Below, one piece after another: positions 1-64,000 of a stretch of DNA of 64,000 nt. A model generated the notes under the pieces. The model saw nothing but the letters and a program-made list of their open reading frames with translations. It was not told where the DNA came from and made no database searches. Location of the stretch: contig OZ076409.1 of assembly GCA_964187785.1 (NCBI GenBank), positions 70,620,001-70,684,000 of the forward strand, given 5' to 3'. This DNA is from Amphiscolops sp. MND2022. Taxonomy: Eukaryota. The translations under genes were made by a program, and so were the position numbers. Within the stretch, counting starts at the first letter, position 1; each line of letters begins with the position of its first letter.

Positions 1-349
1 CATTCGGAAATAACCGTTATGTTGACCCCAAAGTCCCCCTGGTACCGTAAATGACCGGAAATGGTCAAATTTTCTGTTTATAGGGTACAAATGTTTGGTA
101 TTTTGTAGATAAAAGTATCTATTAGGTGTTTCGACGGTCTGCAGTAGTGAACATAGTCATGAAACCTTGTGGGGGGTAACGGTATATAGCACCGGAAGTC
201 CAAACCGTTGGAGACAGGATAGGTTTTTTGGTTTTGAAATGTCTTTCGGCGTACTTTTGTCGACTATTAAGGACTACTTTTAAAAATTAAAGTTTTTCCA
301 TATAGTTTTAGAGACTCCGAAACCTCAACCAACATAACCGTTACCTCAT

Positions 350-393
350 GATAGCCTTTCAAGTTGGCCCGGTGTCAACTTGGAAGGGCTATC
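350..393. other. Family A subterminal long hairpin (one per A unit)
   Basis: GATAGCCTTTCAAGTTGGC-loop-GTCAACTTGGAAGGGCTATC; arms are complementary allowing G-T pairs and one bulge. Nearly invariant even in divergent A variants. Confidence 0.88.
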
Positions 394-694
394 CTTCAAA
401 AATCGTCAATCAAGTGTGTTTTTGGGTATGTTTGTATCATTTTAGAATCAAATAGAGCTTCAAGAAAAGTTTGCCAACGACAAAAACTATGTCGTGATGA
501 TTCTGTTATTAGAATCATAGTGAGCAAATTGTTGAAAAAAATGGTTTTTTTCCATACAAAATGTGTCCTAATTGCCAGGAAACCTATTTAACTAACAAAT
601 GGTATTGATTGGAATGTATGTAACAGAGTTATAAAAGTTCAAATTGATTATTACGTTTCATTATGGAAGCTGAAACGTAATATTTTAGTTTAAT

Positions 695-770
695 TAACGT
701 CAACGCCACACACTTTACATCAACGCCCACCGTCTGTGGGCATGCCGAGGCATGCCCTTCGACGACGTAT
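695..770 (+). other. Conserved terminal box with 20-nt palindrome (first of 35 copies)
   Basis: AACGTCAACGCCAC...CATCAACGCCCACCGTCTGTGGGCATGCCGAGGCATGCCCTTCGACGACGTAT. The inverted repeat GGGCATGCC-GA-GGCATGCCC lies at 738-757. Present before every junction in all three families. Confidence 0.95.
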
Positions 771-810
771 GGCAAATCCCTTCTAACGACGCCCGTACAT
801 CCCGGGCTAG

Positions 811-2082
811 GTGGCCGGAAATTTTTTTTTCAGCAAAATCTTTGCCATTGGGGGAGGGGCCCCGGATGGCCAGTAGTACGGGATAGCTTCCTACCAAATC
901 CAGATGGAAAAAACGTGATTTTGGAAACTAGCCGTCAGAATTTGCTCAAATTTTGCATACGGCTTCCTATAACAATCCTAAGAACTAATCCCTACTGGCA
1001 TTTTGCCCAAAAAACGCAAAAAGTTGGTCAAAATCTTAGTTTTTTGGTCAAAAAATGGCGTTTTTTCGAAAAAAAATTTTTTCAGAGACAATTACTCGGA
1101 ACTGGTTCACCTAGCGCAAAAACGCCTAGCTGATTTATTGTTGGGCACTTCATGAGGAGTGTGTATACAAATTTTCGTCCAAATCGGATAAAAGTTGATT
1201 GAGAAATAACTGAAAATTTGAGGCATTTTTTTGGAAATTTTTGAAATCCCAGTCTATCTCTGCCGTTTTTTGCCCAGATTTTTTTCCAGACACTTTCCTA
1301 AAGACCTCCCCTGGCCGGTTTACCTCCCAGCAAAACCATTTGGCCCTAAATACGGAGTTTCAGCATTCCAGCAAACCCCGGGTAAAAGATAAATGACTTA
1401 GAATTTTTTCGAAAATTTTTCAAAAAATTTTTTTTTCAAATTCAGGCCTCCTAAAGTCAAGAAAGTTCCACACAACTAGGATTGCAAGTGATAGCATGTG
1501 GAAAGTGCTTGAATAGACGAGAAAAATGAGCTTATATACGACTCTGTAGCTTAACTTGACGTTGACTTATGATAATTTTAGTGTGAGCTTCGTATGTGCT
1601 GAAAAAATCAAAGAAACCTAAAAGTCTTTTAAAAGTAATCAGAATACGTCCAATGAACCACAGAGCTGTTAAATTGCCGTTGTGCAGTAGAGCAACACCA
1701 TTTAGAGTATTTTGACCCATTTTGATAAGTTTTGATACCGTCTTGTTCTTCTGATAGCACAAAACAGTTGAGTACATTCCATCTCCCCCCTTGTGGGGGA
1801 GATGAGAATGTACTCGCTAAAAGTCAGGTACTATAGCACCCATTTTGTTTTATTCGACGCTAGCGATGCTATTGCACACGAATACAATAGTTTTGTCAAA
1901 TAATGTTTAACATGATGAATCTTACTATACCTTTAGTGTACGTTAACCTACTACTACAACATCGCATCCGTAACGTCAACGCCACATACTCGCTTCAGCG
2001 CCCACCGTCCGTGGGCATGCCGAGGCATGCCCTTCGACGACGTATGCCAAATAGCGCCACACGGCGCAAACATTCCCGCTAG
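811..2082 (+). repeat. Family B unit (head type B1, 1272 bp) with C-like 3' half
   Basis: Starts GTGGCCGGAAATTTT and contains the B core CCATTTGGCCCTAAATACGGAGTTTCAGC. Hairpin at 1770-1815. Ends with the common terminal box and CTAG. Confidence 0.93.
1770..1815. other. Family B/C subterminal long hairpin (one per B and C unit)
   Basis: GAGTACATTCCATCTCCCCC-CTTGT-GGGGGAGATGAGAATGTACTC. The stem is kept while the loop varies among the 9 copies. Confidence 0.9.
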
Positions 2083-4056
2083 GTGCGGGGGGGTAACCCC
2101 TACAAAGATATTGGAGGATTCGGGTAGGGTCCTGAATCCGAGTTCAGTGCTGCCAGCTATCGTTAGGGATTTGAGAAAATTTTGCCGATCTCGTGATCTA
2201 ACCGTAGGATTTTAAAGTTGGAGCGGCCCCCACCAGATTTTCCAAAGTTATTCGCCCCCCACCGGGTTCCAGCGTGATTGAAATATTTTGACGGGGTACA
2301 CGGGCGACCGTTAGGGGTCATTTTGGGGGTAAAATTTATATCCGGTCGCATAACTTTTTTCCTGTTGGTTTAAAACTTTGGGACCCTGCTAAAAGTTTCT
2401 TGACCTTGTTGCAGTGGCTCCGGAGGTCCAAACCAAATTTTTCTATCTTGAAGCTATCTCCAAGTACCCCCCCGCCCAAACCGTTATTTTTCCGGAAACG
2501 CAGGTTTTTGACCCGGAAGGAGTCGTCTGAGCGCGGGGTCGTTAGGTGATGTATTGGGGACGGCCTTGAGACGAAGCGGGGGACATGTAGTTTGCCGACC
2601 CCAGTTTACCCCCCGGACGGGAAATGACCGTTATTTGAGCGGGAAAAATGCCCCCCTCCACGTTTTACCGCTATTTCCGGTGTGAAGGAGTGGGAGTAGC
2701 GCGTCGGGTGTTATATAACAAAAGTAGGTTTAGACAAGGACCTATCGGAAACATGTGGTTTGGGACCCCCAGGCCCAACCCGTTAGCGGGAAATGGGGCT
2801 TCCGCCTCCTTTTTTTACTGCTAAAACCGTAAAATGGGCATTGAGGGGTAAATATCTCGTGAACGCGTGGAGCTACAGTGTCCATCACTACTACAAGGTT
2901 TCATACCCATGATATGGTGCCTTCAGGGGGGCAAACAGATTTCCGCTATCTATCACCGTTACGGACTTGGCCCCCCAGCCTAACCGCTATGTGACCGGAA
3001 ATGTCACTTTTTGAGCCCAAAGGGTCGGTCCCAGCCAGGGAACGTTAGGTAACTTATTGTAGTACTCAATGAGACGAGTTGGGGGACATAGTTTCAGTCA
3101 CCCCCCGTTACCCCTTGGGACCGGAAATGACCGTTATGTGGGTAAAATTGCAATATATGTACTTTTTAAAGGATTTTTAGATGCGGAAGGAGTGGTAATA
3201 GGTGCTTGGACACTATATGATGATAGGGAGGACGTGAGGCGAGCATTCGGAAATAACCGTTATGTTGACCCTAAAGTCCCCCTGGTACCGTAAATGACCG
3301 GAAATGGTCAAATTTCGTGTTTAAAGGGTACAAATGTTTGGTGTTTTATGGATAACAGTACCTATTAGGTGTTTCGACGGTATGCAGTCGTGAACATAGT
3401 CATGAAACCTTGTGGGGGGTAACGGTATATAGCACCGGAAGTGCAAACTGTTGGAGACAGGATAAGTTTTTTGGTTTTAAAATGTCTTTCGGCCTACTTT
3501 TGTTGACTATTATGGACTATTTTTGAAAAATAAAGTTTTTCCATATAGTTTCAGAGACTCCGAAACCTCAACCAACATAACCGTTACCTTATGATAGCCT
3601 TTCAAGTTGGCCTGGTGTCAACTTGGAAGGGCTATCCTTCAAAAATCATTAATCAAGTGTGTTTTTGAGTATGTTTGTTTTACTTTAGAATCAATTAGAG
3701 CTTCAAGAAAAGTTTGCCAACGATAAAAACTATGTCGTGATGATTCCGTTATTAGAAAAATAGTTAACAAAATATTGATAAAGTTGATTTTTTACATTTC
3801 AAATGTGTCCTAAATGCCAGAAAAACTCTTTACCAAACAAATGGTATTGATTGGATTGTATATAACAGCTAATAAAAGTTCAAATTGAATATTACGTTTC
3901 ATTATGGAAGCTGAAACGTCATATTATAGATTCATTACTGTCAACGCCACATACTTTACATCAACGCCCACCGTCCGTAGGCATGCCGAGGCATGCCTTT
4001 CGACGACGTATACCAAATTCCACCCACACAACACCCCCGAGCGCGGTAGCAGCTAG
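2083..4056 (+). mobile_element. Representative family-A unit, putative non-autonomous Helitron-like or site-specifically integrating element
   Basis: Discrete ends (GTG...CTAG), subterminal palindrome, no TIRs, no target-site duplication, no poly(A), no coding capacity. A 3' CTAG with an upstream hairpin resembles Helitron 3' ends (CTRR), but the 5' end is GTG rather than TC, so the class assignment is inference. Confidence 0.45.
2089..2139 (+). other. Family A head hairpins
   Basis: GGGG-GTAA-CCCC (or GGGG-GAAA-CCCC) at 2089-2100, then GGATTCGGG-TAGGGT-CCTGAATCC at 2116-2139. Confidence 0.75.
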
Positions 4057-7000
4057 GTGCGGGGGGGTAACCCCTACAAAGATATTGGAGGATTCGGGTA
4101 GGGTCCTGAATCCGAGTTCAGTGCTGCCAGCTATCGTTAGGGATTTTAGAAAATTTTGCCGATCTCGTGATCTAACCGTAGGATTTTAAAGTTGGAGCGG
4201 CCCCCACCAGATTTTCCAAAGTTATTCGCCCCCCACCGGGTTCCAGCGTGATTGAAATATTTTGTCGGGGTACACGGGCGACCGTTAGGGGTCATTTTGG
4301 GGGTAAAATTTATATCCGGTCGCATAACTTTTTTCCTGTTGGTTTAAAACTTTGGGACCCTGCTAAAAGTTTCTTGACCTTGTTGCAGTGGCTCCGGAGG
4401 TCCAAACCAAATTTTTCTATCTTGAAGCTATCTCCAAGTACCCCCCCGCCCAAACCGTTATTTTTCCGGAAACGCAGGTTTTTGACCCGGAAGGAGTCGT
4501 CTGAGCGCGGGGTCGTTAGGTGATGTATTGGGGACGGCCTTGAGACGAAGCGGGGGACATGTAGTTTGCCGACCCCAGTTTACCCCCCGGACGGGAAATG
4601 ACCGTTATATGAGCGGGAAAAAAGCCCCCCTCCACGTTTTACCGCTATTTCCGGTGTGAAGGAGTGGGAGTAGCGCGTCGGGTGTTATATAACAAAAGTA
4701 GGTTTAGACAAGGACCTATCGGAAACATGTAGTTTGGGACCCCCTGGACCAACCCGTTAGCGGGAAATGGGGCTTCCGCCTCCTTTTTTTACTGCTAAAA
4801 CCGTAAAATGGGCATTGAGGGGTAAATATCTCGTGAACGCGTGGAGCAATCGTGTCCATCACTACTACAAGGTTTCATACCCATGATATGGTGCCTTCAG
4901 GGGGGCAAACAGATTTCCGCTATCTATCACCGTTACCGACTTGGCCCCCCAGCCTAACCGCTATGTGACCGGAAATGTCACTTTTTGAGCCCAAAGGGTC
5001 GGTCCCAGACGGGGAACGTTAGGTAACTTATTGTAGTACTCAATGAGACGAGTTGGGGGATATAGTTTCAGTCACCCCCCGTTACCCCTTGGGACCGGAA
5101 ATGACCGTTATGTGGGTAAAATTGCAATTTTTATACTTTCTCAAGTGTATTTAGGTGCGGAAGGAGTGGTAATAGGTGCTTGGACACTATATGAGGTAAG
5201 GGAGGACGTGAGGCGAGCATTCGGAAATAACCGTTATGTTGACCCTAAAGTCCCCCTGGTACCGTAAACCACCGGAAATGGTCAAATTTTGTGTCTATTG
5301 GGTACAAATGTTTTGTATTTTGTAGATAAAAGTATCTATTAGGTGTTTCGACGGTCTACAGTAGTGAACATAGTCATGAAACCTTGTGGGGGGTAACGGT
5401 ATATAGCACCGGAAGTCAAACCGTTGGAGACAGGATAGGTTTTTTGGTTTTAAAATGTCTTTCGGCGTAATTTTTTCGACTCTTGTGGACTATTTTTAAA
5501 AATTAAAGTTTTTCCATATAGTTTCAGAGACTCCGAAACCTCAACCAACATAACCGTTACCTTATGATAGCCTTTCAAGTTGGCCTGGTGTCAACTTGGA
5601 AGCGCTATCCTTCTGAAATCGTTAATCAAGAGTGTTTTTGGGTAGGTATATATTGCATTAGTACCAATTAGAGCTTCATCAACAGTGTATCAACGACAAA
5701 AACTATGCCGTCATGATTCCGTTATTAGAATCATAGTGAGCAAATTGTTGAAAAAAAATGGTTTTTTCCATACAAAATGTGTCCTAAATGCCAGGAAACC
5801 TATTTACCTAACAAATGGTATTAATTGGAATGTAAGTAACAGATTTATAAAAGTTCAAATTGAATATTACATTTCATTATGGAAGCTGAAACGTCATATT
5901 TTAGTTTAATTAACGTCAACGCCACACACTTTACATCAACGCACACCGTCTGTGGGCATGCCGAGGCATGCCCTTCGACGACGTATGACAAATCCATATC
6001 AAACGACGCCCGTACATGCCGGGCTAGGTGCGGGGGGGTAACCCCAACAAAGATATTGGAGGATTCGGGTAGGGTCCTGAATCCGATCTTAGTACCGTCA
6101 GCTATCAGTAGAAAATTTCCCTCAAAAACCGGGATCTCGGGAACTAACCGTAGGATTTGAAAGTTGGAGCGGCCCCCACCAGATTTTCCCAAATAGATCG
6201 CCCCCCACCGGGCTCCATACCCCGGAAAATTTTTTTTTGGCCACACGGGCGACTGTTAGGGGGTCATTTTAGGGGTAAAATTCATATTGGTCCATATAAC
6301 TTTTTTTCTGTTGGTTTAAAAGTTTGGGAACCCTTCTAAAGGTTTTTCGACCATGTTGCAAGGGCTCCGGAGGTGCAAACCAAATTTTTCTATCTTGAAG
6401 CTATCTCCAAGTACCCCCCCGCTCAAACCGTTATTTTTCCGGAAACGCAGGTTTTTGACCCGGAAGGAGTCGTCTGAGCGCGGGGTCGTTAGGTGATGTT
6501 TTGGGGACGGCCTTGAGACAAAGTGGGGGACAAGTAGTTTGCCAACCTTAATTTACCCCCCGGACGGGAAATGACCGTTATATGAGCGTGAAAAATGCCC
6601 ACCTCCACGTTTTACCGCTATTTCCGGTGTGAAGGTGTGGGAGTAGCGCGTCGGGTGCCATATATCAAAAGTAGGTTTAGACAAGGATCTATCAAAAACA
6701 TGTGGTTTGGGACCCCCTGACCCAACCCGTTAGCGGGAAATGGGGCTTCCGCCTCCTTTTTTTTCGGTTAAAAACGGAAAATGGGCATTGAGGGGTAAAT
6801 ATCTCGTGAACGCGTGGAGCTACGGTGTCCTTCACTACTACAAGGTTTCATACCCATGATATGGTGCCTTCAGGGGGGCAAACAGATTTCCGCTATCTAT
6901 CACCGTTACGGACTTGGCCCCCCAGCCTAACCGCTATGTGACCGGAAATGTCACTTTTTGAGCCCAAAGGGTCGGTCCCAGCCAGGGAACGTTAGATAAC

Positions 7001-8002
7001 TTTTTGTAGTACTCATTGAGACGAGTTGGGGGACATAGTTTCAGTCACCCCCCGTTACCCCTTGTGACCGGAAATGACCGTTATGTGGGTAAAATTGGGA
7101 TTTTTGTACTTTTTGAAGGGCAATTAGGTGCGGAAGGAGTGGTAATAGGTGCTTGGACACTATATGATGGAATGGAGGACGTGAGGCGAACATTCAGACA
7201 TAACCGTTATGTTGACCCTAAAGTCCCCCTGGTACCGTAAACGACCGGAAATGGTCAAATTTTGTGTCTATTGGGTACAAATGTTTGGTATTTTGTAAAT
7301 AAAAGTATCTATTAGGTGTTTCGACGGTCTGCAGTAGTGAACATAGTCATGAAACCTTGTGGGGGGTAACGGTATATAGCACCGGAAGTCCAAAACGTTA
7401 GAGACGGGATAGGTTTTTCCGTTTTAAAATGTCTTTCGGCGTACTTTTGTCAACTAATATGGAATATTTTTTAAAATTAAAGTTTTTCCATATAGTTTCA
7501 GAGACTCCCAAACCTCAAACAACATAACCGTTACCTTATGATAGCCTTTCAAGTTGGCCTGGTGTCAACTTGGAAGGGCTATCCTTCAAAAATCGTTGAT
7601 CAAGTGTGTTTTTGGGTATGTTTGAATCATTTTAGAATCAATTAGAGCTTCAAGAAATGTTTGCCAACGACAAAAACTATGTCGTGATGATTCCGTTATT
7701 AGAGTAATAGTTAACAAAATATTGATTAAGTTGATTTTTTACATTTCAAAAGTGTCCTAAAAGCCAGAAAACCTCTTTACCAAACAAATGGTATTGATTG
7801 GATTGTATATAACAGGTAATAAAAGTTCAAATTGATTATTACGTTTTATTATGTAAGCTGAAACGTCATATTATAGTTTAATTAACGTCAACGCCACATA
7901 CTTTACACCAACGCCCACCGTCTGTGGGCATGCCGAGGCATGCCCTTCGACGACGTATACCAAATACATTTCATATCTACACCCACCCGCGGTAGCAGCT
8001 AG

Positions 8003-9290
8003 GTGGCCGGAAATTTTTTTTTTCATCAAAATCTTTGCCATTGGGGGAGGGGCCCCGGATGGCCAGTAGTACGGGATAGCTTCCTACCAAATCCAGATGG
8101 AAAAAACGTGATTTCGGAAACTAGCCGTCAGAATTTGCTCAAATTTTGCATACGGCTTCCTATGACAATCCTAAGAACTAATCCCTACTGGCATTTTGCC
8201 CAAAAAACGCAAAAAGTTGGTCAAAATCTTAGTTTTTTGGTCAAAAAATGGCAATTTTTCGAAAAAATTTTTTTTCAGAGACAATTACTCGTAACTGGTT
8301 CACCCAGCGCAAAAACGCCTAGCTGATTTATTTTTGGGCACTTCATGAGGAGTGCGTATACAAATTTTCGTCCAGATCGGAAAAAAATTCACTAAGTATT
8401 AGCCGGAATTCGGACGCATTTTTTCGCAAATTTTTGAAAACCTAGTCTATCTCTGCCGTTTTTTGCCCAGATTTTTTTCCAGGTCCTCTCCTAAAGGCCT
8501 CCCCTGGCCGGTTTACTTCCCAGAAAAACCATTTGGCCCTAAATACGGAGTTTCAGCGTTCTAGCATTCCCGGGCGAAAAGATGTGGGACTTAGAAAAAA
8601 TTCAAAATTTTTCAAAAATTTTTTTTTTCGTTTTCCGGCCCCCCAATGAAGGGGAACGACCCCCCAACGAGGATTTTTGGTGAATTCACGTGGAAAGGCC
8701 TTGTTTTGTGGATCAAATTGCCGTTTAGAGCGACTTTTTATCTTAACTTGACGTTGACCTCTGTCGTTTTGAATTTGATATTAGTATGTGTTGAGCATGT
8801 GAAAAGTTGATGATTTCAGTTGTTCTCTCGTGTTCAAGCCATTAAGATACAAGCGGTAGTGATCAAAATGTGATTTATCGCAATTTGGTGGTGCTTTTGG
8901 TGTATTTTGATTCTTTTAAATAAAAAGTTGTTCTTTATATATTTGGTGTATTGATTCAAATGAACAAGAAACAGTTGAGTACATTTCATCTCCCCCCTTG
9001 TGGGGGAGATGAGGATGTACCCGCTAAATGACACGCACAATGGGCCAATTTTACTTTTATGCGACGTTTCCTAGGCTTTTGCGCAAGCCCACTACTATTT
9101 AGACTGGTTTCCTTTTCTTTTACTCCAAAATTTTCCGTACTAACCACCTTACGCACCACCAGCTCATCGTAACATCTGTAACGTCAACGCCACATACTCG
9201 CATCAACTCCCACCGTCCGTGGGCATGCCGAGGCATGCCCTTCGACGACGTATGCCAAATAGCGCCACAGGGCGCCCACTCTTTCGCTAG
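8003..9290 (+). repeat. Family B unit (head type B1, 1288 bp)
   Basis: First ~380 nt nearly identical to the start of unit 811. B core, subterminal hairpin and terminal box present. Confidence 0.93.
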
Positions 9291-12200
9291 GTGCGGGGGG
9301 GAAACCCCATCCCTTATCATGGAGGATTCGGGTAGGGTCCTGAATCCGAGTTCAGTGCCGCCAGCTCTCAGTAGAAATCTGGGAAATTTTTTGCGATCTC
9401 GTGATCTAACCATAGGATTTTAAAGTTGGAGCGGCCCCCACCAGATTTTCCAAAGTTATTCGCCCCCCACCGGGTTCCAGCGTGATTGAAATATTCTGAC
9501 GGGGTACACGGGCGACCGTTAGGGGTCATTTTAGGGGTAAAATTTATATAATGTCGCTTAACTTTTTTCCTGTTGGATTAAAACTTTGGGACCCTGCTAA
9601 AAGTTTCTTGACCGTGTTGCAGGGGCCCCGGAGGTCCAAACCAAATTTTTCTATCTTGAAGCTATCTCCAAGTACCCCCCCGCCCAAACCGTTATTTTTC
9701 CGGAAATGCCGGTTTTTGACCCGGAAGGAGTTGTCTGAGCGCGGGATCGTTAGGTGATGTTTTGGGGACGGCCTCGAGACGAAGCGGGGGATATATAGTT
9801 TGCCGACCCCAGTTTACCCCCCGCACGGGAAATGACCGTTATATGAGCGGGAAAAATGTCCCCCTCCACGTTTTACCGCTATTTCCGGTGTGAAGGAGTG
9901 GGAGTAGCGCGTCGGGTGTTATATAACAAAAGTAGGTTTAGACAAGGACCTATCGGAAACATGTAGTTTGGGACCCCCTGGTCCAACCCGTTAGCGGGAA
10001 ATGGGGCTTCCGCCTCCTTTTTTTACTGCTAAAACCGTAAAATGGGCATTGAGGGGTAAATATCTCGTGAACGCGTGGAGCAATCGTGTCCATCACTACT
10101 ACAAGGTTTCATACCCATGATATGGTGCCTTCAGGGGGGCAAACAGATTTCCGCTATCTATCACCGTTACCGACTTGGCCCCCCAGCCTAACCGCTATGT
10201 GACCGGAAATGTCACTTTTTGAGCCCAAAGGGTCGGTCCCAGCCGGGGAACGTTAGGTAACTTATTGTAGTGCTAATTGAGACGAGTTGGGGGATATAGT
10301 TTCAGTCACCCCCCGTTACCCCTTGGGACCGGAAATGACCGTTATGTGGGTAAAATTGCAATTTTTATACTTTTTCAAGTGTATTTAGGTGCGGAAGGAG
10401 TGGTAATAGGTGCTTGGACACCATATGATGTAATGGAGGTCGAGAGGAGAGCATTCGGAAGTAACCGTTACGTTGACCCCAAAGTCCTCCTGGTACCGTT
10501 AACGAACGGAAATGGCCAAATTTTGTGTTTATAGGGTACAAATGTTTAGTATTTTGTAGATAAAAGTATCTATTAGGTGTTTCGGCGGTCTGCAATAGTG
10601 AACATAGTCATGAAACCTTGTGGGGGGTAACGGGGTATATAGCACCGGAAGTCCAAACCGTTGGACACAGGATAGGTTTTTGGTTTGAAAATGTCTTTCG
10701 GCGTACTTTTGTCGACTATTATGGACTATTATTAAAAATTAAAGTTTTTCCATATAGTTTCAGAGACTCCGAAATCTCAACCAACATAACCGTTACACTT
10801 TGATAGCCTTTCAAGTTGGCCTGGTGTCAACTTGGAAGCGCTATCCTTCTGAAATCGTTAATCAAGAGTGTTTTTGGGTAGGTATATATTGCATTAGTAC
10901 CAATTAGAGCTTCATCAACAGTGTATCAACGACAAAAACTATGCCGTCATGATTCTGTTATTAGAATCATAGTGAGCAAATAGTTGAAAAAAAATGGTTT
11001 TTTCCATACAAAATGTGTCCTAATGCCAGGAAACCTATTTACCTAACAAATGGTATTAATTGGAATGTATGTAACAGATTTATAAAAGTTCAAATTGAAT
11101 ATTACATTTCATTATGGAAGCTGAAACGTCATATTTCAGTTTAATTAACGTCAACGCCACATACTTTACATCAACGCCCACCGTCTGTGGGCATGCCGAG
11201 GCATGCCCTTCGACGACGTATACCAAATACATACCTAACGACGCCCGTACATCCCGGGCTAGGTGCGGGGGGGTAACCCCAACAAAGATATTGGAGGATT
11301 CGGGTAGGGTCCTGAATCCGATCTTAGTACCGCCAGCTATCAGTAGAAAATTTCCCTCAAAAACCGGGATCTCGGGAACTAACCGTAGGATTTGAAAGTT
11401 GGAGCGGCCCCCACCAGATTTTCCCGAATAGATCGCCCCCCACCGGGCTCCATACCCCGGAAAATTTTTTTTGGCCACACGGGCGACAGTTAGGGGGTCA
11501 TTTTAGGGGTAAAATTCATATTGGTCCATATAACTTTTTTCCTGTTGGTTTAAAAGTTTGGGAACCCTTCTAAAGGTTTTTCGACCATGTTGCAAGGGCT
11601 CCGGAGGTGCAAACCAAATTTTTCTATCTTGAAGCTATCTCCAAGTACCCCCCCGCTCAAACCGTTATTTTTCCGGAAACGCAGGTTTTTGACCCGGAAG
11701 GAGTCGTCTGAGCGCGGGGTCGTTAGGTGATGTTTTGGGGACGGCCTTGAGACAAAGTGGGGGACAAGTAGTTTGCCAACCTCAATTTACCCCCCGGACG
11801 GGAAATGACCGTTATATGAGCGTAAAAAATGCCCCCCTCCACGGTTTACCGCTATTTCCGGTGTGAAGGTGTGGGAGTAGCGCGTCGGGTGCCATATATC
11901 AAAAGTAGGTTTAGACAAGGATCTATCAAAAACATGTGGTTTGGGACCCCCTGACCCAACCCGTTAGCGGGAAATGGGGCTTCCGCCTCCTTTTTTTTCG
12001 GTTAAAAACGGAAAATGGGCATTGAGGGGTAAATATCTCGTGAACGCGTGGAGCTACGGTGTCCTTCACTACTACAAGGTTTCATACCCATGATATGGTG
12101 CCTTCAGGGGGGCAAACAGATTTCCGCTATCTATCACCGTTACGGACTTGGCCACCCAGCCTAACCGCTATGTGACCGGAAATGTCACTTTTTGAGCCCA

Positions 12201-15200
12201 AAGGGTCGGTCCCAGCCAGGGAACGTTAGATAACTTTTTGTAGTACTCATTGAGACGAGTTGGGGGACATAGTTTCAGTCACCCCCCGTTACCCCTTGTG
12301 ACCGGAAATGACCGTTATGTGGGTAAAATTGGGATTTTTGTACTTTTTGAAGGGCAATTAGGTGCGGAAGGAGTGGTAATAGGTGCTTGGACACTATATG
12401 ATGGAATGGAGGACGTGAGGCGAACATTCAGACATAACCGTTATGTTGACCCTAAAGTCCCCCTGGTACCGTAAACGACCGGAAATGGTCAAATTTTGTG
12501 TCTATTGGGTACAAATGTTTGGTATTTTGTAAATAAAAGTATCTATTAGGTGTTTCGACGGTCTGCAGTAGTGAACATAGTCATGAAACCTTGTGGGGGG
12601 TAACGGTATATAGCACCGGAAGTCCAAAACGTTAGAGACGGGATAGGTTTTTCCGTTTTAAAATGTCTTTCGGCGTACTTTTGTCAACTAATATGGAATA
12701 TTTTTTAAAATTAAAGTTTTTCCATATAGTTTCAGAGACTCCCAAACCTCAAACAACATAACCGTTACCTTATGATAGCCTTTCAAGTTGGCCTGGTGTC
12801 AACTTGGAAGGGCTATCCTTCAAAAATCGTTGATCAAGTGTGTTTTTGGGTATGTTTGAATCATTTTAGAATCAATTAGAGCTTCAAGAAATGTTTGCCA
12901 ACGACAAAAACTACGTCGTGATGATTCCGTTATTAGAGTAATAGTTAACAAAATATTGATTAAGTTGTTTTTTTACATTTCAAAAGTGTCCTAAAAGCCA
13001 GAAAACCTCTTTACCAAACAAATGGTATTGATTGGATTGTATATACCAGGTAATAAAAGTTCAAATTGATTATTACGTTTTATTATGTGAGCTGAAACGT
13101 CATATTATAGTTTAATTAACGTCAACGCCACATACTTTACACCAACGCCCACCGTCTGTGGGCATGCCGAGGCATGCCCTTCGACGACGTATACCAAATA
13201 CATTTCATATCTACACCCACCCGCGGTAGCAGCTAGGTGCGGGGGGGTAACCCCAACAAAAATTTTGGAGGATTCGGGTAGGGTCCTGAATCCGAGTTCA
13301 GTGCTGCCAGCTTTCGTTAAGAAAATTTGGATAGGATTCGGGATCTCGTGATCTAACCATAGGATTTTAAAGTTGGAGCGGCCCCCACCAGATTTTCCGA
13401 AAATTAGCGCCCCCCACCGGGTTCCATACCCCGGAAAATTTTTTTCTGGCCACACGGGCGACCGTTAGGGGGTCATTTTAGGGGTAAAATTCATATTGGG
13501 CCACATAACTTTTTTTCTGTTGATTTAAAACTTTGGGACCCTGCTAAAAGTTTCTTGACCGTGTTGCAGGGGCCCCGGAGGTCCAAACCAAATTTTTCTA
13601 TCTTGAAGCTATCTCCAAGTACCCCCCCGCCCAAAACGTTATTTTTCCGGAAACGCAGGTTTTTGACCCGGAAGGAGTCGTCGGAGCGCGGGGTCGTTAG
13701 GTGATGTATTGGGGACGGCCTTGAGACGAAGTGGGGGACATGCAGTTTGCCAACCCCAGTTTACCCCCCGGACGGGAAATGACCGTTATATGAGCGGGAA
13801 AAATGCCCCCTTCCACGTTTTACCGCTATTTCCGGTGTGAAGGAGTGGGAGTAGCGCGTCGGGTGTTAAATAAAAAAAGTAGGTTTAGACAAGGACCTAT
13901 CGGAAACATGTAGTTTGGGACCCCCTGGTCCAACCCGTTAGCGGGAAATGGGACTTCCGCCTCCTTTTTTTACTGCTAAAACCGTAAAATGGGCATTGAG
14001 GGGTAAATATCTCGTGAACGCGTGGAGCAATCGTGTCCATCACTACTACAAGGTTTCATACCCATGATATGGTGCCTTCAGGGGGGCAAACAGATTTCCG
14101 CTATCTATCACCGTTACCGACTTGGCCCCCCAGTCTAACCGCTATGTGACCGGAAATGTCCATTTTTGAGCCCAAAGGGTCGGTCCCAGCCGGGGAACGT
14201 TAGGTAACTTATTGTAGTACTCAATGAGACGAGTTTGGGGATATAGTTTCAGTCACCCCCCGTTACCCCTTGGGACCGGAAATGACCGTTATGTGGGTAA
14301 AATTGCAATTTTTATACTTTTTCAAGTGTATTTAGGTGCGGAAGGAGTGGTAATAGGTGCTTGGACACTATATGAGGTAAGGGAGGACGTGAGGCGAGCA
14401 TTCGGAAATAACCGTTATGTTGACCCTAAAGTCCCCCTGGTACCGTAAACGACCGGAAATGGTCAAATTTTGTGTCTATTGGTTACAAATGTTTAGTATT
14501 TTGTAGATAAAAGTATCTATTAGGTGTTTCGACGGTCTGCAATAGTGAACATAGTCATGAAACCTTGTGGGGGGTAACGGTATATAGCACCGGAAGTCCA
14601 AACCGTTGGAGACAGGATGAGTTTTTTGGTTTTAAAATGTCTTTCGGTGTTCCTTTGTCGACTATTAAGGACTATTTTTAAAAATTAAAGTTTTTCCATA
14701 TAGTTTCAGAGACTCCGAAACCTCAACCAACATAACCGTTACATTTTGATAGCCTTTCAAGTTGGCCTGGTGTCAACTTGGAAGCGCTATCCTTCTGAAA
14801 TCGTTAATCAAGAGTGTTTTTGGGGTAGGTATATATTGCATTAGTACCAATTAGAGCTTCATCAACAGTGTATCAACGACAAAAACTATGCCGTCATGAT
14901 TCCGTTATTAGAATCATAGTGAGCAAATTGTTGAAAAAAATGGTTTTTTCCATACAAAATGTGTCCTAAATGCCAGGAAACCTATTTACCTAACAAATGG
15001 TATTAATTGGAATGTATGTAACAGATTTATAAAAGTTCAAATTGAATATTACATTTCATTATGGAAGCTGAAACGTCATATTTTAGTTTAATTAACGTCA
15101 ACGCCACACACTTTACATCAACGCACACCGTCTGTGGGCATGCCGAGGCATGCCCTTCGACGACGTATGACAAATCCATATCAAACGACGCCCGTACATG

Positions 15201-18200
15201 CCGGGCTAGGTGCGGGGGGGAAACCCCAACAAAATTTTTGGAGGATTCGGGTAGGGTCCTGAATCCGAGTTCAGTGCTGCCAGCTTTCGTTAAGAAAATT
15301 TGGATAGGATTCGGGATCTCGTGATCTAACCATAGGATTTTAAAGTTGGAGCGGCCCCCACCAGATTTTCCGAAAATTAGCGCCCCCCACCGGGTTCCAT
15401 ACCCCGGAAAATTTTTTTCTGGCCACACGGGCGACCGTTAGGGGGTCATTTTAGGGGTAAAATTCATATTGGGCCACATAACTTTTTTTCTGTTGATTTA
15501 AAACTTTGGGACCCTGCTAAAAGTTTCTTGACCGTGTTGCAGGGGCCCCGGAGGTCCAAACCAAATTTTTCTATCTTGAAGCTATCTCCAAGTACCCCCC
15601 CGCCCAAAACGTTATTTTTCCGGAAACGCAGGTTTTTGACCCGGAAGGAGTCGTCGGAGCGCGGGGTCGTTAGGTGATGTATTGGGGACGGCCTTGAGAC
15701 GAAGCGGGGGACATGCAGTTTGCCGACCTCGGTTTACCCCTCGGACAGGAAATGACCGTTATATGAGCGGGAAAAATGCCCCCCTCCACGTTTTACCGCT
15801 ATTTCCGGTGTGAAGGAGTGGGAGTAGCGCGTCGGGTGCCATATATCAAAAGTAGGTTTAAACAAGGACCTATCGGAAACATGTAGTTTGGGACCCTCTG
15901 GACCAACCCGTTAGCGGGAAATGGCGCTTCCGCCTCCTTTTTTTACTGCTAAAACAGTAAAATGGGCATTGAGGGGTAAATATCTCGTGAACGCGTGGAG
16001 CAATCGTGTCCATCACTACTACAAGGTTTCATACCCATGATATGGTGCCTTCAGGGGGGCAAACAGATTTCCGCTATCTATCACCGTTACGGACTTGGCC
16101 CCCCAGCCTAACCGCTATGTGACCGGAAATGTCACTTTTTGAGCCCAAAGGGTCGGTCCCAGCCGGGGAACGTTAGGTAACTTATTGTAGCACTCAATGA
16201 GACGAGTTGGGGGACATAGTTTCAGTCACCCCCCGTTACCCCTTGGGACCGGAAATGACCGTTATGTGGGTAAAATTGCCATTTTTATACTTTTTCAAGT
16301 GTATTTAGGTGCGGAAGGAGTGGTAATAGGTGCTTGGACACTATATGAAGGAAGGGAGGACGTGAGGCGAGCATTCGAAAATAAACGTTATGTTGACCCT
16401 AAAGTCCCCCTGGTACCGGAAGTGACCCGTAATGGTCAAATTTTGTGTTCAAAGGGTACAAATGTTTGGTGTTTTATGGATAACAGTGCCTATTAGGTGT
16501 TTCGACGGTCTGCAGTCGTGAACATAGTCATGAAACCTTGTGGGGGGTAACGGTATATAGCACCGGAAGTCCAAACCTTTGGAGAAAGGATAAGTTTTTT
16601 GGTTTTAAAATATCTTTCGGCCTACTTTTGTCGACTATTATGGTCTATTTTTGAAAAATAAAGTTTTTCCATAAAGTTTCAGAGACTCCGAAACCTCAAC
16701 CAACATAACCGTTACGTTATGATAGCCTTTCAAGTTGGCCTGGTGTCAACTTGGAAGGGCTATCCTTCAAAAATCGTCAATCAAGTGTGTTTTTGTGTAT
16801 GTTTGTATCATTTTAGAAACAAATAGAGCTTCAAGAAAAGTTTGCCAACGACAAAAACTATGTCGTGATGATTCCGTTATTAGAATAATAGTTAGCAAAT
16901 TGTTGAGAAAATTGATTTTTTTCCATAAAAAATGTGTCCTAATTGCCGGGAAACCTATTTAACTAACAAATGGTATTGATTGGAATGTATGTAACAGAGT
17001 TATGAAAGTTCAAATTGATTATTACGTTTCATTATGGAAGCTGAAACGTAATATTTTAGTTTAATTAACGTCAACGCCACACACTTTACATCAACGCCCA
17101 CCGTCTGTGGGCATGCCGAGGCATGCCCTTCGACGACGTATACCAAATTCCACCCACACAACACCCTCGAGCGCGGTAGCAGCTAGGTGCGGGGGGGAAA
17201 CCCCAACAAAATTTTTGGAGGATTCGGGTAGGGTCCTGAATCCGAGTTCAGTGCTGCCAGCTTTCGTTAAGAAAATTTGGATAGGATTCGGGATCTCGTG
17301 ATCTAACCATAGGATTTTAAAGTTGGAGCGGCCCCCACCAGATTTTCCGAAAATTAGCGCCCCCCACCGGGTTCCAGCGTGATTGAAATATTTTGACGGG
17401 GTACACGGGCGACCGTTAGGGGGTCATTTTAGGGGTAAAATTCATATTGGGCCACATAACTTTTTTTCTGTTGATTTAAAACTTTGGGACCCTGCTAAAA
17501 GTTTCTTGACCGTGTTGCAAGGGCTCCGGAGGTCCAAACCAAATTTTTCTAGCTTGAAGCTATCTCCAAGTACCCCCCCGCCCAAAACGTTATTTTTCCG
17601 GAAACGCAGGTTTTTGACCCGGAAGGAGTCGTCTGAGCGCGGGGTCGTTAGGTGATGTATTGGGGACGGCCTTGAGACGAAGCGGGGGACATGTAGTTTG
17701 CCGACCCCAGTTTACCCCCCGGACAGGAAATGACCGTTATATAAGCGGGAAAAATGCCCCCCTCCACGTTTTACCGCTATTTCCGGTGTGAAGGAGTGGA
17801 AGTAGCGCGTCGGGTGCCATATATCAAAAGTAGGTTTAGACAAGGACCTATCGGAAACATGTGGTTTGGGACCCCCTGGACCAACCCGTTAGCGGGAAAT
17901 GGGGCTTCCGCCTCCTTTTTTTACTGCTAAAACCGTAAAATGGGCATTGAGGGGTAAATATCTCGTGAACGCGTGGAGCTACAGTGTCCATCACTACTAC
18001 AAGGTTTCATACCCATGATATGGTGCCTTCAGGGGGGCAAACAGATTTCCGCTATCTATCACCGTTACCGACTTGGCCCCCCAGCCTAACCGCTATGTGA
18101 CCGGAAATGTCACTTTTTGAGCCCAAAGGGTCGGTCCCAGCCGGGGAACGTTAGGTAACTTATTGTAGTACTCATTGAGACGAGTTGGGGGATATAGTTT

Positions 18201-19162
18201 CAGTCAACCCCCGTTACCCCTTGAGACCGGAAATGACCGTTATGTGGGTAAATTTGCAATTTTTATACTCTTTGAAGTGCATTTAGGTGCGGAAGGAGTG
18301 GTAATAGGTGCTTGGACACTATATGAAGGAAGGGAGGACGTGAGGCGAGCATTTGGAAATAACCGTTATGTTGACCCTAAAGTCCCCCTGGTACCGGAAG
18401 TGACCCGTAATGGTCAAATTTTGTGTTCAAAGGGTACAAATGTTTGGCATTTTGTAGATAAAAGTATCTATTAGGTGTTTCGACGGTCTGCAGTCGTGAA
18501 CATAGTCATGAAAACTTGTGGGGGGTAACGGTATATAGCACCGGAAGTCCAAACCTTTGGAGACAGGATAAGTTTTTTGGTTTTAAAATGTCTTTCGGCC
18601 TACTTTTGTCGACTATTATGGTCTATTTTTCAAAAATAGAGTTTTTCCATATAGTTTCAGAGACTCCGAAACCTCAACCAACATAACCGTTACCTTATGA
18701 TAGCCTTTCAAGTTGGCCTGGTGTCAACTTGGAAGGGCTATCCTTCAAAAATCATTAATCAAGTGTTTTTTTGAGTATGTTTGTATTACTTTAGAATCAG
18801 TTAGAGCTTCAAGAAAAGTTTGCCAACGACAAAAACTATGTCGTGATGATTCCGTTATTAGAATAATGACTAAGAAAATGTTGATAAATTTGATTTTTTA
18901 CATTTCAAATGTGTCCTAAATGCCAGAAAACCTCTTTACCAATTAAATGGTATTGAGTGAATTGTATATAACAGCTAATAAAAGTTCAAATTGAATATTA
19001 CGTTTCATTTTGGAAGCTGAAACGTCATATTGAAGTTTAATTAACGTCAACGCCACATACTTTACATCAACGCCCACCGTCCGTAGGCATGCCGAGGCAT
19101 GCCTTTCGACGACGTATACCAAATTCCACCCACACAACACCCCCGAGCGCGGTAGCAGCTAG
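9291..19162 (+). repeat. Five family A units (starts 9291, 11263, 13237, 15210, 17187)
   Basis: Colinear 1972-1977 bp units with CTAG|GTG junctions. Confidence 0.96.
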
Positions 19163-20439
19163 GTGGCCGTGTCTTTTCGACGTGCTTTTGCATCGAGGAG
19201 TGGGTAGGGCCCCGCGACGACCTAGAAGAATTGGATGCTCACCGAAACGTGCAGAATTCTACGAGATCTCATAGTTTGAGCCATACGATTTTTCTGAAAT
19301 TTGGCATGTGGCCTGGAATTGGTGAGTAGGTAAAACGTGTAGGAGGTAATTTTTCCCAAATTCCATTGTGAGAGGAGATATGGGCAAATAACGGACCCAA
19401 AAATGGGGAAAATGCACTTTTTTCAAGTTTGTCAGCCAAAATCTCATTTCCAGGTGCCCGTAGCGTCCCGCACGTGGACGTCAATATTGCTCAGCGCTGT
19501 TAGAGGAGTGCGTGGACAAATTTTGGTTGAAATCGGACGAAAACGTGAGGAGAAATTAACGGTTTTCCGGGTGTTTCCGGGTTAAAATTTTTAACGGTCC
19601 AGCTTATCTTTGCCATTTTTTCGAAAATGTACTTGCCTAAAGGCCTCCCCCTGGCCGAATTTCCTCCCAGCAAACCCATTTGGCCCTAAATACGGAGTTT
19701 CAGCGTTCCAGCATTTCCGGGCGAAAAGTTGTGGGACTTAGAAAAATTTCAAAATTTTTCAAAAATTTTTTTTTCGTTTTCCGGGCCCCCAATGAAGGGG
19801 AACGACCCCCCAACCAGTATTTTGAGTGATTGCATATCGAAAGCCCTTGTTTTGACGAGAAAAATACCGTTTCGAACATCTTTTTATTTTAACTTGGCGT
19901 TGACTTATGACGTTTTGAATGTGATGTTAGGATGTGTGAGGCATGTGAAAAGTTGATGTTTTGAGTCTTTATCTCATGTGAAAGCGATTGAGATACAAGC
20001 TGTTTCGCTCAAAACGGGTTTCATCGTAATTTCGCAGTGCATCATTGACCTTTGTTGTCTTTTGAAGAATTTTTTCTTCATATAACAACAATTTTGGTGT
20101 GTTTCTTCCAATTTTTCTCATCTTCTAATTTGAAACAGTTGAGTACATTTCATCTCCCTTTCGGGGGAGATGAGAATGTACTCGCTAAAAACCTAGTGCT
20201 TTTGCGCCGCAATGTTTGCAAAAGTTGTTATTATTGCTGTTCCATCAGCATTTTCTAACTGACTTTTTTAAAACTATCAATTAACTTGAAGTACATTACT
20301 TGAACTTACTACTAATACCATACATCTCTAACGACAACGCACCCTGCTTGCATCAACGCCCACCGTCCGTGGGCATGCCGAGGCATGCCCTTCGACGACG
20401 TATGCCAAATACCAAATGCCACGCTGTCATTATCGCTAG
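19163..20439 (+). repeat. Family B unit (head type B2, 1277 bp)
   Basis: Starts GTGGCCGTGTCTTTTCGACG. B core, subterminal hairpin and terminal box present. Confidence 0.93.
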
Positions 20440-23400
20440 GTGCGGGGGGGAAACCCCATCCCTTATCTTGGAGGATTCGGGTAGGGTCCTGAATCCGAGT
20501 TCAGTGCCGCCAGCTCTCAGTAGAAATCTGGGCATTTTTTTGCGATCTCGTGATCTAACCATAGGATTTTAAAGTTGGAGCGGCCCCCACCAGATTTTCC
20601 AAAGTTATTCGCCCCCCACCGGGTTCCAGCGTGATTGAAATATTCTGACGGGGTACACGGGCGACCGTTAGGGGTCATTTTAGGGGTAAAATTTATATAA
20701 TGTCGCATAACTTTTTTTCTGTTGATTTAAAACTTTGGGACCCTGCTAAAAGTTTCTTGACCGTGTTGCAGGGGCCCCGGAGGTCCAAACCAAATTTTTC
20801 TATCTTGAAGCTATCTCCAAGTACCCCCCCGCCCAAACCGTTATTTTTCCGGAAACGCAGGTTTTTGACCCGGAAGGAGTCGTCTGAGCGCGGGGTCGTT
20901 AGGTGATGTTTTGGGGACGGCCTTGAGACGAAGTGGGGGACATGTAGTTTGCCAACCTCAGTTTACCCCCCGCACGGGAAATGACCGTTATATGAGCGGG
21001 AAAAATGCCCCCCTCCACGTTTTACCGCTATTTCCGGTGTGAAGGAGTGGGAGTAGCGCGTCGGGTGTTATATAACAAAAGTAGGTTTAGACAAGGACCT
21101 ATCGAAAACATGTGGTTTGGGACCCCCTGGACCAACCCGTTAGCGGGAAATGGGGCTTCCGCCTCCTTTTTTTACTGCTAAAACCGTAAAATGGGCATTG
21201 AGGGGTAAATATCTCGTGAACGCGTGGAGCAATCGTGTCCATCACTACTACAAGGTTTCATACCCATGATATGGTGCCTTCAGGGGGGCAAACAGATTTC
21301 CGCTATCTATCACCGTTACCGACTTGGCCCCCCAGCCTAACCGCTATGTGACCGGAAATGTCACTTTTTGAGCCCAAAGGGTCGGTCCCAGCCAGGGAAC
21401 GTTAGGTAACTTATTGTAGTACTCATCAAGACGAGTTGGGGGATATAGTTTCAGTCACCCCCCGTTACCCCTTGGGACCGGAAATGACCGTTATGTGGGT
21501 AAATTTGCATTTTTTGTACTTTTTGGAGGGCATTTAGATGAGGAAGGAGCGGTAATATGTGCTTGGACACTATATGATGATAGGGAGGACGTGAGGCGAG
21601 CTTTCGGAAATAACCGTTATGTTGACCCTAAAGTCCCCCTGGTACCGGAAGTGACCCGTAAAGGTCAAATTTTGTGTTTAAAGGGTACAAATGTTTGGTG
21701 TTTTATGGATAACAGTGCCTATTAGGTGTTTCGACGGTCTGCAGTCGTGAACATAGTCATGAAACCTTGTGGGGGGTAACGGTATATAGCACCGGAAGTC
21801 CAAACCGTTGGAGACAGGATAAGTTTTTTGGTTTTAAAATGTCTTTCGGCCTACTTTTGTCGACTATTATGGACTATTTTTGGAAAATAAAGTTTTTCCA
21901 TATAGTTTCAGAGACTCCGAAACCTCAACCAACATAACCGTTACCTTATGATAGCCTTTCAAGTTGGCCTGGTGTCAACTTGGAAGGGCTATCCTTCAAA
22001 AATCATTAATCCAGTGTGTTTTTGAGTATGCTTGTTTTACTTTAGAATCAATTAGAACTTCAAGAAAAGATTGCCAACGACAAAAACTATGTCGTGATGA
22101 TTCCGTTATTAGAATAATAGTTACCAAAATGTTGATAAAGATTTCAAATATGTCCTAAATGCCAGAAAACCTCTTTACCAAACAAATGGTATTGATTGAA
22201 TTGTATATAGCAGCTAATAAAAGTTCAAATTGAATAATACGTTTCATTATGCAAGCTGAAACGTCATATTATAGTTTAATTAACGTCAACGCCACATACT
22301 TTACATCAACGCCCACCGTCTGTGGGCATGCCGAGGCATGCCCTTCGACGACGTATACCAAATTCCTCCAACACAACACCCTCGAGCGCGGTAGCAGCTA
22401 GGTGCGGGGGGGTAACCCCTACAAAGATATTGGAGGATTCGGGTAGGGTCCTGAATCCGATCTTAGTACCGTCAGCTATCAGTAGAAAATTTCCCTCAAA
22501 AACCGGGATCTCGGGAACTAACCGTAGGATTTGAAAGTTGGAGCGGCCCCCACCAGATTTTCCCGAATAAATCGCCCCCCACCGGGCTCCATACCCCGGA
22601 AAATTTTTTTTTGGCCACACGGGCGACTGTTAGGGGGTCATTTTAGGGGTAAATTTCATATTTGTCCATAAAACTTTTTTCCTGTTGGTTTAAAAGTTTG
22701 GGAACCCTGCTAAAGGTTTTTCGACCATGTTGCAAGGGCTCCGGAGGTGCAAACCAAATTTTTCTATCTTGAAGCTATCTCCAAGTACCCCCCCCCCGCT
22801 CAAACCGTTATTTTTCCGGAAACGCAGGTTTTTGACCCGGAAGGAGTCGTCTGAGCGCGGGGTCGTTAGGTGATGTTTTGGGGACGGCCTTGAGACAAAG
22901 CGGGGGACATGTAGTTTACCAACCTCAGTTTACCCCCCGGACGGGAAATGACCGTTATATGAGCGGAAAAAATGCCCCCCTTCACGTTTTACCGCTATTT
23001 CCGGTGTGAAGGAGTGGGAGTAGCGCGTCGGGTGCCATATATCAAAAGTAGGTTTAGACAAAGACCTATCGGAAACATGTGGTTTGGGACCCCCTGACCC
23101 AACCCGTTAGCGTGGAATGGGGCTTCCGCCTCCTTTTTTTACGGGTAAAAACGGAAAATGGGCATTGAGGGGTAAATATCTCGTGAACGCGTGGAGCTAC
23201 GGTGTCCATCACTACTACAAAGTTTCATACCCATTATATGGTGCCTCCAGGGGGGCAAACAGATTTCCGCTATCTATCACCGTTACGGACTTGGCCCCCC
23301 AGCCTAACCGCTATGTGACCGGAAATGTCATATTTTGAGCCCAAAGGGTCGGTCTCAGCCAGGGAACGTTAGGTAACTTATTGTAGTACTCATTGAGACG

Positions 23401-26400
23401 AGTTGGGGGATACAGTTTCAGTCACCCCCCGTTACCCCTTGGGACCGGAAATGACCGTTATGTGGGTAAAATTGCAATTTTTGTGCTTTTTCGAGGGCAT
23501 TTAGGTGCGGAAGGAGTGGTAATAGGTGCTTGGACACTATATGATGATAGGGAGGACGTGAGGCGAGCATTCAAAAATAACCGTTATGTTGACCCCAAAG
23601 TCCCCCTGGTACCGGAAGTGACCCGTAACGGTCAAATTTTGTGTTTTTAGGGTACAAATGATTAGAATTTTTTGGAAAAAAGTACCTGGTCGGTGTTTCA
23701 ACGGCTTGCAGTAGTGAACATAGTCATGAAACCTTGTGGGGGGTAACGGTATATAGCACCGGAAGTCCAAACCGTTGGAGACAGGATAGGTATTTTGGTT
23801 TTAAATGCCTATAAGCGTACTTTTGTGGGTTGAATTGTTTCAATATCGACTAATTTGGATATTTTTTTGACATTGAAGGTTTTTTCAATAGTTTCAGGGA
23901 CCTCCAATGCTTCAATCAATATAACCGTTACCTTATGATAGCCTTTCAAGTTGGCCTGGTGTCAACTTGGAAGGGCTATCCTTCGAAAATCGTAATTCAA
24001 GTGTGTTTTTGAGTACGTTTTTATTACTTTAATATCAATTAGAGCCTAATCATTAGTTTGCCAACGACAAAAACTATGACGTGATGATACCGTTAGTAGA
24101 ATAGTTAACAATTTGTTGACAAAATTGATTTTTTGCATTTTAAATGTTTCCTAAATGCCAGGAAAACAATTTATCTAATGAATGGTACTGATTGAACCCA
24201 AGTATCATTTGAAAAAAAGTTAAACGTTGTTTTTTCGTTTCATTATGGAAGCTGAAACCTCACGTTTTAGGTCACTTAACGTCAACGCCACATACTTTAC
24301 ATCAACGCCCACCGTCTGTGGGCATGCCGAGGCATGCCCTTCGACGACGTATACCAATTACATATATATCTACACCCACCCGCGGTAGCAGCTAGGTGCG
24401 GGGGGGAAACCCCAACAAAATTTTTGGAGGATTCGGGTAGGGTCCTGAATCCGAGTTCAGTGCTGCCAGCTTTCGTTAAGAAAATTTGGATAGGATTCGG
24501 GATCTCGTGATCTAACCATAGGATTTTAAAGTTGGAGCGGCCCCCACCAGATTTTCCGAAAATTAGCGCCCCCCACCGGGTTCCATACCCCGGAAAATTT
24601 TTTTCTGGCCACACGGGCGACCGTTAGGGGGTCATTTTAGGGGTAAAATTCATATTGGGCCACATAACTTTTTTTCTGTTGATTTAAAACTTTGGGACCC
24701 TGCTAAAAGTTTCTTGACCGTGTTGCAAGGGCTCCGGAGGTCCAAACCAAATTTTTCTAGCTTGAAGCTATCTCCAAGTACCCCCCCGCCCAAAACGTTA
24801 TTTTTCCGGAAACGCAGGTTTTTGACCCGGAAGGAGTCGTCTGAGCGCGGGGTCGTTAGGTGATGTTTTGGGGACGGCCTTGAGACGAAGTGGGGGACAT
24901 GTAGTTTGTCAACCTCAGTTTACCCCCCGGACAGGAAATGACCGTTATATGAGCGGGAAAATTGCCCCCCTCCACGTTTTACCGCTATTTCCGGTAGGAA
25001 GGAGTGGGAGTAGCGCGTCGGGTGCCATATATCAAAAGTAGGTTCAGACAAGGACCTATCGGAAACATGTGGTTTGGGACCCCCTGGCCCAACCCGTTAG
25101 CAGGAAATGGGGCTTCCGCCTCCTTTTTTTACGGTTAAAAACGGAAAATGGGCATTGAGGGGTAAATATCTCGTGAACGCGTGGAGCTACGGTGTCCTTC
25201 ACTACTACAAGGTTTCATACCCATGATATGGTGCCTTCAGGGGGGCAAACAGATTTCCGCTATCTATCACCGTTACGGACTTGGCCCCCCAGCCTAACCG
25301 CTATGTGACCGGAAATGTCACTTTTTGAGTCCAAAGGGTCGGTCCCAGCCGGGGAACGTTAGGTAACTTATTGTAGTACTCATTGAGACGAGTTGGGGGA
25401 TATAGTTTCAGTCACCCCCCGTTACCCCTCGAGACCGGAAATGACCGTTATGTGAGTAAAATTGCAATTTTTGTACTTTTTGAAGGGTATTTAGGTGTGG
25501 AAGGAGTGGTAATAGGTGCTTGGACACTATATGAGGTAAGGGAGGACGTGAGGCGAGCATTCGGAAATAACCGTTATGTTGACCCTAAAGTCCCCCTGGT
25601 ACCGTAAACGACCGGAAATGGTCAAATTTTGTGTCTATTGGGTACAAATGTTTGGTATTTTGTAAAGAAAAGTATCTATTAGGTGTTTCGACGGTTTGCA
25701 GTAGTGAACATAGTCATCAAACCTTGTGGGGGGGAACGGTATATAGCACCGGAAATCCAAACCGTTGGAGACAGGATAGGTTTCTTGGTTTTAAAATGTC
25801 TTTCGGCGTACTTTTGTCGACTATTATGGACTATTTTTAAAAATTAAAGTTTTTCTATATAGTTTCAGAGACTCCGAAACCTCAACCAACATAACCGTTA
25901 CCTCATGATAGCCTTTCAAGTTGGCCTGGTGTCAACTTGGAAGGGCTATCCTTCAAAAATCGTTAATCAAGAGTAATTTTGGGTAGGTATATATTGCATT
26001 AGTACCAATTAGAGCTTCATCAACAGTGTATCAACAACAAAAACTAAGCCGTCATGATTCCGTTGTTAGAATAATAGTGAGCTAATTGTTCACAAAAAAA
26101 TTTTTTATACAAAATGTGTCCTAAATGCCAGGAAATCTATTTACCTAACATTGGTATTGATTGGAATGTATGTACCAGATTTATAAAAGTTCAAATTGAT
26201 TATTACGTTTCATTATTCAAGCTAAAACTTCATAACATAGTTTAATTAACGTCAACGCCACACACTTTACATCAACGCCCACCGTCTGTGGGCATGCCGA
26301 GGCATGCCCTTCGACGACGTATACCAAATACATACCTAACGACGCCCGTACATCCCGGGCTAGGTGCGGGGGGGTAACCCCAACAAAATTTTTGGAGGAT

Positions 26401-29400
26401 TCGGGTAGGGTCCTGAATCCGAGTTCAGTGCTGCCAGCTTTCGTTAAGAAAATTTGGATAGGATTCGGGATCTCGTGATCTAACCATAGGATTTTAAAGT
26501 TGGAGCGGCCCCCACCAGATTTTCCGAAAATTAGCGCCCCCCACCGGGTTCCATACCCCGGAAAATTTTTTTCTGGCCACACGGGCGACCGTTAGGGGGT
26601 CATTTTAGGGGTAAAATTCATATTGGGCCACATAACTTTTTTTCTGTTGATTTAAAACTTTGGGACCCTGCTAAAAGTTTCTTGACCGTGTTGCAAGGGC
26701 TCCGGAGGTCCAAACCAAATTTTTCTATCTTGAAGCTATCTCCAAGTACCCCCCCGCCCAAAACGTTATTTTTCCGGAAACGCAGGTTTTAGACCCGGAA
26801 GGAGTCGTCTGAGCGCGGGGTCGTTAGGTGATGTTTTGGGGACGGCCTTAAGACGAAGTGGGGGACATGTAGTTTGTCAACCTCAGTTTACCCCCCGGAC
26901 AGGAAATGACCGTTATATGAGCGGGAAAATTGCCCCCCTCCACGTTTTACCGCTATTTCCGGTGTGAAGGAGTGGGAGTAGCGCGTCGGGTGTTATATAA
27001 CAAAAGTAGGTTTAGACAAGAACCTATCGGAAACATGTAGTTTGGGACCCTCTGGACCAACCCGTTAGCGGGAAATGGCGCTTCCGCTTCCTTTTTTTAC
27101 TGCTAAAACCGTAAAATGGGCATTGAGGGGTAAATATCTCGTGAACGCGTGGAGCAATCGTGTCCATCACTACTACAAGGTTTCATACCCATGATATGGT
27201 GCCTTCAGGGGGGCAAACAGATTTCCGCTATCTATCACCGTTACGGACTTGGCCCCCCAGCCTAACCGCTATGTGACCGGAAATGTCACTTTTTGAGCCC
27301 AAAGGGTCGGTCCCAGCCGGGGAACGTTAGGTAACTTATTGTAGTACTCAATGAGACGAGTTGGGGGACATAGTTTCAGTCACCCCCCGTTACCCCTTGG
27401 GACCGGAAATGACCGTTATGTGGGTAAATTTGCTTTTTTTATACTCTTTGAAGTGGATTTATGTGCGGAAGGAGTGGTAATAGGTGCTTGGACACTATAT
27501 GAGGTAAGGGAGGACGTGAGGCGAGCATTCGGAAATAACCGTTATGTTGACCCTAAAGTCCCCCTGGTACCGGAAGTGACCCGTAATGGTCAAATTTTGT
27601 GTTCAAAGGGTACAAATGTTTGGTGTTTTATGGATAACAGTGCCTATTAGGTGTTTCGACGGTCTGCAGTCGTGAACATAGTCATGAAACCTTGTGGGGG
27701 GTAACGGTATAAAGCACCGGAAGTCCAAACCTTTGGAGAAAGGATAAGTTTTTTGGTTTTAAAATGTCTTTCGGCCTACTTTTGTCGACTATTACGGTCT
27801 ATTTTTGAAAAATAATGTTTTTCCATATAGTTTCAGAGACTCCGAAACCTCAACCAACATAACCGTTACGTTATGATAGCCTTTCAAGTTGGCCTGGTGT
27901 CAACTTGGAAGGGCTATCCTTCAAAAATCATTAATCAATTGTGTTTTTGAGTATGTTTGTATTACTTTAGAATCAATTAGAGCTTCAAGAAAAGTTTGCC
28001 AACGACAAAAACTATGTCGTGATGATTCCGTTATTAGAATAATGGTTAAGAAAATGTTGATAAATTTGATTTTTTACATTTCAAATGTGTCCTAAATGCC
28101 AGAAAACCTCTTTACCAAACAAATGGTATTGAGTGAATTGTATATAACAGCTAATAAAAGTTCAAATTGAATATTACGTTTCATTTTGGAAGCTGAAACG
28201 TCATATTGTAGTTTAATTAACGTCAACGCCACATACTTTACATCAACGCCCACCGTCCGTAGGCATGCCGAGGCATGCCTTTCGACGACGTATACCAGAT
28301 TCCACCCACACAACACCCCCGAGCGCGGTAGCAGCTAGGTGCGGGGGGGTAACCCCTACAAAGATATTGGAGGATTCGGGTAGGGTCCTGAATCCGATCT
28401 TAGTACCGTCAGCTATCAGTAGAAAATTTCCCTCAAAAACCGGGATCTCGGGAACTAACCGTAGGATTTGAAAGTTGGAGCGGCCCCCACCAGATTTTCC
28501 CAAATAGATCGCCCCCCACCGGGCTCCATACCCCGGAAAATTTTTTTTTGGCCACACGGGCGACAGTTAGGGGGTCATTTTAGGGGTAAAATTCATATTT
28601 GTCCATAAAACTTTTTTCCTGTTGGTTTAAAAGTTTGGGAACCCTGCTAAAGGTTTTTCGACCATGTTGCAAGGGCTCCGGAGGTGCAAACCAAATTTTT
28701 CTATCTTGAAGCTATCTCCAAGTACCCCCCCGCTCAAACCGTTATTTTTCCGGAAACGCAGGTTTTTGACCCGGAAGGAGTCGTCTGAGCGCGGGGTCGT
28801 TAGGTGATGTTTTGGGGACGGCCTTGAGACGAAGTGGGGGACATGTAGTTTGCCAACCTCAGTTTACCCCCCGGACGGGAAATGACCGTTATATCAGCGG
28901 GAAAAATGCCCCCCTCCACGTTTTACCGCTATTTCCGGTGTGAAGGAGTGGGAGTAGCTCGTCGGGTGCCATATATCAAAAGTAGGTTCAGACAAGGACC
29001 TATCGGAAACATGTGGTTTGGGACCCCCTGACCCAACCCGTTAGCGGGAAATGGGGCTTCCGCCTCCTTTTTTTACGGTTAAAAACGGAAAATGGGCATT
29101 GAGGGATAAATATCTCGTGAACGCGTGGAGCTACGGTGTCCTTCACTACTACAAGGTTTCATACCCATGATATGGTGCCTTCAGGGGGGCAAACAGATTT
29201 CCGCTATCTATCACCGTTACGGACTTGGCCCCCCAGCCTAACCGCTATGTGACCGGAAATGTCACTTTTTGAGCCCAAAGGGTCGGTCCCAGCCAGGGAA
29301 CGTTAGATAACTTATTGTAGTACTCATTGAGACGAGTTGGGGGACATAGTTTCAGTCACCCCCGTTACCCCTTGGGACCGGAAATGACCGTTATGTGGGT

Positions 29401-30313
29401 AAAATTGGGATTTTTGTACTTTTTGAAGGGCAATTAGGTGCGGAAGGAGTGGTAATAGTTGCTTGGACACTATATGATGGAAGGGAGGACGTGAGGCGAA
29501 CATTCGGACATAACCGTTATGTTGACCCTAAAGTCCCCCTGGTACCGTAAACGACCGGAAATGGTCAAATTTTGTGTCTATTGGGTACAAATGTTTGGTA
29601 TTTTGTAAATAAAAGTATCTATTAGGTGTTTCGACGGTCTGCAGTAGTGAACATAGTCATGAAACCTTGTCGGGGGGTAACGGTATATAGCACCGGAAGT
29701 CCAAACCGTTAGAGACGGGATAGGTTTTTTCGTTTTAAAATGTCTTTCGGCGTACTTTTGTCAACCAATATGGAATATTTTTTAAAATTAAAGTTTTTCC
29801 ATATAGTTTCAGAGACTCCCAAACCTCAAACAACATAACCGTTACCTTATGATAGCCTTTCAAGTTGGCCTGGTGTCAACTTGGAAGGGCTATCCTTCAA
29901 AAATCGTTGATCAAGTGTGTTTTTGGGTATGTTTGAATCATTTTAGAATCAATTAGAGCTTCAAGAAAAATTTGCCAACGACAAAAACTATGTCGTGATG
30001 ATTCCGTTATTAGAGTAATAGTTAACAAAATGTTGATAAAGTTGATTTTGTACATTTCAAATGTGTACTTTATGCCAGAAAACCTTTTTACCAAACTAAT
30101 GATATTGATTGAATTGTATATAACAGGTAATAAAAGTTCAAATTGAATATTACGTTTCATTTTGTAAGCTGAAACGTGATATTATAGTTTAATTAACGTC
30201 AACGCCACATACTTTACATCAACGCCCACCGTCTGTGGGCATGCCGAGGCATGCCCTTCGACGACGTATACCAAACAACCTCCATATCTACACCCACCCG
30301 CGGTAGCAGCTAG
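20440..30313 (+). repeat. Five family A units (starts 20440, 22402, 24396, 26364, 28339)
   Basis: Colinear 1962-1994 bp units. Unit 22402-24395 is a long variant with a divergent 3' third. Confidence 0.96.
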
Positions 30314-31584
30314 GTGCCGGGATTTTCTATTCGACAAGTTTGCGCGCCTTGGGGAGGGTCCCTTTGCGCGCTTTAAGATCCAGGTGTTTCCAACTCCTAA
30401 ACGGGCATGTGATTTCGACGATCTCCTAAACTAGCCATACGATTTGGCTGAAATTTGGCACACGTACCCCCCTCGGCACGGTGAAGATGATTCCCTACTG
30501 ACGTTTTTCCCGCTAAACATTTTTTGTTGACCAAAATAACGGTTTTTGGGGTAAAATTTTGAACTTTTTTTAAATTTCATCTTATATCTCGCCACGGGTA
30601 CACGCTAGCGCTTCCAAACCTTGCTGACGAAAGTTTGCAAACTGTCTCAGGAATGCGGTGTGAAATTTTCAGCTCAATCGGACTCAAACTCGGGGAGATA
30701 TAGCGTTTTTCCGGAGCGGGGGGGTTTCATTTTTCTAACGGTCCAGCTTATCTTTGCCATTTTTTCAAAAATGCACTCGCCTAAAGGCCTCCCCTGGCCG
30801 GTTTTATTCCCAACAAAACCATTTGGCCCTAAATACGGAGTTTCAGCGTTCAAGCATTCCTGGGCGAAAAGTTGTGGGACTTAGAAAAGTTCAAAAATTT
30901 TCAAAAAATTTTTTTTCCGTTATTTGGGCCCCCAAAGTGGGGGAAAAGACCCCCCAACCAGTAAGGCAAGTGAATGCATGTGCAAAGCCCTTGTTTAGAC
31001 GAGAAAAATGCCGTTTAGAACGTCTTTTTATCTTAACTTGACATTGACTTTTGTCGTTTTGAAGGTGACCGTTAGATACGGAAAATTGATGTTTTGAGTA
31101 TTTATCCCATCTGAAAGCCATTGAGATACAACATGTTTTGCTCAAAACGTGTTTCATTGCAGTTTCGCTGTCCATTATCACCCTTTGGTGTCTTTTCACG
31201 TAATTTTCGTTTCTATAATAACAATTTTTTTGTGTATTTATTCATTTTTTTCTCATCAAATAACTTGAAACAGTTGAGTACATTCCATCTCCCTTCCCGG
31301 GGGAGATGAGAATGTACTCGCTAAAGGTCAGGAACTACGGTCTATATCTTCCACAACACAAAAGGGATTGCAAATGGTTTCAGTTTGTCGCAGAAAACTT
31401 CTTTTTGCCCTCTGTGACTCGACAAAATGAACGTTTCTTACTTACTTTGAAACTCAGCATACCACAACTCATCTCTAACGTCAGCGCCCCCCTACTTGCA
31501 TCAACGCCCACCGTCCGTGGGCATGCCGAGGCATGCCCTTCGACGACGTATACCAAGATATACCTGGAGCGCGGTAGCAGCTAG
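30314..31584 (+). repeat. Family B unit (head type B3, 1271 bp)
   Basis: Starts GTGCCGGGATTTTCTATTCG. B core near 30820, hairpin near 31277-31319, terminal box present. Confidence 0.92.
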
Positions 31585-33770
31585 GTGGAGGTTATTTTAT
31601 AATAATTAATGTGTTTTTTTCCGGAGTTTGTGGCTTTGGAAAAAACAAAAGGCGAGAAATTGGGCACTCCGGGCTGAACCGTAAAGGCCGATTTTATACT
31701 GTAAAAAACGCCCATTCTAACTACGATCTCGAAACCCAGCCGTACGATTTTGCTGAAAATTTGCATGCGGCTACAAAATCAGATTCTAAGAACTTTTTTC
31801 TGCTGACTTTTTTTTGGAATTTTTTTGTACGTTTCCCCCCCGCCCCCTAAAGGGGTCAATTTTCCCCAATTTTGTACTTATGAGTCATATTCTCAAAACT
31901 GGTTGATCTGAGAGCAATCCTTGTGGAGAGAACTTTTGTAGAGCGCTCTTCAGTTGACTTTTTGGAGTTTTTACTTTGGTGGTACGTTCACCCCCCACAG
32001 CGGAAATAGCGTTTTTGTAACTTCCGGTCGAGCAATTTTCCACCCAAAAATTAGAATTATGCCAGTTTAGAGCACGAAGCAGTAGTTTTAGCGTGTTCAC
32101 ACTCTCCTGAAGTTTTGTTGGGCGTATTGAGATAGACATGATATCAAGTGTTCAGTTCACCCCCATCACCCCCTGGACCGGAAATGAACTTTCTTTTTTC
32201 CCCTTTCTTACAGGAAGTGTCGATTTTCACCGGTAAGGAGTCCTTGTACGAGCAACTAGCAGGGCATCAAAATTGACGTACCACCTGGGGTCAACTTAGT
32301 GAACACGTGTTGTCCAGTCATGGGTACCGCCATGACCGGAAATGGGGTCAAAACCCCCCTTTTAGTTGTTGTTTCATCAATTTGACTAGTGTTTGGTCCA
32401 CATTCAAGTCGCGTAAAACAATTGAACCTGTGTGAGCATAAACTGCATGTTCACTGCGTAAACGTAACAGACACTGCCAGATACCGGAAGTAACCCCCCG
32501 TGACCGGAAGTTGTCATTTTTGACCGGAAATGTTCCAAAAAATAGCGTAAATGCAGTTTTTCACTGCTTTTTAAGGTCAAGTAATTACTTTTTTCAATCT
32601 GCACGAGCTTGTCTTCAGGTTCGCTTTTGTTATCCGTGCACAGCGCAACAAATATACATCTGTAAAATTTTCTCTATAATATCGTCGGAGAGAGAAATAA
32701 CGGGTTCTTGGGGCTTTTTTAAAAAAATAATAGTCTATATCTGTAATTTTTGTCCAAAGTTATTCAACAGTACTACCACAGGGGTTAGTCTCTGCCCAAA
32801 TACATGCCTAACAAAACTATTTGTCACATTCGTCTCAGTTTGAGCGCTCCAGCTTTGCCTGGTCATAAGTTAAGTGACGTAGAAAATTTTCATTTTTTTT
32901 TCAAAAAAAATTTCTCGCCTTCAGTTCCTCCAAAGTAAAGAAACTTCCTCACAACTAGGATTGCAAGTGGATGCATGTCGCAAGCCCTATAATTGAAGCA
33001 CAAAAAACCGCTTAGGACGTCTCTTCATCGTAATTTGACGTTAACGTATGGTGCTTTGAATGAGAGCTTGCTAAGGGGTCGAGAAGTCAAAGTATGTAAA
33101 TGGAACGTATGTCTCGTCGAAAAGTCATCGGAATACATGCAATGAACCCCAATTGCCCTCAATTGCAGCTGCCTAGTGCAACAACGTCTTTCAGGGACCT
33201 TTAACCTATTTTTATTTGTGTCAAAACTATTTTAAGTTCAGTTAGCAAGAAACACTTGAGTGCATTCTCATCTCTCCCCAGCGGGTGAGATGAGAATGTT
33301 CTTGCTAAAAGCCAGGTACTACGGCCCACTTTTGTTTTAATGCGACGCATTCTCTGCTTTAGCACATAGATATTTTTATTTCGCCTGATTTTCTGTATAC
33401 ACTCTGACTTGTTATTATGAGTTCCTCGTCATTACTTCACATATATTTACAATCATCAAACGTTATCGTCAACGCCAAATAGATTTAGGCGCCCACCATT
33501 ACGTAGGTATGTCGAGGCATACTTTTCGATTACGTATGTCAAAACGCAAACGCGATAAAAAGTGCTAAAATTCAGAAACAGTGACAAACAAATTTGACTA
33601 TTTGACATATGGGAGGTTTTCATATGGAACTTACACATAGCTGACATTTCACAACATTGCAGCTGACGCCCACATACCAACATCAACGCCCACTGTCCGT
33701 GGGCATGCCGAGGCATGCCCTTCGACGACGTTTGCCAAATACCCTTTACCGACGCGCACTCTGCCGCTAG
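31585..33770 (+). repeat. Family C unit 1 (2186 bp)
   Basis: Starts GTGGAGGTTATTTTATAATAATTAATG and is colinear with 33771-35963. Has a B-type hairpin near 33259-33302, a degenerate terminal box and an intact terminal box. Confidence 0.93.
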
Positions 33771-35963
33771 GTGGAGGTTATTTTATAATAATTAATGTGT
33801 TTTTTTCCGGAGTTTGTGGCTTTGGAAAAAACAAAAGGCGAGAAATCGGGCACTCCGGGCTGAACCGTATACACTCAAATTTCGCCCATTTTTTATACGA
33901 TCTCAAAACTCAGCCGTACGATTTGGCTGAAAATTTGCATGCGGCTACAAATTGAGATTCTAAGAACTATTTCCTGGTGACATTTTTTTGAAATTTTTGT
34001 GTACGTTTCCCCCCCGCCCCCTAAAGGGGCCAATTTTCCCCACTTTTGCACTTATGAGTCAAATTCTCAAAACTGGTGGATCTGAGCGTATTCCCGCCGG
34101 GGACAACTTTTAACAAGCGCTCCTCAGTAGACCTTCATGACTTTTTACTTTGGTGGTACGTTCACCCCCCGAGGAGGAAATTGCGTTTTTGTGACTTCCG
34201 GTCGAGGCTTTTTTCACCCAAAAATTAGATTTAAGCCAGTTTTGAGCAGGAAGGAGTGGATTTAAAGTGCCTGTACCCTGCTAAAAATTTGTTGGGCTTG
34301 TAGCGATATATCTCATACCAAGTCTGGTTTTCACCCCCAAACCCCCCTTGAGACCAAAATTCACCCAAAGTTTTTTACCTCTGTTTGTAGTTTTTTTACC
34401 GAATATCGTCATTTCCATGGGTAAGGAGTTGAATTAGGGGCTCCTAATAGGGTACCAATGTTCAAGTACACTTGCAGTGCAACTGATTGACCCTTTTTGG
34501 GCCTCTCCTGTGTTCGGCAAGGACCGGAAGCGGTGTAACCCCCCCTTTTTTGACGTTTGTTGACCTTGAGACTCGCGCTTAGATGACGTTTATGTCGCGC
34601 GAATCCTACAAACAAGTATTAGGATGACATGCTAGCCAACTAGAGAGCAGTAAGGGAAACAATATTATACCGGAAGTAACCCCCCGTGACCGGAAGTTGT
34701 CATTTTTGACCGCAAATGGTCCAAAACCTAGCGTAAAAGCAGTTTTTCATTGCTTTTAAAGTCAACTTCTTACATTTTTCAATCTGCGCGAGCTTTTCTT
34801 CAGGTTCGTTTTTGTTGCCAGTGCACAGCAACGAATATACAACTGTAAAATTTTCGCTATAAAATTGTCGGAGAGAGAAATAACGGATTATTTGGACTTT
34901 TTTTCAAAAATATTAGTCTACATCTGTCATTTTTACCCAATGTTACTCAACAGTAGAACCACAGGTTTTATTCTCTGCCCAAAAATATGCCTAACAAATT
35001 CACCTGTCCCTTTGGTTGCAGTTTGAGCATTCTAGCTTTACCTGGTCACAAGTTAGGGGACTTGAAAAAGTTTCAAAAATTTTTCCGAAAAATTTTTCTA
35101 AACGTCATGTCTCCCAAAGTTAAGAAACTTCCGCACAACTAGGATTACAAGTGAATGCACGTGGTAAGACCTATAATTGGAGAGAAAAATTCAGTTTGGA
35201 ACGTCTCTTTATCGTAACGTGACGTTAAGAGAAGTTGCTTTGAATGCGAGCTTGATGAGACGTCGAGAAGTAACAGTGTGTAAATGGAACCTATGTCTCG
35301 ACAAATACTCATCGGAATACATGAGATGAACCCCAATTACCCTCAATTTCAGTTGCCTAGTACAACAACGTCTTCCAAGGACCCTTTAATCTTTTTGATA
35401 AGCGTTGAAGTCATCATTAGCTTGAGTTCGCAAGAAACAATTGAGTACATTCTCATCTCTCCCCATCGGGTGAGATGAGAATGTTTTTGCTAAAAGCCAG
35501 GTACTACGGCCCAATTTTGTTTTATTGCGACGCATTCTGTGCTTTAGCACATAGATACTTTTATTCCGTCTCACTTTTTGTATACACTCTGATTTGTTGT
35601 TATAAATTTCTCGTCATTACTTTACATAAACTAATTACCATAAAACTTTAACGTCAAAGCCACATTCATTTAGACGCCCACCATTCCGTAGGTATGCCGA
35701 GGTATGCCATTCAAAGATGTATGTCAAACGCAAATGCGATAAAATTAGTGCTGAAAATCGGAAACAGTGACAAACAGTTTTGACTTTTTGATATTTGTTA
35801 GGTTTTCATATGGAACTTACACATCACTGACAATTCAAAACATTCCAGCTGACGCTCACATACAAACATCAACGCCCACCGTCTGTGGGCATGCCGAGGC
35901 ATGCCCTTCGACGACGTATAGCAAATTCCTTTAATATCTACACCCAATTGCGGTAGCAGCTAG
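33771..35963 (+). repeat. Family C unit 2 (2193 bp)
   Basis: First ~98 nt nearly identical to C unit 1, then visibly diverged but colinear. Ends with the terminal box and CTAG. Confidence 0.93.
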
Positions 35964-37248
35964 GTGGCCGTGTCTTTTCGACGTGCTTTTGCATTGAGGA
36001 GTGGGTAGGGCCCCGCGACGACCTAGAAGAATTGGATGCTCACCGAAACGTGCAGAATTCTACGAGATCTCATAGTTTGAGCCATACGATTTTTCTGAAA
36101 TTTGGCATGTGGCCTGGAATTGGTGAGTAGGTAAAACGTGTAGAAAGTAATTTTTCCCAAATTCCACTGTGAGAGGAGATATGGGCAAATAACGGACCCA
36201 AAAATGGCAAAAATGCACATTTTTCAACTTTGTCAGCCAATATCTCTTTTCCAGGTGCCCGTAGCGTTCCGCACGTGGACATCAATATTGCTCAGCGCTG
36301 TTGGAGGAGTGCGTGGACAAATTTTGGTTTAAATCGGACTTAAACTTGACGAGAAATTAACGGTTTTTTGGGCGTTTCCGGGGTAAATTTTTTAACGGTC
36401 CAGCTTATCTTTGCCATTTTTTCGAAAATGTACATGCCTAAAGGCCTCCCCCTGGCCGAATTTACTCCCAGCAAACCCATTTGGCCCTAAATACGGAGTT
36501 TCAGCGTTCCAGCATTCCGGGGCGGAAAGTTGTGGGACTTGGAAAAATTTCAAAATTTTTTCAAAAAATTTTTTTGCCGTTTTCCAGGCCCCCAATGAAG
36601 GGGAACGACCCCCCAACCAGTATTTTGAGTGAATTCATGTGGAACGCCCATGTTTGGAGGAGAAAAATGCCGTTTAGCACATCTTTTTATCTTAACTTGA
36701 CATTGACTTATGACGTTTTGAATGTGATGTTAGGATATATGAAGTATGTTAAAAGTTGAAGTTTTGAGTCTTTATCTCATCGGAAAACCATTGAGATACA
36801 AGCAGTTTTGCTAAAAACGATTTTCATTGTAGGTTAGCAGAGTATTAGTACACTTTGATGTCATTTGAGTATTTTTTTCTTCTATATAATAACTGTTTTT
36901 ATGTATTTATTCCAATTTATCTCATCTTTTAACATCAAGCAGTTGAGTACATTTCATCTCCCTTTCGGGGGAGATGAGAATGTACTCGCTAAAAACCTAA
37001 TGCTATGGCGCCAATGTTTGAATGGGAAGTTTTCTATGCTTTGAAAAAAGTTATTTTTAATTACTTGATTTTTTAAAACAATAATTAACATGAAGTACAT
37101 TACTTGCTCCTACTACTACCACCACCATACATCTCTAACGTCAACGCCCCCTGCTTGCATCAACGCCCCATCGTCCGTGGGCATGCCGAGGCATGCCCTT
37201 CGACGACGTATGCCAAATGCCCAGTGCCACGCAGTCTTTCCCCGCTAG
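35964..37248 (+). repeat. Family B unit (head type B2, 1285 bp)
   Basis: Same head as unit 19163. B core, hairpin and terminal box present. Confidence 0.93.
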
Positions 37249-38516
37249 GTGGCCGTGTCTTTTCGACGTGCTTTTGCATTGAGGAGTGGGTAGGGCCCCG
37301 CGACGACCTAGAAGAATTGGATGCTCACCGAAACGTGCAGAATTCTACGAGATCTCATAGTTTGAGCCATACGATTTTTCTGAAATTTGGCATGTGGCCT
37401 GGAATTGGTGAGTAGGTAAAACGTGTAGAAGGTAATTTTTCCCAAATTCCACTGTGAGAGGAAATATGGGCAAATAACGGACCCAAAAATGGGGAAAATG
37501 CACATTTTTCAACTTTGTCAGCCAATATCTCTTTTCCAGGTGCCCGGAGCGGGACGCGTTAAGCTGATTATAAACTCTAGGGTGTTGAGGCTGTACGGGG
37601 AAGTCAGGCCCGTTCCGATCGGACTTGTAGTCTTGGAGAAATAACGGTATTTTTGGGGAACCTTTTCTAACGGTCCAGCTTATCTTTGCCATTTTTTCGA
37701 AAATGTACTCGCCTAAAGGCCTCCCCCTGGCCGAATTTACTCCCAGCAAAACCATTTGGCCCTAAATACGGAGTTTCAGCGTTCCAGCATTCCCGGGCGA
37801 AAAGTTGTGGGACTTGGAAAATTTTCAAAAATTTTCAAAAAATTTTTTTTCGTTTTCCGGGCCCCCAATGAAGGGGAAACGACCCCCCAACCAGTATTTT
37901 GAGTGAATTCATGTGGAAAGCCCTTGTTTTGACGAGAAAAATACCGTTTAGAACATCTTTTTATCTTGACTCAACGTTGACTTATGACGTTTTGAATGTG
38001 ATGTAAGGATGTAGGAGGCATGTGATAAGTTGATGTTTTGAGTCTTTATCTCATATGAAAGCGGTTGAGATGCAAGCTGTCCTGCTCAAAACGTCTTTCG
38101 TTGTAATTTTCCAGTGCACCAATACCCTTTGGTGTCATATAAACATACTTTTTGTCGATATATTAACAATTTTAATGTATTTATTCCAATTTTTATTATC
38201 TTATAACTCAAAACAGTTGAGTACATTTCATCTCCCTTTCGGGGGAGATGAGAATGTACTCGCTAAAGACCTAGCGCCATGACCAAAAGTTTGAAACCCA
38301 CGTTTTTTATCTTCTTACAGACTTGTTTTTGTATTTTTTCGGAATTTTTTAAAAATTAATATACTTGAAATACATTACTTGACTTTACTACTACAACCCA
38401 CCTCCAACGACAACGCCCCCCTGCTTGCATCAACGCCCACCGTCCGTGGGCATGCCGAGGCATGCCCTTCGACGACGTATGCCAAATGCCCAGTGCCACG
38501 CAGTCATTATCGCTAG
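37249..38516 (+). repeat. Family B unit (head type B2, 1268 bp; swapped internal block)
   Basis: B2 head, but the block at ~37540-37665 resembles that of unit 62219 rather than unit 35964. Confidence 0.93.
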
Positions 38517-41500
38517 GTGCGGGGGGGTAACCCCAACAAAGATATTGGAGGATTCGGGTAGGGTCCTGAATCCGATCTTAGTACCGCCAGCTATCAGTAG
38601 AAAATTTCCCTCAAAAACCGGGATCTCGGGAACTAACCGTAGGATTTGAAAGTTGGAGCGGCCCCCACCAGATTTTCCCGAATAGATCGCCCCCCACCGG
38701 GCTCCATACCCCGGAAAATTTTTTTTTGGCCACACGGGCGACAGTTAGGGGGTCATTTTAGGGGTAAAATTCATATTGGTCCATATAACTTTTTTCCTGT
38801 TGGTTTAAAAGTTTGGGAACCCTTCTAAAGGTTTTTCGACTATGTTGCAAGGGCTCCGGAGGTGCAAACCAAATTTTTCTATCTTGAAGCTATCTCCAAG
38901 TACCCCCCCGCTCAAACCGTTATTTTTCCGGAAACGCAGGTTTTTGACCCGGAAGGAGTCGTCTGAGCGCGGGGTCGTTAGGTGATGTTTTGGGGACGGC
39001 CTTGAGACAAAGTGGGGGACAAGTAGTTTGCCAACCTCAATTTACCCCCCGGACGGGAAATGACCGTTATATGAGCGTGAAAAATGCCCCCCTCCACGTT
39101 TTACCGCTATTTCCGGTGTGAAGGTGTGGGAGTAGCGCGTCGGGTGCCATATATCAAAAGTAGGTTTAGACAAGGATCTATCAAAAACATGTGGTTTGGG
39201 ACCCCCTGACCCAACCCGTTAGCGGGAAATGGGGCTTCCGCCTCCTTTTTTTTCGGTTAAAAACGGAAAATGGGCATTGAGGGGTAAATATCTCGTGAAC
39301 GCGTGGAGCTACGGTGTCCTTCACTACTACAAGGTTTCATACCCATGATATGGTGCCTTCAGGGGGGCAAACAGATTTCCGCTATCTATCACCGTTACGG
39401 ACTTGGCCCCCCAGCCTAACCGCTATGTGACCGGAAATGTCACTTTTTGAGCCCAAAGGGTCGGTCCCAGCCAGGGAACGTTAGATAACTTTTTGTAGTA
39501 CTCATTGAGACGAGTTGGGGGACATAGTTTCAGTCACCCTCCGTTACCCCTTGTGACCGGAAATGACCGTTATGTGGGTAAAATTGGGATTTTTATACTT
39601 TTTGAAGGGCAATTAGGTGCGGAAGGAGTGGTAATAGGTGCTTGGACACTATATGATGGAATGGAGGACGTGAGGCGAACATTCAGACATAACCGTTATG
39701 TTGACCCTAAAGTCCCCCTGGTACCGTAAACGACCGGAAATGGTCAAATTTTGTGTCTATTGGGTACAAATGTTTGGTATTTTGTAAATAAAAGTATCTA
39801 TTAGGTGTTTCGACGGTCTGCAGTAGTGAACATAGTCATGAAACCTTGTGGGGGGTAACGGTATATAGCACCGGAAGTCCAAAACGTTAGAGACGGGATA
39901 GGTTTTTCCGTTTTAAAATGTCTTTCGGCGTACTTTTGTCAACTAATATGGAATATTTTTTAAAATTAAAGTTTTTCCATATAGTTTCAGAGACTCCCAA
40001 ACCTCAAACAACATAACCGTTACCTTATGATAGCCTTTCAAGTTGGCCTGGTGTCAACTTGGAAGGGCTATCCTTCAAAAATCGTTGATCAAGTGTGTTT
40101 TTGGGTATGTTTGAATCATTTTAGAATCAATTAGAGCTTCAAGAAATGTTTGCCAACGACAAAAACTATGTCGTGATGATTCCGTTATTAGAGTAATAGT
40201 TATCAAAATATTGATTAAGTTGATTTTTTACATTTCAAAAGTGTCCTAAAAGCCAGAAAACCTCTTTACCAAACAAATGGTATTGATTGGATTGTATATA
40301 ACAGGTAATAAAAGTTCAAATTGATTATTACGTTTTATTATGTAAGCTGAAACGTCATATTATAGTTTAATTAACGTCAACGCCACATACTTTACACCAA
40401 CGCCCACCGTCTGTGGGCATGCCGAGGCATGCCCTTCGACGACGTATACCAAATACATTTCATATCTACACCCACTCGCGGTAGCAGCTAGGTGCGGGGG
40501 GGAAACCCCAACAAAGATATTGGAGGATTCGGGTAGGGTCCTGAATCCGATCTTAGTACCGTCAGCTATCAGTAGAAAATTTCCCTCAAAAACCGGGATC
40601 TCGGGAACTAACCGTAGGATTTGAAAGTTGGAGCGGCCCCCACCAGATTTTCCCGAATAAATCGCCCCCCACCGGGCTCCATACCCCGGAAAATTTTTTT
40701 TTGGCCACACGGGCGACTGTTAGGGGGTCATTTTAGGGGTAAAATTCATATTGGTCCATATAACTTTTTTTCTGTTGGTTTAAAAGTTTGGGAACCCTAC
40801 TAAAGGTTTTTCGACCATGTTGCAAGGGCTCCGGAGGTGCAAACCAAATTTTTCTATCTTGAAGCTATCTCCAAGTACCCCCCCGCTCAAACCGTTATTT
40901 TTGCGGAAACGCAGGTTTTTGACCCGGAAGGAGTCGTCTGAGCGCGGGGTCGTTAGGTGATGTATTGGGGACGGCCTTGAGACGAAGCGGGGGACATGTA
41001 GTTTGCCACCCTCAGTTTACCCCCCGGACGGGAAATGACCGTTATATGAGCGGGAAAATTGCCCCCCTCCACGTTTAACCGCTATTTCCGGTGTGAAGGA
41101 GTGGGAGTAGCGCGTCGGGTGCCATATATCAAAAGTAGGTTTAGACAAGGATCTATCAAAAACATGTGGTTTGGGACCCCCTGACCCAACCCGTTAGCGG
41201 GAAATGGGGCTTCCGCCTCCTTTTTTTTCGGTTAAAAACGGAAAATGGGCATTGAGGGGTAAATATCTCGTGAACGCGTGGAGCTACGGTGTCCTTCACT
41301 ACTACAAGGTTTCATACCCATGATATGGTGCCTTCAGGGGGGCAAACAGATTTCCGCTATCTATCACCGTTACGGACTTGGCCCCCCAGCCTAACCGCTA
41401 TGTGACCGGAAATGTCACTTTTTGAGCCCGAAGGGTCGGTCCCAGCCAGGGAACGTTATATAACTTTTTGTAGTACTCATTGAGACGAGTTGGGGGCCAT

Positions 41501-44500
41501 AGTTTCAGTCACCCCCCGTTACCCCATGTGACCGGAAATGACCGTTATGTGGGTAACATTGGGATTTTTGTACTTTTTGAAGGGCAATTAGGTGCGGAAG
41601 GAGTGGTAATAGGTGCTTGGACACTATATGATGGAATGGAGGACGTGAGGCGAACATTCAGACATAACCGTTATGTTGACCCTAAAGTCCCCCTGGTACC
41701 GTAAACGACCAGAAATGGTCAAATTTTGTGTCTATTGGGTACAAATGTTTAGTATTTTGTAAATAAAAGTATCTATTAGGTGTTTCGACGGTCTGCAGTA
41801 GTGAACATAGTCATGAAACCTTGTGGGGGGTAACGGTATATAGCACCGGAAGTCCATAACGTTAGAGACGGGATAGGTTTTTCCGTTTTTAAATGTCTTT
41901 CGGCGTACTTTTGTCAACTAATATGGAATATTTTTTAAAATTAAAGTTTTTCCATATAGTTTCAGAGACTCCCAAACCTCAAACAACATAACCGTTACCT
42001 TATGATAGCCTTTCAAGTTGGCCTGGTGTCAACTTGGAAGGGCTATCCTTCAAAAATCGTTGATCAAGTGTGTTTTTGGGTATGTTTGAATCATTTTAGA
42101 ATCAATTAGAGCTTCAAGAAATGTTTGCCAACGACAAAAACTATGTCGCGATGATTCCGTTATTAGAGTAATAGTTAACAAAATATTGATTAAGTTAATT
42201 TTTTACATTTCAAAAGTGTCCTAAAAGCCAGAAAACCTCTTTACCAAACAAATGGTATTGATTGGATTGTATATAACAGGTAATAAAAGTTCAAATTGAT
42301 TATTACGTTTTATTATGTAAGCTGAAACGTCATATTATAGTTTAATTAACGTCAACGCCACATACTTTACACCAACGCCCACCGTCTGTGGGCATGCCGA
42401 GGCATGCCCTTCGACGACGTATACCAAATACATTTCATATCTACACCCACCCGCGGTAGCAGCTAGGTGCGGGGGGGAAACCCCAACAAAATTTTTGGAG
42501 GATTCGGGTAGGGTCCTGAATCCGAGTTCAGTGCTGCCAGCTTTCGTTAAGAAAATTTGGATAGGATTCGGGATCTCGTGATCTAACCATAGGATTTTAA
42601 AGTTGGAGCGGCCCCCACCAGATTTTCCGAAAATTAGCGCCCCCCACCGGGTTCCATACCCCGGAAAATTTTTTTCTGGCCACACGGGCGACCGTTAGGG
42701 GGTCATTTTAGGGGTAAAATTCATATTGGGCCACATAACTTTTTTTCTGTTGATTTAAAACTTTGGGACCCTGCTAAAAGTTTCTTGACCGTGTTGCAGG
42801 GGCCCCGGAGGTCCAAACCAAATTTTTCTATCTTGAAGCTATCTCCAAGTACCCCCCCGCCCAAAACGTTATTTTTCCGGAAACGCAGGTTTTTGACCCG
42901 GAAGGAGTCGTCGGAGCGCGGGGTCGTTAGGTGATGTATTGGGGACGGCCTTGAGACGAAGTGGGGGACATGCAGTTTGCCAACCCCAGTTTACCCCCCG
43001 GACGGGAAATGACCGTTATATGACCGAAAAAAATGCCCCCCTCCACGTTTTACCGCTATTTCCGGTGTGAAGGAGTGGGAGTAGCGCGTCGGGTGCCATA
43101 TATCAAAAGTAGGTTTAAACAAGGAACTATCGGAAACATGTGGTTTGGGACCCCCTGGACCAACCCGTTAGCGGGAAATGGGACTTCCGCCTCCTTTTTT
43201 TACGGTTAAAAACGGAAAATGGGCATTGAGGGGTAAATATCTCGTGAACGCGTGGAGCTACGGTGTCCTTCACTACTACAAGGTTTCATACCCATGATAT
43301 GGTGCCTTCAGGGGGGCAAACAGATTTCCGCTATCTATCACCGTTACGGACTTGGCCCCCCAGCCTAACCGTTAAGTGACCGGAAATGTCATATTTTGAA
43401 CCCAAACGGTCGATCCTAGCCGGGCAACGTTAGGTAACATATTGTAGTACTCATTGAGACGAGTTGGGGGATCTAGTTTCAGTCACCACCCGTTACCCCT
43501 TGAGACCGGAAATGACCGTTATGTGAGTAGAATTGCAATTTTTATACCTTTTGAAGGGCATTTAGGTGCGGAAGGAATGGTAATAGGTGCTTGGACACTT
43601 TATGATGTAATGGAGGTCGTGAGGAGAGCATTCGGAAGTAACCGTTACGTTGACCCCAAAGTCCCCCTGGTACCGTTAACAACCGGAAATGGCCAAATTT
43701 TGTGTTTATAGGGTACAAATGTTTGGTATTTTATGGATAAAAGTACCTGGAAGGTGTTTTAAAGGCCTCCAGAAGTGAACATAGTCATGAAACTTTGTGG
43801 GGGGTAACGGTATATAGCACCGGAAGTCCAAACCGTTAGTTACAGAATAGGTTTTTTGGTTTCAAAATGTCTTTAGGCGTAGTTTTGTGGGTTGAATCGT
43901 CATAATATCAACTAATACGGACTTTTTTCGGAAATAAAATTTTTTCACATTAGTTTCAGGGACCTCCAATGTTTCAGTCAACATAACCGTTACATTTTGA
44001 TAGCCTTTCAAGTTGGCCTGGTGTCAACTTGGAAGGGCTATCCTTCTAAAATCGTTAATCAAGAGTGTTTTTGGGTAGGTATATGTTGCATTAGTACCAA
44101 TTAGAGCTTCATCAACAGTTTGCCAACGGCAAAAACGATGTCGTGATAATTCCGTTATAAGAATATTAATTAACAAATTGTTTCCAAAGTTGATTTTTTC
44201 CATTCGAAATGTGTCCCAATGCCACCAAATTGAATAAAATAATAAATGGTATTGACTAAAACTAAATAACATTGAAAAAGAAGCTCAACATTTTTAATAG
44301 GTCTCATAATGGAAGCTGAAACCTCACGTTTTAACTTAATTAACGTCAACGCCACATACTTTACATCAACGTCCGCCGTCTGTGGGCATGCCGAGGCATG
44401 CCCTTCGACGACGTATACCAATTACATATATATCTACACCCACCCGCGGTAGCAGCTAGGTGCGGGGGGGTAACCCCAACAAATATATTGGAGGATTCGG

Positions 44501-47500
44501 GTAGGGTCCTGAATCCGATTTTAACTCTAATAGCTATCGATAGGAAATCTTGCAAAAATTTCGGGATCTCGTGATCTAACCATAGGATTTTAAAGTTGGA
44601 GCGGCCCCCACCAGATTTTCCAAAATTGATCGCCCCCCACCGGGTTCCATACCCCGGAAAATTTTTTTCTGGCCACACGGGCGACCGTTAGGGGGTCATT
44701 TTAGGGGTAAAATTCATATTGGGCCACATAACTTTTTTTCTGTTGATTTAAAACTTTGGAACCCTGCTAAAAGTTTCTTGACCGTATTGCAAGGGCTCCG
44801 GAGGTCCAAACCAAATTTTTCTATCTTGAAGCTATCTCCAAGTACCCCCCCGCTCAAACCGTTATTTTTCCGGAAACGCAGGTTTTTGACCCGGAAGGAG
44901 TCGTCTGAGCGCGGGGTCGTTAGGTGATGTTTTGGGGACGGCCTTGAGACGAAGTGGGGGACATGTAGTTTGCCAACCTCAGTTTACCCCCCGGACGGGA
45001 AATGACCGTTATATGAGCGGCAAAAATGTCCCCCTCCACGTTTTACCGCTATTTCCGGTGTGAAGGAGTGGGAGTAGCGCGTCGGGTGCCATATATCAAA
45101 AGTAGGTTTAGACAAGGATCTATCGGAAACATGTGGTTTGGGACCCCCTGGACCAACCCGTTAGCAGGAAATGGGGCTTCCGGCCCGTTTTTTTACGGTT
45201 AAAAACGGAAAATGGGCATTGAGGGGCAAATATATCGTGAACGCGTGGAGCTACGGTGTCCTTCACTACTACAAGGTTTCATACCCATGATATGGTGCCT
45301 TCAGGGGGGCAAACAGATTTCCGCTATCTATCACCGTTACGGACTTGGCCCCCCAGCCTAACCGCTAAGTGACCGGAAATGTCACTTTTTGAGCCCAAAG
45401 GGTCGGTCCCAGCCAGGGAACGTTAGGTAACTTATTGTAGTACTCATTGAGATGAGTTGGGGGACATAGTTTCAGTCACCCCCCGTTACCCCTTAAGACC
45501 GGAAATGACCGTTATGTGAGTAAATTTGCCGTTTTTGTCCTATTTGAAGGGCATTTAGATGCGGAAGAAGTGGTAATAGGTGCTTGGACACTATATGAGG
45601 TAAGGGAGGATATGAGGCGAGCATTCGGAAATAACCGTTATGCTGACCCCAAAGTCCCCCTGGTACCGTAAACGACCGGAAATGGTCAAATTTTCTGTTT
45701 ATAGGGTACAAATGTTTGGTATTTTGTAGATAAAAGTATCTATTAGGTGTTTCGACCGTCTGCAGTAGTGAACATAGTCATGAAACCTTGTGGGGGGTAA
45801 CGCTATATAGCACCGGAAGTCCAAACCGTTGGAGACAGGATAGGTTTTTTGGTTTTAAAATGTCTTTCGGCGTACTTTTGTCAACTATTAAGGACTACTT
45901 TTAAAAATTAAAGTTTTTCCATATAGTTTTAGAGACTCCGAAACCTCAACCAACATAACCGTTACCTCATGATAGCCTTTCAAGTTGGCCTGGTGTCAAC
46001 TTGGAAGGGCTATCCTTCAAAAATCGTCAATCAAGTGTGTTTTTGGGTATGTTTGTATCATTTTAGAATCAAATAGAGCTTCAAAAAAAGTTTGCCAACG
46101 ACAAAAACTATGTCGTGATGATTCCGTTATTAGAATAATAGTTAGCAAATTGTTGAGAAAATTGATTTTTTCCATATAAAATGTGTCCTAATTGCCAGGA
46201 AACCTATTTAACTAACAAATGGTATTGATTGGAATGTATGTAACAGAGTTATAAAAGTTCAAATTGATTATTACGTTTCATTATGGAAGCTGAAACGTAA
46301 TATTTTAGTTTAATTAACGTCAACGCCACACACTTTACATCAACGCCCACCGTCTGTGGGCATGCCGAGGCATGCCCTTCGACGACGTATGACAAATCCA
46401 TATCAAACGACGCCCGTACATCCCGGGCTAGGTGCGGGGGGGTAACCCCAACAAAGATATTGGAGGATTCGGGTAGGGTCCTGAATCCGATTTTAACTCT
46501 AATAGCTATCGATAGGAAATCTTGCAAAAATTTCGGGATCTCGTGATCTAACCATAGGATTTTAAAGTTGGAGCGGCCCCCACCAGATTTTCCGAAAATT
46601 AGCGCCCCCCACCGGGTTCCATACCCCGGAAAATTTTTTTCTGGCCACACGGGCGACCGTTAGGGGGTCATTTTAGGGGTAAAATTCATATTGGGCCACA
46701 TAACTTTTTTTCTGTTGATTTAAAACTTTGGAACCCTGCTAAAAGTTTCTTGACCGTGTTGCAGGGGCCCCGGAGGTCCAAACCAAATTTTTCTATCTTG
46801 AAGCTATCTCCAAGTACCCCCCCGCTCAAACCGTTATTTTTCCGGAAACGCAGGTTTTTGACCCGGAAGGAGTCGTCTGAGCGCGGGGTCGTTAGGTGAT
46901 GTATTGGGGACGGCCTTGAGACGAAGTGGGGGACAAGTAGTTTGCCAACCTCAATTTACCCCCCGGACGGGAAATGACCGTTATATGAGCGTGAAAAATG
47001 CCCCCCTCCACGTTTTACCGCTATTTCCGGTGTGAAGGAGTGGGAGTAGCGCGTCGGGTGTTATATAACAAAAGTAGGTTTAGACAAGGACCTATCGGAA
47101 ACATGTGGTTTGGGACCCCCTGGACCAACCCGTTAGCGGGAAATGGGGCTTCCGCCTCCTTTTTTTAGTGCTAAAACCGTAAAATGGGCATTGAGGGGTA
47201 AATATCTCGTGAACGCGTGGAGCAATCGTGTCCATCACTACTACAAGGTTTCATACCCATGATATGGTGCCTTCAGGGGGGCAAACAGATTTCCGCTATC
47301 TATCACCGTTACCGACTTGGCCCCCCAGCCTAACCGCTATGTGACCGGAAATGTCACTTTTTGAGCCCAAAGGGTCGGTCCCAGCCGGGGAACGTTAGGT
47401 AACTTATTGTAGTACTCAATGAGACGAGTTGGGGGATATAGTTTCAGTCACCCCCCGTTACCCCTTGGGACCGGAAATGACCGTTATGTGGGTAAAATTG

Positions 47501-50500
47501 CAATTTTTATACTTTTTCAAGTGTATTTAGGTGCGGAAGGAGTGGTAATAGGTGCTTGGACACTATATGATGTAAGGGAGGACGTGAGGCGAGCATTCGG
47601 AAACAACCGTTATGTTGACCCTAAAGTCCCCCTGGTACCGTAAACGACCGGAAATGGTCAAATTTTGTGTCTATTGGGTACAAATGTTTTGTATTTTGTA
47701 GATAAAAGTATCTATTAGGTGTTTCGACGGTCTACAGTAGTGAACATAGTCATGAAACCTTGTGGGGGGTAACGGTATATAGCACCGGAAGTCAAACCGT
47801 TGGAGACAGGATAGGTTTTTTGGTTTTAAAATGTCTTTCGGCGTAATTTTTTCGACTCTTGTGGACTATTTTTAAAAATTAAAGTTTTTCCATATAGTTT
47901 CAGAGACTCCGAAACCTCAACCAACATAACCGTTACCTTATGATAGCCTTTCAAGTTGGCCTGGTGTCAACTTGGAAGCGCTATCCTTCTGAAATCGTTA
48001 ATCAAGAGTGTTTTTGGGTAGGTATATATTGCATTAGTACCAATTAGAGCTTCATCAACAGTGTATCAACGACAAAAACTATGCCGTCATGATTCCGTTA
48101 TTAGAATCATAGTGAGCAAATTGTTGAAAAAAATGGTTTTTTCCATACAAAATGTGTCCTAAATGCCAGGAAACCTATTTACCTAACAAATGGTATTAAT
48201 TGGAATGTTTGTAACAGATTTATAAAAGTTCAAATTGAATATTACATTTCATTATGGAAGCTGAAACGTCATATTTTAGTTTAATTAACGTCAACGCCAC
48301 ACACTTTACATCAACGCCCACCGTCTGTGGGCATGCCGAGGCATGCCCTTCGACGACGTATACCAAATACATACCCAAACGACGCCCGTACATGCCGGGC
48401 TAGGTGCGGGGGGGAAACCCCAACAAATATATTGGAGGATTCGGGTAGGGTCCTGAATCCGATTTTAACTCTAATAGCTATCGATAGGAAATCTTGCAAA
48501 AATTTCGGGATCTCGTGATCTAACCATAGGATTTTAAAGTTGGAGCGGCCCCCACCAGATTTTCCGAAAATTAGCGCCCCCCACCGGGTTCCATACCCCG
48601 GAAAATTTTTTTCTGGCCACACGGGCGACCGTTAGGGGGTCATTTTAGGGGTAAAATTCATATTGGGCCACATAACTTTTTTTCTGTTGATTTAAAACTT
48701 TAGGACCCTGCTAAAAGTTTCTTGACCATGTTGCGGGGGCTCCGGAGGTCCAAACCAATTTTTTCTATCTTGAAGCTATCTCCAAGTACCCCCCCGCCCA
48801 AACCGTTATTTTTCCGGAAACGAAGGTCTTTGACCCGGAAGGAGTCGTCTGAGCGCGGGGTCGTTAGGTGATGTTTTGGGGACGGCCTTGAGACGAAGTG
48901 GGGGACATGTAGTTTGCCAACCTCAGTTTACCCCCCGGACGGGAAATGACCGTTATATGAGCGGCAAAAATGTCCCCCTCCACGTTTTACCGCTATTTCC
49001 GGTGTGAAGGAGTGGGAGTAGCGCGTCGGGTGCCATATATCAAAAGTAGGTTTAGACAAGGATCTATCGGAAACATGTGGTTTGGGACCCCCTGGACCAA
49101 CCCGTTAGCAGGAAATGGGGCTTCCGGCCCGTTTTTTTACGGTTAAAAACGGAAAATGGGCATTGAGGGGTAAATATCTCGTGAACGCGTGGAGCTACGG
49201 TGTCCTTCACTACTACAAGGTTTCATACCCATGATATGGTGCCTTCAGGGGGGCAAACAGATTTCCGCTATCTATCACCGTTACGGACTTGGCCCCCCAG
49301 CCTAACCGCTAAGTGACCGGAAATGTCACTTTTTGAGCCCAAAGGGTCGGTCCCAGCCAGGGAACGTTAGATAACTTATTGTAGTACTCATTGAGATGAG
49401 TTGGGGGACATAGTTTCAGTCACCCCCCGTTACCCCTTAAGACCGGAAATGACCGTTATGTGAGTAAAGTTGCCGTTTTTGTCCTATTTGAAGGGCATTT
49501 AGATGCGGAAGGAGTGGTAATAGGTGCTTGGACACTATATGAGGTAAGGGAGGATATGAGGCGAGCATTCGGAAATAACCGTTATGTTGACCCCAAAGTC
49601 CCCGTGGTACCGTAAACGACCGGAAATGGTCAAATTTTCTGTTTATAGGGTACAAATGGTTGGTATTTTGTAGATAAAAGTATCTATTAGGTGTTTCGAC
49701 GGTCTGCAGTAGTGAACATAGTCATGAAACCTTGTGGGGGGTAACGGTATATAGCACCGGAAGTCCAAACCGTTGGAGACAAGATAGGTTTTTTGGTTTT
49801 AAAATGTCTTTCGGCGTACTTTTGTCGACTATTAAGGACTACTTTTAAAAATTAAAGTTTTTCCATATAGTTTTAGAGACTCCGAAACCTCAACCAACAT
49901 AACCGTTACCTCATGATAGCCTTTCAAGTTGGCCTGGTGTCAACTTGGAAGGGCTATCCTTCAAAAATCGTCAATCAAGTGTGTCTTTGGGTATGTTTGT
50001 ATCATTTTAGAATCAAATAGAGCTTCAAGAAAAGTTTGCCAACGACAAAAACTATGTTGTGATGATTCCGTTATTAGAATAATAGTTAGCAAATTGTTGA
50101 GAAAATTGATTTTTTCCATATAAAATGTGTCCTAATTGCCAGGAAACCTATTTAACTTACAAATGGTATTGATTGGAATGTATGTAACAGAGTTATAAAA
50201 GTTCAAATTGACTATTACGTTTCATTATGGAAGCTGAAACGTAATATTTTAGTTTAATTAACGTCAACGCCACACACTTTACATCAACGCCCACCGTCTG
50301 TGGGCATGCCGAGGCATGCCCTTCGACGACGTATGGCAAATCCCTTCTAACGACGCCCGTACATCCCGGGCTAGGTGCGGGGGGGTAACCCCTACAAAGA
50401 TATTGGAGGATTCGGGTAGGGTCCTGAATCCGATCTTAGTACCGTCAGCTATCAGTAGAAAATTTCCCTCAAAAACCGGGATCTCGGGAACTAACCGTAG

Positions 50501-53500
50501 GATTTGAAAGTTGGAGCGGCCCCCACCAGATTTTCCCGAATAAATCGCCCCCCACCGGGCTCCATACCCCGGAAAATTTTTTTTTGGTCACACGGGCGAC
50601 TGTTAGGGGGTCATTTTAGGGGTAAATTTCATTATTGTCCATAAAACTTTTTTCCTGTTGGTTTAAAAGTTTGGGAACCCTGCTAAAGGTTTTTCGACCA
50701 TGTTGCAAGGGCTCCGGAGGTGCAAACCAAATTTTTCTATCTTGAAGCTATCTCCAAGTACCCCCCCGCTCAAACCGTTATTTTTCCGGAAACGCAGGTT
50801 TTTGACCCGGAAGGAGTCGTCTGAGCGCGGGGTCGTTAGGTGATGTTTTGGGGACGGCCTTGAGACAAAGTGGGGGACATGTAGTTTACCAACCTCAGTT
50901 TACCCCCCGGACGGGAAATGACCGTTATATGAGCGGAAAAAATGCCCCCCTTCACGTTTTACCGCTATTTCCGGTGTGAAGGAGTGGGAGTAGCGCGTCG
51001 GGTGTCATATATCAAAAGTAGGTTTAGACAAGGATCTATCGGAAACATACGGTTTGGGACCCCCTGACCCAACCCGTTAGCGGGAAATGGGGCTTCCGCC
51101 TCCTTTTTTTACGGTTAAAAACGGAAAATGGGCATTGAGGAGTAAATATCTCGTGAACGCGTGGAGCTACGGTGTCCATCACTACTACAAGGTTTCATAC
51201 CCATGATATGGTGCCTCCAGGGGGCAAACAGATTTCCGCTATCTATCGCCGTTACCGACTTGGCCCCCCAGCCTAACCGCTATGTGACCGGAAATGTCAT
51301 ATTTTGAGCCCAAAGGGTCGGTCTCAGCCAGGGAACGTTAGGTAACTTATTGTAGTACTCATTGAGACGAGTTGGGGGACATAGTTTCAGTCACCCCCCG
51401 TTACCCCTTAGGACCGGAAATGACCGTTATGTGAGTGAAATTGCAATTTTTATACTTTTTGAAAGGCATTTAGGTGCAGAAGGAGTGGTAATAGGTGCTT
51501 GGACACTATATAATGATAGGGAGGACGTGAGGCGAGCTTTCGAAAAAAACCGTTATGTTAACCCCAAAGTCCCCCTTGTACCGTAAATGACCGGAAATGG
51601 TCAAATTTTGTGTTTAAAGGGTACAAATGTTTGTTGTTTTATGGATAACAGTACCTATTAGGTGTTTCGACGGTATGCAGTTGTGAACATAGTCATGAAA
51701 CCTTGTGGGGGGTAACGGTATATAGCACCGGAAGTCCATAACGTTAGAGACGGGATAGGTTTTTCCGTTTTTAAATGTCTTTCGGCGTACTTTTGTCAAC
51801 TAATATGGAATATTTTTTAAAATTAAAGTTTTTCCATATAGTTTCAGAGACTCCCAAACCTCAAACAACATAACCGTTACCTTATGATAGCCTTTCAAGT
51901 TGGCCTGGTGTCAACTTGGAAGGGCTATCCTTCAAAAATCGTTGATCAAGTGTGTTTTTGGGTATGTTTGAATCATTTTAGAATCAATTAGAGCTTCAAG
52001 AAATGTTTGCCAACGACAAAAACTATGTCGCGATGATTCCGTTATTAGAGTAATAGTTAACAAAATATTGATTAAGTTAATTTTTTACATTTCAAAAGTG
52101 TCCTAAAAGCCAGAAAACCTCTTTACCAAACAAATGGTATTGATTGGATTGTATATAACAGGTAATAAAAGTTCAAATTGATTATTACGTTTTATTATGT
52201 AAGCTGAAACGTCATATTATAGTTTAATTAACGTCAACGCCACATACTTTACACCAACGCCCACCGTCTGTGGGCATGCCGAGGCATGCCCTTCGACGAC
52301 GTATACCAAATACATTTCATATCTACACCCACCCGCGGTAGCAGCTAGGTGCGGGGGGGTAACCCCTACAAAGATATTGGAGGATTCGGGTAGGGTCCTG
52401 AATCCGATCTTAGTACCGTCAGCTATCAGTAGAAAATTTCCCTCAAAAACCGGGATCTCGGGAACTAACCGTAGGATTTGAAAGTTGGAGCGGCCCCCAC
52501 CAGATTTTCCCGAATAAATCGCCCCCCACCGGGCTCCATACCCCGGAAAATTTTTTTTTGGTCACACGGGCGACTGTTAGGGGGTCATTTTAGGGGTAAA
52601 TTTCATATTTGTCCATAAAACTTTTTTCCTGTTGGTTTAAAAGTTTGGGAACCCTGCTAAAGGTTTTTCGACCATGTTGCAAGGGCTCCGGAGGTGCAAA
52701 CCAAATTTTTCTATCTTGAAGCTATCTCCAAGTACCCCCCCGCTCAAACCGTTATTTTTCCGGAAACGCAGGTTTTTGACCCGGAAGGAGTCGTCTGAGC
52801 GCGGGGTCGTTAGGTGATGTTTTGGGGACGGCCTTGAGACAAAGTGGGGGACATGTAGTTTACCAACCTCAGTTTACCCCCCGGACGGGAAATGACCGTT
52901 ATATGAGCGGAAAAAATGCCCCCCTTCACGTTTTACCGCTATTTCCGGTGTGAAGGAGTGGGAGTAGCGCGTCGGGTGTCATATATCAAAAGTAGGTTTA
53001 GACAAGGATCTATCGGAAACATACGGTTTGGGACCCCCTGACCCAACCCGTTAGCGGGAAATGGGGCTTCCGCCTCCTTTTTTTACGGTTAAAAACGGAA
53101 AATGGGCATTGAGGAGTAAATATCTCGTGAACGCGTGGAGCTACGGTGTCCATCACTACTACAAGGTTTCATACCCATGATATGGTGCCTCCAGGGGGGC
53201 AAACAGATTTCCGCTATCTATCGCCGTTACCGACTTGGCCCCCCAGCCTAACCGCTATGTGACCGGAAATGTCATATTTTGAGCCCAAAGGGTCGGTCTC
53301 AGCCAGGGAACGTTAGGTAACTTATTGTAGTACTCATTGAGACGAGTTGGGGGACATAGTTTCAGTCACCCCCCGTTACCCCTTAGGACCGGAAATGACC
53401 GTTATGTGAGTGAAATTGCAATTTTTATACTTTTTGAAAGGCATTTAGGTGCAGAAGGAGTGGTAATAGGTGCTTGGACACTATATAATGATAGGGAGGA

Positions 53501-56500
53501 CGTGAGGCGAGCTTTCGAAAAAAACCGTTATGTTAACCCCAAAGTCCCCCTTGTACCGTAAATGACCGGAAATGGTCAAATTTTGTGTTTAAAGGGTACA
53601 AATGTTTGTTGTTTTATGGATAACAGTACCTATTAGGTGTTTCGACGGTATGCAGTTGTGAACATAGTCATGAAACCTTGTGGGGGTAACGGTATATAGC
53701 ACCGGAAGTCCAAAACGTTGGAGACAGGATAAGTTTTTTGGTTTTAAAACGTCTTTCGGCCTACTTTTGTCGACTATTATGGTCTATTTTTGAAAAATAA
53801 AATTTTTCCATATAGTTTCAGAGACTCCGAAACCTCAACCAACATAACCGTTACCTTATGATAGCCTTTCAAGTTGGCCTGGTGTCAACTTGGAAGGGCT
53901 ATCCTTCAAAAATCATTATTCAAGTGTGTTTTTGAGTATGTTTGTATTACTTTAGAATCAATTAGAGCTTCAAGAAAAGTTTGCCAACGACAAAAACTAT
54001 GTCGTGATGATTCCGTTATTGTTAACAAAGTTTTAAAAACGTTGATTTTTTACATTTCAAATGTGTCCTAAATGCCAGAAAACCTCTTTACCAAACAAAT
54101 GGTATTGATTGAATTGTATATAACAGCTAATAAAAGTTCAAACTGAATTTTACGTTTCATTTTGGAAGCTGAAACGTCATTTTATAGTTTCATTAACGTC
54201 AACGCCACATACTTTACATCAACGCCCACCGTCCGTAGGCATGCCGAGGCATGCCTTTCGACGACGTATACCAAATTCCTTTAACACAACACCCCCGAGC
54301 GCGTTAGCAGCTAGGTGCGGGGGGGAAACCCCATCCCTTATCTTGGAGGATTCGGGTAGGGTCCTGAATCCGATTTTAGTTCGCCCAGCTCTCAGTAGAA
54401 ATCTGGGAAATTTTTTGCGATCTCGTGATCTAACCATAGGATTTTAAAGTTGGAGCGGCCCCCACCAGATTTTCCAAAGTTATTCGCCCCCCACCGGGTT
54501 CCAGCGTGATTGAAATATTTTGACGGGGTACACGGGCGACCGTTAGGGGTCATTTTGGGGGTAAAATTTATATCCGGTCGCATAACTTTTTTCCTGTTGG
54601 TTTAAAACTTTGGGACCCTGCTAAAAGTTTCTTGACCGTGTTGCAGTGGCTCCGGATGTCCAAACCAAATTTTTCTATCTTGAAGCTATCTCCAAGTACC
54701 CCCCCGCTCAAACCGTTATTTTTCCGGAAACGCAGGTTTTTGACCCGGAAGGAGTCGTCTGAGCGCGGGGTCGTTAGGTGATGTATTGGGGACGGCCTTG
54801 AGACGAAGCGGGGGACATGTAGTTTGCCGACCCCAATTTACCCCCCGGACGGGAAATGACCGTTATATGAGCGGCAAAAATGTCCCCCTCCACGTTTTAC
54901 CGCTATTTCCGGTGTGAAGGAGTAGGAGTAGCGCGTCGGGTGTTATATAACAAAAGTAGGTTTAGACAAGGACCTATCGGAAACATGTGGTTTGGGACCC
55001 CCAGGCCCAACCCGTTAGCGGGAAATGGGGCTTCCGCCTCCTTTTTTTACTGCTAAAACCGTAAAATGGGCATTGAGGGGTAAATATCTTGTGAACGCGT
55101 GGAGCTACAGTGTCCATCACTACTACAAGGTTTCATACCCATGATATGGTGCCTTCAGGGGGGCAAACAGATTTCCGCTATCTATCACCGTTACCGACTT
55201 GGCCCCCCAGCCTAACCGCTATGTGACCGGAAATGTCACTTTTTGAGCCCAAAGGGTCGGTCCCAGCCGGGGAACGTTAGGTAACTTATTGTAGTGCTAA
55301 TTGAGACGAGTTGGGGGATATAGTTTCAGTCACCCCCCGTTACCCCTTGGGACCGGAAATGACCGTTATGTGGGTAAAATGGCAATTTTTATACTTTTTC
55401 AAGTGTATTTAGGTGCGGAAGGAGTGGTAATAGGTGCTTGGACACCATATGATGTAATGGAGGTCGAGAGGAGAGCATTCGGAAGTAACCGTTACGTTGA
55501 CCCCAAAGTCCTCCTGGTACCGTTAACGAACGGAAATGGCCAAACTTTGTGTTTATAGGGTACAAATGTTTGGTATTTTATGGATAAAAGTACCTGGAAG
55601 GTGTTTTAAAGGCCTTCAGAAGTGAACATAGTCATGAAACCTTGTGGGGGGTAACGGTATATAGCACCGGAAGTCCAAACCGTTGGTTACAGAATAGGTT
55701 TTTTGGTTTCAAAATGTCTTTAGGCGTAGTTTTGTGGGTTGAATCGTCATAATATCAACTAATACGGACTTTTTTCGGAAATAAAATTTTTTCACATTAG
55801 TTTCAGGGACCTCCAATGCTTCAGTCAACATAACCGTTACATTTTGATAGCCTTTCAAGTTGGCCTGGTGTCAACTTGGAAGGGCTATCCTTCTAAAATC
55901 GTTAATCAAGAGTGTTTTCGGGTAGGTATATGTTGCATTAGTACCAATTAGAGCTTCAACAACAGTTTGCCAACGGCAAAAACGAAGTCGTGATAATTCC
56001 GTTATAAGAATATTAGTTAACAAATTGTTTACAAAGTTGATTTTTTCAATGTAAAATGTGTCCTGATTCCACCAAATTGAATAAAATAATAAATGGTATT
56101 GACTAAAACTAAATAACAATGAAAAAGAAGATCAACATTTTAATAGGTCTCGTTATGGAAGCTGAAACGTCAAATTATAGTTTAATTAACGTCAACGCCA
56201 CATACTTTACATCAACGCCCACCGTCCGTAGGCATGCCGAGGCATGCCTTTCGACGACGTATACCAAATTCCACCCACACAACACCCCCGAGCGCGTTAG
56301 CAGCTAGGTGCGGGGGGGTAACCCCAACAAATATATTGGAGGATTCGGGTAGGGTCCTGAATCCGATTTTAACTCTAATAGCTATCGATAGGAAATCTTG
56401 CAAAAATTTCGGGATCTCGTGATCTAACCATAGGATTTTAAAGTTGGAGCGGCCCCCACCAGATTTTCCGAAAATTAGCGCCCCCCACCGGGTTCCAGCG

Positions 56501-59500
56501 TGATTGAAATATTTTGACGGGGTACACGGGCGACCGTTAGGGGTCATTTTGGGGGTAAAATTTATATCCGGTCGCATAACTTTTTTTCTGTTGATTTAAA
56601 ACTTTGGAACCCTGCTAAAAGTTTCTTGACCGTGTTGCAGGGGCCCCGAAGGTCCAAACCAAATTTTTCTATCTTGAAGCTATCTCCAAGTACCCCCCCG
56701 CTCAAACCGTTATTTTTCCGGAAACGCAGGTTTTTGACCCGGAAGGAGTCGTCTGAGCGCGGGGTCGTTAGGTGATGTATTGGGGACGGCCTTGAGACGA
56801 AGTGGGGGACAAGTAGTTTGCCAACCTCAATTTACCCCACGGACGGGAAATGACCGTTATATGAGCGTGAAAAATGCCCCCCTCCACGTTTTACCGCTAT
56901 TTCCGGTGTGAAGGAGTGGGAGTAGCGCGTCGGGTGTTATATAACAAAAGTAGGTTTAGACAAGGACCTATCGGAAACATGTAGTTTGGGACCCCCTGGA
57001 CCAACCCGTTAGCGGGAAATGGGGCTTCCGCCTCCTTTTTTTAGTGCTAAAACCGTAAAATGGGCATTGAGGGGTAAATATCTCGTGAACGCGTGGAGCA
57101 ATCGTGTCCATCACTACTACAAGGTTTCATACCCATGATATGGTGCCTTCAGGGGGGCAAACAGATTTCCGCTATCTATCACCGTTACCGACTTGGCCCC
57201 CCAGCCTAACCGCTATGTAACCGGAAATGTCACTTTTTGAGCCCAAAGGGTCGGTCCCAACCGGGGAACGTTAGGTAACTTATTGTAGTGCTAATTGAGA
57301 CGAGCTGGGGGATATAGTTTCAGTCAACCCCCGTTACCCCTTAGGACCGGAAATGACCGTTATGTGGGTAAATTGGCATTTTTTGTACTTTTTGAAGGGC
57401 ATTTAGATGCGGAAGGAGTGGTAATAGGTGCTTGGACACTATATGAAGGAAGGGAGGACGTGAGGCGAGCATTCGGAAGTAACCGTTATGTTGACCCTAA
57501 AGTCCCCCTGGTACCGGAAGTGACCCGTAATGGTCGAATTTTGTGTTTAAAGGGTACAAATGTTTGGTGTTTTATGGATAACAGTACCTATTAGGTGTTT
57601 CGACGGTCTGCAGTCGTGAACATAGTCATGAAACCTTGTGGGGGGTAACTGTATATAGCACCGAAAGTCCAAACCGTTGGAGACAGGATACGTTTTTTGG
57701 TTTTAAAATGTCTTTCGGCCTACTTTTGTCAACTATTATGGACTATTTTTGAAAAATAAAGTTTTTCCATATAGTTTCAGAGACTCCGAAACCTCAACCA
57801 ACATAACCGTTACCTTATGATAGCCTTTCAAGTTGGCCTGGTGTCAACTTGGAAGGGCTATCCTTCAAAAGTCATTAATCAAGTTTGTTTTTGAGTATGT
57901 TTGTTTTACTTTAGAATCAATTAGAGCTTCAAGAAAATATTGCCAACGATAAAAACTATGTCGTGATGATTCCGTTATTAGAATAATAGTTAAAAAATTT
58001 TGATAAAGTTGATTTTTTACATTTCAAATCTGTCCTAAATGCCAGAAAACCTCTTTACCAAACAAATGGTATTGATTGAATTGTATAAAACAGCTAATAA
58101 AACTTCAAATTGAATATTACGTTTCATTATGGAAGCTGAAGCGTCATATTATAGATTCATTACTGTCAACGCCACATACTTTACATCAACGCCCACCGTC
58201 CGTAGGCATGCCGAGGCATGCCTTTCGACGACGTATACCAAATTCCACCCACACAACACCCTCGAGCGCGGTAGCAGCTAGGTGCGGGGGGGAAACCCCT
58301 TCCTTTATCTTGGAGGATTCGGGTAGGGTCCTGAATCCGATTTTAGTTCGCCCAGCTCTCAGTAGAAATCTGGGAAATTTTTTGCGATCTCGTGATCTAA
58401 CCATAGGATTTTAAAGTTGGAGCGGCCCCCACCAGATTTTCCAAAGTTATTCGCCCCCCACCGGGTTCCAGCGTGATTGAAATATTTTGACGGGGTACAC
58501 GGGCGACCGTTAGGGGTCATTTTGGGGGTAAAATTTATATCCGGTCGCATAACTTTTTTCCTGTTGGATTAAAACTTTGGGACCCTGCTAAAAGTTTCTT
58601 GACCGTGTTGCGGGGGCTCCGGAGGTCCAAACCAAATTTTTCTATCTTGAAGCTATCTCCAAGTACCCCCCCGCCCAAAACGTTATTTTTCCGGAAACGC
58701 AGGTTTTTGACCCGGAAGGAGTCGTCGGAGCGCGGGGTCGTTAGGTGATGTATTGGGGACGGCCTTGAGACGAAGTGGGGGACATGCAGTTTGCCAACCC
58801 CAGTTTACCCCCGGGACGGGAAATGACCGTTATATGAGCGGGAAAAATGCCCCCCTCCACGTTTTACCGCTATTTCCGGTGTGAAGGAGTGGGAGTAGCG
58901 CGTCGGGTGCCATATATCAAAAGTAGGTTTGAACAAGGAACTATCGGAAACATGTGGTTTGGGACCCCCTGGACCAACCCGTTAGCGGGAAATGGGGCTT
59001 CCGCCTCCTTTTTTTACTGCTAAAACAGTAAAATGGGCATTGAGGGGTAAATATCTCGTGAACGCGTGGAGCTACGGTGTCCATCACTACTACAAGGTTT
59101 CATACCCATGATATGGTGCCTTCAGGGGGGCAAACAGATTTCCGCTATCTATCACCGTTACCGACTTGGCCCCCCAGCCTAACCGCTATGTGACCGGAAA
59201 TGTCACTTTTTGAGCCCAAAGGGTCGGTCCCAGCCGGGGAACGTTAGGTAAATTATTGTAGTACTCAATGAGACGAGTTGGGGGATATAGTTTCAGTCAC
59301 CCCCCGTTACCCCTTGGGACCGGAAATGACCGTTATGTGGGTAAAATTGCAATTTTTATACTTTTTCAAGTGTATTTAGGTGCGGAAGGAGTGGTAATAG
59401 GTGCTTGGACACTATATGAGGTAAGGGAGGACGTGAGGCGAGCATTCGGAAATAACCGTTATGTTGACCCTAAAGTCCCCCTGGTACCGTAAACGACCGG

Positions 59501-62218
59501 AAATGGTCAAATTTTGTGTCTATTGGGTACAAATGTTTAGTATTTTGTAGATAAAAGTATCTATTAGGTGTTTCGACGGTCTGCAGTAGTGAACATAGTC
59601 ATGAAACCTTGTGGGGGGTAACGGTATATAGCACCGGAAGTCCAAACCGTTGGTGACAGGATAGGTTTTTTGGTTTTAAAATGTCTTTCGGCGTACCTTT
59701 GTCGACTATTAAGGACTATTTTTAAAAATTAAAGATTTTCCATATAGTTTCAGAGACCTCGAAACCTCAACCAACATAACCGTTACCTCATGATAGCCTT
59801 TCAAGTTGGCCTGGTGTCAACTTGGAAGGGCTATCCTTCAAAAATCGTCAATCAAGTGTGTTTTTGGGTATGTTTGTATCATTTTAGAATCAATTAGAGC
59901 TTCAAGAAAAGTTTCCCAACAACAAAAACTATGTCGTGAAGATTCCGTTACTAGAATTATAGTAAGCAAATTGTTGAGAAAATTTTTTTTTTCCAAATTA
60001 AATGTGTCCTAAATGCCAGGAAACCTATTTTACTAACAAATAGTATTGATTGGAATGTATGTAACAGATTTATAAAAGTTCAAATTATTAAGTTTCATTA
60101 TGGAAGCTGAAACGTAATATTTTAGTTTAATTAACGTCAACGCCACATACTTTACATCAACGCCCACCGTCTGTGGGCATGCCGAGGCATGCCCTTCGAC
60201 GACGTATACCAAATACATACCTAACGACGCCCGTACATGCCGGGCTAGGTGCGGGGGGGTAACCCCAACAAATATATTGGAGGATTCGGGTAGGGTCCTG
60301 AATCCGATTTTAACTCTAATAGCTATCGATAGGAAATCTTGCAAAAATTTCGGGATCTCGTGATCTAACCATAGGATTTTAAAGTTGGAGCGGCCCCCAC
60401 CAGATTTTCCGAAAATTAGCGCCCCCCACCGGGTTCCAGCGTGATTGAAATATTTTGACGGGGTACACGGGCGACCGTTAGGGGTCATTTTGGGGGTAAA
60501 ATTTATATCCGGTCGCATAACTTTTTTTCTGTTGATTTAAAACTTTGGAACCCTGCTAAAAGTTTCTTGACCGTGTTGCAGGGGCCCCGAAGGTCCAAAC
60601 CAAATTTTTCTATCTTGAAGCTATCTCCAAGTACCCCCCCGCTCAAACCGTTATTTTTCCGGAAACGCAGGTTTTTGACCCGGAAGGAGTCGTCTGAGCG
60701 CGGGGTCGTTAGGTGATGTATTGGGGACGGCCTTGAGGCGAAGTGGGGGACAAGTAGTTTGCCAACCTCAATTTACCCCCCGGACGGGAAATGACCGTTA
60801 TATGAGCGTGAAAAATGCCCCCTCCACGTTTTACCGCTATTTCCGGTGTGAAGGAGTGGGAGTAGCGCGTCGGGTGTTATATAACAAAAGTAGGTTTAGA
60901 CAAGGACCTATCGGAAACATGTAGTTTGGGACCCCCTGGACCAACCCGTTAGCGGGAAATGGGGCTTCCGCCTCCTTTTTTTAGTGCTAAAACCGTAAAA
61001 TGGGCATTGAGGGGTAAATATCTCGTGAACGCGTGGAGCAATCGTGTCCATCACTACTACAAGGTTTCATACCCATGATATGGTGCCTTCAGGGGGGCAA
61101 ACAGACTTCCGCTATCTATCACCGTTACCGACTTGGCCCCCCAGCCTAACCGCTATGTGACCGGAAATGTCACTTTTTGAGCCCAAAGGGTCGGTCCCAG
61201 CCGGGGAACGTCAGGTAACTTATTGTAGTACTCAATGAGACGAGTTGGGGGATATAGTTTCAGTCACCCCCCGTTACCCCTTGGGACCGGAAATGACCGT
61301 TATGTGGGTAAAATTGCAATTTTTATACTTTTTCAAGTGTATTTAGGTGCGGAAGGAGTGGTAATAGGTGCTTGGACACTATATGAGGTAAGGGAGGACG
61401 TGAGGCGAGCATTCAGACATAACCGTTATGTTGACCCTAAAGTCCCCCTGGTACCGTAAACGACCGGAAATGGTCAAATTTTGTGTCTATTGGGTACAAA
61501 TGTTTGGTATTTTGTAAATGAAAGTATCTATTAGGTGTTTCGACGGTTTGCAGTAGTGAACATAGTCATGAAACCTTGTGGGGGGTAACGGTATATAGCA
61601 CCGGAAATCCGAACCGTTGGAGACAGGATAGGTTTTTTGGTTTTAAAATGTCTTTCGGCGTACTTTTGTCGACTATTATGGACTATTTTTGAAAATTAAA
61701 GTTTTTCCATATAGTTTCAGAGACTCCGAAACCTCAACCAACATAACCGTTACCTTATGATAGCCTTTCAAGTTGGCCTGGTGTCAACTTGGAAGGGCTA
61801 TCCTTCAAAAATCATTAATCAAGTGTGTTTTTAGGTATGTTTTTATCACTTTAGAATCAATTAGAGCTCCAAGAAAAGTTTGCCAACGACAAAAACTATG
61901 TCGTGATGATTCCGTTATTAGAATGATGGTTAACAAAATGTTGATAAAGTTGATTTTTTACAATTCAAATGTGTCCTAAAAGCCAGAAATCCTCTTTACC
62001 AAAAAATGGTATTGATTGAATTGTATATAACAAGTAATAAAAGTTCAAATTGATTATTACGTTTCATTATTCAAGCTAAAACTTCATAACATAGTTTAAT
62101 TAACGTCAACGCCACACACTTTACATCAACGCCCACCGTCTGTGGGCATGCCGAGGCATGCCCTTCGACGACATATACCAAATACATACCCAAACGACGC
62201 CCGTACATCCCGGGCTAG
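38517..62218 (+). repeat. Twelve family A units (starts 38517, 40492, 42467, 44460, 46432, 48404, 50375, 52349, 54315, 56308, 58282, 60249)
   Basis: Colinear 1966-1993 bp units. Units 42467 and 54315 are long variants. Confidence 0.96.
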
Positions 62219-63529
62219 GTGCCGGGATTTCTATTCGATAAAGTATTTTGCGCGGTTGGGTAGGGCCCCGTGAGCGCGCCAGGGGATTGTGTTAGAACAA
62301 CCGGAAATTCGGCATACGATTTTGGCGATTTTCTAAACTATCCATACGATTTGGCTCAAATTTGGCATACGGGTTCCTGAGACAGATATAAGAACTAATT
62401 CCTACTGGCGTTTTGCCCGGAAAATTTTTTTTGTTGCCCAAAATTGAAATTTTCGGCAAAAAAATGCGATTTTTTTTGAAAAATTTTTTTTGAGAGGCCA
62501 TATCTTTTTTCAGGGTGCCCGGAGCGGGACGCGTTAAACTGATTATAAACTCTACGGTTCATGGGCTTTACGGAGAACCTAAGCTCGTTTCGCTCGGACA
62601 AATAGTCTTGGAGATATAACGGGATTTTTCGGGAATTTTTTGAAAATTTTTCTAACGGTCCAGCTTATCTTTGCCATTTTTTCAAAAATGCACTCGCCTA
62701 AAGGCCTCCCCTGGCCGGTTTTATTCCCAGCAAAACCATTTGGCCCTAAATACGGAGTTTCAGCGTTCCAGCATTCCCGGGCGAAAAGTTGTGGGACTTA
62801 GAAAAATTTCAAAATTTTTCAAAAATTTTTTTTCCGTTTTCCGCCCTCCCCCCCGAGGGGAAAAGACCCCCCAACCAGTAATTTGAGTGAATTCATGTGG
62901 AAAGGCCATGTTTAGAGGAGAAAAATGCCGTTTAGATCGTCTTTTTATTTTAACCTGTCGTTGACTTATGTTGTTTTGAAGGTGATGTTTGGATGTGTGA
63001 AGCATGTGAAAAGGTGTTTTATTGTGTCTTTAGCTCTTCTAAAAGCCATTGAGATACAAGGTGTAGCACTCAGAACGTGTTTAATTCTAAATTAGCAATG
63101 CATCAACACTTTTTGTGTCTTTGGACTCTGTTAAAAAAAATTTTTCCGACTAAAATCAAAAATTATTTATAATTATTCACATTTTTTTCTGATCTCATGA
63201 CTCGAAACAGTTGAGTACATTCCATCTCCCTTCCCGGGGGAGATGAGAATGTACTCTCTAAAGACCAGGTACTACAGTACTTACCTTCCCCGAGCAACGC
63301 CCCATAAAAATTGCGTTTTGATCATTCTATTTTGACATAATTCTATCTTTGTAATTTGACTGGAAATGAAGAAAATCCGCACGTGCTCTTTTATATCAAG
63401 TATCTTAACAACGCCATCTCTTTAACGTCAACGCCCCATAGTTCACATCAACGCCCACCGTCCGTGGGCATGCCGAGGCATGCCCTTCGACGACGTATGC
63501 CAAAGATATTCCCGAGCGCGTTAGCCTAG
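62219..63529 (+). repeat. Family B unit (B3-like head, 1311 bp)
   Basis: Starts GTGCCGGGATTTCTATTCG. B core near 62740, hairpin near 63213-63256. Ends CCTAG, the only junction not preceded by G. Confidence 0.92.
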
Positions 63530-64000
63530 GTGCGGGGGGGAAACCCCAACAAATATATTGGAGGATTCGGGTAGGGTCCTGAATCCGATTTTAACTCTAA
63601 TAGCTATCGATAGGAAATCTTGCAAAAATTTCGGGATCTCGTGATCTAACCATAGGATTTTAAAGTTGGAGCGGCCCCCACCAGATTTTCCGAAAATTAG
63701 CGCCCCCCACCGGGTTCCATACCCCGGAAAATTTTTTTCTGGCCACACGGGCGACCGTTAGGGGGTCATTTTAGGGGTAAAATTCATATTGGGCCACATA
63801 ACTTTTTTTCTGTTGATTTAAAACTTTAGGACCCTGCTAAAAGTTTCTTGACCATGTTGCGGGGGCTCCGGAGGTCCAAACCAATTTTTTCTATCTTGAA
63901 GCTATCTCCAAGTACCCCCCCGCCCAAACCGTTATTTTTCCGGAAACGAAGGTCTTTGACCCGGAAGGAGTCGTCTGAGCGCGGGGTCGTTAGGTGATGT
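63530..64000 (+). repeat. Family A unit, 5' part (truncated by window edge)
   Basis: Shares rare variants with unit 48404 (TTTAGGACCCTG, CGAAGGTCTTTG). Confidence 0.95.

Follow-up and report, generated by a model that had tools for sequence, protein, structure and literature searches.

What keeps one 20-bp palindrome in place near the end of every unit of a tandem array, when the bodies of those units belong to five different families? The array fills the window, that is, the whole stretch of 64,000 nucleotides analysed here (1–64000, + strand), and consists of 34 complete units arranged head to tail with a partial unit of family A at each end. The complete units (A 25, B 2, C 3, D 2, L 2) measure 1268–2193 bp: about 1.97 kb in family A, about 1.3 kb in B, C and D, and about 2.2 kb in L. 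Degenerate motifs within the first 200 bases are common to the five families, the bodies of which are 67–89% alike in local alignments or unalignable. The window is without a credible gene. Its longest open reading frame has 161 codons' worth of amino acids (161 aa), and none of 14 frames, picked among the longer ORFs of two lists (49 and 33), matches Pfam. At the gathering score there is no Rfam match in the window or in the metagenomic relative described below (five sub-threshold matches in 1–12000 have E 1.8–4.4), and a tRNA search found none. Neither terminal inverted repeats nor visible poly(A) were found in the units. This make-up suggests a eukaryotic host; CpG is not depleted (o/e 0.96). 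Degenerate internal repeats occur in family A at 2390–3560, with spacings of 503, 167 and 126 bp, and in the L units with spacings of 158–178 bp.

A search for RGGCATGCCNNGGCATGCCY allowing up to two mismatches returns 35 matches in the window, all of them exact and on the + strand, and none in 100 shuffled versions of it. The first-pass annotation had described a terminal palindrome common to all families, and we indeed find it in all 35 units and in every family, identical across five. The outer pair is G..C in 29 copies (such as 738–757, +) and A..T in six, with no G..T, A..C or otherwise asymmetric copy. The A..T copies start at 3979 (3979–3998, +), 19085, 28261, 54237, 56230 and 58204, and the units that carry them, all of family A and of one tail type, end at 4056, 19162, 28338, 54314, 56307 and 58281, the same six unit ends that the annotation had listed. 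Positions 2–19, the inner 18 bases, are invariant in 35/35 copies, and so are the unpaired bases −2, −1 and 21–23. The block at 731–764 (+), made up of the palindrome, CGTC/GACG arms outside it and two unpaired spacers of 3 nt, is invariant except at position −3. The arms had been said to extend the stem; GACG is present in all copies and CGTC in 34/35, the copy at 33701 bearing TGTC, a one-sided change. Further upstream the shared end block contains two 8-bp direct repeats (700–707 and 720–727, within 700–727, +) that lie 20 bp apart, and their −37/−17 spacing is found in 27/35 copies. On either strand the predicted fold of the 20-mer is a stem of 8 bp closed by a 4-nt loop, and in a context of 91 nt its z is about −2 to −2.8. 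Since each arm is self-complementary, the palindrome can also be read as a direct repeat of 10 bp, built from two 8-mers that are each self-complementary; we take it to bear some likeness to bacterial REP repeats. The palindrome is the invariant core of an end block common to 35 gene-less units.

How far does this invariance reach beyond the array? A metagenome scan that fixed only the flanks returned one contig, OBOP01004400.1 (L001), with a body 67–75% alike to the short families. Around the palindrome 51/51 of its bases match the A..T form, and 52 nt downstream it has a junction reading CGAG/GTG (about 880–886) and no CTAG. The unit past that junction (887–1172) has an A-like head followed by a family D match and then a family A match, a mixture that suggests shared ancestry or a shuffling of modules. 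Among sequencing runs we find one match (X1, share 0.08), and no RNA run among the matches listed; over 6028–9160 this run yields 11 contigs, 10 of them less than 95% alike, and a loose end, another tail ending in CTAG (two contigs, agreement 0.67). The palindrome has no hits in viral contigs, phage records give no match, and the core pattern has no hits in prokaryote genomes. The sole prokaryotic match to the pattern with flanks (L002) was set aside as chance because its middle is not palindromic. The 18-base core occurs in none of the papers searched, and we found no description of this family in the literature, though supplements and repeat libraries (Repbase) could hold one.

Identity across five diverged families together with the 51/51 match in the metagenomic relative supports the view that the palindrome is under strong constraint. 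The loop and the flanks outside the pairing vary no more than the stem does, a pattern that points to sequence-specific recognition; with the match in L001 it shows that conservation concerns the sequence and not symmetry alone. Each of the two L units carries in addition a diverged second copy of the palindrome, at 33505–33524 (+; 196 nt upstream of the terminal copy, 31/50 identical to the core block) and at 35690–35709 (+; 197 nt upstream, 34/50 identical). The diverged end blocks around them span 33488–33537 and 35673–35722, and no CTAGGTG follows either. In the stems of these upstream copies five pairs are not Watson-Crick, four of them being G-T on the + strand, and one inner pair carries changes in both arms. 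This hints at a hairpin, although two wider tests for strand bias, given below, were negative.

The first-pass annotation had taken the outer pair, which changes from G-C to A-T on both sides, as a sign that symmetry is under selection. We do not find that the swap carries this conclusion. At positions −3, 1 and 20 three haplotypes occur, T-G-C (n = 21), C-G-C (n = 8) and C-A-T (n = 6), and in the 25 units of family A the unpaired position −3 is in perfect step with 1 and 20 (six C-A-T, 19 T-G-C). The six A..T copies are therefore one linked end-haplotype and not six events. Such association is common nearby: among site pairs 10–30 nt apart, 91 of 629 informative pairs are perfectly associated, as are 34 of 174 at similar allele counts, that is, 14–20%. 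The single origin that the annotation had proposed for the six variants holds for the end module, with a tail distance of 0.044 within the group vs 0.286, and does not extend to the body, where distances over the first 1200 columns are equal; because the tail is shared and those columns are not, what we see is one end-haplotype. The A..T form would then be an old end-haplotype spread by conversion or by the swapping of end modules. One-sided variants, which, if frequent, had been named as evidence against selection on symmetry, are absent from the 20-mer, and the outer arm holds the single instance noted above. A covariation test had also been proposed. Counted over 38 sequences, only six of them distinct and two of them the diverged upstream copies, 93% of cells are paired, and 2 of 500 shuffles attain the covariation score, which is inflated by kinship among the sequences. 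As evidence for covariation the compensatory change is weak.

The palindrome might instead be a double-stranded tetramer site, possibly for a host p53-family protein, in which case unit ends would answer DNA damage or germline signals; we consider this unlikely. Against the p53 consensus of two RRRCWWGYYY decamers without spacer (PMC5905954) both forms of the palindrome, and so 35/35 copies, match at 19/20 positions; elements of this kind may have a spacer of 0–13. The only positions that vary (R at 1, Y at 20) remain within the consensus, every other 20-mer of the window has more than two mismatches to it, and repeats spaced at 10 bp and 20 bp would suit binding to a duplex. Known response elements of this family resemble the palindrome in their two adjacent decamers and as inverted repeats able to form a cruciform (PMC5905954, PMC7817693). 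The chance that a perfect 9-bp inverted repeat drawn at random matches this well is about 4e-4, or about 0.01 if the arms are self-complementary, and the match was spotted after the fact; a duplicated palindromic 10-mer would by itself yield the double symmetry. The site is putative and differs from p53-family elements in that conservation extends well past the 20-mer; its sole off-consensus base (G at 10) is invariant as well. The upstream copies in the L units lose the core C or G (three and four mismatches) while mostly keeping their pairing, and the host may lack p53. Under the consensus, two haplotypes that differ at both outer positions would be complementary in one case out of two, and the G-C/A-T swap therefore does not tell a hairpin from a duplex site. 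A tetramer site and a mobile-element origin can coexist.

A fixed junction follows the end block. Every unit has a single CTAGGTG on the + strand (for instance at 807–813), 35 in all, and the − strand has one; GTG follows CTAG in 35/35 cases, and on the − strand C follows in 34/35. From the end of the palindrome to the last base of CTAG we measure 44–58 nt in the 35 units, which keeps the upper bound of the 41–58 nt given earlier and raises the lower. The tail that spans this distance (758–810, +, in the first unit end of the window) has about 18 conserved nucleotides, then one of seven types, and ends in CTAG. Tail type, in classes of our own definition, is tied to the body that precedes it (p 5e-5 by permutation) and shows no association with the next head (p 0.45). 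Unlike units are thus joined at a 7-base junction and not by crossing over in the longer shared block; an A-like tail on one L unit shows that exchange of blocks also occurs. The cut would fall somewhere inside CTAGGTG, and, given the CGAG/GTG of L001, AGGTG may be the true invariant. An intron was rejected on the independence of tail and head. Six tails hold an earlier, unused CTRR. Hairpins near the ends of the tails are no more stable than those of shuffles (mean z −0.4), and a 5-bp hairpin at the spacing of canonical Helitrons occurs in two B tails.

On these grounds we tentatively read the palindrome, at somewhat below an even chance, as the signal that marks the right end of non-autonomous rolling-circle (Helitron-like) transposons, which would stack at the junction. 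A transposase encoded elsewhere would read the end block; an HUH-type enzyme would do so by sequence, the motif probably being folded into a hairpin on the strand that is displaced. After cleavage at the junction the enzyme would connect the end with the GTG start, and the copy would enter a resident unit at that unit's own copy of the junction, with the result that different families stack. In favour of this are the single CTAGGTG in each unit (35/35), the tie between tail type and the preceding body, the lack of terminal inverted repeats, of visible poly(A) and of Pfam or Rfam matches, and a hairpin in the unit head that keeps its pairing while the stem changes. Among the features of Helitrons are a CTAG at the 3' end, a 3' hairpin that serves as terminator, and head-to-tail junctions that are precise (PMC4778049); in Helraiser the 3' hairpin acts as terminator and circles are joined exactly end to end (PMC4778049, PMC5876387), and unlike maize Helitrons lie head to tail through consecutive insertion (PMC2267711). 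Against it stand the 5' end, which is GTG and not TC in 35/35 units, the CGAG/GTG of L001 without CTAG, the 44–58 nt between palindrome and end vs 10–15 bp in canonical Helitrons (PMC2267711), and a stem that is invariant where the Helraiser hairpin has a stem sequence that can be exchanged (PMC4778049). A strand-neutral scan of inverted repeats (6 G-T vs 5 A-C mismatches) gives no window-wide sign of a single-stranded phase, singletons of family A, counted on the + strand, number 29 for C>T against 43 for G>A and so have no excess of C>T, and within the window we see no transposase, dispersed copy or flank.

Would these units be recognised as Helitrons of either group, as defined in PMC11417382 and PMC2267711? 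They share with Helraiser/Helibat and the maize r1 pair a 3' CTAG, an upstream palindrome and the lack of terminal inverted repeats (PMC4778049, PMC5876387, PMC2267711), and with canonical Helitron arrays the precise head-to-tail joins, the adjacency of unlike elements and the size range of non-autonomous elements, and differ from the arrays covered in those accounts in running to 35 units of five families in a row. The 3' CTRR of the canonical group (HLE1) is present as CTAG at 35/35 junctions, but the 5' TC is missing, the palindrome is too far from the end and L001 has CGAG, and we do not file the units there. Members of that group also insert between A and T without a TSD. The second group (HLE2) offers closer parallels in one respect: mite HINEs have a palindromic repeat 38–60 bp from the 3' end (PMC4067079), a distance that matches ours, shared by the family and followed by a subfamily-specific tail, as in HINE/DINE-1 elements at large (PMC4067079, PMC11417382), which also have a hairpin near the 5' end. 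In contrast to Helentrons and HINEs as described there, our units have a CTAG end and no matching 5' repeat copy, T-rich ends or TT junction. Among 10 representative units, paired subterminal inverted repeats of 11–18 nt were found in one, an 11-nt match at offset 90 that is not shared; with nine units lacking them and no T ends, this filing too was rejected. Helitrons with variant ends, and arrays derived from Helitrons, have been described before (PMC13085455, PMC11934779, PMC12628747). Replitrons likewise have no TIRs, a right-end palindrome and an oriented junction 3' of RG (AG here), and they have short direct terminal repeats and fuzzy ends, where the termini of our units are shared within an array; the units show no Rep ORF, and the part of the Replitron account drawn on here describes no mixed arrays (PMC10288648). 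KolobokP multimers are tandem arrays of DNA elements too, and our junction can be read as their YY/RR (CT/AG) (PMC9587614); the array has one junction per unit and none of the long terminal direct repeats with TIRs or the TTAA target duplication of those elements, and we rejected a Kolobok or KolobokP assignment.

The short shared core at which units join could also be the crossover core, of 7–8 bp, of a site-specific recombinase (tyrosine, as in Cryptons, or serine, as in IS607) that would integrate circles, with the palindrome as an accessory protein site. L001 retains the central GG though not CTAG, and IS607-type elements lack TIR and TSD, form circles and insert at GG, while CryptonS elements have a short motif common to end and target (PMC13565253). 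This, too, is improbable, and slightly more so than a duplex-bound tetramer: we find no conserved inverted arms flanking the junction and see no recombinase ORF in the window, both of which set the array apart from IS607-type elements and Cryptons in that description, spacing that varies over 44–58 nt is a poor fit for a phased accessory site, and the head hairpin covaries like a single-stranded structure.

That head hairpin begins about 30 nt past the junction and contains G-T pairs. In family A (2116–2139, +; z −2.9) it has a 9-bp stem, with the core GGGKAGGGBCCY about 40 nt after the junction. The core, found in 33/35 heads and never in shuffles, lies at the hairpin tip, and the lower stem differs between families; in L001 the stem is altered yet paired (z −2.6). 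Folding of the whole head gives modest z values (+1.3 to −2.3). The head hairpin is a better candidate for covariation than the palindrome itself. A conserved hairpin with G-T pairs just past a junction that looks like a splice site by eye might suggest that the end block is the promoter of an RNA starting near the junction, either of an RNA gene or of an RNA-mediated element whose promoter, placed at the 3' end, would drive the next unit downstream. We give this very little credence. Tail and head are unlinked, and hence no single RNA, such as a spliced leader, spans the junction; with no Rfam match at the gathering score either, a spliced-leader or other Rfam RNA gene was discarded. The absence of a tRNA match and of poly(A), and a spacing that varies by 14 nt, speak against the promoter as well.

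Other inverted repeats lie within the units. One in family A (3598–3630, no strand assigned) sits inside the longest invariant run of that family (38 nt), and a second is found at 649–682, both in the last 450 bp of the unit. A longer one (1770–1815, no strand assigned) is common to B, C, D, L and L001 (copy at about 567–606), lies 224–439 nt upstream of the palindrome and has conserved arms around a variable centre of 4–12 nt; it is reminiscent of a recombinase or dimer site.

Could the array instead be an old transposon-derived satellite? In that case its end block would have been homogenised by gene conversion and the paired change produced by template switching within the palindrome, with no selection on symmetry. 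The units of family A are indeed mosaic, with four-gamete conflicts in 20% of site pairs 10–30 nt apart; the end module alone is common to the six A..T copies, one L unit bears an A-like tail, and 56 of 1991 18-column windows in family A are likewise invariant. Such an origin is nonetheless hardly probable, given that L001 is identical at 51/51 bases of the block vs 67–75% in the body, that the junction is precise and independent of the next head, that the upstream copies in the L units diverge where the terminal ones do not, and that neighbours are not homogenised: adjacent A units are 91.2% identical (21 pairs) and non-adjacent ones 90.9% (279 pairs), and A pairs of 99.4% identity sit far apart. 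Neighbours that are no closer than distant units, together with these remote pairs, fit insertion unit by unit, as the rolling-circle reading proposes. Four A units (6028–8002, 11263–13236, 38517–40491 and 40492–42466) are 98–99.4% identical over distances of up to 34 kb, which suggests a recent spread of one subfamily.

What, then, does the locus add? The end signal is real and strongly conserved, and the mixed array that carries it is unusual; the compensatory pair by itself adds little. Mixed head-to-tail stacks of Helitrons are already known; the ends described here, with a GTG start, a distant invariant palindrome and tolerance of CGAG, fit neither Helitron group and match no other described class cleanly, and annotation based on signatures would therefore likely miss them. 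The end block is a ready probe for an autonomous partner, which would name the enzyme. Binding by a p53-family protein, if true, would link a damage sensor directly to the end of a DNA transposon. In its boldest form, to which we assign a low probability, the array would represent a so far undescribed class of self-targeting mobile elements in eukaryotes, stacking families in cassette-like arrays at AG/GTG, with a near-perfect p53-family tetramer site at every end that may tie their mobilisation or silencing to the DNA-damage response.
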